From assembly GCF_052425735.1 (NCBI RefSeq), contig NC_135760.1:12276001-12340000 (forward strand): a stretch of 64,000 nucleotides of DNA. The letters are read 5' to 3'. Both the position numbers and the translations under genes were made by a program. Positions 1-64,000 of the stretch are shown here, in pieces; positions within the stretch are counted from its first letter, which is position 1, and each line of letters starts with the position of its first letter. Source of the stretch: Oculina patagonica. Lineage: Eukaryota. The notes below the pieces were generated by a model that did no database searches, was not told the origin of the DNA, and saw only the letters and a program-made list of their open reading frames with translations.

Positions 1-540
1 TGGAATGCGCGCAAGCAAAATATAAATCTCGGGAGAAAAAAATAAATGGAGCTCACATGGATTTTAAGAATGAAGATAACCGTCACAAACATAACCTGCA
101 TATTTCCATAAATGATCTCTTTTATACCATACAAGTGTAATCCAATTGGACGAAATTGGGGAATTTCAAAACTTTTTACTGTCTAGTTCTGCGGCTCAGT
201 TCAAAGGCGAGTATAAGACAGATTCTGCGTCTAGACGAACTAGCTGCTAAGTGTGGATTAAACGACGCACTAAGAGGCAAGCTAAACGTTTACTGTGTCT
301 GAGTTCGTCCTGATTTTACACTAGACAAAAAACAGCAAGCCCATCATTATCTTTCTCTACCGACTAGTGTAAGTATGACAGAAAAATGCGTGCAGTTTCA
401 GTTGCTGAACTTTCAAAACTAAAAAACAAGACTCTAAATTGCTCTAGATAAGTGAATTATTTTCTATTAGCACACCTTTCAGCCGTGATAGGCTTTATAT
501 TTACAGAGAGAGGATAATCCCGAGGAGATTACATACTGAC

Positions 541-1853
541 CTGCCATAAAGCTTTTCCCTCCCGCGCTTTGAGCTTCCGCTCGTCCACTTTCACGTTTTT
601 CAGTTTTTCCAAGAGCGCTAGCGCCGCGTCGGTTTTCCTTTTAAGGGACTCTGGGCTAGGGTCGTAAGGAAAGTATCTGTGAAGAGAAAGTTGTTGATAA
701 ATTACGAAGTAGCGGCTTTGCGAGAAGAGAGGCTATTCGCGTGAGTCATAACAGAGACTTGACAAAGCCGGAAATCGCGCGCGAATAGCTATATGGCGTC
801 CCATTGGCACCTAGTCGCGAATCGCGCGCGCACTATTACGCGAATCTAGCCTGCGTGGCCGGTGTCAAAGGGCCAAGGGGGAGGAGAAGGGGAGCGAGCG
901 CGAAGCGCGCCGGCGCCGCGAAATCTCGGCTCGTAAACAAGGTACATGTAATATAATCTGTCTGAGGCCAGCGGAGGTCATCCTGTTACATCACACTTAA
1001 ACGGAAAGTGCGTTAGGCTCCGCAACTGTGAATCATTTCTCAACGCTTGACTTTCATCCCCTTTATCTGTTTTTACAGAGCTTTATCTTCTTCGCTTCAG
1101 AACTAAGCTTCCTGTTGATTAGAAATGCGATAAAATCCTATTTCTAGAATCCACTGCAGTATTTTATCCTTTCCTTGTCGCGGAAACTGTTCTTATTAAT
1201 CACCTTTAAAACGTCATCAACAGGACGTGCATTGAATTTTGTGCCAGAAAAAATACAACAGTTGACATCAATGTTGATGTTCAGTCTTGTCTTGATATCA
1301 TCAAAGCATAAATGAGTCGACCAAAGAACTGAAATACATCCTATTTGATGTCTGTCATCTTCTTGCTAACAATAGAGCGGTTCAGAATCGATAGGATACT
1401 TTGCGAGGTGAATTACAAATTTCACTCCAGAAGTGATGGGATCAGTTTAACCCTCAAACTAAATAGCGCATGAAAAAAACATCGACCTGACACTTAGTCC
1501 TACCTTGTCTTCACATATTCGACCCTTTTAATTCCTCTTACGTCAGGATTCCACGCCACATTGTTAGGATTGTGAGTAAAATACGCAGTTTTCACTTCTT
1601 CCAGTAACGCAGGCAAACCAACGCGGACAGCCTCAGCGGAGTAACTACAAAGCTGCGACGAAGGAGAAGCGATAATCTTTTCTGTGGAAGGCGTTTGACT
1701 ACATGTTTGTTCTGCAGCATGCAGCTTCACTGCGCCTACAATCACCAACACCACACCAAGTAAGACACAGAGCAAGCCAAGCGCTAATAACACCGTGTTA
1801 CTACAAATGGTTGTGTCCTCTTCACTACGTCTGTTCTGTTGCTTGGGTGCCAT
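541..1853 (-). CDS. N-terminal two exons (1504-1853, 541-676) of a type-II membrane-anchored protein, probably of the cnidarian DUF885-containing family; the gene continues beyond the left edge of the window
   Basis: Exon 1 encodes a hydrophobic anchor (VLLALGLLCVLLGVVLVIVGAV) and ends AG|gtagga. The exon at 541-676 follows a cag acceptor, continues in phase (RYFPYDPSPESLKRKTDAALALLEKLKNVKVDERKLKAREGKALWQ) and ends at a gtcagt donor. The family call rests on remembered similarity of the YxPYDPxP..KxxTD...LK.RE.KAL.Q segment to coral DUF885 proteins. Confidence 0.6.
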
Positions 1854-3785
1854 TGATGATGATATGAGCGGGGTTGATGACTAGCGCTTTGTAGTTGTGT
1901 AGTATAAAAGTGAAACTGACACTATAATTGACAAGGTCATGTCAACAAACGTAACTGACTGTCTATCAGTGTCTAGGCCGTTCACGTGCCGTGATAATGT
2001 GAGATGATTTCTCGCTTGACAAAACAATCAGTGTTCTTCATTGGACGCAAACCAAGTAGTTGGCTTTATGCATATGTGATGTTGACGGCAAATTAATTGC
2101 ACACAAAAAACTCCGTGGAAGCACAAATCAAATCGTGTACAGCGCGCGCGGGAAGAATAAGCTAAGTCGCTCCCCGCGCGCCCCCTCTATTGATAATCCC
2201 CGTGGGAGCCTATGCGGAGCTAAAGAGACACAATCAGCTGTATAACCCTGTGAACCAATGGAATATTTATTTCTCACGGCCGTATAGTCCAGAGGGATAC
2301 TCCTGAAACTGGAGCTTTGAGAGACTATTTAGTTGGAACTTAGCTACAAGGCGTACTATGAACCTGAACTAGACATGATGGTGTTACGTAGTCGCAAAAG
2401 TTAAGAACAAGAGGAGACGGGATGGGACATCACACCCTCTTCGGGTTTTTAGATGGAATACGGGAGTACTGGGAATCTTCCCCGTGCTGGTCCAGTATGA
2501 CGTCAAATTTATGCATGGCATTCATTGTTGTATTAAATGTCTCCTTGTATTAAATGTTGTATTAATCTGCCTAATTAATTCTCTGTTGGCTAAAAGCGTT
2601 CGGATGTTTTAATTATTTAAACGAATGACGGTGACTTTCGCGCAAATTAAACACTTTACATATGTGCAAATATAAATGCGACCATACTCTACAATATAAA
2701 GGGGATATTTGGGGTCACTTTCCGTTCATCGTCTCCTACGGAGAAGACGTATTTTTTGTCATCGTTTTTTTTTAGGTATTTACACTTAAAATTTCCGGTC
2801 TTTCGGTTTTGGTGATCATTGCGATTATTAGTTGGTTCCTTTAAAACATTCGGATTTTGGCAGTTAGGAAAAGAAATAAAACGTCGTTTTATTTTTGGTT
2901 TTGCTGTATACGTTGGTGCGCTGTAGACTTGCATCAACTGTCTACTTGTAATCTCTCCCGCCATAGCTATTTTTTGCGGTTGCCTGTAAGGCTTAAAGGT
3001 TAGCTTCGCGAATGTTCTATTTTGATCAGAATTTTCTGCAGTTTTCGTATTTTTTTTGCTGTTTATCAGCAGTTTTCTGGTATTGTGGAAAAATACGAAA
3101 AGATATATCATGTACATCTATCTCAGGACTTGTTAACGAGGGCCAGTTAGACACCGTCACGTGACTTTAATCCTCCAATCACCAGACTCGACCCCAGTCG
3201 CTTCTCTTGCTTTTGAGCCGCGCACAGGCAACAAGGGAAGGACGCAAGCAGTCCTCCCATCACCCCCGAACGTAGCGAAAAACGAAAAAACTAGTAACGA
3301 CTGGCATGGGTACGAGCTGTCCAATCACGTCATACCTCAGTTGTATGGAAGTGTTCTCAACAAGAGAAAATTAAATTCGTGTCTTCAAACCATCGTGTAA
3401 TCTTGTTTTTGATATATGTTAGACGAAAAAGAAATCAAATGCTGGAAAAGAACAAGCGTGCAAAAGCGGGAAATGGCGTCATCGATATCTCAGTTAGGCC
3501 GTATGAAATGCCTGCACTCCACGAAACAAATAAAGGGTTTTTAATCTAAAGGAAGGGGTCAAAGTACAGAATTATTCCAAGATACCAATCACCCTTGAAA
3601 CATGGTATAAACGAAACGGAATGCGGTATGATAAATTCTTTCGTAGACTTAAACTTGGTCAGTTGTCTGCAGTCGAACAAAACAGAAAATGTTCTCTCCT
3701 TGGCACATTTGCTAGTCCCTGAGAATTGATCGTTTATCCTAGTTAATGTAAACTTCATCGTTGGGCGTGGGTTATCAAATTTGCC

Positions 3786-3935
3786 CTCTAGGGATCGTGT
3801 TAATCAGGTCCATAGCATGCAAATGTTATCTCTAGGGCTCTCTAGGGCTCGTGTTAATCGTCCATAGCATGCAAACGTTATCTCTACGGCTCTCTAGGGC
3901 TCGTGTTAATCGTCCATAGCATGCAAACTTTATCT
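3786..3935. repeat. Tandem repeat, ~52 bp unit x ~3
   Basis: Unit ctctagggctcgtgttaatcgtccatagcatgcaaa..ttatct repeated three times. Confidence 0.85.
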
Positions 3936-4099
3936 TTACATCTCAATCCTGTAGCTGGAAAAAAGTGATAATCGATCGATAATCTGCTGACACTAAACAC
4001 TGGCTGCAGATACTGATTTTCGCATCTATGCTACACGCTTAACATTTTACTGGCGTCCAGTTCCCTATTATTAAAAGCAACGCATTGTAGCGAGCCTCC

Positions 4100-4288
4100 C
4101 ATCCTCGGAGACCCAGGGGCAATTAGTGTTGGCGACGGGCAGCCTATCGGGACGACGGGATTTTCGGGCGAAAGTTTAAAACAAGAGCGTAACAGTTACG
4201 CTCTTGTTTTAAACGTTCGCCCGAAAATCCCGTCGTCCCGATAAGCTGCCCGTCGCCAACACTAATTGCCCCTGGGTCTCCGAGGATG
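4100..4288. mobile_element. Palindromic MITE (189 bp) with 9-bp TSD; 9-bp TSDs fit MULE or AcademH-type elements
   Basis: CATCCTCGGAGACCCAGGGG...CCCCTGGGTCTCCGAGGATG is an almost perfect hairpin, flanked by CGAGCCTCC at 4091-4099 and 4289-4297. Confidence 0.9.
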
Positions 4289-4656
4289 CGAGCCTCCCTG
4301 TTACCTCTTTCTCAGATATACTTCGACAACAAGAGTGAGATCTGGGTACTAGGGTAACGCGATTCGAGCGTTCAGTAATATTAAGCCGGAAGAGAAAAAT
4401 ACAAATAACTAAACCAGTACAGTTAAGAACGATTTATAAATAACTAATCAAGATAAGCAAATGTCACTGATCTACGTGGTGATGCGGCACAAATACGCCC
4501 ACAGAGCAGAGATGCTCACTTGTGGCTAATTGTGTAATCCGTAAAATAATGTAAATGGGTATTCTTCAAGTTCTACAGCAGTTCCATTCTTTTAAAGCTT
4601 CAGGCTTCCGTCATTTGTAACTGAGCTTGCTGACATCAATGTCTTCTTATATATTC

Positions 4657-5030
4657 TAACCCTTTCACTCCCAAGATGAACATAGCAATTCTCCTTACTG
4701 GCTCCAATACATTTCTTTTAACATAAATTCCGAGAATCTGGTCGTTGATCAAGGCAATATCCCATAGTGAAATTTCTTTCGTCTCATCGCCTGTCTACTT
4801 GTAGTCTCCTTCGCAGCCGTTATTTGAGTCGTCACGCCCAACCTCGTTCTCAGGGCTTTTCCCTTGGTAACGAGGTTGGTCACGCGACGTTTCTCTGGGA
4901 GCGTAACGTGACGAGCGGTGCGTGACGATCCAAATAGCGGCTACACGCCTAGGAGATTAATCTACTTGACAATGTATTGGAATTGTAAGGGAAAATTTAA
5001 CGTCAATAATGTTGGGACTTGAAGGATTAC
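4657..5030. mobile_element. Nested MITEs: outer TAACCCTTTCACTCCCAAG-type element, inner ~4802-4959 element, innermost 40-bp mini-element 4839-4878
   Basis: The inner element is flanked by (g/a)tctacttg direct repeats. The innermost CAACCTCGTT...AACGAGGTTG is flanked by gtcacgc repeats. The outer right end (gggacttgaaggatta) is degenerate. Confidence 0.6.
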
Positions 5031-5192
5031 AAGATAATGTCTGACGGTAAAAAGAATGCTTTGTTCTTTCAAGATGCTGAAGATGGCTCCCATCACTTGA
5101 AGTAAAATCTCACAAACATAACCACCAACTGACAGTGAACGAGGATGGCCAAACGTTTGAAAGTATAATGTTTATATATAAGGGAGTATAAA

Positions 5193-8100
5193 TTAAGAGT
5201 CGTCCGTCTTGATCCGTTTGTCAGCTAAATCTCCGTCCGGTATGTCTGTTTCTTGTTGTTTCCTCTTTTTGTTGTTGTGATCTGTTGGGGCGCCGGACTT
5301 GGAGTTAAACAGCACTATGATGGAGGTCATGTTATCACAGCCAGACCCATCACCAGTGGTGTCCGGCGCTAAACAAGAATCCAGCAACTGTAAAGATAAC
5401 GACAGAATATGTTAGAAGAGAGTTTTTTAGAACAGGTGTTGGGTTAGTTTGTTAGAACAGGTGTGGTAATATTCTACAGGAGAAAACATCCTGAAAGCAG
5501 CCGTTCCTAAGCAACATGACGTTATTTTATAAAAAAAAAAGCTTACGTAACCAAAATAGCCTCAGCCAATCATGAGTCCGTAATTGGTAAAATGGACCAA
5601 TCAGAATTGTGAGCAAAAGAATGCAGCCCGCGGCAAGCGTAAAGCGCGGGAAAAGTTACGTAAACCATTGAAATTACCAATATCATCTCGCAAATGGTGT
5701 CAAAGATACCATTCCGCCTCGAGAACAAACAAGATAAACTGCTTTGCACTTTCAAACAGTGATCATTAACTTTTCTTCATTCAAGGTCTGTTCTTATTTC
5801 AGGCTTGCAACATTGTCTACAGTCACAAAATTAAATAACTCGTGACTGACGGATGCATGTTTACCTCTTCACAAATCTTTGTAAGATTGAGTTCGCTGTT
5901 CTTTTTCTGTTCTCGTAGTCTGTCTGCCACAAAATCCACTACTTCTTGACTGCCTTTCACATTCCTTCAAGAAAACAAAGCTTTGCTATAAAAAAGTGAT
6001 CAAAGTTTGCACTTACACACGAAAGAAAAAGGTATTAAAAAACAACGCTAGAATAACACAAACTAACAACGTAAATTATTTTTCTTACCATATTCCATCA
6101 CAAGCGATGACCATGAACTCGTCAGCCCTAAAAAACAAACGTACCGAATCAGTAATACCACACGGCAGAAAAGTTGAACAGAGGTCCAGCACTACTACCA
6201 AAGTAGTTTTTCGCGCCGAAAGCTGGACTGTCAAGGCGGGATTCAATAAACTTCGGCTTCACCAAGATTGTATACTAAGACATAATTTCTAAAACACGTT
6301 TTTCACTTTGCATAGAGCAGTTTTCAATTGAGTGTCGTAAAACCAAAACCAAAGTAATCACCTAGCCAATCACAAAAAACTAAGACAATCTAGTACACCA
6401 ATCAAAACTCGAAGCAAAACATGAGCCGGCACAAAGCGCGGGAAAACGTGCGCGAGCGAGTCATGATTGGTGGTTTTACTCCTGATTGGCTGAGAAAGTG
6501 GCGCGAGATTTTTAAACCAATCACAAAGCGTAGTAATGCAAAACCAATGCAAACGCGAATTACTTTCGACACTCAAGTGAAAACCGATCTATAAGGTACT
6601 TCTAACATTGCTTGCGTGGCAAGTGTTCAATTTCGCGCTTCTAGTTTCCTCCTCTTCCTCCTCTGTGAACACCTGCCACGCAGGCTTCTACTAACATTAC
6701 AATTGAACAGTTCTTTTGTTTATGGCTTACTCTGTTAGTTGTGTTTGTCTAACATCTGGCACTGCGGTGATCTGTTGTTCATGAGCGGATAATTCTGATT
6801 GTAGTTTATAGCTATGATCACCTGAAAGTCAGCACAAGCGTTGGAAAAAAAAATTAACAACTTATTTCGTTGGTTGTCTATGAAGGAACACACAAGTACA
6901 ATAAAATAATAAGTGTGCGCAATAATCGATTGTTTTTACCCACTCTTCAACGATGTGAAGAACAATCCCAGTGAATTACCGGTAGCTGTTAGAGCGAGTG
7001 TCGTAGGTTAAGCCAAAACCAAAGTTATCACTCTGCAGGGCTCGAAACTAACAGTAGCCAACTAGCCAAAGGCTACTAAATTTAGGTTTGGCACCAGGTT
7101 CATCCTACTAGCCATTGGGGACCGGAAAAGCACTGCGATAGAAATCAATATACCTGACTAGTGAAAGATTTGGCGTAATCTGACATGTCACTGGCCAGTA
7201 AACCAGTGAGTTAAAAAATTAGTCTCGAGCGCTGACTCTAGCCGAACAAAAAGGTCAAAGAAGAGTCAGTACAATCAAAACTTACAGCTAATACATGCAG
7301 GCGGCACGAAGCGCTGAAAAAACGCGCGTGAGCGAGTCACAATTTTTTGATTCAGTTGGTGTTACTTTTGATTGGTTGAGAAAGTGGCGTGACGCTGTGA
7401 AATGAAACATGGAAGTAATCCATTAACATACCTAACGCTCTTGATAGGTTTAACCCGCCATTAACCCTTCCTTCACATGTAACCTTTCCGCCCGCTTTGT
7501 GGATTCTATTCAGTTCATGTTCGTCTTCAGGTTTGTGGTCCATGGACATTTCAAGAGCAATACCATTCCTACACAACACACAACGTGAATCGCCTACATT
7601 GCCTACAGTCAGTTGATTGCCGTGTAACAAAGCAACAATCGCTGTGGTTCCACTGTCATATCCAACCTAAAAAATGTGAGATAAAAATCAATAAATTTAA
7701 CATCAATGTACCATGAACCTGTTCAACCAACCATCAACCGCCACCAAGATCTGGTCATAACAAAAATGTTGAAATTTAATGTCACGATCTTGCAGCAATG
7801 TCTACCGCACACTACAAACAGTTAACACCTTTGACTCTCAATTTCTTTTTCCATTTTTGCAGCTTTCTCAAATTTCAGGTATTTGTTCAAAACTTAATAC
7901 AGGACAAGCTCTCTCGTTCTATGAAATACAAAGGTTTATGGTACAAACTTTTATGAACTAAACAGCGGAAAGTATAATTTCTTCAAAAGTAATTGCATAG
8001 AGAATTTTGCAAAATGCCACGAGCTGCATATTTCCACATTTTTCCATACTTCTCTGGTCATTATCACATCCTAATCAGTAACAGTTCCTGACCTCTGTCA

Positions 8101-11100
8101 AGTACTCTTCTACAAACCAAACGATTATTATTTTTGGTTTCCTCTGTGATTTATGTGCATTTTTGGAGCTAGATAACAGTACCCTTTGTAATGCATGCAA
8201 AATAATGGTTACTTTAATACTACCCACCTCATCTGAGCTTTGAAATCCTTCATTTTCAATGCCATCTTGTTCATCGTCATCATCATCGTCATCATCATCA
8301 TCATCGTCGTCGTCGTCCTCATCATCCTCATCATCTTCTTCCTCATCCTCGTCACTATTATCATCTTTAACATCAGCAATCTTCTCATCATCTTTATTAT
8401 TTTCTTCCACCTTTCCTGCTTGACTGGTCTCTGCCTCTTCTCTTTGTGGTTTTTCATCTTTCGTGTTGTCGCTCTCTGATTCTCCATCCTTCTTCTCCTT
8501 ATTATCATTTGTTCTCTCATTTGTGGAGTTCATGTTAGACATAGAACTTCCCTCTCCATTTTCAGAACCATTTTCCTTAACCTTCTCTTCTTTGCCGTTC
8601 TTTGTACCTAAAAAAATAATGAGTTCATTTGACAACTTAGCATGTGAATGCAGAAATATTTCCAGCTGTCGTTTCTCGGAATACGTCTGCATTCGCAGGC
8701 TATTGACAACTGGGATATTACCGTAAACATATTGGACTGTTCCTTAAAAAAGTGCTTTAAAATGTGAAGGCAGGGGTCATTATTAAAGCTTGTGATGGAG
8801 CAGAGAATGTTGTGGTAAAATGACCGTTAAATTTTTTTGCAATATTAATATATTGTATGAAAGGGGTCTGGAACCGAGACTGTGACAATTGATCTAACAG
8901 CAGTAACTTAATATTTCCATTTTGGTTAATAAAGTAACAACCTCTCACTGCCGACATTGGCATTTAAAGAAGGTTGTAGTTCATTAATGTATAAGGTCTC
9001 TTTAATCTTGCAGTGGAGGTCAGTTTTGCCTGACGCGAGGATTAATATCCTTGATGTTATGGCCTGTGTTTTTGATCAGCATAGCTGATTGATGGTCGAT
9101 TAGTGAGGGCCGTGTTCAGTTCCATGCACCGTTGTTTCCCGTAACATTGTCACAGTCCCAGCGAGGATGACCTAGTTACGATGTGTATAGCAGCGACGTC
9201 AAGTTTTGCGATTCATAATGTTTATCACCGCTGTTTGTGTTATATTTTTAATCAAGCTAGGAGTATTTCTACTCCCCCCTGGATGGGATGCTAGTTCAAC
9301 GCATGGTTACCCCCAGCAGTAAATTCATCGGTTGCCATTTTTAACCTGGGTAAAGAGAGGCACTATGAGAGTAAAGTGTTTTGTCTTAGAACACAATGCA
9401 GTGCCCCGGCCAGGTCTCAAACCCAGACTGCTCGATCAGGAGTCCAGCACACTAACCATTAGGTTACCGCCCCTCCCACACTGTATGTATATGTCCACTA
9501 TATTTCATAGAATTTGTTCTTTAGCTTTCCATTCTTTCAGGTGGGCTCCACAGTAATATTTACCATTTTTATTTTGTTTATCAGCACTTTGTTCTTTATC
9601 TTTATTTTTCTTGTCATTATCATCATCATCATCATCATCTTCTTCTTCTGACCAGTACTCCACACCCTCTTCATCACCTCCTGCTAACGCCTTCTTCATC
9701 TGCAAGTATTGTAAAAAATATCACGTGTGTCAGAGAAAAGAGAGTTTCTTCCCATTTACTATCATACAGTAATGACAGAAAAACAGTGATATAATTTTAA
9801 TTCTTAGTAACAGCTACAATAAAAAAAATGAAATGCAGATGTGATGTATGTAAAGGCCATATTTTCACTATGTATCAGGCTCTAAAGACAAACTTTGAAC
9901 CTTTTCTTGGGTGAAAACAACTTGGGATGCTTATGAATTGCAAACTGAGCTGCGTGGAGAATCAAGAATGCTGAGCAAGTGTGGCATTTTCATGTTCGAT
10001 AACATCTACACTTCCTGTTACAGAGATGTAGATTAAAGCCAGGAGCTGGGTAAAATAACCCCATCTGTTGCACAGATTTTACTACCTACAAAGTCTGGGA
10101 AATGGGGAAATTGGGAAAGTTTTGAAGCCCTTTTCATGACTTGTACCCACCTATAGCAAAGAAATTTCCACCAGTTTCAAATCATAGCTACGTCCCTGCC
10201 TGTTAACAACAGAGAATTTCAATCAGGTTTACAAACCTCTTTCATCTTAGCTAACAGTTCATGTAGCGGCATTGTAGCCTCTTGCTCTAACAACCCCAGA
10301 TCTTCTTCCTCATCTTGATCCTTGTCAACTCCTGCTATTTCCTTCAACTCTGCAAGACCCTGGAAAACAGGAAAAAAAACATTGGCTTTACAATGTTTTG
10401 AGGGCAAAAAAGTCCTGTTGAAAATGGCCATAAAAGGAAGGTTTTTACATGTGCCAAAGAATCATAAAATGTAATTAAGGAATTTAAGTGGCCCAGTTGT
10501 TGATTTTAAATACCACTAATAACTAGTGATAATTATTTTGATAATGTTTATATAAACACTCATCAGCAGGTATATCTGAGCACCAGCCAAGATCACCTCA
10601 AAGACATTGCCACGGAGGCTGCCATGATCGTTATTCAATGTCTTGAATAAAGGAAAGAAAAGGAAATCTGAATGGCTCTACTCCACATTTATTTTTAGGT
10701 TGAGTGGGATAATAAATAATTCATCCCTTAAAAATTAAGTAAATAATGATGATGATGATGACGATGATAATGATAAGACTTTATTAATCACTGCAAAAAA
10801 TTACTTTTCAGAAATAACCAAGTAAAGGTTCCCTTACTTGTTGTCACATGATATATTATTTCCTTAAAAGTAAGAAGAAAGAACTCTGTGGTAAATCAAG
10901 ACAAGATCTGTGATCTTGGGGAGCGGGGATTGTGCAGTGGTGAGAGCGCTCGCTTCCCACCAATGTGGCCCGGGTTTGATTCCCAGACCTGGCGTCATAT
11001 GTGGGTTGAGTTTGTTGTTGGTTCTAGTCCTTGCTCCGAGGGTCTTTTTATTTTTTTATTTTGAAAATTAATTATTTTTGTCATGTATCCGCTTGATAAT

Positions 11101-13343
11101 GTATTGTTATTGTAAGGAGAAAATTGCCATTCATCATCACCAACCTCGTCACTGATGATAATCTGGTCCACTTCTAAGAATGAGTCAACCATTGACTGTT
11201 TGAATTCTCCTTTCTTGTAACTCTCTGTGTTCTTCAGTACTCCTGGGAGGTGATTTGCTACATACTTGGCTACTTCTGAACCTGAGTCAGCAATGCAATA
11301 AGTGATTTTAAGCATTAATTGAGGTTAGGTAAAGTCTGCTTCGAGCCTAGTGGCCCATACAGGCCGGAGCTTATCCCGGTTTCCGTAGCATTAAGCGACT
11401 AGGAGTATTGCTACTCCCCCCTGGATGGGAGGCTAGTCCATGCAGGGTTACCCCCCAGCAGTTAATTCGCTCGGTACCCATTTATACACCTGGGTGGAGA
11501 GAGGCACTGTGAGAGTAAAGTGTCTTGCCCAAGAACACAAAGCAGCGCCCCGGCCAGGCCTCGAACCCGGGCCGTTCGACTCGGAGGCAAGCACGCTAAC
11601 GTAAATGTATTACCATTGGTCCTGTTGGTTTAGGTCACAGATTCAAAATAGTGATAATGTGATGATCATTTCGCAGCTTTCCAATTCTCCACCATAAAAC
11701 ATTTTAAATTGTAAGACAGCAATGAAAAAAACACAGCAACCAGCTACCCTAAGCGCTACAATATCACAGATTGCGGCCCGGTACAGGTTGCCAAAACCAC
11801 TGTGTAGCTCCTTTAATGATAATTTAACTGAAAAAAAAATGTGTCGTCAGCAGTTAGGACGTTATTAGCCAGGGTCAGGTTTCGTTGTTTCTTGGCCATA
11901 TAACTGTGTGGTGAATTGTGCTGATGTTTAGTAGCAGCAAAAGGAAAAATCACATAAGTGCCACTAATAGACGCTTTGTCACTTTACCTCCATGACCATC
12001 ATAAACTGCAAACAGTGTGGCACTGTCATCGAAATCCAGCATACATGTATGTGCATCCTGTAAAAAATGAATCAAAGTTAACACTAAGTCCGTATGATAA
12101 TTATTTTAATGACAGCAGAAATTTTACACCTTGTTTGAGGACCTGACTGAGTAACACCTGTCAAGCAATAGCGCTTGAAAAGACCATTTAGAATGAATTA
12201 CCAACGCACATAAGTTTTGGCAACAATGTCAGAGCAGTGTGATTGGAATTCCTGCTTATAACCGAGAAACCTCCTCCCCCCTCTAACAAGGCATTCTGCT
12301 ATAAGAGTGTTGATCTTGATTGTCAACTTATACATGTACAAGATCTCTAAACACATTATGCCGTCTAAATAGAGCAGGAAATGAAACAATTTTGTCCAAT
12401 TCAAACAGGGTAAGGATTTCAGTGACCCAACAATACTGACAAACGAAAACATCTGTTCTGCACATCCACCAGGCGGTATTGAATTACACTGCCTGATACA
12501 AACACTTTAACAAATTTAGAGAAAATTAACTCAAGAAACTGAGTCACAGGCAAAGGTTTACACAGTGACCATTCTCAAGTTAATTTCATTAAGGAAGAAT
12601 ATAAAGTTACATCATAACCATGTTGGTATAGCCACATGATAAATAACTAGTCATCTAATCTGGGTACATATTGTTAAAACAAAACTTTCTAGCTCTGGAT
12701 GGTACTGTATAATATTAGCTAATGTAGGATTTCATGCATGCAAAGAATGTACTCGAAGTTTTACAGTACTGTTGCTAAGCACTGCTGTAAAGATGTCGAA
12801 CTCGAATTAAATATAATCTAGTTAGCTATAACCTGTTTTTCTCTCAATTTTTCTTGATCACAGAGTAGAAAATGCTTGGTTTTATTTTTTGAACTCCAAG
12901 CTGTAGAAGGTATATTTGAAAACATCTGCCACGGCCCACAATTAACTGGTACAACCCTTAGCCGTGTCATATAAATAAACAAAACTGCTTGTGCGGCAGA
13001 AAAAAAATCATCGAAATGGACTTTGTCAATTTTGTTTCGCCAGTCATTACGTGCGTACTGGTCGATCCACAAGTTAACGTTGAACAACCGCAATGAAATT
13101 TCACGAGATGTTGAGTATTGAAGCCAATTAGACGAAGAGTTGGTGTCAATGATGAATAAAAGATAACTAAAATCAATATTTCGCTTTATATACAAGGTGG
13201 AACAACTTTAATAATTTGCGGTTCAAACTCACCTCCATCGTGACTCGCCATCCCTGCATACAAGACACGCCATAGCTTACTTTTCCGTTTTCGTTGCTAT
13301 CAGAGATCTTCTCCGTTTTCGGTTTCGGCAAGTACGCTCCCAT
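5193..13343 (-). CDS. PPM1G: Protein phosphatase 1G (PP2C-gamma); about 11 coding exons (13233-13343, 11988-12057, 11145-11281, ~10237-10359, ~9564-9699, ~8228-8607, ~7432-7666, ~6731-6821, ~6089-6127, ~5865-5964, 5193-5387)
   Basis: MGAYLPKP N-terminus and PP2C motifs [44 protein letters not shown] and GCDNMT. It has the long internal acidic insert and the C-terminal basic NLS-like KKRK that characterise PPM1G. Exon phases are consistent. Confidence 0.95.
6314..6590. mobile_element. MITE-like interspersed repeat in a PPM1G intron
   Basis: Inverted termini agagcagttttca...tgaaaaccgatct and internal CCAATCA/TGATTGG arrays; related fragments near 5560-5680, 7000-7400, 36340-36445, 39485-39720 and 44760-44970. 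Confidence 0.7.
7037..7233. mobile_element. Small non-autonomous DNA transposon (CAG termini, hAT-like) inserted into an older repeat
   Basis: Termini cagggctcgaaactaa / ttagtctcgagcgctg, flanked by actctg / actcta. Confidence 0.5.
8272..8352 (-). repeat. Coding (GAT/GAC/GAG)n low-complexity tract encoding the poly-Asp/Glu stretch of PPM1G
   Basis: (tca/tcg)n on the + strand, translated as [20 protein letters not shown]. Confidence 0.85.
9255..9478 (-). mobile_element. tRNA-derived SINE, same family as 11325-11600
   Basis: Shared core ctaggagtatt.ctactccccc.ctggatggga...gagaggcact.tgagagtaaagtgt...; the tRNA-like head is on the minus strand. Confidence 0.8.
10918..11050 (+). mobile_element. 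tRNA-derived SINE (second family)
   Basis: A-box-like gtgcagtggtgagagc and B-box-like gggtttgattccc, followed by a non-tRNA body. Confidence 0.75.
11325..11600 (-). mobile_element. tRNA-derived SINE, younger copy
   Basis: The minus strand reads gttagcgtgcttgcctccgagtcgaacggcccgggttcgaggcct... (A/B-box-like), and the body is shared with 9255-9478. Confidence 0.85.
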
Positions 13344-13815
13344 ACTTTTTGGAGAAAAAGATAATGCTAATAAGATTGGTGACCACGAGGTTTAGCTTCT
13401 CTTCTGTGCAGATTAAAATTTTTGATCTTACAAAATGAGTCACAAAACTCGCGGGCAAGATGCGTCGAACTTCCTGTTTTGGTATTGCTGCTGAACTGTC
13501 TATCTGCGGGCGCGTTCTATGGCAAAGTTAATTTGAAAGACCAAGCTGCAAGTGTTAAAAAAGTATAATCATTGAATTTGTTATAAATAGCTTCTTCGTG
13601 AAAAAGATGCATAAGGTTAAAGGTGTTGGAAGGGCGAAAAGATATTTTACAGCGATAATTTGGTGCGAGGATAACACGCGTGTGTGTTGCGAGTCGCACG
13701 CCCACGCGCGAATGTGGCGTGATGTGGTTCGAGGAGCAAGTCCCAGTGTCCAACGCGCGCAAGCAAGCTGTAGCACATTTCGCCCAAAATAGATCAGCCT
13801 TCTGGCCGGGTGAAC
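13344..13815. promoter_or_regulatory. Putative bidirectional promoter of PPM1G/EPT1
   Basis: 472 bp between the divergent ATGs; locally CpG-rich (cacgcgcg, acgcgtg) with an ETS-like acttcctg. Confidence 0.6.
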
Positions 13816-16800
13816 ATGCCTCCTGATTCGAAAGATCTGTCCTCTTTAAAGGACAAATCCCCTTCGTTTCATAGACTGCATGCTACAGACTTGGACAGGA
13901 TGAAGGGAATTTATTTATCGGCTGAAGAGCTAAGGGGTTTTGACAAATACAAGGTAACACCCATGATCGTCTAGTCGGTCGGTCAACACAAGTTTGAAAG
14001 TTCTTTGAAATCTGTTGCATTCTCATAACTTTTTTATTTTTATTTAGTACAAATCGGAAGATACTTCACCTCTGTCGAACTACCTGACGCATCCATTCTG
14101 GAACTTTGTTGTGGAGGTAAGGGTTAATTCATAAAAATACGAAGTTTGTGCAGCGGCTTTTGTACGTACCCGGCGTAGTATTTGCATGCAAGATGTAATT
14201 TGTATGCCGGTAACACAGCTGTACAGAATCATTTACATGTGGTAATTCTGTAGATGCTCTGTTTTAAATGTCGAGAAACTAACGGACAGGAAATCGTACA
14301 AGAAACCGACCAGAGCGACGAGTGCTGATCAAACTACAGCGCCAATCCGCGACTTTGGGGAGTGGCATGTTTAACAGATTTGATCCCGTGAGGGGCTGGT
14401 CAGGGATGATCATGTCGTGTTGATCAGTTGTTACTTGTATCTATAATTTGTGTTCGCATAAAACAGCTGCCTGTGGTCGTGATATTGCTTTGAAATGGGC
14501 AATACGGTTTTATAATGACCTTTGATTCTAGGCTATGTAATCCTACTTGATAAACATTTTTTTTCTTTGAACTTTGATCGGTCTTCATTTCATGACAGTG
14601 GTTTTGTTGGCAAGCCATCTTGGAATGATTTATTCTTAAAATCTAAAGATAAAAATCTAATTCCCCCTACTTATTGCTAGATATTTCTTTTACATATTTA
14701 TTATTTGTGTGATTCCATGGTAAATCAAAGGGAAAGATTTCCGCACAGCCCCCTACATTAATTATGTATGCAACTATTTCATACTATCACTATACATAAA
14801 CAGCAATCATGAAAAGAACGAATCAGTCAGAAAATTGTATGCATAATTAATGTAGGGTCCTGTGCGGAAATCTTGCCAATCAAAGCATTTTCCCCTAGTA
14901 TTAGTTATTATTGTCCCATTTTCACCTGTTATCGTAATGATAGGTTCATCAAGTGTATTTTTTTTTTTTCAGTTCTTTCCCAGGTGGCTGGCACCAAATG
15001 TTCTCACATTCAGTGGTTGGTCTCTTCTGTTCCTGATCTATGCCGTTACGTGTTATTACGATCCTCATTTCACTGCAGCAGGTGATCCAGATGAGAGCAA
15101 AAGGTTGCCATCTTTGTGGTGGCTTGTCTTTGCCATAGCACACTTTCTTGCTCACACATTTGATGGCTGCGATGGTAAACAGGCTCGCAGAACCAATAGC
15201 AGGTAACATCATCTCTTTAACTTTTTTCCTCAAAATCAATGGCCTAGAAGAAATAAAATATCTTCTTTGTACCTTGTTGAATTTTATGTACTTGTGGAGT
15301 ACCAGAAAATATTCATTCCCACCCCAAGAATGGTTGTTGGAAATTCCAAGGAGAAAGAGGGTTTCATCCTGCCAAAATTTTTAAGGACAGGCTAAACTGA
15401 AATTTTCAGAAGGGTGGCGGGGCATTTATATTTACTGGAGACATTAACACCTTTTCCCCTTTTTTTCAGCTCTCCTCTTGGTGAATTGTTTGATCACGGC
15501 CTGGACAGCTCGGCAGCATTTCTCATTCCCATTAGTTTGTTTTCACTCTTTGGTCAGGGGCCTCACAGTGTATCTCTGTGGGAACTTTACCGACTGATGT
15601 TAGCTTGTTTGGCAGGATTTTACATGGCACACTGGGAAAAATACAACACTGGGACTTTATTCTTGCCGTGGACATACGATGCTAGTCAGATAGTAAGTTC
15701 TTTAGCATGCTATTAGCTAAGGAAAACTACACACTGCACTGTGTAATATTGCATGATACTGTGTACTTTTATAATATGCACAATTAGGTCAGATTTAAAA
15801 GAGATGTTCTAGTGATGCAGGTTGGATGTTTTGTAGTCTAGTAGGTGTGATCAATAGACCCTTTGCATAAATGGTAGTCAGGTGCCCAGGAGTCCAAAAT
15901 GTGACACCCACGGGCATTTTTGTCTGATTTTTGGCAACATAGCCATTTGTACTAAATCGAGTACGCTGATTTCGAAAATCAATGTTGCCAAGCTTAATTC
16001 TTGCGTTAAGATGATGTTTTGATGCATTTAATTATGACGTCATGGTCCAAATAAGGAATTTTCTTTCCTTTAGCTATTTTAAGCTCAATTCATCCAGAAG
16101 TTCGTTCAAAACATTATTAGTATACTGTAAAATGATTTTAAGAATTTTCTGATAGTTTTTATACCGTTTCTATGAATATCAAGCCGTCTTGTGGGAATTG
16201 ACCACGCCCTCTCATAAAAATCACTTTATCACGGGTGTAGTGTTAACATTTTGTTTAAAAATGAATGTGATTCTTGTATTAATAAAAAGTAGTAACTGAA
16301 TTGCTCCACAAACATCAGCGATGTTTGACATACACCATAACGACTGCTTTTATCCACAAAGAGAGTGGCAAGGAGAGACAGAAGCAAGATAATAAAGCTG
16401 AGAATTCTGTACATTCCACACAACAAAATCCGGGTTGTTCTTGTCACGGACAAATGAGACATTGCAAAAAATTGTCAAGAAAGATCTCGTGACTCTAGAA
16501 ATAAAACAAGATCTTTCGATTGGACAGACTCAGCTTGAACGATTCGTGGAATGGAGGCTACTATCTTCAGACAGAGAGGAAGAACGGGAACGGGAAGAAG
16601 GGATGGAAGACAAACTTTCGAGACCCTGTTCGCAAGAATAATCCACCTCTATTTGCCAGCCTTTATGAAGTTAAAAGTGCTGCAACTAGCCGCAAAAAGA
16701 GAAAGACTTTAAATTTGCATGGAAACCAGAGTATTCTATGTTGTCTAGTCACGGTGTATGAAGGCAGGCGCGAGATAAACATGCAAGCCATATTGTAGCA

Positions 16801-19800
16801 TCTGAGGTATAATGCCGGTGCCACTGTTTCTCGCAGAAATGAACCCCACAAGTGTGAAACAAGTCAATTTTAGAAGACGTTCTCAGAAGAAAAGGTCAAG
16901 TGCCTAGAGTCAGTTTGTTCTTCGGTGGCAGCATACTAATTATGGTGGCAGCTATTGGCAAACCAAAAAAAATGCAAATGCTTTCGGTGGGTTTGCGAAA
17001 TGTTACGTAAACACTGTTTTACGGAAAGGTCCTGGATACCAGAGGATTGATGTGTTACTCGATGGGAGGCACTCCATAAAAGCAACGACAAGAAGTCGAC
17101 GCTCCGAGAACACGGCGCGGCCTGTGAGCAGAGTCATTGAAGTACGTAAGAGAGGTTCAGTTGCGGCCGATGAAGTGGCGAGCATTTTTGGCACTAGGAG
17201 ACAACAAAGCGGACTTTGCACGGATTCTCTCAGATGAACTTATCTCGCAGGCACTGACTCTGCAATCGTAGTATATCTGGTGGTTTTTCGTACGAAGTGG
17301 ATTCTGCTCAGATTCTGGCCTAGATGTAGCCTTTTTGAGATCCAACCAAGAGGAAGCCGATAAGAAGTTTGTTCGTTATGCAGTCAGTCATAGCGGGCAT
17401 GTCGACAACATTATAGTTTCCACTCGAGGCACAGACTTGCTGTTACTTCTCCTGGCACATCGATCGCGCTAAGCTCTTGTCAACAGTGTGGATATGGGCA
17501 GGAACTTCAGAGAATCTAACGTAAATAACTTTAGAGGATGTCTCAGCAAATCTTCCTAATAACTCTTCAAGTTCATTGTTACCATCTCACACCATCACCG
17601 GCTGTAACAGCACCTCTTTCATCTGTGGAGAGTTATCACAGAAAAATTTGTTCTTCTCTTCTCGGTCGGCGAAGATGTCCTCAAAGCTGACACTAATACC
17701 TCCGCAGAAAACGTTTATTTGTTGAATGTATGAAATCCGATCTGACCACTGGCTATATATGTGCCTCTTCGCTATGAATTTAGATAAACGCATGCCATGT
17801 GCACTGGGCTGTTTGGATGCACCAAGACCGACGCTAATTGCTATATCAACCTGCGCTAAAGCGCTTTTAAGAAACTTGTTTAAAAAGCAATATTAGTTCA
17901 GTGTTTTTAAAAAAGTTCAGAAGATATATTAAAAATATTTACCGATATTGATTAAAAATATTATAGACAGATTTAAACCTGAAAGCAAGGAGCAATGTTA
18001 TGATCATTTTAAATTTGTTAATTTTACATGCGTTCAACCAAAGTCTTTATCATGAGCCTATAACAGACAAAGTGCATTGTGAAATAAGTTAGATTCAGCA
18101 ATATACAAGACAATCAATTAAGTTTTATCTCTAACTAAAACAACGATAATATATTACGACATTAACTATGATGTTATTTTCATTTAGTTTACCACAAAAC
18201 TTAAACGAAATGCTGAAACAAGGGAAACTCGATATATGAAAATTGTAATGGCGTCATTCTTGATGCTCGCTAGCTCTTAGCTTCAGCGTGGCACAACGAC
18301 CATATTTTTCTTTCTTATTGCAACTATAGCGATTTGTTAATACAAATATCGCATTTGTTCTTTGACAAAATAACAAAACTACACCCGTGATAAGGTTCCC
18401 GCGATATGGTGAATTTTGTTTAAGAGGGCGTGGTCAATTGTCAATGAAGGGCTTGATTTTCACAGAAACAGCGTAAAAACTCTCAGAAAATTCTTGAAAT
18501 CATTTTTACAGCACACTAACAATGCTTTAAATGAATTTCTGGATGTATTATGCTTAAAATAGCTAAAGGAAAGAAAATTCCTTATTTGGACTATGACGTC
18601 ATAATTAAATGCATCAAAACATCATCTTAACGCGAGAATTAAGCTTGGCAACATTGATTTTCGAAATCAGCGTACTCGATTTAATAAAAATAGCAATGTT
18701 GCCAAAAATCAGACAAAAATGCCCGTGGGTGTCACATTTTGGACTCCTGGGCACCTGACTATGGCGCCCAAATTTGAATAACAATACTATGTACATCCTT
18801 AGCCTCGTGTGGGTGTTTTTAGACAAAGGATTTTTTACGTGAATGTGAGGCTAAGGATGTATATGTATTGTTATTCAAATGAAGACGCCATTTATGCAAA
18901 GGGTCTATTACCTGATGGTTAGACTCCTAATCAAGGCGTTTGGGTTGAGCACTGGCCGGGGTCTAAACATGTACAAATTACCACATTATTTAATTTCAAT
19001 TTCTTTTAGGCCATTGCATTTGTATACCTTTTAACATTTTACTATGGAGTGGACTTATGGAAAATTCAATTAATGGAAGGTTTCCCTTTATGTTTTGTGT
19101 TTCGGTGGTCAGTTTATGGTACGTATAACTCTTTCTTTTTACATATTATAGACTTCCTACTTGCATGCAACAGTCAGTCTATTGTACCATCATTTTTTGT
19201 AAATTGTCTATAATATTTAGTCATGGTATTCTATAATGGTCAACATTTGGATTTAAGATGTGTATTTTGATGTCCTTGCAGGAAGCTCCCTTATCCTTAC
19301 GCTTGCTATGACATTGTACAACTTATACATGTGAGTACAGGAGAGTATGTTCTTCATCCTTTTGTTGTAAGAAATGTTCAGTTCTAAATAATCATAATTG
19401 GCTTGGGTTAGGATTTGGACCTTTTTTTGTATGGAAGGAATCTTAAGAGGGTGGCAAACAATATAAACCAACACTCTTGTAACACTGTCTGAAGGAGAAA
19501 ATGCATTGAAAGTGAGGGGAATTTAGAATTATCAGATCAGAAAATTTAGTTTAATGTATATTGAAAACTAACTTTGTTGTGTGCAGTTAAAAATTATATT
19601 TTCCTACTTATCACACAGGGCTCATGTTTCCAAAACAGACCGTGACCTACCTTTCCTTGAGGGTCTTGTTCCTCTGTTGTCATTTTCTTTAATGGTATTC
19701 CTGTTTTGTGCCTGGGCCATCTTATCTCCTGCCGACATTCTCCAGATTCAGCCACGTCTATTTTTCACAGCTACTGGAATTGTTTTCTCTAACATGACGG

Positions 19801-21866
19801 TAAGATGCTTGTTTTTATCGGAAAACTATTTTTAAAACATGGCCAATTCCTTGTCACTTTTAGGAAAGTATTTTCATGGTTTGCACAGTTTGCCAAACTC
19901 TAGGTTTCTGGTCCAACATGAGTAGCTATAGCCTTCCTTTTAGCTAGATAAATCCAGATTCTTGTACTAGGGAATTCAATTTTTCATGAACAGAGGTACG
20001 GAAATCCAGGGATCTGTACTAATTTTTGGTCAAATCTGTCAATCTGCCACTAGTTTTGTTTACATCCAAATCAGCATTACTTGAAAACTTTGTGCGGTAC
20101 AGTTTCACTATAATGGGCAGTAAATGTTGTTAATTATGCCCGTTTTTTAAGAGTGTCATTTCATTGCTTGTTCTTGCGACAATTTTGGCAACATACCGGA
20201 TCCATATTCGTTTTTTCTTCAAGTTTCGCGGGTTTTTTTTTTTTTTTTTTTAATGTAGACCGGCGACCAAAAGTGATCCAAACTCCATTTAATAGTATCC
20301 ACCACCCGAACTTCCTGACATGAAGAGTTCGGAATTTGGTCCAAAATTCTCAACTTATCCATGATTCACGTAATATATCAAACATGAGAGGCAGTGTTTC
20401 ATCGGGATATCCAAACACCGAGAAGAGAGTTGAAAATACGACGCGCAGTTTTTGACGAAATTCGAGTTGTTTGGATAGCCGATGGAACACTGTCTCGAGT
20501 GTTTGATATATCTTCTGAGTTCTCGATCGAAACAAAAACTACGGAGTAAACGGAGAAATAAAATCGTAAAAATCTATGCTAATTAAGATCGGGTTTCCAA
20601 ACCACCGTCACGGTTATAATTTTCTTTGTTTCAACTTGATGAATTATTAATGAGTTTGAGAATGTATTTTCAGGATCCTTGAATCCCCTCAATGTATCGC
20701 AAAATCCACAATCTGTGTGCTGTCAAGTCCATCGATCTGCCAACCTATTCACCCCCTTCTTTTCAGATATTTAACCGATCATAGATTACAATCATGAAAA
20801 ACTACTTTAACCTAATTAGCTACACTGGATTTGTTATTTCTTTCAGTGCCGGCTGATTGTGAGTACAATGGCCAACGTGCGCTGCCAAGCCGTCAATGCA
20901 ATGTTTTATCCCCTGTTTATCTGGGTGCCTATTGTGCCGTTTATAAGATCGACTGAATTAGAAGTTGGAATTCTCATTTTCTACACTGCAGCAGTAGCTG
21001 TTTCTCATGTCCACTATGGTATATTTTTGGTGAGTAGAAAATTTACTAGATTTTGTTTAAAAAATACATTTAAATAAAGGGGCAACCAATTCACTGACCT
21101 GTCTTTTATTGACAGTGGAATCCTGATTTGTCGAACATCATGATAACTTGAACCAAAATCCATTTCCCTCTCTTAGTTGAACATTATGTTCCACTGTTTC
21201 TCGAAAACTTTTCAATTTTCATTCATTTTGGAGGTTTGAGAAATTGGGATTCCACTATTTAGCATTCAATTTTTTAGATTTTTTAATTTAAAATTAAGTT
21301 TTAAATTAACTTAGAACTATTGTACTATTTTTATTTTTTTTTTTAATTTCTATTATGAATTTTTATTGTAAATAGTTTGTAATTAACTTTCGTTTACTTG
21401 TATTTTTTTTTTTACATTGCTGCTGAAAAGCCCTTTTAGGGAGCGCAATTAAATTGTATGTATGTATGTATGTATATATGTATGTATATGAGAAACCAGG
21501 TAAATGTAAGGAAGACTTACAGCAGGAAAGTTGACCTGCTTAGTTGTTCATAGTGCAAAGAAAATGAATTTTCCAGCTTGTCCTTTGGGCAAGAGTTCCT
21601 TACTCCACCCATGTGTTTAGCAACCGGAATTACCTGGTAATTAATTTGCTTTTGGGGAAAGGGGGAGCTGAATAAATTAACAGACTTAAGTTTTCAGTAC
21701 TTGGTTAAGTGGCAGGGATGGGATGAGACGACACCTCTCCAAGTGTTTGTATAAACATTGACTTCCAGTTCATATCATTATTTATAGAAGTAATTGTCTT
21801 CTCTCTTAGGTGCGTGAACTGTGTGCTCACCTTCGCATCAGCTGCTTCTCTCTCAAAAAACTCTGA
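13816..21866 (+). CDS. SELENOI: Ethanolaminephosphotransferase 1 (EPT1/SELENOI orthologue, CDP-alcohol phosphotransferase); exons 13816 (or 13900)-13953, 14048-14116, ~14973-15202, ~15470-15692, ~19010-19118, ~19282-19330, ~19619-19799, 20847-21029, 21810-21866
   Basis: [35 protein letters not shown], the CDP-alcohol motif [46 protein letters not shown] and C-terminal HVHYG...FSLKK; splice phases are consistent. Confidence 0.92.
15856..18906. mobile_element. Small MITE (AAT|AGACCC...GGGTCT|ATT ends, PIF/Harbinger-ISL2EU-like) interrupted by the Academ element
   Basis: Removing 15875-18764 rejoins aatagaccctttgcataaatgg-cgcccaaatttgaataacaatac, which is the inverted match of gtattgttattcaaatgaagacgccatttatgcaaagggtctatt at ~18865-18909. 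Confidence 0.85.
15875..18761 (+). mobile_element. Degenerate, internally deleted Academ DNA transposon with ~370-bp TIRs and a 3-bp TGG TSD
   Basis: Termini TAGTCAGGTGCCCAGG / CCTGGGCACCTGACTA, with TGG at 15872-15874 and 18762-18764. Frameshifted peptides inside (FRDPVRKNNPPLFASLYEV, IMPVPLFLAEMN..NKSILEDVL, YQRIDV, SIKATTRSRR, LRSNQEEAD) resemble Academ transposase. Confidence 0.85.
20370..20660. mobile_element. Interspersed repeat in an EPT1 intron (class unresolved)
   Basis: Internal inverted segments atatatcaaacatgagaggcagtgtttcatcgg.tatccaaaca / tgtttggatagccgatggaacactgtctcgagtgtttgatatat. Confidence 0.55.
21270..21490 (+). mobile_element. Probable LINE 3' end with (ATGT)n tail
   Basis: T-rich UTR-like sequence, a short hairpin, then a tgtatgtatgtatg microsatellite tail. 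Confidence 0.5.
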
Positions 21867-23787
21867 TAAAACCAGCGTGAAAATCAAGAACAATCATGTA
21901 CACACCAGAAAAGCAAAGCAGGTGTCTTCCTTGTGGAAATTTTTAAAACATGCAGACAGGTTTACCTGACAGAATATGAATCACTACTGTTTCCTCATGC
22001 AGAAGTACTGACTGGTTATGACGGTTATGCGGCTGCATGTTACAAGTCAGAGCTGGGACAGACTATCTAGTTACTAAAAGCCAATTGTTATTTATTGTTA
22101 GCAACTCTCTTCCTGTCCAAAATGGAATTTAACTGTGTGAATCTAAAATTTGACTACCTGTGCCACAACGAATCACATGGTGGATCAATTACAGGATTCA
22201 TTGTGGTTTAATTTTATCCTTGGTTCAAATTTTATTTTCCTTTGTTTTAAACTCATTATTGTTCATTATTATACCCAAAAACAAAGGAAAAAAATTTGAA
22301 CCAAGGATAAAATTGAACCATATCATTCAATTGGGGTTTGTAGTTTGTTCGTCTCACATCTGATTACACTTTACAAAATAATGATTCTTATGTTCACAGT
22401 TTTCAATAAACACTTTAAAAATCTCCCTGTAAAATAGGTTTTTTGTGCAGTTATTCTCTTGTGCATGTGAATTTATCTTGTGTGTATTAATAATGATAAT
22501 AAGTGTACAAAGAATAATAATATTTCAAAATTGTGACACAAAGGGTTTCTTTAAAATTGATTGAAACTCGTTTATTTATTTTGTGTCGCTGGATTTCAAA
22601 ATGGTGCATTCTTCTAACAGTTGTCACTGCAAAGAAATGATTTAATACAGTGAGTGGTTTGAAATTGAGTGATTTTAAATAATGCTATAATGGTTTTAGA
22701 AATGTTGATAGTTACAATTATGTAACTTCTTGAGAATCGAATATTCTTCTGTTTCAAAGAATATTTGGTATTTGGGGGAAGTACTATGACAATTATAACT
22801 AAATTAAGGAAGCTCATGAAGTTTTAATAATGTAATATATTACAACTTGTCCATTCTCTCAGGATGTTGTGTGTTTAATTATAATATTTACAAGTTGTCA
22901 GTTGTCTTAGGATTTGATGTACATTTAGTTATAAATGGTCATTGGAAATAAAGTTTCTTGGGCTGAATTTGACTGTCTTGTTTTAGGCATTCCTCTTCTC
23001 TCTTTCAAGGATCCAAGGTTAACCCTTTGTCTTGACAGTGATTGATATCTTATTTCTCATTACAGAATCATTGCATTATTATGCATACAAGTAAGGAGAA
23101 TAAAGAAAATCATCAACTTGAAATATTGTCTTGATGTGTCGCCAAATTCTCAAACCTAATTATTTTTTGGAACTTGCAACTTGAATTGTTAACATGAAGC
23201 AGAATATGGGCAACATTTACTGCCAGATATACAAATACCTGGTAGAAGGTGAATGGCGGAGCAACTAATAGCTGGACATTGCTGTTATCTTTTCAGTGAC
23301 AATGAGAGTCAAAATCAGACACTGAGCATGCAAAAGATTTTTTAACAAAATTTACAGTTATAAAATGTACATTTCTTGCTCTGTATAGCATGTTGTGTCT
23401 TTGGCGATTTATCAATTCTCTTCTGTAGGCTTCCACATCAAGCTAAAAGCCAGATGAGCATCTGGGTGTCCAAACTTGCAGAAATTTTGCTTGAAATGTT
23501 AACTTTCTTCTAGGATATTTGAGGGGAGGGCATGCCCCCTGCCCCCAGAGAACCCATTTGGCAAATCCTGAACTGTGCAATGCCAGTGTCAAATTATATG
23601 TGGTAATATGATTGAATATGAATCGCCATGAGTTGATCTACCATTACTCCATCGTCATGTTTAATTTTCCATAAGATACCTCTTGATACTGCTTTAGTTT
23701 GTCGAGTATTCCCACAGTAGGTAACTGTACTGCACAATGTGCTATTTTCAGTTTATTATTCACAGAAAAGCTTTGGTTGAAGAGCTC

Positions 23788-26700
23788 TCAAATGGGTTTT
23801 TTAGAGTTGTAGACTTTGACTCCTGTCACATCTTTTGATGACCGTGCAAACTTCATTAGAAGAGCATTTAGTGACTGTCCAGGAGCCTCAAGGTCTCTAA
23901 AATTGAGAAAGGAAATCCACTGTTGATAACACATACTACTGGTCTTGAAAGTCATCCTAGAACAAAATTTTATGCTGAGTACTTATTTTGCTCAAGTTCA
24001 GTTTAGCATTAGCATGCTAACGTGGTGTGGATTGTATGCAGTGTATCCCTGAGGCCATGGGCAAAAGGCGACAAGCGACGCAGCCCTGAATACCAACAAC
24101 ACAAAAATTTCGTAACAGTGTCAAATACATGTAACTTGATCAGGCCACTGAAATGCGACAGCGACACAATTTAAATTTAAAAAATAACAATCTACTGTTA
24201 AACTGAACAGAGATTGTTGGCCATCACATGGTCTGCTCAGAGAACAAATAAAATTAATTATTTGTATTATAATACATTTCTAAGTTCCTACTCAATTTAC
24301 ATGTTTACAACTAACCGAATATATGGCTGTATTTCATCAAATGTCCATTTGGGTTGTACTTTGAAAAGTTTCATGAACCTGTTGAAAAAGAAATTCATAG
24401 CCCCTGCTGAAAAGGTAATAGCTAAAGTGTTTGCATGCATTTTGCCGTTGATTTCCTTTAGAGTTAAGCATTATTACCCTTCACATCCACAAATGTAAAG
24501 GGGCCAAAACTGGGCTTCCTCTTTTTTGACAAGATGTATAAAACGACCTGACAACTGGGACAAACTTGCATCCTAACTGGGGGGGGGGGGGGGGGAAGAG
24601 TAGCAATACAGCTTCCCACTTCCCAGTTGCCTTCATAAAAAAGAAAGAAAACTAAAGATTGTCAATGGATGTCTTGGTCAGTGTGTAAATACTTTTCATC
24701 CATTTAAATAGCATCTCTTTATCCCTTTAACCCTATACCTACCTCAGTGCAGGGTCACCTGGGAGTTCAGAAGCTGGGAAATGCCAAATGACTGGTGGGA
24801 TGCTTTTCATGTCCATCAAAGCTATACCCTTAAAACAATGTATCAGAACTTGCTGGTTAAATATTCATCAATCTGTTATCAAGTCGACATGTCATAGGCA
24901 GTTATAATACACCCAAAGGCACCAGTGTATATTTTTGCTGATGGGAGTTGCAAAAAGTAGCCACCAGTGACTAAAATCAGAAAGCAGTAAAAGATTTTCA
25001 GAGTTGTCAACCTCACATTGGTTACTGTGTTTGATGGAGGAGAATGCATTCCTAATTTTGTGTGGTGTCCCGTGCACATACTGGGTGTCCTGCATATACC
25101 AGGGAAATTTTGGAGTTAGCAAAATGCCTCGTTTTCATTTTATCAACCTCATTTTCTGGCTATGGTCAGTAAATTCAGATTTGAATAAAGGGCAAAGTAA
25201 ATAGCCAGGGAACCCCACTTTTAGCTTGGCTAAATTATTTAACATAAGTCTAACAGTATTGGTATTCGTAGTCTTGGTTAAGATAAGAATTTGCAAACAC
25301 TATTAAGCAGTCAAACTACTGACTGCTACATCAAACTGAATGTTGTAGGAATATTTTAAGCAACAAACCAAACCAGGTCTAATTTTGAATCACAGTATAC
25401 ATCTCAAGCTGATTCTCAGCAAACGACAAAAACTGAAAGTGTTCCAGCTACAAATAATCACAACAGCAATGTTACTCACAATAAAAGTGCAAAACAATAC
25501 TCACAGCTAAATGTTCAGATTTTGTGATCATTCCTTCTGGAACACTTTGTTGCCAGGAATCCATAAATTCATGATAATTGAACTAAGAAACAGTAAAACA
25601 ACATAAGAATGAGCTGAGTACATTGTAAACCAGTAGGATCATGTTTACTATAGGTAAAGTCTTGTCCAACATGTTAGTCAATATATTGGCTGATAGTTGA
25701 CCGACATGACATACCATTCAAGAGTCGGTTGATAAGTGGTACTGGCCATCTTTTATAACTGATAACTGTTTAACATTCAGCTGATAGTTGACTGACACTC
25801 AGCTGATATCTCAACTGACTATTGACAGAGTGTCAACTGACTATCGGCTGACTATCAGTTGAAGTGTCAACTGACTGTCAACCAACATAATTACCAACAC
25901 ATCAGATGGGACTACCCAGGGCTCTCATTAAGTTCGGAAGTAGGAAGGCACTGAAAAAAAAGTAGGTGGACACAAGTGTTCGAAACAGTCTTAATTTAAG
26001 TGGTAATATTATTTATTAGAACTTGCAAATTGTAAGAGTTTAAAGGGGCTAGGTCACGGTATTTAAGGAAATACTTTTTATTTTCATTAATTAAGAGCTC
26101 TAAACTTTAAATTTGCAGGGCAAAAGTCTTTTATTGGCAAAATCATGGCCACATAACAAACACGGATGATTTTCGAGCATTGTAAATGACACTTTCAAAC
26201 AGACTGAGATTTTAAAACTTGAAAAAAGTCAGGCCAATGTTATTCAAGTTTACCCGAACGCAATACGTTTTAATCCTCTCGGATTTTGCCCATCCATACC
26301 CCTTTTCAGCATTTCTGTGTTTCTTTTAAGTTCTTCTACAGTTTTAAGCTGTTATTGCGATATTTCAGTTAATTCCGACTATGACCAGTTGGTCAGGCGA
26401 AAGTGCCTAAAATTGCGTGGCATAGCTCCTTTAAACTGGACTGCCAATGGGTATTTTCTTACCCTTCCTGCTTGTCTCAAAAGGTACTCAGCATAAAATC
26501 TACAGATCTTGTCTTCTGAAAGCCTGTAGTGAGTGATGTGGTCTCCTAAAAATTATGATGAATAGTACGCAATGAATCAAATAGCTCCAGTACCATGAAT
26601 AATAAATGAATAATCAAGTGAAAGCATTTCTAGGTCAATAACAACATTAACCCACCTGAATCAGTATCCATGTCTGTTACTTCACCATAACAATTAAGAC

Positions 26701-29700
26701 AGTGCTCAAGAATATTTCTGAAAATAAATTCAGAAATGAAAGCTTAATATATTTTTAACTTCAAAATTCAAACTTCAGCTTGTGTTTGTTCACAAGCAAG
26801 TGCTTTCTCCAAAATGTATTGGTCTGTATTTGGCCATCATGTCCAGTGAGGGACGGGTTATAAATTAGGGGGGGGGGGGGGGGGAAAAAGGGGGGGGGGC
26901 CCCGTTTTTTGGAAAGAAAAAAGGGGGGGGGAAACATGGGGTAAGGGGGGATTTTTTTTGTGGGGGGGGAGGGGTCCTAAAAACCTTTTTTAATTAAAAA
27001 AAAAAAAAAAAATTATGTAAATAAATCTTTTTAACGATTAATAACTGGTTTCTTGAAGTGAAGTGTTACTGAAATTATGCAAACTATTTTTGAGGGCCAA
27101 CAGTTTTTTTGCACCTGGAATGGGGAGGGTCTCCCCAAAACTGGTCGGCCAAAACAAAAATTCACCAGCAATCCCCCCTCTAATTTATGACCAGTCCCTG
27201 AGCTGTTTTCAGACACACCTTGGTTCAAGTTCTTCCAGTATATCACAGCATTCCTTCATTGGAACTGCTTCATAACTCCAGTCCTTCTCTTCTAGTAAAG
27301 TTAGAATCCTCACCACAACATGCTCTTTGTAATCTGCGTCAAGTAGCCGCCAGTGTCCTGAAAAGTACGTTACAAGATGGATATTTGAATGTGTTTGATC
27401 AATTCGTATACTGATGTTATTACGAGGCAACCAATTCAACCCACCATCAATTTCTATAGCCTTGACTTTCTTTAAAGCCTCGAGAAGCTCTGCCTCACTT
27501 GCTTGCACTTTGGTAAGTAAGTCTGAAAGAGTGTACTGGAAAATGAAAGAAAAATAAATATAAGTAAATTCGCATAACATTAAATTTGGAATCACTGGTA
27601 ACTACCATTGAGCAAAAAGTTGTCCTGCATGACAGAGATCATTTCCTCTTAGAATGGGATTCCAGGAAGTTTTTCGTAAGGCAAGTTAACAACCCTTGTG
27701 TATAGTCTGGGATCTTCAAGGAATAAGATTCTAATTCAAAAGTCTTGTCAGTCATTGTTTTTTTAAAGTATTGCCTTTACAGAACATGTTTTTATTATTT
27801 TAGCCCCTTTATTTTCTAGGTCAAACATTAATTCTCCTAAAACTGATTTTCGTGGAATTTCTTTTTGTGTTAGTTTTGCGAATATGGTAACCATCTTACC
27901 CTCTAATTAACTAGATTACTTTTCTCATGTCCCATGAACTAGACTCACATGTGTATGTGTGTGCAAGGGATGAAGCCTGCCCTCCTGCAAGCTCAGGTTT
28001 AGGGTGTCATGTGCAAATGGCAAAAGCTGCAAGAGAGAGTGTCAGAGGTGGGAAGAAGTCACTTTCTTCCGACTACTGCCCCATACCAGATTGCTCAATT
28101 TTCCATTGCTCATTTGATTCGAAACCAACATGAGCCTGTGAGTAGGTTACATCAACTAGAAAGTGGATACTTCTAGGGAACTAAACAGAAAATTAAGTTT
28201 ACACACCAGACTCTTTGTACGATTTCCTTCTGCCTGATCATCAGGGTCTGGCTCATTTTCTGGTCCCTTGTACAAGTTTTCATTTAAGAGATACTTGAGC
28301 TTCTCCAGACGTGGCCTGCACTGTTTTACTTCAAAATACATTGTGTGGCAACTAGAAACCTGTCAAACAAAAGTAATTTTTTATACACCCCTTGAGGAAC
28401 CTATTCGTGACAAGATGGCTTAAAACCAAACTCATTGTTTAAGGTAGTGATCCTTACTGACCTCTCTGTGAACCATTGGAGAGACTTCTGATTTGAATTC
28501 TACAATTTGAATTTGAGATTGTTAAAGACTAGGAATTTTAGTATAAGTAGTGAGTTGGGGAGGTGGGGGAAGAGGGCATTCACCTCAGAGGAAAGAGGAG
28601 GGAAATCTGATAGGTGGAAGAAAAGAGGGTGAGAAGCAGAATTTCTAAGGTGGGAGCTGAGTGAAACCCGGGGGGGGGGGTACTCCATATAATGGCCTAT
28701 ACGGGGAGGCTCCGCCCGAAAGGGGTACCTTTTTCAGGCTTCAGGTATATAAAAGGGTAGGAATTTCACAAGTTTAGGTATATGAAAGGGTATGTAAATC
28801 CGTCATTTAGGTTTTAAAAAGGGCCTTGAATTAAAATATTTCGAACAGACGCACTTTATGGCTGTATTATTTTAATTTATAAAGCGCAACATAAAAATGA
28901 CAAGAAAACGTCCTGTTCTAAGTCTATGCCATGTCTTTTAGGTATATGAAAGGGGTACCTTTTTTCAGTAAAAGGTATACGAAAGGGGTACAATTTCTGT
29001 GAAAATGGTATATAAAAGGGTAAGGGGTAAGAGCTTGGGGCGGAGCCTCCCCGTATAAAACTTTTTTGAGTGCCCCCCCCCGGGAGTGAAACTAGAAATT
29101 TAAAAAATGTTTGCAACATTGCCTAATACCTTGCAATAGGAAAAAGTGGTAGCAACTAAGGAAAAACTCTCACTAGAAGGCAGAAAAAGGTGGATTTCCA
29201 CCCTCTGTCAAGATAAAAGCGAACACCTAATTCTGGCTTCAAAACACAAGTCTTTGTTTCTGCTGATTGTCTTGTATAAAGGGGGGAGGTAGAGAATAGG
29301 GAGGAGGGAGAAATGGCCAAAAAAAATAGGGAGGCGGGAGAAATTTTAGCTCAAAAATTAGGGAGGAGGGAGAAATTTTAGCTCAAAAATTAGGGAGGAG
29401 GGAGAAATTTTAGCTCAAAAATTAGGGAGGCGGGAGAAATTTTAGCTCAAAAATTAGGGAGGCGGGAGAAATTTTAGCTCAAAAATTAGGGAGGAGGGAG
29501 AAATTTTAGCTCAAAAAGTAGGGAGGAGGGAGAAATTGGTGCAAAATGTAGGGAGGAGGGAGATGTACCCTCCTGTCCCTCCCCCCTTTGTATAGCCCTG
29601 TTGCCTACTGCAAATTTGGTTGAGATGCAGGATATTTACCTTCATCCTTAGGTAATGCACAGTGAGGTACTAAAAGTAGAGAATTGGAAGTGTCAGCCAC

Positions 29701-30843
29701 CTTCAGGTCAAATGTTGTTTTGTCTGTACACAAGACAGCTTCATCCTGGTGATCTCCTCTTATGGCCACACTGCCCATGATAAGATCAACATACAATAAA
29801 TAAAGTTATGTGAATATAGTTTATCAGTGAAGGGGGGAAGAGAGAGCGGGAACTTGGAATGATTATTGAAAGGACCTTTGAGGGGCATAAGGGAGGGGGG
29901 GGGTACTTGGAAAGATTATTGGGAGGAGCATTTGGACTTTTCTTGGGTTATGTTCTGGGTGGTTGAACGTTATATCTTATAGTGAATGTTATATCTTAAA
30001 GATGGCGGATGCTATTGAGCTGAAAACTTTCAATAAGATATAATTATGTTAAGGATGTCTAATAGGCAGTGAAGGATAAAAAGGTAGGGGTCTCTTTATT
30101 CTGATTTTTAGAATTTTGATGATGTCATGTAAAAACCCGGAGTAGGCATTTTGGGGGAGTACCCCCCCCCCCCCCGAAACACCCTTCTACTTATTGGGGA
30201 CACTTAAGGATAAGCCTACTATCTATTCATCAGATAGCTCACCTGTTTCCAACATCAAGGGTATCCAGTATACTAGATGGCAATTCTAGGAGTTTGTACT
30301 CATCAGAGTTAGGGTTCACAGAGAAATGCAGCACCTGTACAGGACCTGTTCTGTTGCTGAGACCTGCAGCATCAGCTAGTTTATTGACTTCTTCCAGGGT
30401 TCTATGGAAATAATGAGGACAGTTTGCCTACATTGTCAAAACATGACTCTCCTGATCAATATCTAAATTAATTATCAGTTCTTCGACCGTGGAGCAGAAA
30501 GCAGGAAAAAATAAATCCAGGTATAACAATTTTTATCACTCTTTCGAATTTAAAGTTTTTGGAATCTCTTGCTCTAAAATAAGGCTTTTAATTTTAGCTT
30601 ACTGATTACATGTGAACTACTACTAGTAAGCTTATAAAGCGCACTCGAGCTCAAGCTGTCAGAAGTGCTCGAACGAAAATGGATCCGGCTTATAAAATGT
30701 CCCAAACTTCCCTTAAGATGTTCAAAAATGTATTCTTTAAAATCGCATAGTGGTATGGATTCATTTCAGTCTTCAAGATTTGGGCGATTCAATAAAAACA
30801 GAGAAAAAATACGTTTTCCTACCAACCTTGTCGATCCCGCCAT
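23788..30843 (-). CDS. DSCC1: Sister chromatid cohesion protein DCC1; about 13 exons, including a 17-nt first exon (30827-30843) and a 26-nt micro-exon (29130-29155)
   Basis: MAGSTRTLEEV, YKLLEL, IRGDHQDEAVLCTDKTTFDLKVADTSNSLLL, RPRLEKLK, VQASEAEL, IDGHWRLL, WQQSVPEGM, RFMKLFKVQPKWTFDEIQPYIRDL and C-terminal YNSKKPI*; all junction phases are compatible. Confidence 0.93.
26044..26430. mobile_element. TTAA-flanked non-autonomous transposon (Kolobok-like)
   Basis: ttaa|aggggctaggtcacg ... cgtggcatagctcct|ttaa. Confidence 0.7.
26850..27198. mobile_element. Harbinger-like MITE with TNA TSD; internal homopolymer runs
   Basis: tga|gggacgggttataaattagggg ... cccctctaatttatgaccagtccc|tga; related to 58845-59762. 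Confidence 0.6.
28667..29084. mobile_element. MITE with CCCGGGG termini
   Basis: TIR cccgggg..gtactc and subterminal tatacggggaggctccgccc / gggcggagcctccccgtata; flanked by direct repeats AGTGAAA (7 bp, or 9 bp GAGTGAAAC). Confidence 0.85.
29275..29594. repeat. MITE-like element containing a 31-32 bp minisatellite (~7 copies)
   Basis: Unit tagggagg(a/c)gggagaaattttagctcaaaaat; ends tataaagggggg / cccccctttgtata. Confidence 0.8.
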
Positions 30844-30917
30844 CTTGAACCATTTCCCGGGCTTTTTCACCAGTACGAGGCTAGTGCCAGGCTCTTTTCC
30901 TTTCACACACATTCAAC
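30844..30917. promoter_or_regulatory. Ultra-compact bidirectional promoter / 5'UTR region of DSCC1 and ENDOU
   Basis: 74 bp between the divergent ATGs, with start contexts CAAGATGGCG (-) and CAACATGGCT (+). Confidence 0.7.
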
Positions 30918-33900
30918 ATGGCTGGTGGGTGAGTATGTTTCATTCTTCATTCTAATCTTGTCTGTTCTTTTAGTGGAACATTCTTCCTTTTATACGTTAT
31001 CTTACCATTTCAATGATAGTAATCCACAGTTGTAGGTGAAATCTGCAAATCCATGAAGATTGATCTTTATTTCAAAATTCTAGACGTGGCATCGGGTGGA
31101 ACCTCTTATCTTTCCAGGTCTTTCCATGGAATTTTTTTGTCACGCTTTATTTTAATATTGCACCAGGCATAGTTGAGTTAGGTTTAAAACATTGTTCGTC
31201 CTTAAAAGAGTTGAGAGTGAGGTGCAGAATTGCAGAAAAATTAATTCAATGCTTAAAGAATTAAGAACGAGGCATGAAACAAATGTGTTCTATTGTTTAC
31301 TATTTATGAGATATTGAAGCGTTTTTCTGCAAACCCGCACGTTGGGGGAGGGTGGTTAGGTACAAAATGGACTGGAGTCACGTTTTTTTTACCCATTCCC
31401 CATCAGGGATCAAGCGAAAGACCCAAGAGCAGGACAATTCAGAATGACACATAATATTTATATTGGTTATAGCAAAAATGGTATTTTTAAATTGTTTTTA
31501 GCACATACCAGTAGCTGGAGTATAGTAAACAGAATTTATTTTGGTGCTGTGCTTCCAATCGTTTTGTTAGTGGAGATTGGAAATAAATCATGAAAAGTTG
31601 TCTGATTTATTATGCATGGTTCAATTTTACCTGTTACCATCCCCTCCGTGGGCAACCCTTGGGACAAGTCCATCCCTTTGGCCCAGGGATGGGAAATTGT
31701 TTGAAGTGGTTTTGTCCCAGGGGTGGGGGGAGGGGCAAATCTTTTTTCCCCTTATCTTTTGTGAAGTACGTCACTTCTCGGTGGATGCCTATTTCCAGAG
31801 GTTTTCTCTAAAATTTGTTGGCAACTGGTTTAAGACAAGAATAATCTCTCAAAATGAAAATCTGTTTCCCCATTATCAGCAGCAAAATGTATTTTTTGCA
31901 CAGGAGGCCCGATGAACAAATTGATGACAGCATTTTAAAGCAGTTTGCCTTATAAATTGTAATTTTTGAAATAATAAGACGTGGCTGGTTGTATGTCACT
32001 TTCTTTCGTGGAAGTGCACTAAGAGTTTTTTCTTCCTTTATTTTATAACCTTCATATATGTAGTATCCTGTGTTTAATTAGCCTGTTCCAGGCTCTCGGT
32101 TTGAACGTGGTAGAGCGAGCGGGGAAAGAACGAGTGGGAAAGAAGGCCGCTTGCCTTCTTCCCTGCTCATCTTTTCCGCGCTCGCTCCCTTTTTTCGCTC
32201 TTCCCCACAAACCAAGAGCCTGGAACCATCTAGTGTTTAATATAAACTCTTGAAGAAACGTCTGGTTAGCTACTGTACAGAAGTCAATACTGTTATCTCT
32301 TTTTTTGTACACAAAACGACATATTTGTGGTCAGTGAGCATGGGGAGTTCAGGGGATGGAGAATTGTCTCTTGCTGTGTGCCTGGGGGTGGGAATAGGCC
32401 GCTAAGGGAGCAAAAATGACAAATCCCTGGGGGTATGCCTGGGGGACATGGTAACAGGCAGAATAGAACCATGCATTAGGCAAAGTAAAATGGTAAGCCT
32501 CAAGCCAAGTGGCCCATTCTAACAAAATCACCACAAATTCTTTTATTATTTCCTTGTCTTAGATTTCACCCACACCCTGAGCTGTCCCCATTATGTGATC
32601 AAATGTGGGATGCTGATAAAAACCGTCTGAAACCAGGAATCGACTACAAGATTGATCCACAAGGCAAGACCCGCTACCACTCGAGACAGGATCATGCTAG
32701 GGATCCACTCTTTACGTTTGTTGACCCAGAGGTTTTTAAACGCCCCACCTATGCACGTAAGTGCTTATTATTTCATCATTCACTACTGGTTACTTTTATT
32801 TTCATTTCATTTCATTTTTCACCTTCTTTCTTTTCTCAACATTCCTACCTCTATATTTTCTATATTCCAGCTGGAGCAGGGTACAAAAAATGCAATTTTT
32901 TGGTTGCCTTTTGGTAAATTGGCATTTTTTGTTAGTCCTTCTTTATCTGCCAACTAAAAATAAAAATATTGTGACTTGCCCATCGGGGAAGTGATTGATA
33001 AAAGTACTAGCCTGAAAAAAATCAGCTAGCCTCAGGGATGCTGGGATAATAAGGAGGAGGAGGTGGAGGAGGTTTGACCTAATACCCTTACTACTAAGCT
33101 GGATATCTGACATGAATTCCAGCAAAATTTGGCACAAAATTTTGCTGCAAATATTTTGTGGTTTCTCCTGCATATTTCCGGCAGAAATTGTCCAGCTTCT
33201 GATTTGAGGCATGCATGGAAGGATTTATCCTTTTTGTGTCAGTTAGATAACTTTCATCATTACAATCTACCTCTCAGTTACCTCAGGTTTCTAAAAAGTT
33301 TTTCCTTTTTTTTTTGAAGGAAAGTTGCCACAGTGGGTTAGATAGGAACTTTTTGCGCTTGCATTTTGTTTTTGGCCTAACAACTAAACTAGTGTGATTG
33401 TGATTTTTTTAGAACATTTTATCAAAATAAGACTCAAACAGTTACTGGTTTAAAACATTATAATGTACAGTAGAAACCCGCCTTACAGCCACAGACACCT
33501 TTTTGTCCTGGCAAAACACCCATACATTTTCTTATAATAAAACCCAGTTAATGGGGCCACCCTGTTAAAACGGCTAATGGTCACATTCTAAAATCGCAAT
33601 CATTCTGTCTAATCCTTTATTATTTTACCATGTTAATACGGCCACTCAAACCAATTACCCATTTTTCAACCCAGGTATGTTCATTTTTCCATCAAATTGT
33701 ATATCATGTGCTGATTAAATCTTGATTAATTTTTAATTACTGTATATCTGCAGTCTTTGTCGCTCCCCTTAGCGCCGATGGCGTATAGGGCAGTAAGTAA
33801 GATATCTGCAGTTAGGATGTTTATTAAAGAACAATTGTCTAGAAGTGCAATTGTTATGTACATCATTTGAAGTAGACCCTGGGCGTAGACCAGTCATGCA

Positions 33901-35795
33901 ATTTGACCCTACCCTGTTAATATGGCCACCCCATTAATATGCCATTTTTTTTACACATGGCCCGTTGGTGGCCATATTGATGGGTTTCCACTGTATTAAG
34001 GTAAACAACATATGCTACCTGACTCTGGCAGTGAAGAGAGAAAAAGGTTGCATTAAACTTCTCATGTAAAAAGGAAATCTTTTTGTTCAGCAATTCCATT
34101 ATAGAACTTTGTATTTTCAGGATTTGTTGCATTGCTGGACAATTATGAAAGTGAAACTGGAAAACGAGAGGTTGTGACACAAGAAGAAGTGAAGGAAAAC
34201 CAGAATTTCATTGATGCTATTTGGGAAACAGAACCAATGCAAATTGCTCATAAGTATCTGGCTAACAAAGGTCTTATGCCGCATGACCGTGGCCAGTTCA
34301 AGAGGGCACTTTATGATTTATGGTTTAAACTGTACAGAAGAACCCGTGGAGTTAGGTGAGGAGTAAGTTAAAAGCCCTTACTAATCAACACTGACTTTCC
34401 TACTTTAAAACATGTCCCTCCCTCCCCTCTCTTTGATGTGTAGGAATGTAGCCACAAAGATATCCTCACATATCCATTTTCTTGTCAACTTGCTGAATAA
34501 TGCAAATAATTAGGTCCCCATTGTGATCAAGTGTAAATTGTTGAAAAACTATTGCTTTTAGGGAAATGGACTCGTCTGGCTTTGAGCATGTATTTGTTGG
34601 GGAAACACGAAACAGGGCAGAGGTGATTGGCTTTCACAACTGGATTCAGTTCTATTTACAAGAGAAGCGTGGTTTGGTTGACTACAAGGGCTTCTTTCCA
34701 AGTCGAAGGGTGAGCCAGGCAGCTTAATATACAGTAGGATGCCAGGGTATTCAAGTTTCGGGGGAAACGAAAAATGCTTCTAAAGAGAAATCAGGGATAA
34801 AATTACAGAGAAGTACTATCCTAGCGATACGAAAACTGGTTTGAAAAAGCGAGGGTAAAATTATAGAGAAGTACTAAAACTGATTCTAGATATCTAGGGT
34901 TGGAGAAATCTGGATTTTTCAACAAGGGGGTGCAATGATGATTGGGCCTTTCCACTGGAAATTTTATACATTATTTTAAATGATTTGCACCATTTTATCT
35001 GCCTGGTCTAGATGTTTTTTTTTTTTTTTTTTTTTTTTTTTTTGGAAGACGTCACTAAGACTGTTCACAGCCCTTCATTTTTTCATATTGTCAATAGACG
35101 AGTGCGGGTAAAGAACAGCGAGAAAATAGTGGCTGTGAACAGTCTGGACGTCACTCCCTGTGCACTTTGAGGTGGTTGCAAATGATAACACACTTTGTTG
35201 GGGGCACAAATGTTTCTCTTTGTAGGCACAAATGTTTCATTTGTGTCTGACACTCGCCCAAGAAAACATCACAAGCCAATGTGTCCCTGCCTTTAGACTC
35301 AATTTCCAGCTCACTCTGCTGTTTGGGAAAGTGAGCCTGTGCTCTTCCTCCTCTCTTCTCTTGGGGGGGGGGGGGGGGGAATGAAGACCAGACTTTAAAG
35401 AGCAGCAGAAATCGAGCCTATGTGCACCTGTTTCATCCTTGACATCCTTTTTCTGCTGTGCACTGCCTTTCTCCTTATGCTCCCCCTTTCCTAATTTTTC
35501 TTATTCTTGAAAACTTCAATATATCTGTCTATTTCTACAGAAGAGGTATGAAAGCAGTGAAGAAGTGAGCATGAACCAGCTCGTTACAATCCAGTTTAAC
35601 TGGAAGGGTGATGTGAAACCAATCGGCAGCAGCTTCATTGGCACCAGTCCAGAGTTTGAGATGGCATTGTACACGGTCTGTTTCCTGGCCGGCGATGGAG
35701 AAGATGTGCATGTCGAGCTTGATGATTATGATGTCATCATCAAAGCACATCACATGGGGAAGTACCTCGGGAGCTGTTATCCACAGTGTCCATGA
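30918..35795 (+). CDS. ENDOU: Uridylate-specific endoribonuclease (EndoU/XendoU family); exons 30918-30928, 32563-32756, 34121-34355, 34562-34709, 35541-35795
   Basis: WDADKNRL, FVALLDNY, LWFKLYRR, DSSGFEHVFVGE, IGFHNWIQFYLQE and KPIGSSFIGTSPEFEMALYTVCF; the catalytic His-His-Lys residues are present. Confidence 0.93.
33468..33993. mobile_element. Tc1/mariner(pogo)-type MITE with TA TSD
   Basis: ta|cagtagaaaccc ... gggtttccactg|ta. Confidence 0.7.
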
Positions 35796-35802
35796 ATTCA
35801 AA

Positions 35803-36057
35803 AAATTTTTAGGCAATTTTCAATTATTAAAATTGAATTGGAATTAGTGTATTACAATTCTCTAGTACTCTGCACATTGCACAGTACTAGATTTATACTA
35901 CGTACTACATGAAGTTATAATGTTAACTGGGTGGTTTAATTTTTTTAGGCAATTTTCAATTAAAATCGAATTGGAATTAGTGTATTACAATTCTTTAGTA
36001 TTCTGCACATTGCACAATGCTACGCACATGTAGTTATAATATTAACTGGGTGGTTAA
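35803..36057 (+). repeat. Direct duplication (~125-135 bp x2) at the start of the ENDOU 3'UTR
   Basis: tttttaggcaattttcaatta...tgcacattgcaca...aactgggtggtt occurs twice. Confidence 0.85.
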
Positions 36058-36845
36058 ATTTAATCAAATGAATTATTGTGGCATACGCAAACAGGTTCAA
36101 ACTATTTTCTAATGCTTAAGCAGTATTTTGTATTGGTATCTATTTAACATTGTAGCACATGCGCATATCTACTTGTTCAGTGAAATGGATTTGTATCAAC
36201 TGTAGTCCATAACTTATAGCTCTAGTTTATAACTTGCACCATTTTTCAAACGTATCTTGAAGGAAACGATCTGTTTAGTCATTCCAAGGCTCGGTTTTGT
36301 ATATGTGACAAAACTAAGTATGCAAAGATGTATTATTTTCGACCAATGAGAAGCCAAACAAAACCAATCGTGTTTTGGCTTCTGTAACTTTTCCCGTGTT
36401 TTCTACAGATCACGTGTTTTTTTCTTTGGAGTTCTGATTGGTTTTTGCACGTCTTAGAAATATTATATTGTGGTAAGGTTTTCCTGCTTTATTTCATTTC
36501 AAATACTGAAATAAATGCGTTAGCTTCTTATTAAGTGGGTTCTTTTGTTGTCTACATTTCTTTTACGCTTTTCTAAACTTGGTGACGTCACTTCTGATTT
36601 TTGCTCGCATTTGAAAAACATAGTCCACTATATCCTTCCAAAGATTAACTGTTGAGTCCTGACTTTCCGCTTTATTCATCAGGTGCATTTTACGGGCTAC
36701 GCGCAAGGTAGCTTTGAAAGGGCGCTAACGAACCTATTTATCCCAAACCTGAAGGCCTGTTCACAGACTACGAGCTTGGTGAACATATCAAATGAGAAAC
36801 TCATAAGGGGTTGATCAAATATGATCAGATACTCCTTCGCGCAGC

Positions 36846-37262
36846 TGGTCGTGTTCTCATATAATCGCCCCGATCGTTTCTATCGCCTCTGTCACTTCAA
36901 AAAGTTTTCTTGCGATCGAGGCGATAATATGAGAACATTACACAGACGATCGCTAACGTCTGCGGCGATTGGGGCGATCACGTTCGCTTGGATCGCCCGT
37001 GTTCTATCCTTCTAGCTTCTCTCTCTCTTCTTCACCGTAAAAATACAATAACTGAAAAGATAGGAGGCTACGAGTTTTGCTCTTTAATTGAAGGCTGTCA
37101 TTGTGTTGGATCTAGGGCTAAAATGATTGATTTTTCGTAGGTCTTAGCTCATACCAGGCTATCGGGACGATCATATGAGAACCCCCGATCGCTTCGGATC
37201 CTTTGATCGCGATCATCTCAGTATTTTCAAACGATCGGGGCGATCATATGAGAACCAACCTT
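36846..37262. mobile_element. MITE-like element between convergent genes
   Basis: Inverted ends gttctcatataatcgccccgatcgttt / aaacgatcggggcgatcatatgagaac and many CGATCG motifs. Confidence 0.65.
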
Positions 37263-37724
37263 TAGCAAACATCCCTTTTAAAGCAGATTTTACAGAATAA
37301 TTATTACTTTACTCAGGATTTATTGCTATTTCAAAGTGGATAACTCCGTCAAAAACTTCTTTTGCGATTAGGTTATATTTTTCCAGGCTCCAGATACAAT
37401 TTATTCAATACAATCTTTTCACCACACAAAACTTAAAATTTATATGACCTTACATGCAAAAGGAATGATGTGTTGATGTCGTTACAAAACTATAAGAAAT
37501 TCAATTGACTTGAGGTGATTGTTTTATTTACATTCAACAAGGACTTGAAGCTGCTATTTATTTATTCTATATCTTAAAAAAGCTACTGTTCAGATATCTT
37601 AACAAAATGGCATGTGGTAAAAAAGTGGAATAATCACTTATTTAAATAACGTCCGTAATATTTCTATATATGTTTTTTCTATGTAATTACCAGCATTGTG
37701 TGATTTATACTGTGCGAACTACGA

Positions 37725-38411
37725 TTACTGGACATACAGATATGCGGTCTCCATTAATGTTCCATGCACATAATTACATCGATAATGAAGATTTTTAGAT
37801 TTTCCGACAGCCGAGCATCCATACCCGTCCTTACAAGAACTGACTCCTACTCCGAAGGCAAAATCATCGGGAAAACAAGTCGCCTGTTGGTCCCCTATGC
37901 ACCCTATCCTGGCAATGTGAGTCGTTTTAACAGGGGTAGTGTTAGGGTTGTCTTTTTGCGGATTGCAAGTGTTAGCTAAGTTAAGACCGCACCAGCCTTG
38001 ACGAAGAACGGATAAATCACAACTCTTTCCAAAAGCTTTGAGAAGTGTAGCGAAGGTGTACTGCTCGGCCGGGACAACGCCAAACTGCGTTTTAAACAAC
38101 TCTGTGAGAGACATGTTTTTATTGTGCGTGAAAGGCGCGCAGCTTGTTGTAGGACCTGATAAACACACCAAGATCTTGTTACTTGAAACCTTTGACCAAC
38201 CATCGTTTTTCATCGATGTCTTCTGAGTTGTGTCTGGTGAGGTTTCGTCGTTGAACGTTTTTTCATTTGCCCAGTTTTCACTGACGGGTGAAAATTCATC
38301 TTTGCCACCGTTTATCCGGGCAACCAGGGTCCAGCCCCCCAGCGCCGTGGCTGGTTTGTCTGGATTGAGAACGTCGCCTTTAGGCTCCACTCGAATCATT
38401 TCACAATGTGT
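37725..38411 (-). CDS. Alternative terminal exon B of the same gene, encoding a second paralogous head domain
   Basis: Acceptor ttgattgcag|ACACATTGTGAA has the same phase and first 12 nt as exon A. The frame is open for 228 codons, all 11 Cys align with exon A, and AATAAA signals lie downstream. Confidence 0.75.
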   Translation of the reverse strand, partial: THCEMIRVEPKGDVLNPDKPATALGGWTLVARINGGKDEFSPVSENWANEKTFNDETSPDTTQKTSMKNDGWSKVSSNKILVCLSGPTTSCAPFTHNKNMSLTELFKTQFGVVPAEQYTFATLLKAFGKSCDLSVLRQGWCGLNLANTCNPQKDNPNTTPVKTTHIARIGCIGDQQATCFPDDFAFGVGVSSCKDGYGCSAVGKSKNLHYRCNYVHGTLMETAYLYVQ

Positions 38412-38686
38412 CTGCAATCAAACGAACAGCGTTCATTACTCAACCGGTTACCAGTCCCTTAAAAAAGATGAAGACACCTAACTATTGTCGAGGCCGAAAT
38501 CACCCACCATATAGGCTCGAGTAATATTCGTGAATTTTAATTGTGTGAAAATTTCGTTGACTTCGGCATTGCCAAAATGAGATTTCGTGGTGGTGGTGGT
38601 TTTCCATCCCGTCAGCAATAACTGGGCAAACCCAAACGTCGACGAACAATAAGATGCTGGCCAGTTGTTTAGCAGAAATCCACTGT

Positions 38687-41600
38687 TTAGAGAACATAAA
38701 GGAAAGAAGTCTGATTAAACGCGCCATAACTTGGCACGCATGCGTAGTGCAAGTTCGGTGTCATTGGCCCGACTTTGGAGCATCCGTAACCATCATAGCA
38801 ACTCGTCACACCGATACCAAGTGCGTAATCATTCGGTCCACAAGTCCTCAAAAGGTCGCCTAGGCAACCAATCCGTGCAATGTGATTGGTTGGATTCAGA
38901 TTTGGATTGATGTCTTGCGGATGGCAGACGCTGGCGGTATTTAAACCGCACCACTGTTTATGCATGCGAGACAGATCACAACTTTTGCCAAACGCCCGCA
39001 AGAGTGAGTCTACTGTGTAGCGCTCGTCCACAGTCACCCCAAACTGATTATTAAACAGTTCTGAGAGAGACATATTACGGTTGTGCGTGAATGTGGCGCA
39101 GTGCGTTTTTGGACCATCGTAGCATACTCGTAGTATGTTACTGGGCAAGTCTGCCCAGCCAACATTTTTCATGACCTTCTGTGTGTTGGTGTCTGGTGCA
39201 GTTTCGTCGTTGATGACGCTATTGGTTGCCCAGGTATTGCTGACTGGGGAAAATTCGATCGAACTGCCCGGGACCCGAGCTACGAGCGTCCAACCGCGCG
39301 CCACCATTGGTTCAATTTCACAATGTGTCTGAAATTCAAATGAAGCACCCAGTGCCCAGTCAACAATTTACTGGATCACTTCAACTGACACCTCTGCTGT
39401 CTTAAAAGTACATACGCGTAGTTATCAATAGCTGGACACGCTTGCCCTGCCTTAAAAATCTTAACAATAAACCTACTTTTGAATAGAGCGTTTTCCAAAC
39501 AGTAGTCAGAAAACCGACACACAAGTGTCATTTAATCCTACCAATCACAAACACAAATAACTCAGCCAACCAATCAGAATTTAATGCAAAGTATACAATC
39601 GGATCCAAGCGCTGGAAAACGTGGTCACGATTGGTTTTGTTTTTGCTCTTGATTGGTCGAAAAAAAGCACGTTTTATCTGATTGGATACAACGTCCACAA
39701 CGTTTCTAACCGATTTTATTGAGCTCAGAAAACGCAAAGGAAAGAAATTTGGAAAATGCTCTATCCCTCAAATAAAAAAAATTAATTTTTTTGATAATAG
39801 TTATAATAATAAAAGATTTAAAATAGTTCATGAAAAGCGCCAGCTTCAAATGTCAATCTTTTCTCGCCAATTTACTCGCAATTATCAAACTGCAAAGTGC
39901 AGCACTTCCACACTACATCTCTAGCAATATTTGATTGATTATCCAACTCGGAAATCGTCAGGTACGTGTGACGTAACAATGTGTGACGTCTCAATAGCGT
40001 AGGTTTTTGGTAAAGGAAAGTTTAAAAAGTGTAGCATAGGAATGTTAAAAGCTACTCAAATCGCTTCAAATCACTTTAGTTTCGGGATAAAGTTGAAGTT
40101 CTTATTTCAGGTTATGTGAGTCAATATTTACAGAGATTTCTTTACCCAGTTTACTGACCTGGAAGGGTTTGTCTTTGCCTTTTATCCAGTAAGCGCCGCT
40201 CACGGCACCAGCATCTTTCTTATATATCTCTTGACAGTTGGTTGCCGGATTATCCTTACTGTAATTTTACAAAGGAATTTTCAGGGATGAGATTAGTAGA
40301 TTCCAATAACTGAATCCAATCGCCGAGACTAAACTGAACCCGCGGACTTCTTTGAATGCGTTTCTAAGCAACTTTAACCTGGTATAGTAACGATTAGCGC
40401 GCTATCTTCTGATTGGATACTTAGGATTGGAAACTGTTCGTGTCCCGGCTTACAACTTTGCTATTTATATGCTTTATTATCATGCATGGAACATGAAATA
40501 ACAGCCATAATAGTCGCAATGGAGAACTAGAGATGATTCCCCTGTCGGGTGGTGATGTTGTCAGCGGAATTAGGCGCTCGATTAACCACTAACTATGGAT
40601 TAACAAAAGTCGTTTTTAAAAGGCAACAAAATATACCCATCAAAGCGTCACTTGCCCATTGCATTTTGCCATTCCTTTAGATAATACGACATAATGAAAC
40701 AATAAAATCCGTGCTTGCATTAACTTACCATCTTCCCAGGCCACATTTTGGTTTGCCAGATAAAGGGCCGCCAGCGCCGCCAAAATTGCTCTGCTGGATA
40801 AAAATGCTGATGTTAGATATTAACTTGTGCTTTTGATTGCTCTAAACCTTTAATCCATGCAATCAGTAGGTTTGAACTTCAAATGAACCGAGTTGAAAAA
40901 GTCCCTTTAGGGCTGATTCCCAAGACCTTTAGCCAACGTGATCCTCCATTGACATGCCAGTGTTATCTTATCAAATAAATATATCCACAAAGTTTAAAAC
41001 AAACATCCACCTGCGAGATCCGCGCGCGTAATCCAAGTATTTGCTCGCATCCTGCACAATCGCTGCAAGTCACGCAAACGCTTCGAGAACTGCGACACTG
41101 AGTCGCTTTCTGCGCATTAACTGCGAGGGTTGTTGAACTATGTGCATTCAGATTAATTACCTTGCAGGTCTTTTCCAGTGCCACTATTTTTGCTTGAAGT
41201 GTCGCTATCACGCCAGGAGAACACTGGAACTGAAAAGAAAAGATGAAAGTTAAAGGGTTAAAAAAAGTGTGGCAGTTTTTCTGTTTTAGAATGTCTTAAG
41301 CAATTAAAATTTTAAAACAACCTCTTAGTATCATCAAGTATTTCAAATCAGTTAAAACTGAAATAGGTCCGGTCTCGTGAAGATTCCCGCATTGTTCAGG
41401 ATATTTTAAAGATGTATAGGAATAAACTGCAGCTTAGATGGTAGACATGATAGGAAAATAAGAGTTAATACATTACCGGAGATGGCTGACAAACACCTGG
41501 ATCTCCGTTTGGACCCTAAAATTAAAATAACAAATCAGATTACTTTGTCCGGTGTATGTCCAGTTCACATCAACCAACAGACACTGAACTGAACGTTTTA

Positions 41601-44059
41601 CGTCTTGAGTGATGAGGAGAATACCGACTACATACCGTAATTACTCGAATAAGCGCCGCGGCGCTTATTAAATTTTTCGCGCCTTAAGTGCGGCGCTTAT
41701 TGAAAATTTGGACGGCACAAAGAATATAATCTTTTACAGTATTGGAAATAGCGTCTTTTGATTGTCAGTATTCGTTTCTTGCTAAAGAGAGAAGTGGCGC
41801 TAGCTGCCCTGCGGCCTTCACAACATTTTCAGAACTACGTATTGTAAGAAAGTTGGATAGAAGAACTAATAGGCGGGCGGTAAAACAATCACTTTGAACT
41901 TCAAAACATCGCTTTTGATGAAAAGGAAGTGTCCAAGTTTGTTTTGAGTTGCTTTGTAGTGCTGTTTTTAGTGTAACGGAATTCATCGAATAAGCGCCGC
42001 ATCGGGACTGCGGCGCTTATTAACTTTTTTGTCCAAAATGCGGCGCTTATTCGAGGGCGGCGCTTATTCGGGGGCGGCGCTTATTCGAGTAAATACGGTA
42101 CACTGAACAAGTGTTAGCTTTTATATGTAAGCTTTTTTAGGTTTCCTTTCAGTGAACAGCGTACCCTTTGCTTGTGATGGATGGAGGGAGTTTGCAAATG
42201 ATAATATTTTTCTGAAGAGCATATGAGCCATTCTTTAGTTCTATTATAGATGTACACGTATATGTATTATTTGCTCTCTTGCTCCCTCACCTTAGGTCCC
42301 GCTGCTCCTGGAGGTCCGGGTGGTCCTGGGGAACCCTACGATTATAAACACGTGACCAATTAGCTCAATTATTTACAGGTTGTATCGTAGTGTAACAATA
42401 TAACGAGTTCATCTGAATAAAACTGGTGAAGACATAAACAATAAGCGCTTTACTTTTTGTATTTTTTTGTCATTCTTTCCTTCAACTCATTTTCAAGAAT
42501 AATGCAAAACTATAATTTCCAAACCTTAACTCCAGGGTTTCCGCTAGCTCCGTCTTTCCCCTTTAATGCAAGAGTCATCATGTTCTGTAGAAAAATAAAT
42601 TTGCAAATAACTATTCTCACGAAGCCATCTTGTATAAACCAGTACGCAAGTCACACTCGCAGTAAGCAGGGCTTATCGTGTATTTTGTTATGTCCTCAAA
42701 ACACTTGACGGATTTTTTTCTACAACTTATTCTCGTCGCACTGCATGTTATTCCCATCACTTTGAGCAACTTTAATTTCTGATAGAATAATTATGAAATG
42801 GTCTGAAATGAAACTTGACTCCGAAACTTTAGGCGCATGTTTCGTTCACATGTTTCGAGGCTGAACGAACAGCCTACAAACAATGCCGCGTATCATTGAC
42901 TAGTGAAGGGATTGGAATTGGTCAAGGTTGTTCTTAGAACGCTTTTCCAAGGAAAAAAGCGCCGTCGGGACGAGGTTGACTGGTACCAACTTTACACAAA
43001 CCGATACAAATGTGTATTGTTTCTAAGCCAAAAGTAATTAAGGACAGAATCTTTTGCCAAATTTACTACAAACCTGTGAAACTTTCACTTTACATTGAGG
43101 GCCGTTGGGACATCCACTATTAGCCGGTGAACCTGATGCCGGAGCCTGTTGCGCGGGCTTGAAAATAAAGAAAAAAGATGTTACAACCACACGGAGATAT
43201 TGCTTAGTTAACTGTTGTTTTGCGCTTCGCCGCGCTCTAGTCTGTATATTGGCTTAAAATGATCCGCAGAAACATTTTAAATTATTTTAGTCGTAAGCAG
43301 GAGCCATAATCCTGTCGTAAGTGATCACTCCAGTAGAAAGAAACTGAGGCACTTGTGCAAGTACTGCAACCAATCAAAGTGCAGATGTCATTGTATTGAC
43401 CAATTACGAAAAAATCCCTATATCGATCACAGGTTGTTCACGTGACTTTTCCCGCGCTCAGGAGTCACTCGCTTAGAAATTTTATTGGCTTGCAAGTTGT
43501 TTGTTTCAGATCGTTACAACAATCATCAGAAAACTCTTTAAGATGTGCAAACTGCTTTCGTACAGAAGAAATGAAAGGATTTTGTCATATATGTTTAAAA
43601 GCACTTCTCCTTTTCCTCCGTTATTTTATATTTAACCTTGATTTGTCTTCCAAATCTACAACTACGAAAACGTTAAATTTAAACGACCAAGTTTGATCAA
43701 GGAATGGATACAGAAATATTCGTTAACAGCGTTGTACAGTTTAAACTTTACATGCAAAATTGACGCACCTGTGCACTTGCAGCAGGGGTTGCCGCGGCCG
43801 GGGGATTATCCGGGGCGGGTACAGGTGGTGACTGCGAATTTACCCCTGGGGCCTCCCTAGGGGTACTATCCGATACTGCTATGGGAGGAAGGTTCTTGAG
43901 ATCCACAGTGGATTCTACACTTGCGTTAGCAGGCGCTGGTACCAGGAGATATGTTCCATCGGAGTTTTTCTTTAAAAGAAACTTTCCATTTGACTCAACT
44001 GGTCCAAGAAAGATCGCCAAACATACAAAAGAAATAAACACGACCAATGTACAGCTCAT
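38687..44059 (-). CDS. Secreted short-collagen protein with a fibrinogen-related/USOMP5-like head, isoform A (exons 43769-44059, ~43089-43157, 42525-42560, 42291-42335, 41477-41515, 41161-41229, 40729-40793, 40159-40258, terminal exon A 38687-39328)
   Basis: Signal peptide MSCTLVVFISFVCLAIFLGPVES, Pro/Ala-rich region, 12 contiguous Gly-X-Y triplets, heptad neck IATLQAKIVALEKTC, then NPATNCQEI..SGAYWI..THCE..GWTLVAR (FReD/COLFI-type start) and ARIGC..GIG..LYV, like coral USOMP5-type domains. All splice phases match. Confidence 0.8.
41635..42098. mobile_element. Tc1/mariner-type MITE with TA TSD
   Basis: ta|ccgtaattactcgaataagcgccg ... cggcgcttattcgagtaaatacgg|ta, with repeated gcggcgcttatt subterminal motifs. 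Confidence 0.85.
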
Positions 44060-44211
44060 GGTAGAGGAAATTGTCCACGTGACCTCATCAGCAGTCTAGA
44101 AAGATCGGAGCATGTTATTCTGTGAGAAGAAAAAAAAAGAAAAAAGCAAAATTGACGAACAGAAATATGTATTTGTTTTGATTTACGTTTGTCGAGTTCT
44201 GTGGTTTGTTA

Positions 44212-44746
44212 AGACCTGGCCAAACGGAGACGCAATTAGACACACGGTTTTCAGCTTACGTCCACTTTTGTCTCCGTTGACTTACGATGACTTGCGTTCA
44301 CTTTGGTCGAGATCAAATTTTCACGCAAGTGAACGCAAAATTGTCACCGTTTGGCCACCCAACAAAAGTCTTGCTGTTTACTTCAAGTACTGAATCGCAG
44401 CGCGCGCAGTAGCATTAAAATGGCTTTTTTTACAACTGGCGTGCACTTACGAGTCCGTTTAGCCAGCCAACGGAAGTCCGTACGCAAGTTCAACTTGCGA
44501 CTTCTTGCGTGTACTTGCGTTACCATTTGGCCAGGACAACTGGCGTGCACTTACGAGTACGTTTAGCCAGCCAACGGAAGTCTGTACGCAAGTTCAACTT
44601 GCGACTTCTTGCGTGTACTTGCGTTACCATTTGGCCAGGACAACTGGCGTGCACTTACGAGTACGTTTAGCCAGCCAACGCAAGTCTGTACGCAAGTTCA
44701 ACTTGCGACTTCTTGCGTCTACTTGCGTTACCATTTGGCCAGGGCT
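44212..44746. mobile_element. Harbinger-like MITE (TTA TSD) whose 3' 104 bp is tandemly triplicated
   Basis: tta|agacctggccaaa ... tttggccagggct|tta; 104-bp units start at 44432, 44536 and 44640. Confidence 0.8.
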
Positions 44747-45300
44747 TTAGTAAGACTCGTACAAAAACCAAAAGAAGGAAAAAGCGTGCTATTTTGTAAC
44801 CAATCAGGTGCAAACCCAAGTGACCAATCGTGACTTGGCATACGCGCGTTTTCCCACGCTTGGCGTGGGTTGCACGTTTTTGCCACGGGTTGTGATTGGT
44901 TCATTGGGTTACTGTTTTGTGATTGGTCAGATGTGACTACTTCAGTTTGTTACGACCTGATTAGACGAAAACCACTTACTTCAGCCGGCAGATTGGCAAA
45001 TACTGGAAGTTTGCAATCCTTTATGGAAGAAAAGTAAAGCAAACCAGTATCAAGTCATTTTCCTTTTATTTTCCTTTTCCTTGCTCTCATTACTCCACAA
45101 GTGGTCCCAGCATTTTAAGTTCCCTATTACATTATCCGACAGTACTTAATTGACAGGTTACGAGAATATAGAGTAAAATCAATTAAGAAATTTTCCCCTG
45201 ATATATCAACAAATTTTCGGAAATGGAAATGCACGACTTCTGGTATGAATCTTCAATTCAGAAGTTTTCATTTAGTTTTTCTTCAAATCAGCTTGTGATT

Positions 45301-45430
45301 GAAAGTAAATGGAGAAGCGTTCTCAAGTTGAATTCTCGGAAAAAAGATTTTTTTTTCCGAGTACCACCAACGGGAGTCGAACCCATGACCTTCCAGATTA
45401 CTGGTTGGACGCTCTAACCACTGAGCTATG
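45301..45430 (-). mobile_element. Short tRNA-derived SINE with 10-bp TSD
   Basis: Minus strand catagctcagtggttagagc...gggttcgactccc (A/B boxes); GCTTGTGATT at 45291-45300 and 45431-45440. Confidence 0.85.
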
Positions 45431-47004
45431 GCTTGTGATTATTTACTCACTGGTGTAATGATCGTCACAGGAAAAACTCGCCTGTCTTAATTGCGATGTC
45501 ATTGACGATATATAAACTTGTCTGCAAAAATCATGGAATAGCAGAATGAACTGTGCCAGGATGCGCCAATGACGGAAATACTAGTAGCATAACTTTGACG
45601 AGCGACTAACGCTCAAAACACCAGTCGTAAAATTGACAATTGCACCTTTATTTACCATTTCAGCTTTTGAAACCTTATATTGATAGATAAACTAGTGTTC
45701 TCACGTTTTATCTGATGCGGCACAACACTCTCTAAAGAGGCAGTTCAATAGACTAATAATGTTACCCAGTGGTAGAGCGTTCAACAGGCCGTTGTGTAAG
45801 GGATAAGTAGCCGGGATTGAATCCTGTTTGAGAACTAAGGTAAATTTCCGAGTAGTTCGTGACACATGTTGATTATATTTTTCTCTACGAAATGTTACTG
45901 TTTGTAACTTAGTTGTCAATGAAATGCCAAACACGAACAGGTATTGAATGTTCCAGAACGGAAACACTTAAGTAGTTCCTTGAGTGGGGGTGATGTTTTT
46001 TGGTATTTTAATTTTTTGGTCGGTTGACCGATACTGACAGTCAACTCGCAATATACAAGGAACCGTAAGTCTCTAAACTGCTTGAAATTTACCTTAATTT
46101 ATCACAGAAGTTCATTACAGACCTGCTGATCATGTACAAAACACAAAACTTAATCCCGTGACCCATTCCTGGCGTATTGATCCATATAATTTGCTGCTAA
46201 TATATTTTCTTGAGAAACCTCGTTAAAAAAGTAACGGATCTTATATTGATCATAAATAGCGATAGAGACGTCCTGCCAATTGTCTTGTTCCTAGAAAATC
46301 ACCCATCCAAATTAAGAAATTAAATCACAATCAAGTGATTTTAAACGAAGGCAATGAAACTATTTGAATACATCCAGGTGAAACCAATAGACGCGCTATC
46401 GTCACAATTGAACAGACATGAAGCGAAAGGTCCAAGGGTCATTTTTCGACCAAAACTGACAGCGACATGGCCGACAAGGGTTACCTCTGGGTTTGGTAGT
46501 GGGTGAGTTCTAAGGCCTTAAGATTGTTCTAAATCAATACAAGAGGAAAGTATGGGCACCTGGAATATGTAATAACCTCTGGCCATCCTACATAAGGGGA
46601 ATCACAATTGAAGTAGAGAAAACGGAAGGAAAAAAGAAACAATTTATCCTTACCTTATTGCCGGTGGTAAATGGACTCGGGAAAAAATGCACCAAGAAAC
46701 AAAAGTTTAAATAACAAACATTTGTTTTTGAGTGTTTGGCAAGATCATATCACCTAACTCGGCCGCATAACAATGAGGTAATTAGTTTTCATATGCGACT
46801 GCAGACAAAACAAATACAGGCAGCGGTATTAGCGTGACTGGTGGCAACAGGTGTATCCCCAGGCTCCCTTTAATGGCGTATAGAGAAACTGAGAAGAAAT
46901 CGGCGAGCACGGTCTGGGTATGAAGATCTCCCAATCTCCCTTGCGAAAATGCGCTCATCTTTGCGATTCTTTTCGGGGAGCACCGCTCGCCAATTGTTTT
47001 TTCA

Positions 47005-47285
47005 CCCTCATCATCGTCACTGTTCCTCTCGTCAGTAGGCGCATAAGGCCGTCACGTTTTCTGACCAACACTGTGTTTCGCGCTACCGCTTTGGCTTCAT
47101 CCTAGCTTTATTTCCTGCCTTGTTTCTCTCCTTCTCCTTTTCTTCAGGTAGTCTTTGGTCTTCCTCTCACCCTTCGACCTTTAAGTGTCCGCCCCGGTGC
47201 TGTAGAACGGTCGTTCACACCCTGTCTCCTAAAATCCTAATTAAATATGTGTCCTAACAAGTTCCACCTTCTTCGTCGTATCCCG
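47005..47285 (-). mobile_element. 3' fragment of an RTE-clade LINE
   Basis: Decayed translation IRRRRWNLLGHI..GRRVRGRPKTT*R..KERNKAG..WSENVTALCAY followed by a (TGA)n tail, typical of the RTE ORF C-terminus. Confidence 0.8.
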
Positions 47286-47420
47286 CAGCTTACCTTATTA
47301 ACAAAATCTACGCGATTGATTTGTAACTGTTTAGTGCACAATCGCAATCTGCGTTTGGGTTAGATTGAGATTATCCGTTTCTAGCACATGAAATCATCCG
47401 TTATGTCTACCAATACTATT

Positions 47421-47618
47421 TTTTTAAAATTGAAATTTCACACACTTCTTATAAAAACTAATACAGGTACTCTAATTACAATACATTACAGTTTCTTACT
47501 CTAAATTACAATACTAATACAAATGTCACAATACTTACAGAATACAGCTACACTACTACAAGAATATATATTATATGTACAGAAAGGAAAAAAAAAAAGA
47601 AAAACTGCAATACTATTG
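47421..47618 (-). mobile_element. Probable 5'-truncated retroposed insertion with 16-bp TSD
   Basis: GTCTACCAATACTATT at 47405-47420 and 47619-47634, with a T-run (poly-A on the minus strand) at the left junction. Confidence 0.55.
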
Positions 47619-47725
47619 GTCTACCAATACTATTGGCGGAAACTCGGGTTTAGTTGATTGTTTCTATGAACCACTCCAAATTTGATCACGAGCTTATGTG
47701 GCCCGTTTGATTGCCCATGGAGTGC

Positions 47726-48694
47726 TCAAAAGCATCTTAGAAGATTCTTTAGTGCTTGGCGATAATTTTTACTGAAAATAAAACAGATGCAAGGGTTTAT
47801 GGCACAATTTGCGTAAGACATTAAACGGGCAACCAACCAGAAGTAATGGAAGCCACAATCTGCCCCCATGTCCGATACAAAAAGGAACAGAATCCACCAG
47901 ATAGAGAAAGGCACAAAGCATACTGCAAAGCCTAACACAATAGCAAAGGCCATCTTCAGCACCTTTCGTTCCCGTTTCTTTCGTTGCTCTGCAGCGTTGA
48001 AAAATTGCTCGCCTGGAATCCTCTGTGACTTCAGTTTTAAATAGATTACAGTGTAAGATATGACTATCAACACTAAAGGCGTGTAAAACAATAGAACAAG
48101 TATTACTAAAATGTAATCAACATGAGAAAAAGACTCTCCAAACACTTCATTCCACTGTACTGCACACATCACTCCCCCTGGATACTCCGCAAGTTTGTAG
48201 ACGAACAGAAACGGTGACCAGGTACCCAACGCAACGAACCAAGTGGCGAGAATGAAGAAGGGGCACAGCTTTAAACTGATGAGTGGGGAACGGAGGGGAA
48301 ATACCACAGCACCAAATCGATCCACTGCTATCAAAACCAGGCTCTGAATAGACACAGTAAAGGAAACAATGACTGAGAAGGGGACCAGTCTACATAAGGT
48401 CTGACAAAAAGGACCACTGATCAGCCAAGAGTCGACGTACAACTCTATTAATTTTTTAGGGAACAGGAAAATCGGCCATATCAGATCGGACATGGCCATG
48501 TTTACGATTAAAAAGTTGATGGGTTTTCTCATGGTTTTCGTCTTGTAGACAACTATTCCAATGAAGATGTTTCAAGCCAGCGCAACAACAAAGATCAGGC
48601 AGAGAGCAAAGATTGTTGCGATTTTTTCTGCTGTAGGAATGTAGCAGCTCAATAACTGTGTTCCATTCGTCGCCGTGTTCACGTTTGCCGACAT
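47726..48694 (-). pseudogene. Single-exon rhodopsin-family (neuropeptide-receptor-like) GPCR with an in-frame TGA in TM1
   Basis: ATG at 48694 (MSANVNTATNGTQ..). Codon 41 is TGA (48572-48574) in place of the Gly of the TM1 GN motif (LA*N). NMAMSD, AVDRF, CFVP and NPCICF motifs are otherwise intact. Confidence 0.8.
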
Positions 48695-50461
48695 TTTCGT
48701 ATCTCAGGTTCTTATGATTCAGCTTTTTTTCTCACAAATGATGTTTTATCTGGCTGGCCAACTCAACGTACAAAAAATGCAAGCTCCGCGTTATTTATGT
48801 TCTACTGAAGACTCGGTAATCATTTGGCTTGCATGCAATTCATTATTCAAAGGCTATCTGACAGCGTTCATTAAAAAACTGCTTAATTTTCCGATATCAT
48901 GCAACTGGAAATGGACAGCTGTTACCATATGACCATGTCTTGTTGTAGGAAATTTCCGCGCATTGAGAGAATAATATCACGGGATAGATCATTTTTTGGG
49001 AAAACTTCTTTTTATGCGTCTTGTGCGCGGAAATTGCTTGTTGGACTAAAAAACCGTTTCATCATCTTTTTAACAAACATACCCTAAAAAGGATGTAATA
49101 AGTGTTCATGTTTGCCAGGTTTTGTTAGAAATTGCCTCGCGTCTACGTTGGAATATATTGTAATGTAAATAAGAACTGACTTCTTTGTGAAATGGTCGAT
49201 TCTTTAATTGTAAGTCAGAAAAAGAATTCCTTTTTTACAAATTTTAGCTCTGGTGTAATTTTCTCCTCGAATTTTATTTTGGCCGTTCTCTCATGTGATA
49301 TTAAAATTTTGCAAAAAAACGTTTTGGGTATAGTCGGATCTTCATATTAACATCCTGTATATTAATTTTTTACGGCGTCATCAAACAATGTCAAAGGAAA
49401 GCTATTTGTTGTTCATTTCGTGGCACAATACTGACAGTAAATTGTTGGTTGCGCATGTGTTGATGCAGATATTTAAGTGCGATTCCAGAAGCTCCTAAAA
49501 AATCTCTAATATTTGTTATAAGTACTCAGTCTTGTTTTTCTGTGCTTTAAATACTAAGAGTGGCAGCAAACTGTAGCAAATTGTTGTCTCTTAACGTTCG
49601 CAGTCGTTTTAGTTTACAACTTCGATTAAGTGAAAACAAAGATGAACCAACGGGGCTCCTGCCAACGTACATTTAATTTCTAGGTTTATCAGTTCCTCTA
49701 AGCTTCCACACTACGCTAATTGCATCCCTTTTCAATTGTCACTCTCAGCTTCAATTTTTTTCGCACTACATTCTCATTTCGCCCTTAATTTAGTTCGTGT
49801 ATTAATGTTTTACAAATATAACTATTGAGTTGTCAAAAATGACAAAGGAAAACCTACAAACATTTATTTAGCGGCAGAAGAAATTTCTGGGACATGGAAA
49901 TTCATTTCGGTACCTTCGTTTTCGGTATTTGCGAGAATTTAATCCCGAGTTCCTTTGTTTCATAACGATGTTTTTATTTTTCATGTCGATTTACGACATT
50001 CCAGAATTGTTTTTTCTTAACGTTGTTGCAGTTTGCGCTAAAATTTTCTTAAAATGAGTTCCTCTATATTTCTATGACGTGTAAAAGCTTACAAATATGA
50101 AGCTCCAGTTAAACCTAACTAAGAACCACTTTCAGTTTAATTAAATCGGAAATTAAAGGCAAATGTGACAAATAGTCCGCTTTTGGCAAATCTTCCTTGA
50201 AATGTTTGAGGAGTTTCTGATTCTGAACACCTTGTCAAGCATTAGCGTGAAAAGTCGTGAGTTCTCTAGAAACTCTCCAATAACCCTAGCTACGCCTGGC
50301 CCCCTCTTTGAATATTTTTTGCACACTACATGACCAATTACATGACGTATCAGTTCGCCAAATGAGTGACCTGGCCAAGGCCTGGCTACCAAGTACAAGA
50401 AAGCGAAATCTGTCGAGAAAGGAAAGTCCGGAAGACAAGCCGAAAACAAGTCAAGGAAAAG

Positions 50462-51772
50462 ATGAATGGAGCAATTGACGAGCAAGAACTACTGACAGTA
50501 GTTCCTTCAGTGCTCAAGCGTCTCTGTAAAAAAGTTGTGCGCGGATTTTACGAGAACAAACACGCTGCTATCATAACTTTACTGACCAACTCCCAATATC
50601 CATGTCTACAAGAAGACGATTTGATCCGATTGTTAGGCTTTGACAAGAAGCAATTACGGCAAAGCCTGGTACGCTTAAAGAACGAAAAACTGATAAAGCA
50701 AAGAGTACACAAGGAGAAGAATCCCGAAACAGGAGCCCTGATCAGTTCTAACTACTATTTTATTAACTACAAGGTGTTTGTTAATGTTGTCAAGTACAAG
50801 CTCGATCACGTGCGAAAAAAGATTGAAAGCGAAGAAAAGCAAGCAAAAAATCGTCCCTCGTTCGTGTGTACTCAGTGCGAGAAAAAGTATCCTGATTTAG
50901 AAGTAGATCGGTTGCTGGATCTGGAAACTTGTCAATTAAAATGCACCCTGTGTGAAGGATTAGTAGAAGAGGATTCTGCTGGGATCAAACAAAACAACAC
51001 ATCCAGAACAAGTCTGGCTCGCTTTAATGAACAAATGGAGCCAATCTTCCGGCTGCTTAGAGAATGTGAAGACATGAATCTAGCGCCTGCTATTCTGGAG
51101 CCTGAACCACAGCCAGCCCAACTTGCAGGTGGTAGTCATGCATTACGTCCCGCAGGACACAGTGGCAATAAACCTTCATGGGCAAATGATGCTACTGGCG
51201 GCAGTGATGTGAGTGGACCGGGTATTAAGATAGATATAATGGGAGATAAAGATGATGAAGATGCAAGAACTAACAAACCTCGAGCAAAGGAGGCACCAAT
51301 CTGGATGAGCCATAGCACAGTGATACCAGCATCAGGCATTCAGAGTGAGGCTGCTTCCAATGCTCCCACGCGTCATGGAGAATCCACCCACAAGAAGCCA
51401 GGGGGATCTGGCAAAGATGATGAAATCCTTGCAGAGCTATTGGTTCATGAATCAGTCAACAAGAAGCCACGCTTAGATATCAATGAAGCCCTTGGCGAGG
51501 GAGTAGATAATGATGACAGTGACTCTGGAAGTGACGATTCAGACTTTGAGGTGCCAGCTCCTGGGCCAGCAACCAAACCAAGTGAAGTTACAGAATCCAT
51601 GGAAATTCACACAGAAAGTGAGCAAGAAGATGATGATGTGCATGAAATCAAAATTGGAGACAAGATGGTGCCAATTAACGATGTCACTGATGAAATGTTG
51701 AGTAAAATGACACCAGAGGAGCATGAAGCTTACACAAAAACACTACAGCATGTTTATAGCCAGTTTTACTAG
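50462..51772 (+). CDS. GTF2E1: General transcription factor IIE subunit 1 (TFIIE-alpha), intronless CDS
   Basis: VVRGFY, YYFINYKVFVNVVKYKLDHVRKKIE, zinc ribbon CTQC..CTLC, LARFNEQMEPI, KEAPIWM and acidic C-terminus MTPEEHEAY; the ORF track start at 50366 is an upstream GTG. Confidence 0.95.
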   Translation: MNGAIDEQELLTVVPSVLKRLCKKVVRGFYENKHAAIITLLTNSQYPCLQEDDLIRLLGFDKKQLRQSLVRLKNEKLIKQRVHKEKNPETGALISSNYYFINYKVFVNVVKYKLDHVRKKIESEEKQAKNRPSFVCTQCEKKYPDLEVDRLLDLETCQLKCTLCEGLVEEDSAGIKQNNTSRTSLARFNEQMEPIFRLLRECEDMNLAPAILEPEPQPAQLAGGSHALRPAGHSGNKPSWANDATGGSDVSGPGIKIDIMGDKDDEDARTNKPRAKEAPIWMSHSTVIPASGIQSEAASNAPTRHGESTHKKPGGSGKDDEILAELLVHESVNKKPRLDINEALGEGVDNDDSDSGSDDSDFEVPAPGPATKPSEVTESMEIHTESEQEDDDVHEIKIGDKMVPINDVTDEMLSKMTPEEHEAYTKTLQHVYSQFY

Positions 51773-52011
51773 GCAGGCAAACACTTCTGTAGTAGTACAT
51801 TATTATATGAAGCATCTAGGTATGTTTGTGAATAGATACACAGAGTTTCTTTAAGCTCAACTCTAATTGGCTGCCAGGTAGTTCTTGAAATGTCAAGTTC
51901 GGAGAATTGGTAGGCTCGTGAAGGCCTTATACCTAAAATATGGTCCCTCTTGTCTATGCTTAACAATGTATTTAAAACGTAAGGAAAAAAATTGATCTTA
52001 TTAGTGTATTA

Positions 52012-52760
52012 GGGTGCGTTTCTTTGGGAAAATCCAAAATTGGATCATTGATCTCAGATCACACGGATAATTTGCTCCCAAAGAAACGAAGAATCCGAAA
52101 ACGGATTTTTTGCCATGACAACCCTGTAAACACATTTCGCACAGAACATAAAATATCAGCACAAATTTATTTTTTGTCGAATGTATCCTTACTAAAATAG
52201 TTTAAGCATACAAAATCTTTGACAAAAACCACACGTCGAAGTAGATCTTCTTTAGCGTTAAGCACAATGTGGCGAGAAAACATCTGAGAGCGAAGAATGA
52301 TTGCGAAATGATCAGTGCAAATTTCACTCGTGACAATTTCAAAAGGATACAACTTCCGTAGGCACCCAGTGGCTGTTCTAGAAAACCTGTATCCCGTTTA
52401 AAATGATACTACATACCTATCTGAAGCTACCGTTTCCTTTTATCGTAAAATATTTTTGTATTTTGATCGAAATAACCGCCTAAAACTTTCCATATGGCAG
52501 TGTTTACAAAGAGCGAACCTGTATTTTCACAGCAAAGACCGCTGGGCCAAGGTACTTTTTTCGAATCCTTTCCCAAAGAAACGCACGGATCATGAATCCT
52601 AAAAATCCGGATTCAGATATGATCTGATGTATCCACTCAAAGTGTGGATTCTTCAGATTATTGATCCAAGATTAATCCATTTTCCGATATAGGTAAAGAA
52701 ACGCAAAATCCGTTTTTGGATCAAGAATCCGGATTTGTATTTTCCCAAAGAAATGCACCC
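52012..52760. mobile_element. Harbinger-like non-autonomous element
   Basis: tta|gggtgcgtttctttgggaaaat ... attttcccaaagaaatgcaccc|tga. Confidence 0.8.
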
Positions 52761-53165
52761 TGAGTTATTCGTGTAGATGCTCAAACTCTACATACAGTTG
52801 ACTGTTGTGTATGATTCTGTAAGGCAAAGTCCACACTACATTATAAAAAACTCAGCTTTTGTTCCAGCCTCAAATATGGCAAAAATACTCCATCTACACC
52901 GTCATTTTTGTATTGGTACAAAAAACAATGGTTTAGCACTATAGTAAAATGATATTATTGCATTTTCAAGTCTCCACTTCAAGGTTGACAAGTTTCAAAG
53001 ATTTGCCTCAACAGTTTCTTGGTAGTGTTGGGAATAAAATCGCATTGGACCTAGTACACTATTCTCTCCACTAAGTAACCTGTTTTCAATTAAGCTCCTC
53101 TTCCATTTTCAGTAAAAATCAGAAGTCATCTTCCGGTAGAAGCTGTCCTTGAGTTCCAATTGAAT

Positions 53166-53510
53166 CCCAGGGGGGTACTCCGGGATCAAAGTAACGGGGA
53201 TGATCGAATGGAGGCAAAACTCAGGACCCAAAAAAATCCCTAAGTCTTCCGTCATTACCCAAAAAAATCCCTGGACCAAAAAAAATGCCCAAAAAAATCC
53301 CTTGTCAAATTACCCCTAAATTGCCAAGGCCACACTAAGGCACTTTAATTTGATTTTAATACCCAAAAAAATCCCATATTTAAATCAAGTCACCCAAAAA
53401 AATACCTGCCAAATTCTCCTACCCAAAAAAATCACGGAATTGAAAATTTTTACCCCAAAAAAATCCTTCGCACATCCCCGTCACTTGGACCCCGGAGTAC
53501 CCCCCTGGGG
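53166..53510. mobile_element. MITE with CCCAGGGG termini, related to 28667-29084
   Basis: cccaggggggtactccggg / cccggagtacccccctggg; ATTGAAT direct repeats on both sides; internal cccaaaaaaatcc repeats. Confidence 0.8.
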
Positions 53511-55160
53511 ATTGAATAATGACTGCACAAAAGAATGTGAAGTAGTTAAAAGTAGTCACACATGGGCTTCCTCCTGTAATGTTACGGGGGATGGAGTGTA
53601 AATCCAAGAGAAAAAATCTCGATGATTTGGTAAGTGCAGAATGCAATATGGAACAATTGAAAGTATGATGTTTTATATATGTTCGTGTTTATTTGCTTTA
53701 TTTTACTTTCGGAAAAACTGTTCACAGGCTACTTGTATTCTTTCCCAGGTGTTCCTTACGCTAATCTTTGCTAACGTATTACGACACTTTTGTTCGTTTG
53801 TAACAAAATACTTTTGTCTTCCTTGAAAATGCGATAACATGAAACTTTTGTTTTTTGTTTGTTTTACGGCGGCATCGATGACATTTGTTTAATTTAATTA
53901 AGTTACGGTTTAGACTGCACGAAAGACGATTCTCAAAAACTAAAGAAACAAATCTAATCGAAAAACATATTTTTCGACAGGTTTTTTAAAACGCAGTACA
54001 GCTAGGATATTTGTTTCCTGGTTATCAGGTGTTCACGTCGAAAATTCCGGTGCAAGTTTTTGCATACCTAATTACGAAAGCGATGTGAAAGTCTCAAAAT
54101 CTAATTTAATTAATTTGCGGTTTTTACTTGGCGCCAAGAGAGTCTGCAGAAAATCTACCGCAAACACGCAATACAAGCGATGTTCATGATAGTTCCAGAA
54201 AACAACGTAGACTAATCTGCGCATGCGTTTGGTGTAAATTACGTTAAGTAGTACCACAAGGAGAGCAAAGGGTTTTCTGAAACAAATATATACGTTTGAG
54301 ATCTTCATATGAAAGTAACGTAGATGTGCTCCAGGTTTTACCTAGGGGTACGGTCAGGTGCTCCCCACCCCCACCCCCTTCACAAGAAATAATTAATTAA
54401 TTGATATTAATTAATTAATTGACTATTAAAGTTTACACCATAGCGCTTTAGGGGTTTAGGGGTTTAGGGGTTTAGCGGACGACAGCCCCAACAAACCATC
54501 ACAATAGTGCATTCTGCACTAAAAAGGCCTCCTAAACAGACGTTCTTTTGGCTTGTCACGCAATCATTCCTCAGAAAGTGGGATGAAAGATTGCGTGATG
54601 AGCCAAAAGATCGTATGCCTGTTAATGAGATGGGAGAAACAGGTATAAAGGGGAAGAAAAACAGCATAATAATTATTGTTGCAGGATGGTGGGAAGCACT
54701 AAGGATGGCTGCCCAATCGTATTAGCCAGTGGTGGTTAGTTTGGGCAGCCATGCACTTTATTTTTTATTATTGTCTGTATTGTAAATTTTATAATTAAGG
54801 GTGCAAAATAATGTTGTTGTTGTCAGTAGCCAAGTGAAAAATTTACCTAGCCTACTAAAACTGTAAAATTCCAAAAATAAGGCCAAGGTTCACATTTGCT
54901 TAAATATGCCCCTTTTCAGATGAGCTTGTTAAGATTTCAAAAATGTTTGGGTTTCTATTTGGACAGAGTTTTCTGGTGCATACAAGAATATCACATAGCA
55001 AAACTCTCAATAGCCTGGGTGCAGCTGTCACCATTTCCTTGTGCACAAGGAAATGCATTGCCCTTAAAAAAAGAGCAACAGTGACAATTTTAGAACACAA
55101 AATCACAGCTCACTGTGGGTCGTGACATATTTTATTTTGGTGCTCACATATCTACACAAT

Positions 55161-58100
55161 CTATTTTTCATCTCCCTGCAAAGCTTGTGAAAGGAACAAC
55201 TTTCCAAAACTGTGTGTTGAAAACTGGTTGACTTGATTGCTGTATGTGTTAACTTGCTGAGACAACAGCAGGTAATCAAGTCGTGATGGTGACTGCAGGG
55301 GCTTGAATATCTTTGAAAGATCTTCATCTGGTAAAGGAGCTTCACCACGATTATGCCGTGTGGCATTTTCAGCTTGCTGTAAAGAAAATGAAAAGAAACA
55401 TGTTTAATACCATCTCCAGATGAATAGCAAATACTGTAACAAAACTCGTTTATTTTATAGATTGCAAATCTATTTCTTAAGTCTGTTACAGCAAGGCGCC
55501 CAAGAAGTGTGACCACTTTTAATTTATTCACATTCTTTCGTGCAGATTTAATCCAATCAAAAGCCGCGGATAGCTTGCAGTTGACTTCTGACTGGATTAA
55601 ATCTGCACGAAAGAATGTGAATAAATTAAAAGTGGTCACACTTTTGGGCGCCTTGCTGTAACTGATTTTGTTGTTTTAAATACAGTGGAAGCTCTCGTAA
55701 GCGGACACCCTTGGGACGTGAAAAAAGTGTCCGTAACTGGAGCTGGCCGTTTACGAGAATGGTTCTCGTAAGCGGCCACGGGAGGTGTAAGGGATAGATG
55801 GCCGCTTACGGGAGCTTTTCCAGCTAACAATAACCGGACAAACGTGGACGACGACAAAAAAAACACTGAAATATGGTACTGTAATTTCTGTAAATCATTG
55901 TGACGAAAGGCTATGTGAAGTTGATTGATAAAAAACAAGATACAGAGGTTGTTAAAATGGATTTTTTTGGGGGTGTCTGCCTACGGGAGCATAAAAACAA
56001 AGAAAAAGTCTAAGTCGTAATCTCCGAAAGTGTCCGCGGCCGCTTACGGGAATGTCCGCTTACGAGAATGTAAAAATACAGAGTTTGTATGGGAGCGTAA
56101 AACGGGGTTTCAAACAAGGCGGCCGTAAGTAGAGCTGTCCGCTAACGAGAGTGTCCGTTAAGAGAGCTTCGACTGTATCCAAGTTTATGTTGCTTGTAAT
56201 GTAATGTAATGAAAGGTTTGATGATTCTTATTTTGAGAACATCTCAAAGGGTATAAAAAGCTCCTTGATTTAACAATTTTGTACAACTTATGATAAGAGA
56301 AGTTTGTTACCATAATTTATCTACTTCTGATCTACGGTATCTATCAGTAAGTTAACTAATTAAAACGTCATTTACCCTTCTTTGATGGTATGCATCTTTC
56401 TGCTGTTGTTGCCTTGCTACGTTACGCAGGTGATTGTTAAATTTATTTGCATCCTGACAAAGTTCGTCAACACCCTCCATGAGAAGCCGCACATTCTTTT
56501 CTAAATAGGATCTTTAGAAAAAAAATGTCATTAATTTACAGATAGACAAAGTTTCTTTGTGACAGAAACTTCTATTTTCTGGTCATCCTACAGATTCATA
56601 GACATGTAGGAAAATTAGAAAGTCAACTCCGATAAGGAAACTGGTTATTCAGATTTCAAATGAAAAGAAATATGGCAAAAACAAGTGAGTTAAAGGTACA
56701 TGTAAGGTAAAGGAGACTATTATTTCACAACTGAAGCAAACCAAAGAGAATTTAAAAGTTAAATAGTAACATAATTATATCTTACCCAGTTGAGAGACTA
56801 AGGAACTCGTTTGTCTGTGTGTGAGGTGACAATACTTCCACTTCACAAAGCAAGGTGTTAATAAGAGAGGAATTCCTTATTACAAGTGGGATCTCCTCGA
56901 ACATGGCTTCAAAACTTAGACCACTTTTAGCAAGCCTAAAAATGCAACAAAAAATAACATCTTAAAATGGCTAGCTCATGATAAAGCTATCTTTGATTTA
57001 TTAAACTAAAATATTTTTCACCACAGTAAAATGTCAGCTACATAGAATACAATGATGCATCAAACAAAGACGATTTCCATGAAAATAAGCAAGTAAAGTT
57101 CTTATGTCAATTAGGTGCTCTCTTACATTCTAATTTCAATTTTAGTAAATAATCTACCTGACCCCACAGCTCAGTTGGTAGAGCAACAGTGATCTACCTT
57201 ATTATAGGAAATTAGCGCTTCTAATTAATGTTTTTTTTTTTTTTTTTTTTTTCTGATGATTAGTTGAGTATACACACTCATCTTTACATAATTATTAAAG
57301 CTTCTTTACTTCAACAGAATCTCTCACCTTTCAGCACTGAATTCTGCATCCTTGTACATTGCCATCATTTTATCTGACAAACGAAACACCTTGAGGGAAA
57401 GCATTCCTTGAGATGTCTTCAGTGGATCTAAGCAATAAAGCACAACATTAAGTAACCCATGTAAGGAGGAAACAAAGCCTAAGATTTAAGATGCAATGGA
57501 GTTGACGGTAATAATGGTTGGCTCATCAGTCTCTGGATCAAGCCGTCTGACTGTTCAAACCCTGGCTTGGGTCATTGTGTGTCTGTGTCTGGGCGAGATA
57601 CTATTTATTTTTTTAACACTATTTACTATTACAGTGCTTCTCTGCACCCAGGAGAACAAATGGATATTGGCAAGCTCTTACAGCAACCAGACAATATGGG
57701 AATTATAGCCTGCGATGGACTGGCATCCCATCCAGAGGAAGAAGCAATGTTGCTAGTTGCTTCATAAACATCCTTGCAACTAAATAACATTATGATAAAT
57801 ATTATACATGAGCACAGATCATTTTGATCTCACCATAAATAAGCACTACTGATTCTTCAATTGAACTCTGATAACTGAACTGCGAGTCTAGTAATGTTTT
57901 GTTGACAAATGAACCCAGGTAGGTTGACTGATACCAGCCCACATGCAAGTGATCAACGTTAACAGCTCGTAAGCGACGCATCATCTCCATCTGGTAATTA
58001 ACTGTAAAACAGAAAAAATACTATTAACTTTGCCTGGAAAGGTCAAAAACTGTCTTCACCTTGTGTCCAATAGTGTGTTAAATTTTAGAAGTTCTTATTA

Positions 58101-60844
58101 TGCATGATTAGACCCCCTCTCCCCCAGATCAATGCCTTCAAGAACGTCAGAAAATACCACATAAAGTGTATATTATTGCTTGCACATGCCAGTCACATGG
58201 CTGCTGAGCCATGCTTTTCACCAGATGAAAAGGCCTTTTATCTTTGTGGAAAGGGACTTAAAAAAATATGGTAGGGATTGGAATAAGCGGATGAAAACCA
58301 GAAATAGGATTGAGAGGAATTTTTTGGTTGGGAAGTGGGATTGACGAACCCTATTGGGTACCATCAATAAGGAGGGAGGGGAGGAGGAAAATAGAAAATC
58401 CACCCCCCACTGACAGTTTTGTCTGTGGTTGTAGGTTTTGAAGTTACAGTATTTATTAGCTAGTTCTCACCATCATCTTCATCATCATCTTCACCAGCTT
58501 TTGAAGACGGGAATGGAAAGCAGTTTGTGATCTCCAATTTATTATTTTGAATTAATCCAAGTAAAACACCCTGTACAAGTTCTCCGGCTGTTCTTTCATC
58601 TTGACAATGTTTGATTATTTTTAACACAACCTTGAAGAAATCGTAATAAGTTACAAAGACACCATTCCAAGAAAGTACTAAATTTCAAAGATTGACAAGA
58701 AGTGTTGCAACCAATTCTAAAAGACATTTCAGAATGACGTTCAAGCTTAAGTTTAACTTAAAAATTCTAATTGAGTGATAAGAGCTTTAATTCAATTTAA
58801 ATTTTAGGTATTGAAACAAAGTTTCACATGAAAACAACGACTAAGGGACCAGTCATTATTTATGTAGAGGGGGGGGAGGGAAAAAAGAAGGGGGGGGTCA
58901 AGGCTATTTCAGAGTGGCAAGAGGGGGGGCTAAAATTTTTTATAAAGAAGTTTAGGGGGGATCAGCAGTTTGAGGTGGGTAAAACAGTTAAATAGAAGAG
59001 TGCAAACACTATAAGTGAAACAGTGACGCTAAATTGTACAATTTTATGGTATTTCTATTGTTTTCTTTTGTTTAAACTCCACTAATTATGTACAACTTTT
59101 ATAGTGATTTGTATTTTACAGAAATACTGTTTGCACTCTAAACTCCATTGTTATCTCAAATTTTAGTTAAATATTAAAAGAATCCAGACCTATCTGCTTT
59201 AATATCTGGTTTGACTGAAATTATTTCTTTTTACAAAATGATTATCACTGCAATAGCCCAAGAAGTAATAAAACATGATATAACAACAAGAAAGTAGTTC
59301 TTTTACACTTAAGGAAAATCATTGGAAAAGATTATATTTTGCATGGTTATTACATTTGTGTTCACCATGAGAGCATAATTTGTAAAAACTATCACTTTTC
59401 CAAAGTTGAGGAGTTAATAATTGAGGTATGTTTACTATACACATAACTCGTCCAAAATTTGCCGTATTGCTGGAAGAGTATCCATAGCAAAGAAGCCTTG
59501 GCTGACTAAGTGTTGATCCAGCCTTTGTGCATCAGCACAAGTGTGCAATTAAGATTGTATGTAACATGCATTTAATAATTACTTAAGGCATATAAAGAAG
59601 ATATGAGGTGAGGGGGGGGGGGGGTCATAATGTAAATATTGAATAAAGAAGGGGGGGGTCACTTGCTACTTACATGGCCTGGAGGGGGGGGGCCTTACAG
59701 AAATTTTGACCTTTCCAACATATTTTTCCCTCCCCCCCTCTACATAAATAATGACCGGTCCCTAAGGTAAACTTTTAGAGCTTTTCTGCTGCCAGAAAAG
59801 CCGGAGTAACTGCAGAATACCCCGCCACATCGAGCCCTTTACTGAAAAGCGGTGGCTACGCGGTACGCGGTACGCAGTGAGAAATAAATACAAGACTGGA
59901 AGTTTTCTTTTTCGCTGGCTACGCGGTACGCGGTACGCAGTGAGAAATAAATACAAGACTGGAAGTTTTCTTTTTCGCTGGCTACGCGGTACGCGGTACG
60001 CAGTGAGAAATAAATACAAGACTGGAAGTTAGCTTTTTCGCTGGCTACGCGGTACGCGGTACGCAGTGAGTAATAAATGCAAGACTGGAAGTTATCTTTT
60101 TCGCTGGCTACGCGGTACGCGGTACGCAGTGTTTAATGAATGCAAGAGTTTAAGTTGTCTTTGTTGCTAGCTTAGCGTTCTTTGTTCGACTCATGGATTA
60201 AAGAACGAGGTATATTCACGTGAAGTGTGCTTGTTCCGGCACATGGATTAAAGAACGAGGTATATTCATGTGTCAATTCATGTCTTTCTCGCTGCGCACC
60301 GCGTACCGCGTAGCCAGCACATTACATGCAACGCCATTTTGAATTTATTTTATTTTTATACTTTAACTTTTATTAATTAGTTTCTGCGTACCGCGTAGCC
60401 GGCTACGTGGAATTTAGTTCAAGTGGCAGGGTATTCTGCAGTTAAGCCGAAAAGCCACTGGGCTTGTTGATGAGCCGGCTAAGTGTTTTCTTGGCTACAT
60501 CCCTGACAAATATCACGATATTTTACATTTCAAGGTTATAAATGACACATAACGAATTTAAATAGTTACTTTATGGCTTTTATACTTGTAAATAAGGAGA
60601 AATATAGGAAAAATGACGCTTAATAACGAAATAAGGGGAGAAAAGTGTATTAATTATTCGATCACGTGTATTGAGATTTTACGAATTTTATCCTCATCTA
60701 AGATTAGGAGTGTATAAGGAGTACGCAAAAACTCTATAGGTGAGTTATATTTACCAATCCATCAACTTGAACACTGTCAATTCGACTTGTAGAGGCGGAG
60801 GAATTAGGTTTTTCCGAATGGAAAGAGCTACCTCTTTCCGCCAT
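55161..60844 (-). CDS. EIF3H: Eukaryotic translation initiation factor 3 subunit H; exons 60755-60844, 58471-58630, ~57833-58001, ~57328-57427, ~56786-56935, ~56376-56511, 55161-~55376
   Basis: [86 protein letters not shown] and KLFLSQALQ. Confidence 0.95.
55484..55665. repeat. Long near-perfect inverted repeat (hairpin MITE) in the last EIF3H intron
   Basis: gttacagcaaggcgccca..gtgcagatttaatcca pairs with tggattaaatctgcac..tgggcgccttgctgtaac; arms ~75 bp. Confidence 0.85.
55683..56175. mobile_element. Tc1/mariner(pogo)-type MITE with TA TSD
   Basis: ta|cagtggaagctctcgtaagcggacac ... gtgtccgttaagagagcttcgactg|ta. Confidence 0.85.
58845..59762. mobile_element. PIF/Harbinger-like non-autonomous element with TAA TSD
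   Basis: taa|gggaccagtcattatttatgtagagggggg ... cccccctctacataaataatgaccggtccc|taa. Confidence 0.88.
59803..60448. mobile_element. Merlin-like MITE with 8-bp TSD and an internal 63-bp tandem array (~4.5 copies, ~59852-60130)
   Basis: GAAAAGCC at 59795-59802 and 60449-60456; GG..CC termini with TIR taactgcagaataccc.gccac; unit gctacgcggtacgcggtacgcagtgagaaataaatacaagactggaagtt... Confidence 0.8.
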
Positions 60845-61151
60845 ATTGGTGAAAATTGCGAAGAAATGGTCGAGTCAGACTGGGTACGAGACTCGTCGGG
60901 CATCATCGGTATTTTTCGGTGGTAACGAAGTTATTTCGGGCGGCTGTCGGCAATGACGTAATGGGAGCCGCCTCGCTCGGAGAAGTTTTCTTTGTATTGT
61001 TGATCTTCAATCTGGTTCGGCGGAAAAAAGATAGGAAACCCTGAATTTATATTGCTTTTCACGACCGGCACTTGTAGTTGTGTTATAGTCATAACATTCA
61101 CTTGAAACTGGCAACATAGTTAGAACGTTCTACTGAAAGAGAGTGAATGGA
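60845..61151. promoter_or_regulatory. Putative bidirectional promoter of EIF3H and the Src-family kinase
   Basis: 307 bp between the divergent ATGs; CpG-rich, with a CRE-like tgacgtaa and an ETS-like cggaag. Confidence 0.6.
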
Positions 61152-63999
<2,848 letters not shown>

Positions 64000-64000
64000 T

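Follow-up and report, generated by a model that had tools for sequence, protein, structure and literature searches.

Alternative 3′ splice sites attach either of two predicted intelectin-like heads to one collagen-type stalk in a cnidarian gene, with a candidate RNA docking element between them

Hwang et al. in 2010 are said to have described A and B forms of nematogalectin in Hydra. This short Gly-X-Y protein is restricted to cnidarians; tandem exon duplication gave rise to its A and B forms before Anthozoa and Medusozoa split, and Myxozoa keep relatives of it (Shpirer et al. 2014, PMC4195985). A second point of reference is provided by docking-site/selector systems, in which one docking element faces several selectors and pairs with one at a time (PMC6191721, PMC6071210). 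Here, a 64,000-nucleotide window of the Oculina patagonica genome (NC_135760.1, positions 12,276,001 to 12,340,000) was analyzed, and the gene within it, LOC144646623, is compared with these systems. The gene comprises ten segments on the minus strand, where all features described below also lie, and coordinates are those of the window. The original prediction for this DNA had likened the gene to Hydra nematogalectin. The likeness is apt as an analogy, but the heads are unrelated: nematogalectin has a SUEL-type Gal-lectin head, the Pfam Gal_Lectin domain has no match in the Oculina heads or whole proteins, and four head motifs of the present family are absent from nematogalectin A, B and C and from the related alignments searched, in which the head sequences look quite unlike these. 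Identity of the family with nematogalectin C, a candidate in view of its long variable N-terminus and presence in Myxozoa, was ruled out by the SUEL-type head of that protein and its lack of the LOC144646623 motifs. Literature searches by locus, by accession, for intelectin with nematocyst and through nematocyst proteomes returned no paper on LOC144646623. Fibrinogen-related proteins of cnidocytes appear in a paper on the Nematostella matrisome, to which LOC144646623 could not be mapped.

The encoded protein starts with a signal peptide and a variable N-terminal region, followed by a Gly-X-Y stalk, a Cys-flanked coiled-coil neck and a linker, and ends in a C-terminal domain of ~250 residues. 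Exon 1 (43769..44059, 97 codons) contains the ATG, the signal peptide and a Pro/Ala-rich N-terminal region, and is placed by its open reading frame, a GT donor and an N-terminus identical to that of XP_078362400.1. Exon 2 (43074..43157, 28 codons including two Cys) is placed by an RNA joint, 42584->43074, and by checked splice sites. The Gly-X-Y run begins in exon 3 (42525..42584; sequence and RNA joints in four runs, cut +1), continues in exon 4 (42291..42335; RNA joints) and finishes in exon 5 (41477..41515; RNA joints and sequence). Read from the sequence, this stalk has 12 triplets; on the whole protein, the Pfam Collagen model scores 26.9 bits, just below its cut-off of 27.2. Exon 6 (41161..41229; RNA joints) encodes the Cys-flanked neck (VIATLQAKIVALEKTCK), with heptad spacing taken from the sequence. 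The upstream exons originally listed were incomplete: RNA joints in four runs (40258->40729 and 40793->41161) reveal an additional 65-nt coding exon, 6b (40729..40793), which encodes a Gly-rich linker. Its NAGNAG acceptor (cag/cag) gives rise to the +Q and −Q RefSeq isoforms X1 (479 aa) and X2 (478 aa). Exon 7 (40159..40258; RNA contigs) starts at 40258 after a cag, with a Cys codon split across the junction, and supplies the first ~32 residues of the C-terminal domain (NCQEIYKKDAGAVSGAYWIKGKDKPFQ), common to both isoforms and alignable to the starts of intelectin and fibrinogen-type domains. It ends after ...KPFQ at the donor for both heads, at 40159 and in phase 0 as predicted, which both sequence and RNA confirm. 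The alternative exons had been read as whole head domains; the swapped part is not a complete domain, which begins in shared exon 7, and the remaining ~85% is present in two tandem versions, A and B. Translated with the corrected exons, the head-B isoform is an exact match to RefSeq XP_078362400.1 (LOC144646623 isoform X1).

The two versions themselves have the features first ascribed to them. Head A (38687..39328, 213 codons plus stop) and head B (37725..38411, 228 codons plus stop) each open directly after ...cag with ACACATTGTGAA and stay open up to a stop codon of their own. About half of their residues are identical (BLASTP, 54% identity, E 5e-87), the alignment contains the ~14-aa insertion in head B, and the 11 Cys of each head occupy the same columns. 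Both anticipated junctions, 40159->39328 and 40159->38411, are seen as RNA contigs that join exon 7 to one head or the other. Loose contig ends at 39331 (runs X1, X4 and X7) and at 38414 (X1) carry the exon 7 end in reverse complement (GAAGGGTTTGTCTTTG...). At 39328, 16-25 nt of exon 7 are fused in contigs from runs X1, X4 and X7; at 38411, the fusion is 16 nt in one short contig of run X1, and the other runs show a contig break at 38414. The exon-B contig starts exactly at the shared cag. Joining of the single donor at 40159 to the proximal acceptor at 39328 would lead to translation of head A, with the inter-head gap and all of B left as 3′UTR. Joining of the same donor to the distal acceptor at 38411 would instead remove A and the gap as an intron, and head B would be translated.

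The gap between the heads contains a conserved non-coding element, here called the dock (38608..38640), that is complementary to both of them. Across three corals, it is the sole well-conserved block of the gap besides the region near the acceptor, and the rest of the gap is poorly alignable. The dock can pair with a 33-nt arm in head A (39215..39247, codons PVSNTWATNSV, 79% complementary) and with a 23-nt arm in head B (38266..38288, codons SPVSENWAN, 87% complementary). The local ΔG of the A-arm:dock helix is −51 kcal/mol (z −4.7 relative to shuffled gap), and this helix closes the minimum free energy and centroid folds. For the B-arm:dock helix, the local ΔG is −55 (z −4.2), and a domain of ~320 nt with acceptor B inside it is closed by this helix (z −3.6). 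These pairings are the top inverted repeats in each lineage examined, and the dock pairs with both arms in Oculina, A. digitifera, Montipora, a further coral (L007), Hydra and Rhopilema. With gapped energies and dinucleotide-shuffled gaps as the reference, the local duplexes have z of −4.2 to −11.3 across species; when scored permissively without gaps, the matches of Oculina-A, Hydra and Rhopilema do no more than tie with the top shuffle out of 100, and the gapped energies are clearly better. The arms are encoded by SPVSxxWA codons in corals versus GWTLVAR codons in Hydra and Rhopilema, and the Hydra fold shows split pairing. One compensatory pair is present, at a synonymous Thr site, with the coral arms nearly invariant and covariation limited to the comparison between lineages. 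The dock is retained in A mRNA and absent from B mRNA. A pairing of the gap with the intron upstream of A (ACTGGGCA/TGCCCAGT) is short and was superseded by the far longer exon-arm pairings; RNAduplex runs over whole exons returned meaningless chains of small helices.

In the proposed mechanism, the dock would pair either with a segment lying just within head A or with the homologous one just within head B, and the two helices would be mutually exclusive. Pairing with A would loop out the body of A, and pairing with B would enclose acceptor B, such that competition between the helices probably sets the A:B ratio and offers trans-factors a handle for cell-type control. This is the layout of a docking site with selectors, and it probably sets the splice choice, in one direction or the other. 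It may be instead that the helices are real and work on A mRNA alone, once splicing is complete, as a long stem between coding sequence and 3′UTR that affects stability, translation, localization or editing. Such a role would suit an element carried by A mRNA and not by B mRNA, as well as a dock:B-arm helix that falls entirely within the 3′UTR of A mRNA. We consider it unlikely, given that complementarity of the dock to both heads, with near-equal stability and in four lineages, is the signature of docking/selector systems (PMC6071210, PMC6191721), and that the helices bracket precisely the two competing acceptors. A bolder form of the docking-site/selector reading is tentative, with the odds against it as a whole: the dock and its exonic selectors may have been a working RNA switch for mutually exclusive heads since before the cnidarian radiation. 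They would then be the first docking/selector system outside Bilateria, with selectors in coding sequence, in an undescribed class of collagen-stalked intelectin-like lectins whose survival in Myxozoa would suggest a function in the cnidocyst or polar capsule, or another core cnidarian structure, in parallel to nematogalectin A/B.

The 3′ ends of the two mRNAs bear on a further part of the original prediction, that A and B are alternative last exons. One stalk does receive either head A or head B, as the contigs fused to exon 7 show; the separate poly(A) sites did not hold up, as the gap is covered like exon A. As described, 275 nt separate stop A from acceptor B (38412..38686) and include an ATTAAA at 38541-38536. 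RNA depth over this gap equals that of exon A in four runs, with true introns at ~0, and individual contigs cross the whole gap and link exon A to exon B (spanning 38385-39331). Polyadenylation between A and B was not seen in the RNA contigs, which showed no loose A-tails in the gap; these are assembled short-read contigs (Logan) and not single molecules, to which rare polyadenylation in the gap is invisible. In Montipora, a full-length head-A mRNA contig (L009) is fully spliced upstream and continues after stop A into the gap and an intact B, and is 2666 nt long versus 1680-1694 nt for B mRNAs. Full-length head-B mRNAs were also recovered from a related coral (contigs L001-L006). The AATAAA signals reported after exon B are present at 37566-37557 and 37528-37523, three copies in all (37523..37566), and RNA depth steps down from 37717 to 37450. 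Because the A-type mRNA reads through the gap and carries B, untranslated, as 3′UTR, the A/B choice is one between two 3′ splice sites, 39328 (proximal) and 38411 (distal), with one common 3′ end; both mRNAs would finish at the same poly(A) region. That A and B are instead genuine alternative last exons with separate cleavage and poly(A) sites, A ending at the ATTAAA, is less probable still than a purely post-splicing role of the helices. The motif lies 146 nt past stop A and a minor short form is compatible with the contig data, but depth beyond it stays at the level of exon A, the Oculina and Montipora contigs run on into B, and neither AATAAA nor ATTAAA is present in the gaps of Montipora and the L007 coral.

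Both heads are kept in other corals, as had been anticipated, with the A-then-B layout in Acropora and Montipora and dN/dS of ~0.03-0.06. The same layout is found in Hydra, Rhopilema and Myxobolus, and the genomic order A then B was read in Hydra, Myxobolus, Rhopilema and A. digitifera. RefSeq already lists both isoforms on one stalk in Hydra (LOC100214365; X1 with head B, X2 with head A) and in Montipora (X1 and X2). Anthozoans and medusozoans are both present in clade A (support 95/91) and in clade B (100/98) of the tree; clade A takes in Oculina head A along with Hydra X2 and Myxobolus, and clade B takes in Oculina head B. Because A and B fall in separate clades, the pair would predate the cnidarian ancestor, and on this sequence comparison the pair and its order are older than the last common ancestor of Anthozoa, Medusozoa and Myxozoa. 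By the substitution estimates, both heads are under strong purifying selection (head A, dN/dS 0.026-0.058 with dS of 0.6-1.7; head B, dN/dS 0.027). A decaying or noisy duplicate at A, with head B alone functional, might be supposed from the O. patagonica RefSeq models and protein collection, which hold only B-head isoforms, and from exon B being deeper than exon A in all runs. This is very improbable for a head with such low dN/dS, all 11 of its Cys, A-type counterparts kept in Hydra, Rhopilema and Myxobolus, an A-path depth of ~22-51% of exon-B depth and a model pLDDT of 93. Least credible of all is that exon B is a separate gene with a promoter in the gap: its depth is above that of the upstream exons in some runs, but that excess arises because A transcripts also contain B, plus 3′ bias, an exon 7-to-B junction contig and full-length stalk-plus-B mRNAs of other corals were recovered, and B begins in phase at its acceptor with neither an ATG nor a signal peptide of its own.

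Searches of Pfam and PDB with a single head gave no match, and a family profile and a fold search were needed to place the domain. The head models have pLDDT values of 91 and, for head A, 93. With VIA-align, the head model matches intelectin-1 and XEEL with Z of 14.2-14.6 over ~210 residues, the best alignment (Z 14.6, rmsd of 3.4 Å for 210 of 265 residues) pairing model residues 5-265 with residues 34-313 of 4wmq. In contrast, ficolins, fibrinogen and other fibrinogen-type domains reach Z of ~7. Foldseek also matches the head model to intelectin (E 5e-8). The family profile matches intelectin-1, XEEL and the lamprey lectin with E of 8e-11 to 6e-10, over profile positions 3-100 only. The head is thus modeled as an intelectin fold (X-type lectin, fibrinogen-related), in which a fibrinogen-like N-terminal part is followed by the C-terminal part specific to intelectins. 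The heads share a conserved block rich in Asp, Gly and Cys (RIGCIGD...PDDYA.G.GV.SC.DG.GC). Neither the heads nor the whole proteins match PF00147 (Fibrinogen_C) at E up to 1; this Pfam family does match the first ~50 residues of the head's bacterial relatives. Architecture and fold suggest sugar binding, with the intelectin ligand-site residues not alignable. The architecture is likewise consistent with trimerization, in which stalk and neck would form trimers to give trimeric lectins with two alternative recognition surfaces.

Taken together, we assign a probability of about 0.72 to the reading in which intelectin-like heads are swapped by acceptor choice, the A/B pair is ancient, dock competition guides the choice and the stalk is trimeric. 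What is new here is the conserved gap element: in corals, Hydra and Rhopilema, it is complementary to homologous 5′ segments of head A and head B. The gene would represent a clean and very old domain swap by splicing in an early-branching phylum, with one presumably trimerizing stalk and two heads kept separate for more than half a billion years. Should head choice be under the control of the dock/arm helices, mutually exclusive splicing guided by RNA structure would predate Bilateria, and the idea that tandem duplication makes competing structures automatically would be backed. For annotation, the A isoform is missing from O. patagonica, and several public gene models join A and B in series. 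Since both mRNAs have a common 3′ end and the B sequence is part of A mRNA, 3′-tag single-cell atlases and exon-B probes cannot separate the isoforms. The family is also a lectin candidate with a possible part in cnidarian immunity, in the matrix or in the cnidocyst.

Among known proteins, intelectins (human ITLN1, Xenopus XEEL and lamprey serum lectin) are by far the best structural match, over the whole domain and ~210 residues, with a profile match (E 1e-10) over the first ~100 positions that includes the GGWTLVA motif. They are likewise secreted, Cys-rich and oligomeric, the oligomer here being suggested by architecture. They differ in sharing only 14-20% identity, with the C-terminal two thirds not alignable by sequence, and our searches found no known intelectin with a collagen stalk or alternative heads. 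Acropora USOMP5 (B8VIU6) was rejected as the head type, the fold match being partial: Foldseek aligns 140 head residues (rmsd of 2.9 Å, 19% identity) in the N-terminal half only. USOMP5 is not among the matches of sequence searches with the head; in the ESM Atlas, look-alike cnidarian clusters adjoin a 'skeletal organic matrix protein 5' cluster. Ficolins share the signal peptide, Cys-containing N-terminus, Gly-X-Y stalk, neck and globular head of the fibrinogen superfamily. In contrast to ficolins, the cnidarian heads lack a Fibrinogen_C match and reach fold Z of only ~6.5-7 against them, the stalk of 12 triplets is much shorter, and the heads are swapped by splicing. Nematogalectin resembles LOC144646623 in deriving A and B forms from tandem-duplicated coding segments of one gene, but its A and B look concerted within species, whereas those of LOC144646623 form clean orthologous clades. 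In PGRP-LC's 3′ variable region in Drosophila, as here, alternative 3′ cassettes supply distinct recognition domains to a shared N-terminal portion (PMC6191721, PMC6071210). Docking-site/selector systems differ from LOC144646623 in that their selectors lie in introns, whereas those proposed here lie within the alternative coding segments of a cnidarian gene that has only two choices and whose unused distal head remains in the mRNA as 3′UTR. The origin by tandem duplication in the Ivanov-Pervouchine model fits LOC144646623.

The lectin gene LOC144646623 ends, on the minus strand, in two long open segments that each run to their own stop codon, head A (39328-38687) and head B (38411-37725). In both, a polypyrimidine tract and cag come before the first letters, ACACATTGTGAA. 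The two share 54% identity (BLASTP, E 5e-87), all 11 Cys residues of each head fall in common alignment columns, and B carries an insertion of ~14 residues close to its start relative to A (BLASTP). The 275-nt gap between them (38412-38686) contains an ATTAAA at 38541-38536, and three AATAAA signals lie downstream of B. These observations agree with what the original prediction had read from the sequence: two open tandem segments with these coordinates, Cys residues, gap and signals. Its exon list was incomplete. RNA contigs from four public runs were aligned to the region for splice joints, and the joints, which cover all upstream exons, revealed a missing 65-nt exon. The coding exons, all on the minus strand, are exon 1 (44059-43769), exon 2 (43157-43074), exon 3 (42584-42525), exon 4 (42335-42291), exon 5 (41515-41477), exon 6 (41229-41161), the added exon 6b (40793-40729) and exon 7 (40258-40159), followed by A or B as the terminal segment. 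With exon 6b included, exon 7 starts at 40258 and the junction splits a Cys codon. Both spliced products are open, with 464 aa for A and 479 aa for B, and the B product agrees residue for residue with RefSeq XP_078362400.1 (uncharacterized protein LOC144646623 isoform X1 [Oculina patagonica]). RefSeq isoform X2 (478 aa) differs from isoform X1 (479 aa) solely by one Gln, the source of which is the NAGNAG acceptor of exon 6b (cag/cag, window positions 40788-40796); the upstream site is used in the aligned RNA contigs. Two intronic stretches (41630-42100, rich in AATAAGCGCCGC-type motifs, and 39440-39837) show RNA contig depths ranging from the hundreds into the thousands. Divergent copies, rearranged joints and loose ends are abundant there, and both stretches have the appearance of high-copy repeats or transposable elements that are expressed.

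The use of both heads is visible in a second RNA contig alignment, spanning 37450-39435. Contigs abutting 39331 extend 16-25 letters further (GAAGGGTTTGTCTTTGCC...) in RNA runs X1, X4 and X7, and the contig abutting 38414 in run X1 bears the same 16 letters. Read in reverse complement, these extra letters spell the end of exon 7, the final three bases of which, CAG, are common to both acceptors. In four runs, position 38414 is the exact start of the exon B contig, which shares 30 nt with the contig before it, as expected of a k=31 graph where two paths converge. The end of exon 7 is fused at both acceptors, and the proposal that one stalk receives either head is borne out. Other species lend independent support. 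In a related coral, full-length mRNA contigs (L001-L006) join stalk and B in a 475-aa ORF, and in Montipora both stalk + B and stalk + A mRNAs are present (P0064, P0065, P0069). From contig depths, the A path amounts roughly to 22-51% of exon B depth.

Separate 3' ends for A and B, the mechanism originally envisaged, were not supported by the RNA contigs. RNA depth is ~0 in true introns and equals exon A depth across the gap in all runs, and single contigs link exon A to exon B across the gap. A Montipora A contig (L009) has lost all upstream introns, yet retains the 238-nt gap and an intact head B frame after stop A, giving a length of 2666 nt versus ~1690 nt for the B mRNAs. The gap ATTAAA of Oculina has no counterpart in the gaps of Montipora or coral L007. 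The event is thus a choice between two competing 3' splice sites, 917 nt apart. The data show one donor, two acceptors and a shared 3' end: the common poly(A) region lies after B and is used by both mRNAs, and the B sequence in the A mRNA is untranslated 3'UTR. Because of this arrangement, single-cell data that count 3' ends and exon B probes are blind to the isoform, which can be distinguished only by exon A or junction-specific assays.

The most interesting finding, and one that is directly testable, is a candidate RNA docking site in the gap with exonic selectors that is conserved across Cnidaria and has a putative effect on splicing. In an alignment of three corals, the gap is poorly conserved except for the acceptor-proximal region and a block at 38608-38640 in Oculina (the dock), which is also the top inverted repeat of the region. 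The dock is complementary to the head A codons PVSNTWATNSV (A-arm, 39215-39247; 33 nt, 79%) and to the homologous head B codons SPVSENWAN (B-arm, 38266-38288; 23 nt, 87%). The same pairing is observed in A. digitifera, Montipora and coral L007 (22-39 nt at 77-91%), and the arm sequences are nearly unvarying within corals. In Hydra and Rhopilema, the sequence of the gap element differs, and its partner in both heads is another homologous segment (GWTLVAR... codons). The predicted energies are −57.7 kcal/mol (z −10.1) for A and −55.5 kcal/mol (z −9.0) for B in Hydra, and −51.3 kcal/mol (z −7.0) for A and −56.6 kcal/mol (z −7.2) for B in Rhopilema. A synonymous Thr codon, ACT in Hydra and ACC in Rhopilema, is mirrored by A and G, respectively, in the dock. 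Relative to dinucleotide-shuffled gaps, z is −4.7 (A) and −4.2 (B) for the Oculina dock and −11.3 for dock:A in A. digitifera; with a permissive ungapped score, some species only equal the best shuffle. In folds of Oculina from A-arm to dock and from dock to B-arm, the dock helices close both the MFE and the centroid structures (z −3.1 and −3.6), and the second fold encloses acceptor B. When both arms are included in a Hydra fold, the dock is divided between the two. At the level of base complementarity, these comparisons show a dock that matches both heads.

The two helices would be mutually exclusive. Pairing of the dock with the A-arm would loop out ~575 nt of head A and bring acceptor B nearer to the donor-proximal region, favoring B. 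Pairing with the B-arm would enclose the branch site and acceptor B in a ~320-nt domain, favoring A. The A:B ratio of each cell type may then be set by the helix balance and by proteins that stabilize or unwind one helix. This docking-site/selector logic matches that of the Drosophila PGRP-LC 3' variable region (PMC6191721), and the origin of such a system is in line with the model of duplication put forward by Ivanov and Pervouchine (PMC6071210).

The tandem arrangement is old. RefSeq isoform pairs in Hydra vulgaris (LOC100214365 X1/X2) and Montipora (X1/X2) have an identical stalk within each pair and a B-type or A-type head. The genomic order exon 7, A, B and the phase-0 boundary before a Thr codon are common to the loci of Hydra (L010), Rhopilema (L012), A. 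digitifera (L013) and Myxobolus squamalis (L011). In a maximum-likelihood tree, all A heads form one clade (95/91) and all B heads another (100/98), with bacterial and protist sequences outside and no sign of concerted evolution. Since each clade contains both anthozoans and medusozoans, the duplication is older than the cnidarian ancestor. For head A, dN/dS is 0.026 (dS 0.58) between Oculina and coral L007 and 0.058 (dS 1.74) between Oculina and Montipora; for head B, it is 0.027 (dS 1.20) between Oculina and coral L001. Conservation and constraint are shown for both heads. Retention in a myxozoan with a highly reduced genome gives no more than a hint of a role in some structure central to cnidarians, for example the cnidocyst/polar capsule. 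The B-type head that follows the A-type one in M. squamalis (QWKW01001077.1, 2700-3270) has a normal start (TWCFISK...GGWTLVARA), followed by stop codons and a loss of ~45 residues; its remaining 155 codons are intact and share 70% identity with Hydra B. The interruption could be a recent break, an unrecognized small intron or an assembly error. In A. digitifera, a XendoU-domain gene (L013, 8466-9539) lies directly downstream of the lectin gene.

The protein consists of a signal peptide, a Pro/Ala-rich region, 12 Gly-X-Y triplets, a Cys-flanked heptad segment, a Gly-rich linker and the head; Pfam returns only a borderline Collagen match. An exhaustive HMMER search of 1.84 billion proteins yielded just 43 matching cluster representatives. 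They are cnidarian, bacterial and protist proteins, and the first ~50 residues of the bacterial and protist ones match Fibrinogen_C or COLFI. The family profile aligns with intelectin-1, XEEL and lamprey serum lectin at E about 1e-10, over the first 100 positions only. AlphaFold models of head B together with its exon 7-encoded portion (pLDDT 91) and of Montipora head A (pLDDT 93) are confident. In VIA-align, intelectins match across the whole domain (Z 14.2-14.6, ~210 residues) versus Z ~7 for ficolins, angiopoietins and fibrinogen, and Foldseek agrees with the intelectin match. Based on the profile, models and fold scores, the head is an intelectin-like member of the fibrinogen-related superfamily. 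The domain starts within the shared exon 7 rather than at the swapped segment, where the original prediction had placed it, and so ~85% of the domain is exchanged. The B-specific insertion is a low-confidence loop in the model, and fixed A/B differences across Cnidaria comprise only five positions and three indels, most of which lie in the C-terminal third. Given its collagen stalk and neck, the protein is predicted to trimerize and to display three intelectin-like heads, of type A or type B. The same head domain (~40% identity) is carried by prokaryotic proteins (P0007, P0009, P0010) and ESM Atlas clusters, including Myxococcota and phage-labelled clusters, with fusions to EGF arrays plus a proprotein-convertase P domain and to DUF2341; judged from these relatives, the domain has a far greater age and a far wider distribution than the cnidarian gene.

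The gene is real and ordinary-looking, and its head-swap is very old and well supported. The original interpretation stands in outline, apart from its 3'-end mechanism and domain boundary. For Hydra and Montipora, automatic RefSeq annotation already has the two isoforms, named "uncharacterized protein"; the models found for O. patagonica have head B only. Models that place A and B in series in one protein (A. digitifera P0045, XP_015757733.1; A. cervicornis P0070, KAK2562303.1; an old Hydra record, P0057) are wrong, as are those that make head A a small gene of its own with its start inside the intron (P0001, P0067/68); the tandem heads account for both the fused and the split misannotations. 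The literature search turned up no paper on this gene, on its isoforms or on the RNA element. Assignment to the nematogalectins was rejected, as their heads are SUEL-type and the head motifs of the lectin family are absent from all nematogalectin alignments. The residues before the Gly-X-Y run in coral (window ~42540-42584, ...KVSQNMMTLALKGKDG) and Hydra (P0051, ~235-265, ...QLTTLSQALYSPFP..LHLHLKGKDG) look, by eye, similar to the conserved stretch ahead of the collagen run in nematogalectins (...MVSQLLEQNLTLGFFLKGLNG), and the stalks of the two families might be related, with unrelated heads. Ficolins share the overall design, but the lectin family fails the fibrinogen-domain test. Intelectins are alike in fold, with only marginal sequence similarity, and differ from the lectin family in that the latter adds a collagen stalk.
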